NCBI GenBank assembly: GCA_029856435.1 | Contig: JAHQXB010000049.1 | Coordinates: 1-20,056 of the forward strand | Length of the DNA: 20,056 bases | DNA from: Candidatus Jordarchaeia archaeon | Lineage (GTDB): Archaea; Asgardarchaeota; Jordiarchaeia; Jordiarchaeales; Jordiarchaeaceae | Direction: 5' to 3' | Shown: positions 1-20,056 of the stretch, in pieces | Position numbering within the stretch: position 1 is the stretch's first letter | Layout of the letters: each line of letters begins with the position of its first letter | Translations under genes and position numbers: made by a program | The notes under the pieces: model-generated | Seen by the model: the letters and a program-made list of their open reading frames with translations, nothing else | Told to the model about the DNA's origin: nothing | Databases searched by the model: none

Positions 1-49
1 AGAAAACCCATTAAATCTACTATTTAAAAGCAGCCATACACATGTGTCG

Positions 50-250
50 TGTAGCCGATTCCGGCCAAAGCCCGGAATGCGGGAAGTTTGAAAAGGTCAA
101 AAGGGGGGCAGGGCCGCAATTGGATGCATCCTCCCACCGAAGGCAGGAGAGAGGCGCCTGCTTCAACCGTTCCCCGGGCGAAAGCCCCCATGAAACCGGG
201 GGAGGAAGACTCAAAGCTATGCAAGGTTAGCGCTGGGTCAGAACGGTTCC
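50..250 (+). ncRNA. Candidate structured RNA; possible orphan TnpB omega-RNA or IS200/605- or IS607-type right-end remnant
   Basis: GC-rich island in AT-rich context with several stems: ATTCCGG 58-64/CCGGAAT 72-78; TTTGA 87-91/TCAAA 97-101; GGGC-GAAA-GCCC 176-187 (GNRA loop); CCCGG 173-177/CCGGG 196-200; long-range AACCGTTC 165-172/GAACGGTT 241-248. TATA-like TATTTAAA at 21-28. The family assignment is inferred from remembered resemblance to archaeal tnpB 3' ends. Confidence 0.4.
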
Positions 251-318
251 TATAAACTAAATGTTTATAAGATTTGCCTATTTGATTAAAAGTAGGCAGT
301 GTTTTTGGAGGAGAAATT

Positions 319-483
319 GTGGATAAAGAATGCAAAGTTTGCGCTCCCAAGGTTGGAAAAAAGGGAGAAATCGAAAATTATAACCTAGACGAGCTTAAAA
401 AATTAGCCCAAGTTGAACCCGAGCTTGACTCTGAAGAACTGGAAAACCTAGCCAAAAAGGAAAAAGTTAGGTGGAAAAAATAG
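319..483 (+). CDS. Small hypothetical protein (54 aa, N-terminal CxxC)
   Basis: GGAGGAG RBS at 307-313, GTG start at 319, TAG at 481-483. Translation: MDKECKVCAPKVGKKGEIENYNLDELKKLAQVEPELDSEELENLAKKEKVRWKK. Below the ORF-track length cutoff. Confidence 0.6.
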   Translation: MDKECKVCAPKVGKKGEIENYNLDELKKLAQVEPELDSEELENLAKKEKVRWKK

Positions 484-739
484 GCAGGGAGGCTTTTTTA
501 CAGAATTGTGTGCTTCTAAACATTTTCCATTTAAATTTGAGTGATCCCTGTGCCAAAAAAGAGAGTAACTGTTCACGGATTTTTCAAAACCATTGGGTCA
601 TAACCTGCCAAAAAAATCTTGTTTACAAAACATTTAATATTTAATTGGTGTTTAAATATTTAGGGTAAAATCACCATGTGAAGGGAACAAAAAACAGTGG
701 ATGATGTAAAAAGTTAATGTTCCTATTAGGGTGAAAAAT

Positions 740-889
740 TTGCCTAGAAAAGACAATAAGGATTTCAGTCCCATAGAAAAGAAGAGGAGAGAAAGATTCA
801 GAGCCAGAATAATTTCTGAAGGGTATGTTGACTATAGAGAGGACCAAGACTTTTTCAGGGAAGAGGGTGAAAAAGAGAAGAATAACTAA
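740..889 (+). CDS. Small charged hypothetical protein (49 aa)
   Basis: GGGTGA RBS just upstream of TTG at 740 (alternative in-frame GTG at 731), TAA at 887-889. Translation: MPRKDNKDFSPIEKKRRERFRARIISEGYVDYREDQDFFREEGEKEKNN. Purine-rich, coding-like composition. Confidence 0.55.
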   Translation: MPRKDNKDFSPIEKKRRERFRARIISEGYVDYREDQDFFREEGEKEKNN

Positions 890-1082
890 AATTACCTCCC
901 AAAAATAAAATCCTTCCCTCCCTTAAAAACTTCTGACTCTACACTGCCTTCTGACTGGAACCAAAATAGTGCATAGAAGGCGAGGTTACTTTCAAAATAT
1001 TTTCTACTGGCGCAAAAATTTAATAGTTCCATAGTGTTATTCATAGAAAAGCTCACTTGTTGGTTTGGAGGTTGGGTTGGTT

Positions 1083-1841
1083 TTGAAGGTTGTTTACCAC
1101 GAAATGTACAAAATTGTTTACGCTTCTGATCCCGCAGCTAAGGCGGGACGGATTGAGAGTATTTATGACGCCCTTTATAAGCATTTTGAGTTTGTAGAGC
1201 CTAAACCAGCCACTGAGGAGGATATACGGAGGGCTCATACACAGAGGCACATTGATTCCATTAAAAGTGACAAGAGGCTTTATGAGGTGGCGGCTCTTTC
1301 AGCTGGCGGCGCTATTTTGGCTGCCGAAATCGCTTATGGTGGGGAGCCTGCTTTTGGTTTGATTCGTCCTCCTGGTCACCATGCCTCTAGGGACTCCTGT
1401 TGGGGGTTCTGCTTCTTTAACAATATGGCTATTGCCATTTTGAAGTTGAGAAGTGAGGGCAAAGCCGAGAAAGTGTTCATTCTGGACTTTGATTTGCACT
1501 TTGGGGATGGGACGGTGAACATTCTAGGAGGTTTACCTGGAATTTCCATCCTTAATCCAAATCACGGCGGTAGAAAAGAGTACTTGGAGGAAATTTCGGA
1601 GAAATTGAAGGTTGAAGCTGCCCGAGGATGTGACATTGTTGCGTGTTCCGCTGGCTTTGATGAGTACGAGTTGGACTGGGGAGGCCGATTAAAAACTGAA
1701 GACTATAATACAATTGGCGCCATGGTGAAGGAGTTTTCAGAAAAATTTTGTTCGGGGAGGCGCTTCGCAATCTTGGAGGGCGGATATTATCACCGGGATT
1801 TGGGTAAAAATGTAAAGGCGTTCCTAGATGGTTTCGGCTAA
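1083..1841 (+). CDS. Histone deacetylase/acetoin utilisation AcuC-family Zn-dependent deacetylase
   Basis: Motifs RPPGHHA, GFCFFNN, LDFDLHFGDGT, SAGFD and EGGY. The ORF track opens at 1065; GGAGGT at 1067-1072 favours a TTG start at 1083 (or 1077). Confidence 0.93.
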   Translation: MKVVYHEMYKIVYASDPAAKAGRIESIYDALYKHFEFVEPKPATEEDIRRAHTQRHIDSIKSDKRLYEVAALSAGGAILAAEIAYGGEPAFGLIRPPGHHASRDSCWGFCFFNNMAIAILKLRSEGKAEKVFILDFDLHFGDGTVNILGGLPGISILNPNHGGRKEYLEEISEKLKVEAARGCDIVACSAGFDEYELDWGGRLKTEDYNTIGAMVKEFSEKFCSGRRFAILEGGYYHRDLGKNVKAFLDGFG

Positions 1842-1973
1842 TAGGTTGAAAACTTCTGAGGCTGAGGGCTTTGCTTTTTTTGGGTCTGTTTCTGAATTGT
1901 GCGCTCCAAAAAGATTTAATATGTTAAATATTTTTAATATATACTAAAGCATAAATTTGGATAGGCAGTAACC

Positions 1974-2729
1974 ATGGAGAAGAGATTTAAAGAAATCGCC
2001 GATAATATTACGAAGTTTATGCCCAAGAAATGTTACTTGGCATTTCTAGATGATAGTGGCAATATACTCTATTCTTCACTTATGGCAGAATCCGAGTCCG
2101 CTGTCAAACAGCTAAGTAGAGTTTTCCCAGTTTGGAGCCCAGGGGATTACCAGCTTAAAAAGTTGCCAAAAAGCAATCTACTGATTTATAAGGCTTCTCC
2201 CCGTATAATCCTTGCTATAGAGAGCTATGAAAAAGAAGGGGTTTTAATTGTTGCCGGTAAACGCATAGAAGAGAATTACATGGACTTATTCAGAGAGCTG
2301 GAAAAAGAGCTTCCGGCCCCTGGGGTCAAGGCAATATCTGAAACAGTCTCTGAGGCGTCCCTCAAGGTTGCACAAGGAGTTTCCGCAGCAGAAGAACTCG
2401 AAATAGCTAAATCAATCCCAGAGGAGGCTTATGCTAAAGAAATAGAGGGAGAAAAAATCAGCGAGCCAGTTTTAGCTCCCCCCTCCCAAAAAGAAGCCGA
2501 AGTAACCGTAACTGTGAGTTTTCCTGTGCTTGTCGACAAGAATATTTTGAAAAAGGTGAAGGAACCAATGGCCATAGCTATTCTCCAGCTTTGCGACGGT
2601 GACCATACTGTTGATGATATCGCAGAGGAACTCGGTATATCTAAAGCGCGAGTAATGATAACAACCGGCGATTTTGGAGCGAAGGGAGCACTAAAATATG
2701 TTTCGGGATTTAGGAAAATAAAGAGGTGA
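1974..2729 (+). CDS. Roadblock/longin/profilin-like N-terminal domain + acidic linker + C-terminal winged helix-turn-helix protein
   Basis: The first ~110 aa show a helix, beta-hairpin (YLAFLDDSGNILYSS), helix, three strands (YQLKK, NLLIYK, IILAIES), helix pattern. An E/A/K/P-rich linker follows. The C-terminal PVL...ILQLCDGDHTVDDIAEELGISKARV is a wHTH pattern. The fold call is inferred. Confidence 0.7.
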   Translation: MEKRFKEIADNITKFMPKKCYLAFLDDSGNILYSSLMAESESAVKQLSRVFPVWSPGDYQLKKLPKSNLLIYKASPRIILAIESYEKEGVLIVAGKRIEENYMDLFRELEKELPAPGVKAISETVSEASLKVAQGVSAAEELEIAKSIPEEAYAKEIEGEKISEPVLAPPSQKEAEVTVTVSFPVLVDKNILKKVKEPMAIAILQLCDGDHTVDDIAEELGISKARVMITTGDFGAKGALKYVSGFRKIKR

Positions 2730-2734
2730 AAAAT

Positions 2735-3286
2735 ATGGGTGTAAAAGGAGTATTAGCTTGGAGAGTCAAAGCCGAAAAAATTAACGTACTAGTTTATAGA
2801 TCCTTAGTACAAGCTTTAATTAGCTATTTAACGAAAATTCATGGGGATATGGCAATAGTTAATCAGGAGTTAAAGAAAATTGGGAGAGATATGGGTGAAT
2901 TTATCTATACCCGATATTTAGCTGCAACTCAAAGACCTGCAAAAAGTCTAGAAGAATTAGCTGATCCTAAGTCCGCCTACAACCTTGGATTCAAATTCTT
3001 CACAGGAACAACTTTTGACAAAACAGAATTCAAGAGAGAAGGAAGCGATGTGTACATAACTTACTCCATAGCGGATTGTCCACTCTGTAAAGATCTGATT
3101 TCGCCCTCACCTCAATTGTTTATGTGTAATACACTGTCTGGAATCCTAGAATGGATTGAAGAACATAGATTAGCAGATTGGGGTGCAGAGTCGGTTACTT
3201 GCAATGAGGTGCTCTGCCGAACCCGTGGAGACCCAGTATGCCAGTTCGTATACCATTTTCATCTGAAGAAACCTGAATTATTCTAA
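2735..3286 (+). CDS. V4R-domain, TRAPP Bet3 (TRAPPC3)-like protein
   Basis: VNQELKKIGRDMG, GFKFFTG, DCPLC, CNTLSGIL and EVLCRTRGDPVCQF follow the Bet3/V4R fold pattern. GAGGTGA RBS at 2723-2729 overlaps the upstream stop and favours ATG 2735 (the ORF track starts at GTG 2726). Confidence 0.8.
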   Translation: MGVKGVLAWRVKAEKINVLVYRSLVQALISYLTKIHGDMAIVNQELKKIGRDMGEFIYTRYLAATQRPAKSLEELADPKSAYNLGFKFFTGTTFDKTEFKREGSDVYITYSIADCPLCKDLISPSPQLFMCNTLSGILEWIEEHRLADWGAESVTCNEVLCRTRGDPVCQFVYHFHLKKPELF

Positions 3287-3309
3287 AAGACAATTCTTTG
3301 GGGATGGGG

Positions 3310-3324
3310 GCTTCCTTTTTTATT
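3310..3324 (+). terminator. Possible oligo-T archaeal terminator
   Basis: CTTCCTTTTTTATT lies about 25 nt after the stop of the Bet3-like gene. Archaeal intrinsic termination uses U-rich tracts. Confidence 0.3.
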
Positions 3325-3500
3325 AGAACTGTTAAAATGGGTGAACCCACAATTCTTAACGTATTTTTCCGATTCGAAGTATACACCAATATTTTTTGTT
3401 TCCCTCTCCCATTCTCTTAATTTACGGGAATTAAATTTTTATAGTGAGAGTAAACTTTTTCTGTAGTCAACAGTCTGTGATTGATGCTGGTTGGATAGTT

Positions 3501-4898
3501 ATGAGAATGCGGAGAGAGCTGGATCCGTTAGGAGAGAAGGAGGTGCCATTTGAGGCTTATTATGGAATTCAGACTCAAAGAGCCCTAGAAAATTTTCCCG
3601 TTAGTGGGTTGAGGGAACACCCCTTTTTTGTAAAGGCTTACGTTATGGTAAAGAAGGCTGCTGCTCTAACCAATATGGAGGTGGGTTTTCTAGATCCCAA
3701 AATAGGGAAGGCCATAGTTCAAGCTTGTGATGAAGTTCTGGAAGGCAAACTAATGGACCAATTTGTGGTGGATGTTTTCCAGGCAGGGGCGGGTACCTCC
3801 TTTAATATGAATGTAAATGAGGTGCTGGCTAATCGCGCCTTGGAAATCATTGGGAGGCCAAAAGGTGAATACAAAACAATAAGCCCAAACGACCACGTTA
3901 ATATGGCCCAGTCAACTAATGATACCTTTCCCACCGCTATGCATGTAGCCACACTTCTAGCTCTACAAAAACTGTTTAGTGTTCTGGAAAATCTAAGAGA
4001 TGCTTTTCGCAAGAAGGGGGAGGAATTTTCAGACGTAATAAAATCTGGGAGAACCCACCTTAATGACGCGTTACCAGTTACTTTGGGACAGGAATTCCAG
4101 GCCTACGCGTCAGCAATAGACCGAGCCTTAAGACAGTTAAAAATTAGGAAACAGGAGATAGAAGAAGTAGCTTTGGGGGGCACAGCAACTGGAACTGGCG
4201 TTAATACCCACCCCAAATATAGAGAAACAGTGGTGAAAAAGCTCTCTGAAATAAGTTCTCTTAACCTCAAACCAGCCTCTGACCCCTTCGAAGCACAACA
4301 GAGCCAACTCAAAATAGCCACAGTATCAAGTGGACTAAAAGAACTAGCCCTGGAACTAATTCGCATCGCAAATGACCTACGTCTCCTCAACTCGGGACCA
4401 ACCACTGGCCTCTCAGAAATTGTACTACCCGCAGTTCAACCAGGCTCATCAATAATGCCCGGGAAAGTGAATCCCGTGATGTGTGAGTGCCTAAATATGA
4501 TAGGTTTCCAAATCGTGGGAAACGACCTCACCATATCACTGGCCGTGCAGGCAGGACAACTAGAACTAAACGTGATGATGCCCGTAATAATCCACAACCT
4601 CCTCCAATCCATAGAACTCTTGGTAAACTATCTTCCCGTTTTTACTACAAAATGTATTTTGGACATAAAAGCCAACCGTGAAAGGTGCAAAGAGTACCTC
4701 GAAAAGAACCCCTCGCTGGTCACCCTTCTATCGCCACACATTGGATACCTTAAGGCGGCTGAAATCGCAAAAGAAGCACTCAGCAGAGGAATATCCGTCA
4801 GAAAGTTGGTTTTAGAAAAGGGATTAATGGACAAAAAAACAATAGAAGAAATCTTCCAACCTGATTCCCTAATAGGAGCCAAAAAAAGAACCACCTGA
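3501..4898 (+). CDS. aspA: Aspartate ammonia-lyase / class II fumarate hydratase family lyase
   Basis: RELDPLGEKEVPFEAYYGIQTQRA, GAGTSFNMNVNE, GRTH and the signature GSSIMPGKVNP. GAGTS is closer to aspartases than to FumC (GSGTS). Likely start is ATG 3501 (the track opens at 3444). Confidence 0.85.
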   Translation: MRMRRELDPLGEKEVPFEAYYGIQTQRALENFPVSGLREHPFFVKAYVMVKKAAALTNMEVGFLDPKIGKAIVQACDEVLEGKLMDQFVVDVFQAGAGTSFNMNVNEVLANRALEIIGRPKGEYKTISPNDHVNMAQSTNDTFPTAMHVATLLALQKLFSVLENLRDAFRKKGEEFSDVIKSGRTHLNDALPVTLGQEFQAYASAIDRALRQLKIRKQEIEEVALGGTATGTGVNTHPKYRETVVKKLSEISSLNLKPASDPFEAQQSQLKIATVSSGLKELALELIRIANDLRLLNSGPTTGLSEIVLPAVQPGSSIMPGKVNPVMCECLNMIGFQIVGNDLTISLAVQAGQLELNVMMPVIIHNLLQSIELLVNYLPVFTTKCILDIKANRERCKEYLEKNPSLVTLLSPHIGYLKAAEIAKEALSRGISVRKLVLEKGLMDKKTIEEIFQPDSLIGAKKRTT

Positions 4899-4969
4899 AG
4901 AGCTTACATAAGCTACGCTTCTTAGAAAAAGAACGAGAACATGTCCTTATGGCAAACTTTCATACGCTA

Positions 4970-5099
4970 TAGAGTTTCTCACTAATTTTTTCCTAAACCT
5001 ATCCTTAACCCGGGGGTTATTTAAGACTTCTTTTACCAAAAAAGGCGGAAAAACCATACTTTCTGGAAGCGAAAAGGAAAAAATTAAATGGAAAGTCTA
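4970..5099 (+). mobile_element. MITE-like element, family A, copy 1 (130 bp; TA-flanked, IS630-like ends)
   Basis: Imperfect 25-bp TIRs (TAGAGTTTCTCACTAATTTTTTCCT vs TAGACTTTCCATTTAATTTTTTCCT, 20/25), TA on both sides (4968-4969, 5100-5101), no ORF. A second copy lies in reverse orientation at 18554-18681. Confidence 0.8.
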
Positions 5100-5363
5100 T
5101 AGAGTGTTTTTAGATAGAAATATGAAAGCTTTTTCACGGTAAAGAACGAAAACATTGTCTTTGCAGCAAAATTGGTTGTTCTTACACAAAAAATAAATCT
5201 TTGCTTCTGGGGATTATTTCGTCTCTGAAAAGTTGTTTGCTCCCCTTTTTATAGATATTAAAAATTTAATATTGAAAAAAAATAATATTTTTAAATCCAA
5301 AATACTTAAATTCTGAAAAATATAATAGAACCAATTCAATCGGAGGAGATGGAGGCAATATAA

Positions 5364-7010
5364 TTGGCTGAAAAAGTGTACCTTTCAAAACCTTGGTTAA
5401 AAAATTATGACGAAGACGTTCCCAAAACCATAAACTATCCCAAAATACCTATCTATGAAACCCTCAACGCCTCAGTGAAAAAATTCCCAGACAAGCCAGC
5501 GCTTTTTTGGGGCAAAAGAACAATAACCTACGAAGAATTGGGAGAATATGTAGACCGTTTCGCCAATGCTCTAACAGGTATGGGCGTTAAAAAGGGCAGT
5601 AGAGTAGCACTCCTTATGCTTAACGTTCCACAATACGTAATAAGCATATACGCAATACTTAAAGCTGGAGGGACAGTGGTAGGAATAAACCCCCTACTCT
5701 CACCCCGAGAAATAGAATTCATACTAAACGACTCAGGAGCGGAAACAATAATATCCCTAGACCTATTCCTCTCCCGAGTAAACGAAGTCAAACCCAACAC
5801 CAAACTTAAAAACATAATCATAGCCGGCTTGGGCGACTTCCCACAGCAGCCAGGACCCCTAGCAGAGCCTAAAGAGGTGGAAGGAGCAAAACAGTTCCTC
5901 ACCCTAATCAAAACTCACCAACCTCAACCTCCAAAAATAAAAATTGACCCCGAAGAAGACGAGGCAATCCTACAGTATACAGGAGGCACCACCGGCCTTC
6001 CAAAGGGCGTGGTTCTCACCCACCGCAACATGGTATGCAACATATACCAAGTCTACACCTGGTTCAATCCCTCTTTTGGAACAGACACCTTCTGCTCAGC
6101 TTTCCCCATATTCCACGTAGCTGGACTGATAGTTTGCTTGGTAGCGATAACCATTGGGGGGGCCCAGTGCCTAGTATGGAACCCCCGAGACACAGACAAC
6201 ATAATACAACTAATAAACGATTACAACCCCAAATGGATAGTGAACGTACCCACCCTATACATGATGCTCCTAAAGAATCCCAAATTCTTCGAATCCAAAG
6301 TAGTCAACGCCGAACAGTTTTTAAGCGCTGCAGCCCCCATGCCCGTGGAAATCATTAAAGAATTACAAACGAAAACCAAAGGTGTAGTAGTGGAGATTTG
6401 GGGACTCACAGAGGCAAGTCCCTGTGCCACAATTATGCCCTACAAAGGCAAGAAAAAAATTGGCTCCGTAGGTTTGCCTATTGCAGACACCATAGTCAAG
6501 GTCGTGGACATTAACACAAGGGAAGCTTTGCCTGCGGGTGAAAAAGGCGAACTAGCAGTGTACGGTCCGCAGGTGTTCTACAAGGGTTACTGGAACAAGC
6601 CTGAAGAAACCGCCCACACTCTTAAGGACGGCTGGCTGTTTACGGGAGACGTGGGTTACATGGATGAGGACGGCTACTTCTACATAGTAGACCGCACAAA
6701 GGACATGATTAACGTTTCAGGATACAAAGTCTTCTCCAGAGAAGTGGACGAGGTGGTTCACCAGCACCCAGCAGTGGCTCTGGCTGCGACTGTTGGCGTG
6801 CCAGATCCCGAACGCCCAGGCAGTGAACGGGTAAAGGTATTCATAGTTTTAAAGGAAGGCTACCAGGAAAGTCCAGAATTGAAGGAGGACATTATGAATT
6901 TTCTAAGAAACAATTTGGCCAAGTATAAGGTGCCAAAAATTATTGAGTTCCGCAAGGAACTTCCTATGAGTTTAACAGGGAAGGTTCTAAAAAGGCAGTT
7001 GAGAGAGTAG
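5364..7010 (+). CDS. fadD: Long-chain-fatty-acid--CoA ligase (AMP-binding, FadD-like)
   Basis: YTGGTTGLPKG AMP-binding motif, WGLTEASP, GWLFTGDVG, DRTKDMINVSGYKV and the terminal GKVLKRQL lysine. GGAGG RBS before a TTG start. Substrate cannot be determined from sequence. Confidence 0.9.
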   Translation: MAEKVYLSKPWLKNYDEDVPKTINYPKIPIYETLNASVKKFPDKPALFWGKRTITYEELGEYVDRFANALTGMGVKKGSRVALLMLNVPQYVISIYAILKAGGTVVGINPLLSPREIEFILNDSGAETIISLDLFLSRVNEVKPNTKLKNIIIAGLGDFPQQPGPLAEPKEVEGAKQFLTLIKTHQPQPPKIKIDPEEDEAILQYTGGTTGLPKGVVLTHRNMVCNIYQVYTWFNPSFGTDTFCSAFPIFHVAGLIVCLVAITIGGAQCLVWNPRDTDNIIQLINDYNPKWIVNVPTLYMMLLKNPKFFESKVVNAEQFLSAAAPMPVEIIKELQTKTKGVVVEIWGLTEASPCATIMPYKGKKKIGSVGLPIADTIVKVVDINTREALPAGEKGELAVYGPQVFYKGYWNKPEETAHTLKDGWLFTGDVGYMDEDGYFYIVDRTKDMINVSGYKVFSREVDEVVHQHPAVALAATVGVPDPERPGSERVKVFIVLKEGYQESPELKEDIMNFLRNNLAKYKVPKIIEFRKELPMSLTGKVLKRQLRE

Positions 7011-7218
7011 AAAAGAGTCACAGAAAAGTGGATTCCATGGATTGCAACCTTTTTTCTTGTCTTCAAGGCAACCCATTTGCTCTTTTTGTCTTCTAAAAAG
7101 TTGGTTCGTTTCTTTCTGATGATCACATACACGTTGAACCATGTCCGAAGGTTCCTACCAAAATTAAATTTTGGAATCTTTGATAAAAGGCGTGTCCTCT
7201 CCTATAACTTCGGCTGAG

Positions 7219-8016
7219 TCAAGTTGAGATGCTGTTTTCCGCCTCAACTTCTAACCTCACCATAGCAACATGAACAAAACCATCGTTGTCTAATGGGCGC
7301 TTTTCAACGTACTTATCCACCAATTCTTCGATGAATTTTTCTCGCAGTTCTGGAGGTACCCTCTTAGTATAAGGAAGCCAAGTTGTGCGAATCCATGCGG
7401 ATAGACCTTCTTTTCCCTTCTGAACCATATCTTTTGGGATTAACTCCACACGTTTAGCCTTGAGACCCGCTTGTTCCAGCCATTCTCTGTACTCTTCAGG
7501 TCCGTAAAAGCCGTATGGGAAAGTGAAATTTGTAAAGTACCTACCCCACTTCTTACTTTTTATCATAGTTTCCATAACCTCTAGGATTTTAGTGGCGTTT
7601 CCTCTTCCCCCCATTTGGAGCAGAACTTTTCCATTGGGCTTTAAGCTGTTTTTTATCCCTTTGAGTACGGTTAAGTGATCTATGATCCAGTGTAGAGTAG
7701 CGTTGGAAAAAACTACATCGAATTCCGCTCTGAACTTCATATTCCTCGCATCTAGAACCATAAAAGAGAGATTAGGGAATTTCTCCTTGGGAAATTTTTT
7801 TTGAGCGAAACGTATTTGCTCTTCCGAGTTGTCAATACCTAGAACCGAGCCCTTCGGCACCTTTTCGGCGAGTTCAGCAGTGATTTTTCCGTCGCCGCAT
7901 CCAATATCCAAAACTCTTTCGCTTCCTCTAAGCTGGAGTTTAAATATGAGTTCTCGCGCCCACTTCTGCTGTTCTGATGAACTTTTGTGATACTCCTCGG
8001 CATCCCACTCATACAT
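7219..8016 (-). CDS. Class I SAM-dependent methyltransferase, trans-aconitate methyltransferase (Tam)-like
   Basis: WDAEEY N-terminus, VLDIGCGDG motif I, FDVVFSNATLHW and LKPNGKVLLQ. GAGGAG RBS upstream. Confidence 0.88.
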   Translation of the reverse strand: MYEWDAEEYHKSSSEQQKWARELIFKLQLRGSERVLDIGCGDGKITAELAEKVPKGSVLGIDNSEEQIRFAQKKFPKEKFPNLSFMVLDARNMKFRAEFDVVFSNATLHWIIDHLTVLKGIKNSLKPNGKVLLQMGGRGNATKILEVMETMIKSKKWGRYFTNFTFPYGFYGPEEYREWLEQAGLKAKRVELIPKDMVQKGKEGLSAWIRTTWLPYTKRVPPELREKFIEELVDKYVEKRPLDNDGFVHVAMVRLEVEAENSIST

Positions 8017-8497
8017 AACTTCTCCTCAGCTACAATAGTTGTAACATAGAGACCAACAGGTGTAGATCATGTGTTTAAAAAATAATCTCAATCATGTATT
8101 TAGCTATTGTGATTGAAAAACAAATGATGGGGCTTCAAACCAAGAAAGAAGGTCTACGTAGGCTCTTTCGGTGAACATTTCCCGCCGGGAAAAAGAACCC
8201 AACCAAAAGATAACTTTCCTCTAGGAAAAAGGAGAACGAATGACACAAGCTCATAAAACCAAGTGCATACCCCTACTTTATTTTATTATACCTATATCCG
8301 TCTTTTGGTTAAAGTAAAACTGCCCTGAGTAGGATATGAGGAATTCCAATCACAACCGCCAAAAAATCTTGGATAACAAAAAATGATGGCAATTAAGTAG
8401 CGAAAAGGCCTCCTCCAGATATCCCTTCTCTATTTTTGGCATTCTCGTGTTGCGAAAGAATTTGAGGCATATTTCGCAACTTGTTTACCCCATACTA

Positions 8498-9982
8498 CTA
8501 GTAGTCGTAGTAATTATTCTCGTCTTTTGAGTGATTCGAATAGTATACTTGGGCTAGGAACGGGTTTTTCTTTGCTATTTTATCATAATTCCAGGGTGGA
8601 GGTGTGCACTCAGGACACCAATGTCCTCCCTTAAGAATGAGTGTGGGGCTGCCCTCAAAAATGTGGCCGAAGGCGCATTTCCATTTCAGCTTTGTCTTCA
8701 TATCGACGAGTTTTTCTGAGAGGCACTCCCCTCCCCTGAATTTGGCGGCTTGACGCAGGTCTTCTATCGTTAAATCTTCATCCTTCTTCGTTTCGTCGTA
8801 GCCATGGTCTAATAGGTGTGATTCTTCATCACCAGGGGTGGTGTCGTCGCTCCAGTCGGGTATGGATTCCCATTTTTCCTTTGATCCGAAAAAGGCGTTA
8901 ATCCTGCCCCGATTATTGGAATACACCCAGTTAAGTGGGCCGTTCTCACTTTTAGCCATTCTTTCCATCATTTTCTTAATAATACTTTTTGGAACAATTT
9001 TCACAAATTTGTAGTACGCTGGGATGCTTTCCTTTACTTGTTTGTAGTGGTCTTCAAGTGATTGCCTCTGGTGATGGAGATAACTGTTGAGGATGTAGCT
9101 GTCTTCGTACCAGCCACAGTGGAAGTTTCTCAAGCAGAACCAGTTCCTCTCCATTACTTTTCTGTAATCCCCTATTCCCATTATTTCCATCATATCCCGG
9201 ATGTAGTCTCTGTAGATGAACCTACACGATTCACCCCCTCCCATGTTATATATTTTGCACCAGAAATCATCTGGGGCGTCCAAGCACTTCACCAATCCGT
9301 ATCCCGCATCTTGGCTGGTGATGAGTTCTATGTGGGTATTTAAGGGCTGGTGGAAGAGAATGGGATCCATTAAACTTAGAGCGTTGGGAATGGCAATATA
9401 CGTTTGTCTCAGTGAAACCCAGTACTTCAAACCTGAATCTATAACCTCCCTCTCAGCCTTCAACTTTGTCGTAGCATAAAAGTCATAGACGCTGGGAATT
9501 AACGGGTCGCCCACCCTTATTCTGTGAACAGGAGGAAGCCTATCTCCATATATGGCAATAGAGGAAACGTAGACTAGCTTTACTCCGTCTCCATGGTTTG
9601 GCTGCTTTTTGATGGCGTTAATTATGTTTTTTGTGCCCCCCAAATTCACCCTTTCTGTAAGTTCTGGATTACGGTCGGCGGCAGGAGGTATTAGAGCGGC
9701 GGGATGAAGGACAAAATCGCAACCATCAACTGCCTCCAGAACGTCTTCTGGGTTGGTCAAATCACCATACACAATTTTTAACCCCTCATGTTCAACAATC
9801 CCTCTCTCTCCAACTGGTACCCCTTTTCCGCCCACATACCTTGAAAATTCTTTTATTATCTCCTTGTAGGGTAAAAGCAGCAAAACTATGTCGAACTCGT
9901 CTTTCCTCTTAAGTAATTCTTGGAAGGCCATTTTTCCCATAGAGCCCGAAGCGCCGGTAAGGAGCACCCTTGGTTTTCCCAA
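8498..9982 (-). CDS. NAD(P)-dependent epimerase/dehydratase (extended SDR) with C-terminal Zn-ribbon-like domain
   Basis: VLLTGASGSMG Rossmann motif, VLHPAA, VYVSS and catalytic YATTK. The C-terminus has RGGECLS...KWKCAFGH...HWCPEC. Confidence 0.85.
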   Translation of the reverse strand: MGKPRVLLTGASGSMGKMAFQELLKRKDEFDIVLLLLPYKEIIKEFSRYVGGKGVPVGERGIVEHEGLKIVYGDLTNPEDVLEAVDGCDFVLHPAALIPPAADRNPELTERVNLGGTKNIINAIKKQPNHGDGVKLVYVSSIAIYGDRLPPVHRIRVGDPLIPSVYDFYATTKLKAEREVIDSGLKYWVSLRQTYIAIPNALSLMDPILFHQPLNTHIELITSQDAGYGLVKCLDAPDDFWCKIYNMGGGESCRFIYRDYIRDMMEIMGIGDYRKVMERNWFCLRNFHCGWYEDSYILNSYLHHQRQSLEDHYKQVKESIPAYYKFVKIVPKSIIKKMMERMAKSENGPLNWVYSNNRGRINAFFGSKEKWESIPDWSDDTTPGDEESHLLDHGYDETKKDEDLTIEDLRQAAKFRGGECLSEKLVDMKTKLKWKCAFGHIFEGSPTLILKGGHWCPECTPPPWNYDKIAKKNPFLAQVYYSNHSKDENNYYDY

Positions 9983-10383
9983 TTTTACTGACCACCACTT
10001 TAACTATCACACATATATGGTTTTTTAGACAAGTTCTTTAAAGTTTTTCTTAGAGGCGATTGGCACTGTTAACCTAGCGTCACTTGTTGTGGGCAGGTTC
10101 GTGGTGTGTAGAAAATGTCTTGGTTTAAGCCTAAATTCGGCGTTTAAGGAAGAAGAAAATACTCATTTAAGACGTAGAAGGTGGGAAAAGTTACAAAACA
10201 GCACTACCTCGCAACAGGAGACGCTGAGGAAACGGTGCCAGAATTGAGAGAGTAAACCAGATAAATAGTGGGTGGCAAGATTTAAATCAAAAAGCACCAC
10301 AAGTGCAAAGGTAGCCACATGCTATTTTTCAATTCAGGATTTTTGTTTCCAATACTCAAATGTTATTTTGGGGTAGATTCAGT

Positions 10384-11778
10384 ATGGTTAGAAGAAGAGA
10401 CAAAAAAACTAAAATAGTTTGTACAATAGGTCCCGCCAGTTTGAATCTGAAAACAATCAAGAAAATGTATGAGGCGGGAATGGATGTAGTTCGAATAAAT
10501 ACTGCCCATGGGGATTTCGACCAGTACAAAGAAATCATTAATTTGACGAGGAGCGTGGGGGAGATACCCATCATTATAGATATTAAGGGTCCGGAGATCA
10601 GAACAAGAATTAGGAGATTCCGAGAGGTTAATGAGGGAGATGTGGTGGTGGCTGGTTTTGGGGACGAGGAACTCACTTTCTCCTACAACTTTTATGACGA
10701 GGTGGATGTGGGAGACAAGATTCTCATTGATAACGGAGCCATAGGAACAAAAATAAAAAAGAAGGAAAACGGAAAACTGTACCTCCATGTTTTCGATGCG
10801 GGAATAATTGAAAACAACAAGGGAGTTAACATTCCCCATAAGAGGATTAATGTTCCCAGCCTATCACAAAAAGATCTCCAAGCGATAGAATTCTCCAAAG
10901 AACACAACGTTGAATTCCTAGCACTCTCATTTACAAGAGACGCAAACGACGTTAAGAATCTAAGAGCGAAAATCGGCAACAGCGGACAGGCAATAATAGC
11001 CAAAATCGAAAACCATTCAGGTGTAAAAAACATCGCCGAAATCATAGATGAATCAGACGCCATAATGGTGGCACGCGGTGACCTCGGCGTGGAGATAGAT
11101 TACGAGAAGGTTCCCCTCATCCAGAAAAACATAATTCGAAGATGCAACCAGCTGGGAAAAGTAGTGATAACCGCCACCCAGATGCTGGAATCTATGATGA
11201 ACAATCCCACACCAACCAGAGCCGAAGCAAGCGACGTGGCAAACGCCATCCTAGATGGGAGCGACGCAGTAATGCTCTCAGGAGAAACATCCATTGGAAA
11301 ATATCCCGTAGAATGCGTGGAAATGATGACCAAAATCGCAAAGGAAGCTGAACGCATGGTAACAAGTAAAGTAGAAATGAACGGCTACATCAACATTTCC
11401 CAAACAGTGAGCAAATCCATAAATCTAATAGCAAACTCAATGCCCATAGACAAGATTGTAACCCTAACCAGATCCGGATACACCGCAAGAATGATTGCCC
11501 GGTTCAGACTCAAACAACCCATAATCGCAGTAACAGAGAACGAAATGGTAAAAAGGCAATTAGAAATAGTCTACGGGGTAGAACCAGTATACTTAAAATA
11601 CCGAGAAGCCCCGGACATAATCCGCTACACAGCACAGATACTCAAGGAGAAAGCCCTAATCAAAGACGAAGACTATGTCCTATTCACAGCGGGAATCAGA
11701 ACAAGACAGCCCCACGAAAGCAACCTCATAGAAATCCACAGAATAGCAGACCTCCTAAGTGGAGCCCCCCAAAAATAA
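10384..11778 (+). CDS. pyk: Pyruvate kinase
   Basis: TKIVCTIGPAS, RINTAHG, DIKGPEIRT, IIAKIE, MVARGDLGVE, ATQMLESM, PTRAEASDVANA and DAVMLSGET. Likely start is ATG 10384 (the track opens at 10360). Confidence 0.97.
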   Translation: MVRRRDKKTKIVCTIGPASLNLKTIKKMYEAGMDVVRINTAHGDFDQYKEIINLTRSVGEIPIIIDIKGPEIRTRIRRFREVNEGDVVVAGFGDEELTFSYNFYDEVDVGDKILIDNGAIGTKIKKKENGKLYLHVFDAGIIENNKGVNIPHKRINVPSLSQKDLQAIEFSKEHNVEFLALSFTRDANDVKNLRAKIGNSGQAIIAKIENHSGVKNIAEIIDESDAIMVARGDLGVEIDYEKVPLIQKNIIRRCNQLGKVVITATQMLESMMNNPTPTRAEASDVANAILDGSDAVMLSGETSIGKYPVECVEMMTKIAKEAERMVTSKVEMNGYINISQTVSKSINLIANSMPIDKIVTLTRSGYTARMIARFRLKQPIIAVTENEMVKRQLEIVYGVEPVYLKYREAPDIIRYTAQILKEKALIKDEDYVLFTAGIRTRQPHESNLIEIHRIADLLSGAPQK

Positions 11779-12157
11779 ACCCAAAATCAAATAACGAATT
11801 AACAATAATTTACACATTTTGGTCTGTACCGGCACAATTAACTTAGGTGTTTTCCTATCGTGTGCATGTTCGGAAAAGTGTTCTAAGCCCCCGATGGGAG
11901 TATGCTCACAGTTGTTCCCCGGGTGAAAAACGCCCAAATACGCTCAGGAGAAGGTGTTTGAGCCGAAAAATGTATAGCGTATGATAGGAGCCACTTAGTT
12001 AACAGTGCCCTGGTATCAAAATACGGTTGGTAAGGTAAATGTGTGAATCATGCAACCACCATACTTGAGAGCAGGAAAAGAAACCTAATAGAAAACGTGC
12101 GACAAGCACATTGGTCCCACTTTTAGAGAAGCTGGAAAGGTGGATGCAAGTTCCTTT

Positions 12158-13822
12158 TCAAGTATACGCATACATTCCAATTTCCTCTATTTTGATTAAT
12201 GGGGGGTCGATTTTGGATTTTAAAGATATTTCTATTATGGGGGCGGTTTTAAATGTGCTTGGTTTAGTGTTTCTGTTTTGGAGAGAGCAGCTCTTGTACC
12301 TCCGTCTAAAATGATACGGCCTTTGTTCATAACGATTACTCTGCGGCAATATTCAGCGACAATTCTCATATCATGCGTTATCAGTATAATGGTCTTACCG
12401 TTAGAATTAAAATTTAGAATAGATCCAAGAGTTTTTTATCTCTGCATTTCTTCAAATCCATGTTTTCAAGAATTTCTTTAACCATCTTCGATTTATTATC
12501 TTTAACACCATATTCGATTTCAGATTCAACGTTGTCACAGAAAATCTGGTAGTCTGGATTCTGAAATAAGGACCCGATTTTTTCGTTTAGTCTTTTTATT
12601 TTTCCTAGGTTAACACCGCCAATTCTTATTGTTCCTTTCTTCGGTTTTAGCAGACCAGCTAGAATCATAGCTAATGTGGTTTTCCCTGAACCGTTTGATC
12701 CTATCAAGGCAACGAATTCACGCTCATTTATGGTAGGGTTGGCGTGTTTTAATACTATTTCACCGTGGTACCCAAAAGATAGGTCTTCAATCTTGATGAT
12801 CGGCTTATCCTGCTTCGCCAAAACGGGATTCTCACCATTCTGCTTAATTTTTGTTTTTTTGATGGATAATCTTTAAAACAAGTTACTGCATCATCAATGG
12901 TTAATGGTACCTCCCTGGTTTCTATCCTACTTTCCAATTTTAGGAAAATCTACACAGTTTGGGCATTCTTAACCCGACATTTTCTATTGTCGGATTCAGA
13001 AAGATGGATCTCGGATTACCTTTCGCTATTATTTTTCCGTTTTCCAATACAATCATTCAACTCGCGTATCTAACAATTTAAGTCGTGCTCTGCTATGACT
13101 AAGGTTATACCCCTTTCGTTTAGTTTGTTAAGAATACTCAGTACCATGTCTCTTCCCTCGGCGTCGAGGTCTGCTGTTGGTTCATCAAGCACCAGAATTT
13201 CTGGTTTGACCGATGTTGCTGAAGCAATGAGCACTCTCTGCTTCTCTCCACCGGACAGTTCAAACAGATAACGGGTTTGCAAATCTCTGATATCCACCGC
13301 GTCTAAAGCAAAATCCACACATCTTACTATCTCATTCTTGGTATATAACAAAAATTTTCAGCAATAAAAGCCAGCTCGTCCTCAGTGATGCAGATTTATT
13401 CGGCTCCATCTCCCTATTAAGGCTCCAAATCGTGAAAGAAGCCCTATAAACACCCCCCTTTTTGAGGCGAAACCGAACAATTCTACATCGCCACTCGTCC
13501 TCAACGGTAACATTGAAAAGCTGAGCCTCTGGGTTCTGGAACACCATTCCCACTTTGGTAGCCAACACGTTTATATCGTTCTCCCTCGTGTCCAGTTCAC
13601 AAATACTTACCGGGTCCTTCATTTCCCCACTAAGGCGTGAGGAATTATGCCGTTGAGAGAGTACAGAAGTGTTGATTTTCCTTGCCAGATTGACCTGCAA
13701 CAACCAGAAACTTCCTCCCTCCTAACGTCAAGATTTATGTTCTTCAACACATACTCTTCCGAGATTGGATACTTATAACACAAGCCCCTTATCCTAGCGA
13801 TCACGTTCTCCTTCACGGCCAT
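12158..13822 (-). pseudogene. Fragmented ECF/ABC transporter double-ATPase (EcfA/CbiO-like)
   Basis: Ordered fragments in different frames: YKYPISEEYVLKNINLDV, GKSTL, VGMVFQNPEAQLFNVTVEDE, LSGGEKQRV...LVLDEPTADLD, second domain GSNGSGKTTL...LFQNPDYQIF, then ITHDMRIVAEYCRRVIVMNKG. There are several frameshifts and stops, one insertion, and the second signature/Walker B segment is missing near 12420-12440. Confidence 0.85.
13383..13493. mobile_element. MITE-like insertion (family B, ~111 bp) inside the ecfA pseudogene
   Basis: Direct repeat CTCGTCCTCA at 13375-13384 and 13494-13503. Removing the insert plus one repeat restores TVEDE-LAFIAEN. Imperfect TIRs GTGATGCAGATTTATTCGG vs GCGATGTAGAATTGTTCGG (15/19). 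The TSD can be read as 8-10 bp. Confidence 0.75.
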
Positions 13823-14290
13823 ATAACCCATCCCGATCCTATTTTAACCCATACAGCAACGGCTACCAAAACTATCGATGAAAATGCACAAAATAAAACG
13901 TCTTTTTGAACTAATTTAATCATCTTAAAAGATGTTCGTTGCTTACTATGCCCGAAAGCCTTCGAATCTAAAGCCAACGCCATCTGCTTGGCAGTTTTAA
14001 TAGAAATTATCAACAGAGTTCCAAGCATCAGGGTTAAATCTTTAAATCTGAGTTACCCCCTCTAAGCTTTTGTGCGTTTCGGATGATACCAAGATTTTGA
14101 AAAGTCAGAGAAACAAATCTGATCGACATTGTGCATAGCAGAATCAACTAGTTGGGAAACCTAAATTTGCGCATCACCAACATAATTTCGCTGGGGTGTG
14201 TCGTAAAAGGTATCACCAAACTAGACAAAACAATCACCAAGAGCCTTATGGTGAGCATAATACCATACTCTATTCCCTTCCAGGGGTTTG
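13813..14290 (-). pseudogene. Truncated ECF transporter transmembrane component EcfT/CbiQ
   Basis: KGIEYGIMLTIRLL...TTHPSEIMLVMRKFRFP, an in-frame TAG at 14148-14150, then MSIRFV...IRNAQKLRGG, a frameshift, then AKQMALALDSKAFG...RTSF. The N-terminal half is absent. Its stop overlaps the ecfA start. Confidence 0.8.
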
Positions 14291-14514
14291 CCACAAGTGG
14301 GGCAGAGGGGTCTTTGAACTGCTCCTCTACTACCGCCGCGACTTCTTCGGTGAGGCGGGGTTGAGAAGCCCCACGAAGTCCGCACTCTTCTGTCTTTCTT
14401 CGTTGGGGCAGACGATTCTAAACCTGCGGGTTTTTGGGTTGACGCTCTTCCCAACTTTCTTTCGGGGGATGCGTAGTCAACTTTGAGCACACAATTGTTT
14501 TTCAAAAACCCCAA
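14270..14514 (-). pseudogene. Unidentified Zn-ribbon-like gene fragment abutting the ecfT remnant
   Basis: LCPTCGKPL in one frame, and RFRIVCPN and EECG in the other two frames. No coherent full-length gene. Confidence 0.25.
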
Positions 14515-14677
14515 GTCACTAAGTTGAACGGTCTAACCTTCAAAAATCCATCGCCCCAAGGCCTGAAAATCTCCCCCTCCAAGTCGCAAAACGCAAGTTT
14601 TATTTGGTAGAAAGGTACAAATTAAACATGCTTAATTTATAATATTTGCCAACATACGACAAAAAGGGGTGTAAAAT

Positions 14678-15331
14678 GTGCCTGTTGGAAATGAGAGGAT
14701 AGTTAGAGCCATTGCTGACGCGTATCGGTATGAACCTTTGATTAATCCTTCGGTTAGGAAGCTCTTTTTGGAGTATGCCAACAAGTATGCTCGGGAAAAA
14801 TTCCAGCTGAATTGGAATTGCGGTACAGTGGATGAACTGGAAGCTGCATTAATAGGTTTGGTAGAAAAATATCCTTCACAGGACGCTTTGGTTTACGGTG
14901 CAATGAAGGGAGAAAGTTTGCTTGCAGGCGCAACTGGAGCCATAACAAAAAGGGTGGCTAAGGAAGCAACAAAATCTCTTGTTACAAGCCTGGGACTAAC
15001 AGAACATCTAAAAGGAGCAAAGAATCTCTACGACTTTCTACAAAGATATAAAGCTCTACTTGTAGCCATAGGATTTGTGAAGGAGCAAGACATAAAACTC
15101 ACCGACTTGGGCGACGAAGAAGTAGAGGTGCAAGTAAGCGGCGACTGTAGCTATATAAATGTGTGCCTTGACTTAAACAAAGAAGGCGTCTACACCGCCC
15201 TAGGACAAGTGTCATGCACCCGCCTAGTCGCCTTTGCCGGAGTAGCGGAACTAATCCTAAAAAGAGGATACGACGTAAAAATAATAGGGTATGAACCTCC
15301 AAACTGCAAAGCAAAATTTTTCGAAATGTAA
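14678..15331 (+). CDS. Hypothetical protein with C-terminal V4R/HNOB-like ligand-binding domain
   Basis: GGGGTG RBS before a GTG start. The C-terminal half has EVEVQVSGDCSYINVC...VSCTRL...PPNCKAKF, a Cys pattern typical of V4R-like domains. Function unknown. Confidence 0.7.
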   Translation: MPVGNERIVRAIADAYRYEPLINPSVRKLFLEYANKYAREKFQLNWNCGTVDELEAALIGLVEKYPSQDALVYGAMKGESLLAGATGAITKRVAKEATKSLVTSLGLTEHLKGAKNLYDFLQRYKALLVAIGFVKEQDIKLTDLGDEEVEVQVSGDCSYINVCLDLNKEGVYTALGQVSCTRLVAFAGVAELILKRGYDVKIIGYEPPNCKAKFFEM

Positions 15332-15408
15332 TACCCGCCACCTTACCTTTTCTTACTCTTCTATTTTTGCGATACTCAGCCAGATCTTTTGTTCCGGAAT
15401 TTTTCTCA

Positions 15409-15507
15409 TTCGTTGGAGCGGCAGAAAACGTGCTAGGAAACCATGTCAACATAAAAATCTTAGAATATAATCCTCCTAATTACAAAACCAGAATATTTGA
15501 AGTTTAA
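15409..15507 (+). pseudogene. 3' fragment of a paralog of the preceding V4R-like gene
   Basis: FVGAAENVLGNHVNIKILEYNPPNYKTRIFEV* aligns without gaps to the last 32 aa of 14678-15331 (FAGVAELILKRGYDVKIIGYEPPNCKAKFFEM*), 14/32 identical. No start or upstream portion. Confidence 0.75.
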
Positions 15508-15685
15508 ACCCATTTTTCGCACATTTGTGAATCTTTTGTGAGATTTGTGAACTCTTAGATTTGAGAACCTCGTCTCTCGGAACCCTCGCAACCTTCAGTT
15601 TGAGAGGTCAAGGCTACACCTACCACGCCGGTAGTGTTTCAGCATCACGGAGAAATTCGCAGAATCTGCGAAAAATGGGTTTAAA
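15503..15685. mobile_element. MITE-like element, family C (~180 bp, perfect inverted ends)
   Basis: Perfect 19-bp inverted repeat TTTAAACCCATTTTTCGCA (15503-15521)/TGCGAAAAATGGGTTTAAA (15667-15685), with no ORF between. The outer TA/TTAA/TTTAAA may be the duplicated target. Only one copy in the window. Confidence 0.6.
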
Positions 15686-15775
15686 ATAGACCACAAAACC
15701 AAACTTTCTCATTTCCTTTTTCGTTTCTCTACAAACTCTTCGGCGACAAGGCTCTCGACTTTAGGTGTGGGGGTG

Positions 15776-16555
15776 TTAAAGTGAGTATTCCTGAAGCATT
15801 GTATCCAAGAATTTTCTCGTAGCTATAGATGCTGGTGAACTGCTAGGTATGTTTATTATGGGTTTTCCCATTAAGCTGGCTTCTGCAATGTTCTGGTCGT
15901 AGGGGATTATTCCCGCATATTTTACTCCCATTTTTCTGGAAAACTGGTAGAGTTCCTGCTCCCATGTGGCGTCTAATCTATTTCCAAAGAGGAAAATCTC
16001 ATCAAAAGATAGGTTAACCTCGTCGGCTAACTCTTTGATGCGGCGTGTGGTTGTTAACCCCATTTTGGACTGTTCAGTCACAATTAAAAGAATGTCAGAG
16101 GCTTTACTGGTTCTTCGGCTGAGGTGTTCAAATCCGGCGTAGAAATCGATGAGGATGAAATCGTACATCTTTGTTAGGGCTTCAATCATTCCTGCGGCGA
16201 AACTATCCAGGTCACAGTAGCAGCCCTCCCCCCTCTTATATCCCACTACAAGCATGTCAAAACCATTCTGCTCAACGACGCTCTCCCAGATTTCCGCTTC
16301 CATAAGTTTGCCATAAGCGCTGGTTCCAGAATCCAACTCTTCCTTTTTCCTGTCCAGTATCATTCCCAGGGTGGTCTTTCCCTCCATATTAATGCCCAGA
16401 GCGATGCCCAAATTCATAGCAGGATCAGCGTCTATCACCAGGATATCCCCTAAATTCTTTTCCATCAAGGCTTTAAGTAGTAGGGCGGTGAGGGTTGTTT
16501 TCCCAGCTCCCCCCTTACCGCACACAGAAACTGTGAGTCCTCTTTCAAAAGTCAT
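15776..16555 (-). CDS. cooC: CooC/AcsF-type nickel-insertion ATPase (CO dehydrogenase maturation family)
   Basis: Deviant Walker A GKGGAGKTT, DADPAMNL, Ni-binding GEGCYC and AGFEHLSRRT. GAGGGG RBS upstream. Confidence 0.88.
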   Translation of the reverse strand: MTFERGLTVSVCGKGGAGKTTLTALLLKALMEKNLGDILVIDADPAMNLGIALGINMEGKTTLGMILDRKKEELDSGTSAYGKLMEAEIWESVVEQNGFDMLVVGYKRGEGCYCDLDSFAAGMIEALTKMYDFILIDFYAGFEHLSRRTSKASDILLIVTEQSKMGLTTTRRIKELADEVNLSFDEIFLFGNRLDATWEQELYQFSRKMGVKYAGIIPYDQNIAEASLMGKPIINIPSSSPASIATRKFLDTMLQEYSL

Positions 16556-16574
16556 GACTCTCCCCTCATTTTTA

Positions 16575-17240
16575 TCATATGCTGTCTATTGACCTGTAGA
16601 GAAGGTTCTCTTTAATGATAACCTCGCAAAGATTGGCGTAGACCTTCAAGTTAGTTACCTCTTTCACCTCAGGGGGAAGTAGCTCTTTGAACAATCCCAC
16701 CCTCTCATAGAATATTAGAATACCCACGCCCTTCTCGGAGCATAAATCTATAAATTCCTCATCCACCGGGAAAGGAAACACATAGTACATCCTGTTGTAA
16801 CAACCTTCCAAACCGCTTAGCCCCTCTAACGATTCCATGCACTTCCTATATCTACAATGCGCCATCACACAATCCTTGGAGGGAATCCTGTACTCTTTAG
16901 CCCTCCAGAAAACTTTTCCCTCTTCCTCCTTTTTCTCCACCCACCCATCCCTAACTAAATCTTCCAAAGCAGAACTAACAAATAGGGCGCTGGAACCCGT
17001 CTCGGAAGCAATGTCTTCAGTGGTTCTCCACACCCCACCTATTAAAGTGTATAGAATACCTGAGGGGACGAAATGTGTGCTTTTAATCCTCTTTTTCAAA
17101 TCGGACAAACGGGGCATAATGCAAACTATGTCTATGGGCTTTCCCAGTATTTCATAGTTTCGCCGAACAAAATAGCCTCGTGAAGAAAAGTAGGAAGCAG
17201 CCGCAGCACACAGCGTTTTCTCACTTACAACACTTGGCAA
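16575..17240 (-). CDS. Hypothetical protein: PD-(D/E)xK-like fold with an inserted winged helix, catalytic motif degenerate
   Basis: EKTL...YFSSRGYFVRRNYEILGKPIDIV, then an HTH-like TTEDIASETGSSALFVSSALEDLVRDGWV, then VMAHCR...YYVFP...LCSEKGVGIL. GGTGAG RBS favours TTG at 17240 (the track opens at 17315). Confidence 0.65.
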   Translation of the reverse strand: MPSVVSEKTLCAAAASYFSSRGYFVRRNYEILGKPIDIVCIMPRLSDLKKRIKSTHFVPSGILYTLIGGVWRTTEDIASETGSSALFVSSALEDLVRDGWVEKKEEEGKVFWRAKEYRIPSKDCVMAHCRYRKCMESLEGLSGLEGCYNRMYYVFPFPVDEEFIDLCSEKGVGILIFYERVGLFKELLPPEVKEVTNLKVYANLCEVIIKENLLYRSIDSI

Positions 17241-17283
17241 AGGTCTCACCAAAAAAAGGGCACATAAAATTAATTCTTTAGGA

Positions 17284-17553
17284 TTATTTTTCGGGAATAG
17301 AAATTGTGAGGGCATCCTTAGGGCAGACCTCTATACAGGATTTGCACGAGGGATAAGTGCACATGACGCGGAAGGTCGAAACAATGATCCAGTCTCTTGG
17401 GGGTTTTCCCGGCTCCGGAATTTCTACTGGTCTATATGCTAAAACGCAATAGGGGCAAGCCTTTATGCACTTCAAACATGCGGCTGGGTCTCCACACTTT
17501 TCCTTATTATACTTTATTATTGGTCTTATGGTTACCAATACGAGTTTCACCAC
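17284..17553 (-). CDS. Small 4Fe-4S ferredoxin-like protein
   Basis: Two Cys clusters with atypical spacing, CGDPAACLKCIKACP and CTYPSCKSCIEVCP. Overlaps the upstream stop. Alternative TTG start at 17538. Confidence 0.85.
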   Translation of the reverse strand: MVKLVLVTIRPIIKYNKEKCGDPAACLKCIKACPYCVLAYRPVEIPEPGKPPRDWIIVSTFRVMCTYPSCKSCIEVCPKDALTISIPEK

Positions 17554-18431
17554 ACATTCTTTAATTGGGGAATTTCTTCACGCGGTACAAGTTTTATGGC
17601 ATCATTTGGACAGGCGGTGCGGCACAGTCCGCAGCCCCAACACTGCATTTGGTTCACGTGTACTTTGCCTGTGGTGGGAGAAAATTTTAGGGCTCCAAAA
17701 ATGCACCTTGTCTGACAACGGGGCGCGCCACCACATCCATTGCAATCAAGGGTATTTACGAGAGCCACATACTCCCCCTTTTTGAATACTTCGTCTACAT
17801 TGTAATGGAATCTGGCTCTGATTGCAATGCAGTAGGGATAATCACAATTGCAAAGCATAGTTGGAACCGGTGCTGGGCACCAGAAAATTCCATGAACCAA
17901 TCCTTCCCCGTCTAGTTCCCTCAAAATCCTTTTAGCCTCATCCTTGGAAACCATCTTGTTGGGCTTATCCCAGGACCCAATATTTTTCTGTAGGGGTTCC
18001 GCCGCCGGCCTCAGAAACATGCAACACATTTTCTCCCTCCCCCCATAATACTTCCGGCATATGCAAGGAAGAACAAAAATGTCTCCCTCATTCAAATCAA
18101 TTATTTTTTCCGCATCTTCAAGAGGAACCACCTGTCCCGCAACTGCCTGCTCCATCATGGCGGGTATTTGTTCACGCATAACACGCGCAGAGTCATCATG
18201 TAAATCTGGAAAAACATCGTCCACCTTTTCACCCAAACCCACATCCACTTTGAACCGCTGTGCAGTAGTCATAATCTCCTGAATAGTACCCTTCAAGCCA
18301 AAAAGCTGCCCCAGCAAAGTATCCTCCATTCTAACCCTAGTTGACTCGCCACGTATCACCTCATCACTGTAGTTCCTCGGATTTAAATACCACTTTTTTC
18401 CATCTCCATACTTTATACAATACTTACACAT
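17547..18431 (-). CDS. 4Fe-4S dicluster domain protein with extra Cys motifs
   Basis: C-terminal CNGCGGAPRCQTRC and CWGCGLCRTACP, internal CICR, CC and CNCDYPYC, N-terminal MCKYC...GKKWYL. GGGAG RBS favours ATG 18431 (the track opens at 18473). Confidence 0.85.
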   Translation of the reverse strand: MCKYCIKYGDGKKWYLNPRNYSDEVIRGESTRVRMEDTLLGQLFGLKGTIQEIMTTAQRFKVDVGLGEKVDDVFPDLHDDSARVMREQIPAMMEQAVAGQVVPLEDAEKIIDLNEGDIFVLPCICRKYYGGREKMCCMFLRPAAEPLQKNIGSWDKPNKMVSKDEAKRILRELDGEGLVHGIFWCPAPVPTMLCNCDYPYCIAIRARFHYNVDEVFKKGEYVALVNTLDCNGCGGAPRCQTRCIFGALKFSPTTGKVHVNQMQCWGCGLCRTACPNDAIKLVPREEIPQLKNVW

Positions 18432-18553
18432 ATTCTCCCTATCCCTATTCAGGTTCTTAAAAAATAAACACATTATAACAAATAAAATTTATGTATCTAC
18501 ATAATGTTTCCAAAATATAAATATTAATACAATAAGGTGATAAAGCCCTATTA

Positions 18554-18681
18554 TAGACTTTCCATTTAATTTTTTCCTTTTCGCTTCCAGAAAGTATGGT
18601 TTTTCCGCCTCTTTTGGGGAAAGAAGCCTTAAATAGCCCCGGTCAAGGATAGGTTTAGGAAAAAATTAATGAGAAACTCTA
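18554..18681 (-). mobile_element. MITE-like element, family A, copy 2 (128 bp)
   Basis: Reverse complement matches 4970-5099 with about 7 substitutions and a 2-nt indel. TA on both sides (18552-18553, 18682-18683). Flanks are unrelated to those of copy 1. Confidence 0.8.
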
Positions 18682-18764
18682 TAGTGTCCAAAATCAAGTA
18701 GAATAAATGTGGATAAGAGCCCACAAAATACTAGTTGAAAAAAGATGTTTGAAGGGTAAGGAAA

Positions 18765-19295
18765 TTAGCCTCTGAATTTTTTCAGTATCTCCCTTGCAAA
18801 TATTCGCGCTCTTTCTATTCGTGAAGCGTCAGGTTGACCCAAAGTCTTGTCACGCAGTTCTCCAAAAGTACGCAGTTTGGGATCCTCCTGCTTCTTCAAA
18901 AAATTCGCAATTTGCTCACTAAGCTCACCCTGACAGTCAAAGAACCCTACCAAGTTTGCTCCCGCTGCAGGCTCCTTGCACCTGGCAAGCCACCCCTGAA
19001 ATTCCTCGAAGTCCAAACCATACCCCTTAAAATCTTCCTTCTTGTCGGGTGCAGCGTGAGTTACAAACAAAGCAATGTTTTTTCCTTTAGCGTTTTTCTC
19101 CAAGAACTTTTTAGCTGGTGCAGCGGGTCCAAACGCGTTAATGGGAAAGCCGATGAAAGCAAGGTCGTAGCCCTCAAGACTTTCAACCTCATCCAATTTT
19201 TTGAGCTCCTTCTCCCCCTTGATTTCTTCAAAAATGGCTTCCGCAACCTTTTTGGTATTCCCAGTCTGAGTCCAGTAAGACACCAAAACCTTCAA
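18765..19295 (-). CDS. Flavodoxin-family protein
   Basis: KVLVSYWTQTGNTKKVAEAI FMN-binding loop, YDLAFIGFP and KNIALFVT. GGAGG RBS favours TTG 19295 (the track opens at 19301). Confidence 0.9.
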   Translation of the reverse strand: MKVLVSYWTQTGNTKKVAEAIFEEIKGEKELKKLDEVESLEGYDLAFIGFPINAFGPAAPAKKFLEKNAKGKNIALFVTHAAPDKKEDFKGYGLDFEEFQGWLARCKEPAAGANLVGFFDCQGELSEQIANFLKKQEDPKLRTFGELRDKTLGQPDASRIERARIFAREILKKFRG

Positions 19296-19899
19296 ACACA
19301 AACCTCCTATTCGAAAAACATGTTAATAAAAGAGATAAAGTTAGCAGGGCATAAAAAGTTTTAGTGTATTTTTATGATTTGTGGGATTGATAGGTCTTCT
19401 TCAGAAAAAGGATTTAGGCTTCAACGTAAAAATAGCTCTAAAAATGCTCCTTTCGGCGAAGGGATGCGCTAATTAGAAGTATTCTGAATCACATGTGCGT
19501 CTGAAAGGCTAATCAGAGGTGTCCCCCAGCGACCATTAAACGAAAAACTTTTACTCCCAGTTTGCTTAGTCCTGTTCCGCCAAACTTTTGTTGAGAACTA
19601 TTGAAATGTGAAGGTACGAAGGGATTTACCAAGATTAGGAGAAGTTGTGATTGGTTTCTACAGTGTCTATTTTTTAGGTAATTGCATTAATGCTATCCCT
19701 ATAGAACTTTAAAATCATTGTAGAGCTTGTTCAGAAACCCGGATGCATGTGTCAAAAAATTTCAAGCCACTTGAGTGGAATAGTAATTGCTGTAAAATTT
19801 ATAATTTTTACAAAAAATATAAATTTTATGGCCTTAGGAATTTGGGTTGGGTTCTACTCTATGTAGATATTCATAGAATTACATAGATTTGGGGCTTCA

Positions 19900-20056
19900 T
19901 AGTGTCATGCGGCGGCCTCGCGAGTTCATCAGCCGCCTTCCACTCCAACCCGGTCAGGGTGGACCCGCTCCCCACCTTCACGAATCCACGTCTCCGCTTC
20001 TTCACTGACCACTTCTCCTGCGGGTGTTGTCGCCAACGCCGTGAGGAGTGCAGGAG
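19900..20056 (-). other. GC-rich segment cut by the window edge; possible transposase remnant
   Basis: Abrupt rise in GC after an AT-rich stretch. One minus frame reads QEKWSVKKRRRGFVKV, loosely like the EKW..RRG.xKxH stretch of archaeal IS5/IS903-group transposases. Confidence 0.2.

What the first reader, a model, noticed from the sequence alone, without database searches (positions are those of the whole stretch)
21..270. Promoter-preceded ~200-nt structured RNA resembling an orphan TnpB omega-RNA
Seen: a TATA-like TATTTAAA (21-28), then about 200 nt with at least five stems, including a GAAA-capped hairpin and an 8-bp closing helix (165-172 with 241-248). GC falls sharply after ...TCAGAACGGTTCC. 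Known: TnpB omega-RNAs overlap the tnpB 3' end and the element right end, and the flanking DNA becomes the guide. Inference: CCGTTCCCC...GAAAGCCCCCATGAAA...GGGAGG...CAGAACGG resembles, from memory, archaeal tnpB 3' ends. No tnpB ORF is present; only a faint S-P-E-C-G (one change from CPECG) survives in ORF 42-230. A nuclease-free scaffold with its own promoter could be a trans-acting guide RNA, with predicted guide TTCCTATAAACTAAATGTTT from about 247. It could also be an unrelated new ncRNA.
Basis: partly seen in the sequence, partly recalled or inferred. Interest (0 to 1): 0.7.

Follow-up and report, generated by a model that had tools for sequence, protein, structure and literature searches.

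The report
Protein-less IS607 mini-transposon with guide-RNA scaffold
The GC-rich stretch is the right-hand end of a roughly 300-base, gene-less copy of an IS607-type jumping element, present about 45-50 times in this Asgard archaeon; it still carries the folded guide-RNA scaffold of the TnpB nuclease it has lost, and the copies look like decaying relics, not working RNA genes.

Summary
The described sequence features are all there. However, window 1-246 is not a free-standing RNA gene. It is the 3' part of a ~290-329-nt dispersed repeat, and the contig starts inside it. This Jordarchaeia/'Freyarchaeota' genome holds about 45-50 copies. The repeat is a non-autonomous IS607-family element: a left end, a decayed tnpB 3' end, and a ~100-nt TnpB omega-RNA scaffold (149-246) that stops exactly at ...CAGAACGG.

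- **Mobility.** Sister genomes have the empty site, ...TGGGGG|TTCCTATAAAC..., so 246|247 is the true boundary. The insertion is at a GG and makes no duplication. A TGGGG motif sits where the TAM (the motif TnpB needs beside its target) would be.
- **Link to tnpB.** A covariance model of the scaffold hits 16 of 151 Asgard genomes. Many hits lie at the 3' end of intact tnpB genes next to serine-recombinase tnpA.
- **Fold.** Across these lineages the fold covaries strongly. It has stems P1, P2 and P3 plus a pseudoknot, CCGUUC with the terminal GAACGG.
- **State of the copies.** The 27 intact copies in this genome show no covariation, and the scaffold is no better conserved than the rest. No cognate tnpB was found. 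The predicted guides have no excess targets. The TATTTAAA box is specific to one subfamily.

The 'own promoter, trans-acting guide' idea is unsupported. This is a new member of a known kind. Other first-stage notes flagged sibling copies elsewhere in this genome.

The parts
1..246 (+). 3' 246 nt of one copy of the non-autonomous IS607-family element. The contig begins inside the element. The missing left end and left flank lie at G000:C8:4793-5159.
   Evidence: BLAST and nhmmer find ~47 matches in the genome, most aligning from window position 1 to ~246. C8:4950-5159 equals window 1-210 at 98% identity, and C8:4793-4909 is the orthologous left flank.
21..28 (+). TATTTAAA, a TATA-like box. It is specific to this subfamily and is not a conserved family feature.
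   Evidence: Present in the window, C8 and C91 copies. The 27-copy alignment mostly reads CATCATTCCTCAAAAA here.
42..148 (+). Decayed remnant of the tnpB 3' coding region. SPECG at 69-83 is the relic of the first CxxC of the zinc ribbon. It is shorter than the homologous stretch of the sister-genome copies and lacks the second CxxC and the RuvC-III DRD motif.
   Evidence: Alignment with G003 copies that still read CPECG...CPKCG...EEDRDVIAVRNLL. The window ORFs have no Pfam hit.
149..246 (+). Core TnpB omega-RNA scaffold (~98 nt), ending at the transposon right end.
   Evidence: Full-length match to covariance models R1 (105.2 bits) and R2 (74.7 bits). The same model hits tnpB 3' ends in other Asgard genomes.
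156..179 (+). Stem P1: GCCUG (156-160) pairs with CGGGC (175-179). Its loop holds the 5' strand of the pseudoknot.
   Evidence: Constrained folds. P1 covaries across genomes: GGCG/CGCC, GGGG/CCCC, GCGG/CCGC, GCCG/CGGC.
167..172 (+). Pseudoknot 5' strand CCGUUC, which pairs with 241-246.
   Evidence: 99.3% of cells are paired in 24 sequences. Two pairs changed on both sides: C:G to U:A and C:G to G:C.
185..205 (+). Hairpin P2: the C-run 185-189 pairs with the G-run 198-202 (alternative register up to 205), with loop AUGAAACC. It follows the conserved GAAAG linker at 180-184.
   Evidence: P2 covaries: CCUCCC/GGGAGG, CCCGUC/GACGGG, CCACC/GGUGG, CUCUCC/GGAGAG.
208..239 (+). Stem P3: GACUCA (208-213) pairs with UGGGUC (234-239). 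The inner stem is 216-219 with 228-231.
   Evidence: 94.6% of cells are paired and 6 of 7 pairs changed on both sides across genomes.
241..246 (+). Pseudoknot 3' strand GAACGG. It is the last bases of the scaffold and the transposon right end. The terminal GG is the core dinucleotide.
   Evidence: Empty sites in sister genomes place the junction at 246|247.
247..266 (+). Flanking DNA that would be the guide if the RNA were made and loaded: TTCCTATAAACTAAATGTTT.
   Evidence: Sister genomes read ...TGGGGG|TTCCTATA(A/G)(A/G)CTAAAT... with no element. It has no other match in this genome at up to 1 mismatch in its first 16 nt.

Best explanation
Window 1-246 is the right-end portion of a gene-less, non-autonomous IS607-family element of ~290-329 nt. 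The element consists of a ~130-nt AT-rich left end, a decayed tnpB 3' remnant, and an intact-looking ~100-nt TnpB omega-RNA scaffold. That scaffold has stems P1, P2 and P3 and a pseudoknot joining the P1 loop to the last six bases, and it ends at the transposon boundary.

Shown here:
- It is a discrete insertion at a GG, with no terminal inverted repeats and no target duplication.
- About 45-50 copies exist in this genome.
- Autonomous relatives carry a serine-recombinase tnpA and a tnpB whose 3' end and right end are homologous to this scaffold.

Inferred:
- Copies were spread by a TnpA serine recombinase supplied in trans, through a circular intermediate.
- The scaffold once let a TnpB cut the emptied site (TGGGG plus the 3' flank) and so restore the element.
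- In this genome the copies are now mostly inert relics. No cognate tnpB was found and the copies drift neutrally.
For: Repeat family and boundaries:
- Sharp boundaries: (W)GGGG|TGTTAAAAC... on the left and ...GGGTCAGAACGG| on the right.
- Pairwise identity among copies is 84-88% inside the element and ~30% in the flanks.

Empty sites in sister genomes:
- Found for the C44 and C5 copies.
- Found for the window copy itself in G001, G003 and G004...GGTGTTTGGGGG|TTCCTATAAAC....

Parentage:
- G003:C152 carries a homologous left end, then tnpA (HTH_17 + Resolvase), then tnpB.
- G003 mini-copies keep CPECG/CPKCG/DRD coding sequence upstream of the same 3' module.
- G009:C64 has tnpA plus a 434-aa tnpB (OrfB_IS605 + Cas12f1-like_TNB), with the scaffold at its 3' end.

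Scaffold model and fold:
- Model R1 hits 16 of 151 Asgard genomes. Hits lie at tnpB 3' ends and all end in AGAACGG or ACAACGG.
- On a MAFFT alignment of 24 sequences, 90.9% of cells are paired against 41-53% in slid controls. 16 of 23 pairs changed on both sides, against 8.2 +/- 1.7 in shuffles (0 of 500 shuffles reach it).

Agreement with published work:
- An IS607-family element was shown to need a GG core dinucleotide at both ends, to use a TGGG target/TAM, and to have a scaffold ending ...UCGG (bioRxiv 10.1101/2023.11.20.567912).
- The ISDra2 omega-RNA forms a pseudoknot with the bases just 5' of the guide (PMC10097598).

Relic status:
- The 27 copies in this genome show no covariation: 88.0% paired against 88.4% in shuffles.
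- The scaffold is not better conserved than the left end: 83.7% against 87.9%.
- No close tnpB was found.
Against: - The genome is a 181-contig assembly that breaks at repeats. A cognate tnpA/tnpB could be unassembled: another IS607 lineage is seen only as five identical right ends at contig starts.
- Most copies still form about 88% of the scaffold pairs, so a residual function cannot be excluded.
- In both G000 and G003 the independently shortened mini-elements kept the whole scaffold. This could mean the RNA mattered while the element was spreading.
- No transcript data are available.
- Which TnpA moves the element was not shown. The left ends beside the two tnpA genes present (C177, C53) are not recognisably similar to this element's left end.
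Confidence: 0.82

Rival explanations
1. A live trans-acting guide-RNA locus. The mini-element is transcribed from its left-end promoter or a local TATA-like box. The scaffold plus 3' flank is loaded onto a TnpB encoded elsewhere. That TnpB then cuts emptied sites so the gene-less copies are kept, or the RNA serves a domesticated targeting or regulatory role.
For: - The window copy forms all of P1, P2, P3 and the pseudoknot.
- Mini-elements in two genomes kept the full scaffold despite different internal deletions.
- TnpB works with an omega-RNA supplied in trans in the published IS607-family system.
- This genome holds other IS607 lineages with the same RNA architecture. One has five 100%-identical ends, which suggests recent activity.
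- The empty allele in the sister genomes shows TGGGGG next to the predicted guide target.
Against: - No cognate tnpB was found. The best relatives are 23-46% identical over partial stretches, and the C177 copy is broken.
- There is no covariation and no extra conservation of the scaffold among the 27 copies.
- 19 of 56 guides have a second near-match in the genome, against 12-21 of 55-56 for control 16-mers.
- The TATA-like box is not conserved.
- The resident active lineage has a different pseudoknot (CCGUUG/CAACGG) and different stems.
Confidence: 0.12
2. An unrelated new structured non-coding RNA gene family with its own promoter, which only by chance looks like a tnpB 3' end.
For: - There is no Rfam match.
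- It is a GC-rich island in AT-rich DNA.
Against: - It is directly homologous to tnpB 3' ends and right ends next to tnpA/tnpB in other genomes.
- It behaves as an insertion with empty sites.
- The left end is homologous to the left end of an autonomous IS607 element.
Confidence: 0.02
3. The tail of a protein-coding gene lying to the left of the window, or a different kind of mobile element such as a classical terminal-inverted-repeat MITE, a group II intron fragment or a retroelement.
For: - Open frames 42-230 and 88-255 exist.
- The contig starts inside the feature.
Against: - The left neighbour (the end of C8) shows the element's left end and then unrelated flank, not a gene running in.
- The ORFs have no Pfam hit.
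- There are no terminal inverted repeats and no duplication beyond the GG.
- There is no Rfam group II intron hit.
Confidence: 0.02

Closest known systems
IS607-family transposons with TnpA serine recombinase, TnpB and omega-RNA (for example the Clostridium botulinum IStron studied in bioRxiv 10.1101/2023.11.20.567912)
   Same: - GG core dinucleotide at both junctions.
- A TGGG-like motif abutting the left end.
- The scaffold is the last part of the right end and ends in ...CGG, with the guide coming from the 3' flank.
- No inverted repeats and no target duplication.
- An engineered mini-element lacking both genes is moved by TnpA in trans.
   Different: - This is a natural element with no genes at all, in an Asgard archaeon, amplified to ~45-50 copies.
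- It has no group I intron.
- The scaffold sequence is unrelated to the described families (no Rfam hit, RAGATH-18 included).
- No activity was tested here.
SMN1 of Sulfolobus islandicus: a 320-bp non-autonomous element mobilised by the ISC1733 transposase (PMC3718332; that ISC1733 is an IS607-type element is from my memory)
   Same: - An archaeal, ORF-less element of ~320 bp that depends on a transposase in trans.
- The size is nearly identical.
   Different: - There is no sequence relation.
- To my knowledge SMN1 has not been described as carrying an omega-RNA scaffold.
- The copy number here is higher and the copies are older (pairwise identity mostly 75-88%).
PATEs (palindrome-associated transposable elements), the gene-less derivatives of IS200/IS605 elements (a PATE with IStron ends is mentioned in the same bioRxiv paper)
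   Same: Only the transposon ends are kept and no ORF remains. In TnpB-bearing elements the right end holds the omega-RNA scaffold, so a copy reduced to its ends can keep it.
   Different: - Those elements use a Y1 (HUH) TnpA, single-stranded DNA hairpin ends and TTAC/TTGAT-type targets.
- This one belongs to the serine-recombinase (IS607) branch, with a GG core.
ISDra2 TnpB omega-RNA (cryo-EM structure, PMC10097598)
   Same: - A scaffold of ~100-116 nt with several stems.
- A pseudoknot formed by the bases immediately 5' of the guide and a 5'-proximal segment.
- The guide lies 3' of the scaffold.
   Different: - There is no sequence similarity.
- The stem count differs: three stems plus a pseudoknot inferred here, against four stems plus a pseudoknot.
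- The fold here is inferred from covariation only.

Membership tests
IS607-family transposable element | GG core dinucleotide at both the left junction and the right end | tested here: met
   Left flanks mostly end ...GGGG and right ends mostly read ...ACGG. Empty against occupied sites show insertion at a GG with nothing else duplicated.
IS607-family transposable element | No terminal inverted repeats and no target-site duplication | tested here: met
   The 27-copy alignment with flanks and the empty-site comparisons.
IS607-family transposable element | Autonomous members encode a serine-recombinase TnpA (MerR-like HTH + resolvase domain), usually with tnpB downstream | tested here: met
   G003:C152 has a homologous left end followed by a 205-aa HTH_17 + Resolvase ORF and then tnpB. 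G009:C64 has tnpA plus a 434-aa TnpB with the homologous right end. The window's element itself has neither gene.
IS607-family transposable element | Mobilised by TnpA through excision to a circle and re-integration | not testable with these tools
   Only indirect evidence: multiple insertions with clean empty sites.
TnpB omega-RNA (guide-RNA scaffold) | Scaffold overlaps the tnpB 3' end and stops at the transposon right end, so that the flank supplies the guide | tested here: met
   Model hits at the 3' ends of tnpB ORFs in G006, G008, G009, G010, G014, G016, G036 and G041, all ending ...AGAACGG or ...ACAACGG. The window match is 149-246.
TnpB omega-RNA (guide-RNA scaffold) | Conserved secondary structure with a pseudoknot involving the bases next to the guide | tested here: met
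   90.9% of cells paired, 16 of 23 pairs with changes on both sides, and the pseudoknot 99.3% paired with two covarying pairs.
TnpB omega-RNA (guide-RNA scaffold) | A cognate TnpB nuclease is available in cis or in the same genome | tested here: not met
   There is no tnpB in the element. No close homologue of the G003 or G009 TnpB was found in G000. The assembly is fragmented, so absence is not proven.
TnpB omega-RNA (guide-RNA scaffold) | Transcribed, and guides DNA cleavage next to a TAM | not testable with these tools
   No transcript or biochemical data. A TGGGG motif next to the guide-matching site in the empty alleles is consistent with this.
Classical MITE | Terminal inverted repeats flanked by a short target duplication | tested here: not met
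   Neither is present. It is a miniature non-autonomous element but not an inverted-repeat one.
Rfam families, including RAGATH-18 (the described guide-RNA motif of some IS607 TnpBs) | Match to the curated covariance model | tested here: not met
   There are no hits at gathering score in the whole window. Only chance-level hits (E 1.6-8.7) appear in 1-600.

The most novel reading that the evidence does not exclude
The ~45-50 gene-less copies form a dispersed library of guide RNAs that hitch-hike on both enzymes of a full-length element. TnpA moves them, and a TnpB supplied in trans uses each copy's scaffold plus flank to re-cut its emptied site. The mini-elements would then be preserved by RNA-guided homing without encoding anything, or some copies have been taken over by the host for RNA-guided targeting.
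Probability: 0.12. Interest if true: 0.7.

Novelty: new member of a known kind. Interest (0 to 1): 0.4.

Why it matters
- **Annotation.** It explains a conspicuous GC-rich 'structured RNA' island, and its ~45-50 siblings that break this assembly, as transposon debris. This prevents mis-annotation as new RNA genes.
- **A new RNA model.** It yields a covariation-supported model of the omega-RNA of Asgard IS607 TnpBs, which Rfam does not match. The model gives exact right-end and guide boundaries and a candidate TGGGG TAM. These could be used to annotate tnpB elements in Asgard genomes and to choose compact archaeal nucleases for testing.
- **An open biological question.** Independently shortened mini-elements in two species both kept the whole scaffold. 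That raises a testable question: do gene-less IS607 derivatives profit from TnpB homing in trans?

Tried and rejected
- **Rfam.** Gathering and permissive scans gave nothing meaningful.
- **Single-sequence folding.** The z-scores were not significant.
- **First consensus fold.** RNAalifold on the copies from this genome gave a weak, mostly uninformative fold. My first hand model used a GAAA-capped hairpin. I replaced it once divergent tnpB-linked homologues showed that GGGC pairs upstream as stem P1.
- **Direct link to tnpB in this genome.** BLAST and nhmmer found none for this family.
- **Exact-pattern scan of species genomes.** It found only sister genomes, with short copies next to host genes and no intact parent.
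- **Guide targets.** Second matches are no more frequent than for control 16-mers taken 40-160 nt downstream.
- **Contig C21 as the left neighbour.** C21's end is 100% identical to window 1-123, but this is a different copy. The orthologous left flank is on C8.
- **Other element types.** A classical MITE and a group II intron or retroelement were considered and rejected: no inverted repeats, no duplication, no intron signatures.

Full report
**What is in the window.**
- TATTTAAA lies at 21-28.
- A GC-rich block (0.59-0.66) runs over roughly 50-250 and drops to 0.32-0.39 afterwards.
- AACCGTTC (165-172) is complementary to GAACGGTT (241-248).
- GGGC-GAAA-GCCC lies at 176-187.
- ORF 42-230 reads SPECG at 69-83.

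By itself the fold is unremarkable: z = -1.0 on the plus strand and -0.6 on the minus strand. Rfam has no match.

**It is a dispersed repeat cut by the contig start.**
- Window 1-320 finds 47 matches in the organism's own 3.54-Mb, 181-contig genome. Most align from window position 1 to ~246.
- Queries taken from internal copies show that homology extends ~60-70 nt further left. The full unit is ~329 nt.
- An alignment of 27 uninterrupted copies with flanks gives sharp ends: (W)GGGG|TGTTAAAACTGCTTCTA... and ...GGGTCAGAACGG|.
- Mean pairwise identity is 84-88% inside the element and ~30% in the flanks.
- There are no terminal inverted repeats and no target duplication.
- About a dozen further copies are interrupted at one site by a second small element. 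Others are cut by contig ends.
- Titles of sister-genome records name the group as Asgard, Jordarchaeia/'Freyarchaeota'.

**It is an IS607-family derivative.**
- A congeneric genome (G003) has ~330-750-nt elements that share the last ~107 nt with this element and end at the same base.
- Upstream of that shared module, the G003 copies still carry recognisable tnpB codons (CPECG...CPKCG...EEDRDVIAVRNLL). One copy retains a left end like ours, followed by the N-terminal helix-turn-helix of a transposase.
- G003:C152 holds the apparently autonomous form: the same left end, a 205-aa ORF with HTH_17 and Resolvase domains, then tnpB running into the contig end.
- G009:C64 has tnpA plus a 434-aa TnpB (OrfB_IS605 + Cas12f1-like_TNB). 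Its 3' end matches our scaffold.
Window 42-148 is decayed tnpB coding sequence, shorter than the homologous G003 stretch.

**Insertion behaviour.**
- Sister genomes carry empty sites for the C44 and C5 copies.
- They also carry one for the window copy itself. G001, G003 and G004 read ...GGTGT(T/A)TGGGGG|TTCCTATA(A/G)(A/G)CTAAAT... with no element.
- The orthologous left flank in this genome is at the end of contig C8...GGTGTTTTGGGG|TGTTAAAACC.... It is not on C21, whose end is merely a near-identical copy.
- The element therefore sits at a GG, its right end is ...ACGG, and nothing else is duplicated. 246|247 is the exact boundary.
- This matches published experiments on an IS607-family element: a strict GG core at both ends, a TGGG target/TAM, and a scaffold ending ...UCGG (bioRxiv 10.1101/2023.11.20.567912).

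**The RNA.**
- A covariance model of the last ~100 nt (R1) gives full-length hits in 16 of 151 sampled Asgard genomes, in six taxonomic families.
- In G006, G008, G009, G010, G014, G016, G036 and G041 the hits lie at the 3' ends of tnpB ORFs. The G009 TnpB is 34-58% identical to these. All hits end in AGAACGG or ACAACGG.
- These divergent sequences revealed the real fold:
  - P1: GCCUG/CGGGC here, and GGCG/CGCC, GGGG/CCCC, GCGG/CCGC or GCCG/CGGC elsewhere.
  - A pseudoknot: the CCGUUC in the P1 loop pairs with the terminal GAACGG.
  - A conserved GAAAG linker.
  - P2: CCUCCC/GGGAGG, CCCGUC/GACGGG or CCACC/GGUGG.
  - A long P3 whose sequence differs almost completely between lineages.
- The test used a MAFFT alignment that was not fitted to the structure. 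90.9% of cells pair, against 41-53% when the partners are slid. 16 of 23 pairs changed on both sides, against 8.2 +/- 1.7 in shuffles (0 of 500 reach it). The pseudoknot is 99.3% paired, with C:G to U:A and C:G to G:C exchanges.
- A pseudoknot made by the bases just 5' of the guide is the hallmark of the solved ISDra2 omega-RNA (PMC10097598).
The 'GAAA-capped hairpin' is probably not the native fold.

**Is it working here?**
- Among the 27 copies in this genome the same structure shows no covariation: 88.0% paired against 88.4% in shuffles, and one double change against 2.4 expected.
- The scaffold is no better conserved than the left end: 83.7% against 87.9%.
- No close relative of the parental TnpB exists in the assembly. 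The nearest tnpA (C177, 53% identical) sits beside a broken tnpB.
- The 16-nt flanks that would act as guides have second near-matches in 19 of 56 cases. Control 16-mers taken 40-160 nt downstream have them in 12-21 of 55-56 cases.
- TATTTAAA is confined to this copy's subfamily.
- The most economical reading is neutral decay of transposon relics.

Three caveats apply.
- The assembly collapses repeats. A second IS607 lineage with the same RNA architecture is visible only as five identical right ends at contig starts.
- Most copies still keep ~88% of the scaffold pairs.
- Independently shortened mini-elements in two species both kept the whole scaffold.

**Comparison with what is known, and verdict.**
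- Gene-less derivatives are known for IS200/IS605 elements (PATEs).
- An archaeal 320-bp non-autonomous element moved by the ISC1733 transposase is known in Sulfolobus (SMN1, PMC3718332).
- Engineered IS607 mini-elements are moved by TnpA in trans, and TnpB accepts an omega-RNA supplied in trans.
- This is therefore a new member of a known kind: a natural, highly amplified, gene-less IS607 derivative in an Asgard archaeon that carries an omega-RNA scaffold of a family not yet in Rfam.
- Other first-stage notes in this scan flagged sibling copies elsewhere in the genome with the same reading. I verified two of them as members of the family.

Noticed in passing
G000:C138:37763-38275; also C22:19025-19543, C126:230-734, C84:26160-26656, C136:6443-6950, C45:1023-1534, C132 (two copies): A second, ~170-nt element with perfect terminal inverted repeats (CGATAGATTCGC...GCGAATCTATCG) is inserted at exactly the same CCCGGG site inside the scaffold of at least 8 copies. 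It occurs in both orientations, flanked by a CCGGG-like duplication. Either it targets this palindrome strongly, or the composite elements kept transposing.
   Followed up: partly
window 13385-13492 (and more than 100 places genome-wide): A ~108-nt repeat family at 92-100% identity has well over 100 copies in the genome, one of them inside this window. Further families of ~140, ~155 and ~170-180 nt were seen in the flanks of the C60 copy. The genome is unusually rich in short dispersed repeats.
   Followed up: no
G000 contig starts C26:1-121, C30:1-122, C33:1-122, C161:1-120, and the end of C174 (21858-21979): Five 100%-identical tnpB 3' ends and right ends (...AAWNIA... then a scaffold with pseudoknot CCGUUG/CAACGG) are each followed by different flanks. 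This suggests a second, recently active IS607 lineage whose body is not assembled. Diverged copies lie at C41:5265-5388, C177:11288-11407 and C99:9349-9469.
   Followed up: partly
L100 (G009:C64) 795-2096; L101 (G008:C24), oriented 720-1970: In intact relatives the tnpB reading frame stays open through the whole scaffold and past the transposon boundary. The stop codon is therefore supplied by flanking DNA, and the protein tail differs from insertion to insertion.
   Followed up: no
G000:C105:3049-3510 and G001:C221:3732-3920 (L058): A divergent copy (71% identity to the main family) has the same 3' flank in this genome and in a sister genome. It is therefore an older, orthologous insertion that predates the species split. 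The window copy, by contrast, is absent from three sister genomes.
   Followed up: partly
window 319-483: A small ORF (54 aa, with CKVC near the N-terminus and a lysine/glutamate-rich tail) lies just downstream of the insertion. The surrounding DNA is 84-87% identical in three sister genomes.
   Followed up: no

Follow-up and report, generated by a model that had tools for sequence, protein, structure and literature searches.

A conserved Asgard archaeal gene pair joins a roadblock-fold, winged-helix protein to a Bet3/TRAPPC3-fold protein

Here, we describe an operon in which a gene for a roadblock-fold, winged-helix protein (gene A) is followed by a gene for a Bet3/TRAPPC3-fold protein (gene B). 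The window, that is, the whole stretch of DNA analysed, comprises 20,056 nucleotides from a Candidatus Jordarchaeia archaeon (contig JAHQXB010000049.1). What is new here is that a winged-helix gene lies directly upstream of a Bet3-like gene across Asgard lineages, a cassette for which we found no published description. Of the 28 loci of other Asgard genomes that could be assessed, 22, among them that of the crystallised Thor TRAPPC3, have a gene with this winged helix as the direct upstream neighbour of the Bet3-like gene, reading in the same direction. Given this arrangement and the existence of longin–Bet3-like fusions, the products of A and B very probably act together. Our tentative reading, in which we place a little less than even confidence, is that the bicistronic operon yields one hetero-oligomer, likely a module that regulates, or serves as a scaffold for, one of the approximately 30 Ras-superfamily GTPases encoded elsewhere in the genome.

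The organization of the locus (Table 1) agrees with the first-pass annotation, which stated that the ribosome-binding site of the second gene contains the stop codon of the first: the TGA of gene A (2727–2729) sits within the Shine-Dalgarno-like GAGGTGA. The ATG at 2735 is likely the start of gene B because the N-terminus MGVKG is kept in orthologues of other Asgard lineages; an alternative in-frame GTG at 2726 overlaps the gene A stop. The junction, AAAGAGGTGA-N5/6-(A/T)TG, is kept in seven Freyarchaeia/Jordarchaeia loci, and a Baldrarchaeota locus differs at this point, with a 45-nt spacer carrying its own GGTGAT. Over the approximately 70 nt before the gene A ATG, one base differs among four close species, and the sequence farther upstream varies. 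This alignment shows a strongly conserved A/T-rich putative promoter region but no convincing operator palindrome, and the AAAAAGATTTAWTATG core is also present upstream of one of the two pairs in the closed genome G117 (locus at 3.195 Mb). A T-run similar to the one following gene B lies at 1875–1881, after the upstream deacetylase-like gene, and thus A–B looks like a self-contained bicistronic unit.

Table 1. Features of the A–B locus, with positions in the window
Feature	Position	Strand	Basis
Putative archaeal promoter, AAAAAGA + TTTAATAT	1908–1922	+	Read from sequence; role putative
Second A/T box of the putative promoter, TTTTTAATATATA	1932–1944	+	Read from sequence; role putative
Gene A, 251 aa: roadblock domain, disordered acidic linker, winged helix	1974–2729	+	ORF; AlphaFold2 model
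Divergent roadblock/LC7-fold domain, residues 1–115	1974–2318	+	Predicted secondary structure, VIA
Low-complexity acidic linker, residues 116–175	2319–2498	+	pLDDT, conservation, pI
Winged helix with flanking strands (HTH_47/DUF742-like), residues 176–251	2499–2726	+	Motif LCDG..T..DIAEEL
Shine-Dalgarno-like GAGGTGA	2723–2729	+	Read from sequence; kept in seven related loci
Gene B, 183 aa: stand-alone Bet3/TRAPPC3-fold (V4R-type) protein	2735–3286	+	ORF; profile, model, VIA
Putative metal-site residues of gene B	3077–3256	+	Invariant or nearly invariant columns
C115	3077–3079	+	
C118	3086–3088	+	
C131	3125–3127	+	
E158		+	
C161		+	
C169	3239–3241	+	
H174	3254–3256	+	
Oligo-T run, likely archaeal terminator, 30 nt past gene B stop	3316–3321	+	Read from sequence; role putative

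The AlphaFold2 model of gene B (pLDDT 87) is that of a real Bet3/TRAPPC3-fold protein, with a predicted two-layer alpha/beta fold and an N-terminal helical hairpin. Its own Pfam matches lie under the cut-offs for both V4R (PF02830; E 1.9e-5, 25.1 bits vs. 31) and TRAPP (PF04051; E 1.3e-4, 22.1 bits vs. 27); the Thor cassette proteins exceed the TRAPP cut-off (34.3 and 42 bits), and in the wider family, TRAPP is matched by 15 and V4R by 28 of 39 members. The family profile finds 15 significant matches in the PDB, all of them TRAPPC3/Bet3 (best E 1.6e-9), and among the 1.8 billion proteins of a larger library, a eukaryotic Bet3 is recovered (E 2.4e-5). A by-eye alignment to Bet3 had been proposed previously, and HMMER recovers the same blocks (VNQELKKIG, GFKFFTG, and CN..(A/S)GI) against a Naegleria TRAPPC3 chain. 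In Foldseek, the top 30 matches of the model are Bet3/TRAPPC3 (TM ~0.7), and the VIA Z scores are 17.7 for Thor TRAPPC3 (7yh2), 16.4 for mammalian Bet3 (2cfh_A), 14.8 for 7b6d_F, and 13.1 for 3cue_B, as compared with 10.4 for PoxR and 9.0 for the MJ1460 V4R. By profile and by fold, gene B thus lies nearer to Bet3/TRAPPC3 than to the V4R sensors.

Gene B also keeps the V4R metal ligands, as the first-pass annotation had noted for the cysteines, with Cys and Glu residues located in the C-terminal beta-alpha-beta part. In the close family, C115, C118, C131, C169, E158, and H174 are invariant and C161 is nearly so, and gene B has six conserved cysteines plus a histidine; in the wider family, C118, E158, C161, and C169 are conserved at 90% or more. 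The E-x2-C-x7-C spacing presumably matches the Zn site of MopR/PoxR. A Cys-based metal site, predicted in gene B, is common to Thor TRAPPC3, where Zn is held by four cysteines, while eukaryotic Bet3 has lost it (PMC10933270).

The comparison with Thor TRAPPC3 (7yh2, 7yh3; Tran et al. 2024, PMC10933270) extends beyond the metal site. The two proteins have the same fold (rmsd 2.8 over 151 residues), and the gene of the crystallised protein (its chain matches L078:3613-4092) lies, like gene B, directly downstream of a roadblock–winged-helix gene, a partner or operon that the structural report (PMC10933270) does not mention. Nevertheless, gene B and 7yh2 are only 17% identical, and gene B belongs to a different subfamily (Frey/Baldr type), its Thorarchaeia orthologue being the first cassette's protein and not the crystallised TRAPPC3. 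We also built a quick SH-aLRT tree, with many long branches, which was rooted on the long V4R proteins of this genome, represented eukaryotes by the Bet3 subfamily only, and left out bacterial V4R sensors. The suggestion that gene B would separate from generic V4R proteins holds in this tree to the extent that gene B branches apart from those long V4R proteins, but the archaeal branch nearest eukaryotic Bet3 is not that of gene B.

Gene A has 27 homologues, every one of them Asgard and annotated as "hypothetical", and an ESM Atlas search returned unnamed Asgard clusters only. The AlphaFold2 model has a pLDDT above 90 in both domains. The N-terminal domain is predicted to be helix-first (a-b-b-a-b-b-b-a), and its model has the roadblock fold that defines Roadblock/LC7 (PF03259): VIA gives Z 13.9 for the Lokiarchaeota roadblock 8yqk (rmsd 2.5, 106 residues aligned) and Z 10–11 for Streptomyces, MK-D1, MglB, and LAMTOR roadblock chains, with Foldseek TM values of 0.6–0.69 normalised to the target. 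Thus, where the first protein had initially been described as longin/roadblock plus winged helix, the roadblock fold and the winged helix stand, and a longin fold is ruled out by the helix-first topology. Since gene A is not among the 19 Robl_LC7 matches of the genome at E<=1, we class it as roadblock-fold and not as a member of PF03259; an hhalign comparison with the genome's own roadblocks gave E 1.6e-3 at a probability of 16%. The Thor N-terminal domain matches these same roadblocks at E 3.5e-5, and the Frey domain against the Thor one is non-significant (E 0.17), so the homology of this domain across classes rests on fold and position only.

The linker that follows (pLDDT <50 at residues 118–173; pI 4.5) is weakly conserved and varies in length among homologues. 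The winged helix is modelled as a strand (176–186), helices, and a second strand (240–250), and it matches its Thor counterpart with a probability of 96% (hhalign, E 1.7e-9). All 16 family members examined match HTH_47 (PF16221; best 5.8e-5) and 11 of the 16 match DUF742 (PF05331; best E 4.6e-4), all under the curated cut-offs; gene A is the genome's only DUF742 match (E 0.063, below cut-off). A sequence search of the PDB with the winged-helix or gene A profile yielded only weak, generic HTH matches. In structure, the domain resembles the HTH_47 type structure 3k9t (VIA Z 8.5) and a SEA-complex chain (Z 8.9, rmsd 1.6 over 66 residues), and HTH_47 has been described as a circularly permuted winged helix that probably recognises peptides or substrates (PMC4000134).

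The last resemblance brings to mind NPRL2/NPRL3 of GATOR1/SEACIT, a Rag GAP, in which an N-terminal longin bearing a catalytic Arg finger is combined with C-terminal winged-helix-like domains. The whole of gene A aligns to NPRL2-sized GATOR1/SEAC chains (Foldseek E 7e-5 to 9e-4; chain identity judged from length), but with whole-chain TM values of 0.23–0.25 and rmsd above 20 Å (22 Å at E 7e-5), so that only the domain order is shared. In addition, the N-terminal topology differs, being roadblock in gene A and longin in NPRL2/NPRL3, and both gene A domains are common folds. No Pfam NPRL match was found for gene A itself; two winged-helix relatives weakly match HTH_NPRL3.

A survey of synteny across Asgard genomes, which the first-pass annotation had suggested, found the pair to be widely kept, namely in Freyarchaeia/Jordarchaeia, Baldrarchaeota, Atabeyarchaeia, Thorarchaeia, and further families, and this recurrence in several lineages places the pairing far beyond chance. 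What stays constant beside the Bet3-like gene is the winged helix rather than the roadblock/longin domain, a point that the first-pass annotation had missed; the N-terminal domain of the partner can be roadblock, longin-like, or Zn-ribbon-like. Whole-cassette duplications occur in G117 and five Thor genera, and tandem winged helices are present in Thor. Longin–Bet3-like fusions are found in G291 and G309, and a longin–TRAPPC3 fusion has been published for Heimdall (PMC10933270). The longin of the G309 fusion has the motif SFFSAIQSFGK in common with a longin–winged-helix protein of G307, and the Bet3-like parts of the two cluster together in the quick tree.

Taking the folds, the coupling of the two genes, and their widely conserved pairing as established, a physical A–B complex built from two TRAPP-core folds can reasonably be inferred from the Bet3 affinity of gene B, the roadblock of gene A, the conservation of the pair, and the longin–Bet3-like fusions. 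In the hetero-oligomer that we propose, gene B would probably be a dimer, with the Cys/Glu metal site tying sheet to helix and enclosing a possible ligand pocket, and gene A would supply a roadblock platform for dimerisation or docking, joined by the flexible acidic linker to the HTH_47/DUF742-type winged helix. The most likely role of this cassette would be GTPase regulation or scaffolding; a GTPase client and a GEF or GAP activity are speculative.

The link to a small GTPase is circumstantial. This genome has approximately 30 Ras-like and 15–19 roadblock genes, but no Ras-like, roadblock, or other Bet3/V4R gene was found within 5–6 kb of the A–B pair or of the gene A paralogues, and only 3 of 21 sampled neighbourhoods of the Bet3-like family hold a GTPase (about 6 genes vs. 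about 2 expected, clustered), both of which argue against a GTPase module. In favour of such a module, Ras-like genes adjoin members of the winged-helix family in 5 of about 24 loci, where roughly 0.7–1.5 would be expected. G307 has a co-directional cluster of Ras-like GTPase, longin–winged-helix, and Bet3-like genes, a divergent GTPase gene adjoins the pair in G310, and a Bet3-like gene of G116 lies within a GTPase/roadblock cluster. Such arrangements recall the actinobacterial conservons and the mycobacterial Mfp operon, which consist of a roadblock protein (CvnB/MfpD), a DUF742 protein (CvnC/MfpC), and a GTPase (CvnD/MfpB), and to which the cassette may be analogous. For the GTPase MfpB, MfpC has been reported as the GEF and MfpD as the GAP (PMC11343762, PMC9769811). 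As in conservons, a roadblock and a DUF742-like winged helix occur together, in gene A fused into one protein. However, conservons have no Bet3-fold component, the A–B operon has no GTPase or sensor kinase gene, and the sub-threshold DUF742 and HTH_47 similarities count against this reading of the cassette.

The core of eukaryotic TRAPP, a Rab GEF, is formed by Bet3/TRAPPC3, Trs31, and Trs33 together with the longins Bet5, Trs23, and Trs20. Gene B would be homologous, and the cassette as a whole analogous, to this Bet3-plus-longin core, as both have the Bet3 fold, with profile homology to a TRAPPC3 chain, and a partner protein from the roadblock/longin class of folds. The earlier idea that the pair mirrors the TRAPP core therefore survives in its Bet3-type B, roadblock-fold A, conserved pairing, and longin–Bet3-like fusions, but not in its constant partner, a winged helix that is absent from TRAPP. 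Moreover, the partner in this operon is a roadblock and that in TRAPP a longin, and TRAPP is a multi-subunit rod with a GTPase client and GEF activity, whereas the cassette is known here from genes and models. It is improbable, in our view, that the cassette is a direct forerunner of the TRAPP core, that is, a roadblock/longin-bridged Bet3-fold dimer that would load GTP onto an Asgard Rab-like GTPase, with the winged helix as a GEF-type (DUF742-like) or NPRL-like module of ancestral origin that eukaryotes later lost or relocated; if this were true, a Rab-activating machine would predate the origin of endomembranes. Asgard TRAPPC3-like, roadblock, and longin proteins were previously known singly, with structures solved, and it has been stated that operons offer little guidance on partnerships among Asgard proteins (PMC10933270). 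The cassette names a concrete partner for the Bet3-fold proteins, including, for the crystallised Thor TRAPPC3, the protein encoded directly upstream, and thus the existence of a TRAPP-like or Ragulator-like GTPase regulator before eukaryotes, a long-standing question, becomes directly testable.

A serious rival, which we nonetheless consider rather unlikely, is a split one-component transcription regulator akin to MsvR, in which the winged helix of A would bind DNA, the V4R-type Cys cluster of B would modulate A upon sensing redox state, a metal, or a hydrophobic ligand, with the roadblock domain merely dimerising A or adding a second sensor. MsvR, a redox-sensing regulator of methanogens, is built as a winged helix followed by a Cys-bearing V4R-type module, an order that A–B mirrors across the gene boundary, and a winged helix as constant partner of the Bet3-like gene fits such a split equally well. 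V4R also serves as the sensor domain in PoxR/DmpR/MopR, which have a conserved metal site, as predicted in gene B with its six cysteines and histidine, and the Thermoproteales protein P0086, which places near the eukaryote-containing clade in the quick tree, fuses an S10_plectin-type winged helix to V4R. The only NCBIfam match of gene B is MsvR (NF053755, E 1.1e-3), but this match, at 18.7 bits where the cut-off is 220, is confined to the V4R part. Unlike MsvR, the A–B modules reside on two polypeptides with an extra roadblock domain, and B has a full Bet3-like fold, far nearer TRAPPC3/Bet3 (Z 16–18) than the V4R sensors (Z 9–10.4), so the pair falls outside the definition of MsvR.

The evidence on DNA binding by the winged helix is likewise divided. 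The best Pfam match of gene A is the ArsR-type HTH_5, exactly at the cut-off (22 bits), and several family members match HTH models of TrmB (1.2e-8), HTH_24 (7e-7), IclR, or AsnC, with E values of 1e-6 to 1e-8; these family matches, together with the winged helix being the constant partner, weigh against the GTPase reading. Nevertheless, conservation is lowest in the recognition helix, with the invariant residues lying in the LCDG turn and helix 2, and the proposed substrate recognition by HTH_47 also argues against a DNA-binding role. The domain is mildly basic in most lineages (pI 8–10) and neutral to acidic in Thorarchaeia (pI 5.9–6.9); charge and pI do not decide for or against DNA binding. 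Neither a disordered linker of 60 residues nor tandem winged helices, as in Thor, would be usual for one-component regulators, and there are longin–Bet3-like fusions that carry no winged helix. Were the sensor-regulator explanation true, the Bet3 fold would still be a sensor module of gene regulators in the closest archaeal relatives of eukaryotes.

We give little credence to the possibility that B is a carrier or chaperone for a small molecule or lipid and A an adaptor that localises it or hands it over, with neither GTPases nor DNA involved. The internal cavities of Thor TRAPPC3 resemble those of palmitate-binding Bet3 and phenol-binding PoxR, and for Thor TRAPPC3, Tran et al. consider ligand binding the likelier role and observed no targeting to membranes (PMC10933270), which also counts against a GTPase module. 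In Thorarchaeia, the two cassettes sit on either side of conserved genes for small membrane proteins and adjoin an ABC-transporter ATPase gene, but no membrane-protein gene lies beside the pair in the window, where the neighbours are the deacetylase-like gene and a class II aspartase/fumarase; furthermore, no ligand is known, and pairing with a roadblock or longin protein is a typical trait of GTPase regulators. That A and B are merely co-transcribed neighbours of unrelated function is highly improbable: family f2 and Baldrarchaeum yapensis G005 have both genes in unlinked positions, a point that also weakens the GTPase reading, but elsewhere their adjacency survives a complete change of surrounding genes across lineages, and there are duplications of the whole cassette as well as domain fusions. 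The flanking genes in Thor were considered as GTPases and rejected, as they encode a PfkB-type kinase and small membrane proteins. Relatives labelled Bathyarchaeota and "Thermofilum" also exist.

Gene A (251 aa) and gene B (183 aa) were identified by ORF calling in the window, which is one entire contig (20,056 bp) of an assembly of 3.54 Mb in 181 contigs. The homologues closest to their products carry the labels Candidatus Freyarchaeota, Jordarchaeia, Jordarchaeum or Freyarchaeum, which places the organism in that Asgard group. As the first-pass annotation had claimed, the heptamer GAGGTGA, taken as the ribosome-binding site of gene B, includes the stop codon of gene A, and the gene B ATG lies 5 bases beyond that stop. 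An in-frame GTG is an alternative start, but we favor the ATG because the N-terminus MGVKG is kept in orthologues of other Asgard lineages. Seven related loci keep the A-B junction, starting gene B at ATG or TTG, while in a Baldrarchaeota locus the spacer is 45 nt long and carries its own GGTGAT. Given the T-runs that flank the pair and the BRE/TATA-like stretch before gene A, which is almost unchanged among close species, the pair looks like a self-contained bicistronic unit with a putative promoter and terminators of its own.

Features of the gene pair and its surroundings in the window
Feature	Coordinates	Strand	Remark
Histone-deacetylase-family gene	1065-1841	+	upstream neighbour
T-run	1875-1881		putative terminator after the deacetylase-like gene, from sequence only
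A/T-rich BRE/TATA-like stretch	1908-1944		putative promoter before gene A, likewise
Gene A	1974-2729	+	roadblock-linker-winged helix
GAGGTGA	2723-2729		contains the gene A stop
Alternative gene B start (GTG)	2726		in frame
Gene A stop (TGA)	2727-2729		
Gene B	2735-3286	+	Bet3-like
T-run	3316-3321		putative terminator after gene B, likewise
Class II aspartase/fumarase gene	3444-4898	+	downstream neighbour
ABC-transporter ATPase ORF	12414-12821	-	134 aa

The synteny survey proposed in the first-pass annotation bears out the conservation of the pair. Searched with a profile built from gene B and close homologues, 129 of 400 genomes in the phylum contain a Bet3-like gene, which is present throughout some families and missing from others (0 of 135 in the largest). 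Of the 29 best loci outside this genome, 22 have directly upstream a co-directional ORF matching the winged-helix profile of gene A, usually at 4-25 nt or overlapping; one more locus lies right at the edge of its contig and is unassessable. Lineages with this partner include Freyarchaeota/Jordarchaeia, Baldrarchaeota, Atabeyarchaeia and Thorarchaeia, the last being our assignment for the large family f31, since a gene of that family agrees with the crystallised AB25 TRAPPC3 chain over the stretch aligned. Both genes are present and unlinked in family f2, from the same order as the genome studied here, and in a Baldrarchaeum genome (G005).

The Frey and Thor winged helices are homologous (hhalign probability 96%, E 1.7e-9) and have in common the motif L-C-D-G-x2-T-x2-(E/D)-I-A-x-E-L, while the N-terminal domain of the partner differs among lineages. 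It is a roadblock domain in Frey (fold model) and Thor (profile), where a second winged helix is added, and probably also in Atabey, judging from sequence; it is longin-like, strand first, in families f24 and f25 and genome G307, and short and cysteine-containing in f14. The f14 partners are 160-186 aa long (L029/L093, G111:C312; L092, G101:C24), with a CxxC-containing domain in place of roadblock or longin and the same winged helix behind it. Fusion proteins of 352 and 296 aa in two genomes join a longin-like domain straight to the Bet3-like one; the nearest Atlas clusters to the first fusion's N-terminal domain are Asgard, with 34% of members bearing Fuz_longin_1 (score 0.88, a lead only). 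Tran et al. reported a similar Heimdall longin-TRAPPC3 fusion (PMC10933270).

Furthermore, both the closed Freyarchaeia genome G117 and five Thor genera have the cassette of winged-helix and Bet3-like genes duplicated as a unit. The Thor order is fully conserved: a PfkB-like kinase, cassette 1, small membrane proteins and cassette 2, which holds the crystallised TRAPPC3, continuing into a third V4R-type protein, an HTH protein and an ABC ATPase. This order spans about 8 kb in the five genera (L078, G338:C31:11500-21450; L094, L095, L096, L099), where an L13e-like gene precedes the kinase, each cassette encodes a roadblock protein with two winged helices plus a TRAPPC3-like protein, the two small membrane-protein ORFs lie on opposite strands, and the HTH protein is of HVO_0163 type. 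Asgard TRAPPC3-like, roadblock and longin proteins and one longin-TRAPPC3 fusion have been published, and the winged-helix partner goes unmentioned there (PMC10933270). Our full-text search of the open-access literature on Asgard V4R/TRAPP or TRAPPC3/roadblock found no description of the cassette.

On its own, gene B reaches Pfam V4R at E 1.9e-5 and TRAPP at E 1.3e-4, in neither case passing the curated cut-off, and is the sole one of the genome's 14 V4R-type matches that also matches TRAPP. When a profile of 17 close homologues was searched against all PDB sequences, the significant matches were TRAPPC3/Bet3 chains only, including both Thorarchaeota structures; the best was Naegleria TRAPPC3 (E 1.6e-9, residues 12-178), and that alignment reproduces the motif blocks previously matched to Bet3 by eye. 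The AlphaFold2 model is confident (pLDDT 87, pTM 0.81), and its top 30 Foldseek matches are Bet3/TRAPPC3 (E about 1e-8, TM about 0.7), with MopR and H-NOX near 5e-4. A second structural alignment, independent of Foldseek and covering 48,161 chains, gave Z 17.7 for Thor TRAPPC3 7yh2 (rmsd 2.8, 151 residues), 16.4 for mammalian Bet3 2cfh_A, 14.8 and 13.1 for other Bet3-family subunits of TRAPP, 10.4 for PoxR, 10.2 for DmpR and 9.0 for the MJ1460 V4R. The proposed V4R cysteine ligands are indeed conserved, together with a glutamate and a histidine: close homologues show no variation at C115, C118, C131, E158, C169 and H174 and almost none at C161, and C118, E158, C161 and C169 are retained in the wider family. 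In Thor TRAPPC3, four cysteines bind zinc, and a hydrogen bond replaces the site in eukaryotic Bet3 (PMC10933270).

Against 1.84 billion representative proteins, the gene B profile found just 46 at E<=1e-3. Those with names are Asgard (Baldr, Borr, Hel, Loki) and a few labelled Thermoproteota or Bathyarchaeota, and one (P0085) is a genuine eukaryotic Bet3 (Pfam TRAPP 1.4e-34, relatives named BET3/TRAPP subunit). We placed gene B in a quick SH-aLRT tree of 63 sequences with many long branches, rooted on the genome's long V4R proteins, with eukaryotes represented by the Bet3 subfamily only and bacterial V4R sensors left out. Stand-alone archaeal Bet3-like proteins and eukaryotic Bet3 group together, separate from five of the six long multi-domain V4R proteins (SH-aLRT 89); thus, as far as this weak tree goes, gene B does not branch with generic V4R sensors. 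Eukaryotic Bet3 falls inside a clade (SH-aLRT 95) whose other members are the Thor cassette proteins, that of G307 and a few TACK/Loki/Hel sequences, and the Frey/Baldr subfamily of gene B forms a neighbouring cluster, which suggests that other archaeal proteins are closer to Bet3 than the gene B protein is.

The 27 homologues of gene A are all Asgard "hypothetical proteins", and the ESM Atlas returned no named relatives, just unnamed Asgard clusters. In its model, a disordered acidic linker (118-173) separates two domains predicted with confidence. Residues 1-115 have the roadblock element order, helix first, so that of the longin/roadblock-winged helix originally proposed, the roadblock fold and the winged helix stand and the longin does not. 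This domain aligns with a Lokiarchaeota roadblock domain (Z 13.9, rmsd 2.5, 106 residues) and with Streptomyces and MK-D1 roadblocks, MglB and LAMTOR chains (Z about 10-11). At the sequence level, it is very divergent: a genome-wide search with the Pfam roadblock model did not detect it, and hhalign relates it only marginally to the genome's roadblocks. Residues 176-251 are modelled as a winged helix with first and last strands paired. Members of this family from different lineages match HTH_47 (16 of 16) and DUF742 (11 of 16), always sub-threshold. HTH_47 was founded on a circularly permuted winged helix with a proposed role in substrate/peptide recognition (PMC4000134), and DUF742 is the family of MfpC/CvnC of the actinobacterial conservon, in which MfpC is reported as GEF and the roadblock protein MfpD as GAP of the small GTPase MfpB (PMC11343762, PMC9769811). 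Gene A joins in one chain a roadblock fold and a DUF742-like winged helix, which the conservon holds as separate proteins. NPRL2-sized chains of GATOR1/SEAC align with all of gene A (Foldseek E 7e-5), a likeness of domain order only, since TM is just 0.23.

We consider it very probable that the two products act together. The idea that they form a proto-TRAPP module acting on a small GTPase encoded elsewhere is supported in part, and a GTPase-linked, TRAPP/conservon-like module is a reading that we hold tentatively, at slightly less than even chances. The genome has about 30 Ras-superfamily and 15-19 roadblock matches, some in GTPase-roadblock clusters, and none within 5-6 kb of the pair; in MK-D1, GTPase genes generally lie outside operons with roadblock, longin or TRAPPC3 genes (PMC10933270). 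Ras-like genes occur in 3 of 21 sampled neighbourhoods of the Bet3-like family: in G116, the Bet3-like gene is within a cluster of three GTPases and one roadblock, in G310 a divergent GTPase adjoins the pair, and in G288 a Ras-like gene is 4 kb off. With about 6 genes seen where about 2 would be expected, and these clustered, the signal is weak. The winged-helix family, found in 331 of 400 genomes, has a Ras-like neighbour in 5 of about 24 loci inspected, against roughly 0.7-1.5 expected. For instance, the gene of a Ras-like GTPase in G307 is clustered with those of a longin-winged-helix and a Bet3-like protein, all in the same direction (gaps 149-178 nt). At L079 (G127:C11:525500-534500), two roadblock-GTPase (Rag-like) fusions follow, on the same strand, a run of three proteins of the winged-helix family (394, 317 and 354 aa), possibly a large GTPase-regulator operon. 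Gene contexts thus make a GTPase link plausible for the family; for the operon itself, the link is only circumstantial.

Alternatively, the pair could be a split sensor-regulator resembling MsvR, a redox-sensing regulator of methanogens in which a winged helix is followed by V4R, the same order as the gene A winged helix and gene B. MsvR is also the sole NCBIfam match of gene B, although a very weak one (18.7 bits; cut-off 220), and the top Pfam match of gene A is ArsR-type HTH_5, exactly at cut-off. Matches of some family members to TrmB, HTH_24, IclR or AsnC models reach 1e-6 to 1e-8, and a Thermoproteales relative has a winged helix fused to V4R. However, conservation within the winged-helix domain is lowest in the recognition helix, the domain is neutral to acidic in Thor, the longin-Bet3-like fusions have no winged helix, and gene B is structurally much closer to TRAPPC3 than to V4R sensors. 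We regard a split regulator as a serious rival, somewhat less probable than a GTPase-linked module.

Several minor observations concern the genome and the flanks of the pair. A tandem array of four ORFs, each about 425-430 aa long and ending in a V4R domain above the Pfam cut-off (C180:29900-35200; L007, L010, L012, L013), represents an expanded long-V4R family distinct from gene B. Stand-alone paralogues of gene A domains, among them a 138-aa roadblock-like ORF (36% identity) and a 313-aa ORF with the winged helix, sit at C84:1415-1828, C74:10941-11684 and C89:25934-26875, with no Bet3-like or GTPase neighbour within 5-6 kb. The deacetylase-like gene also lies upstream of the pair in close Freyarchaeia species and at the G117 locus at 3.195 Mb, and is absent upstream of the second G117 pair. 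Finally, the ABC-transporter ATPase gene matches the ABC_tran model over only its initial ~100 positions and looks interrupted or truncated.
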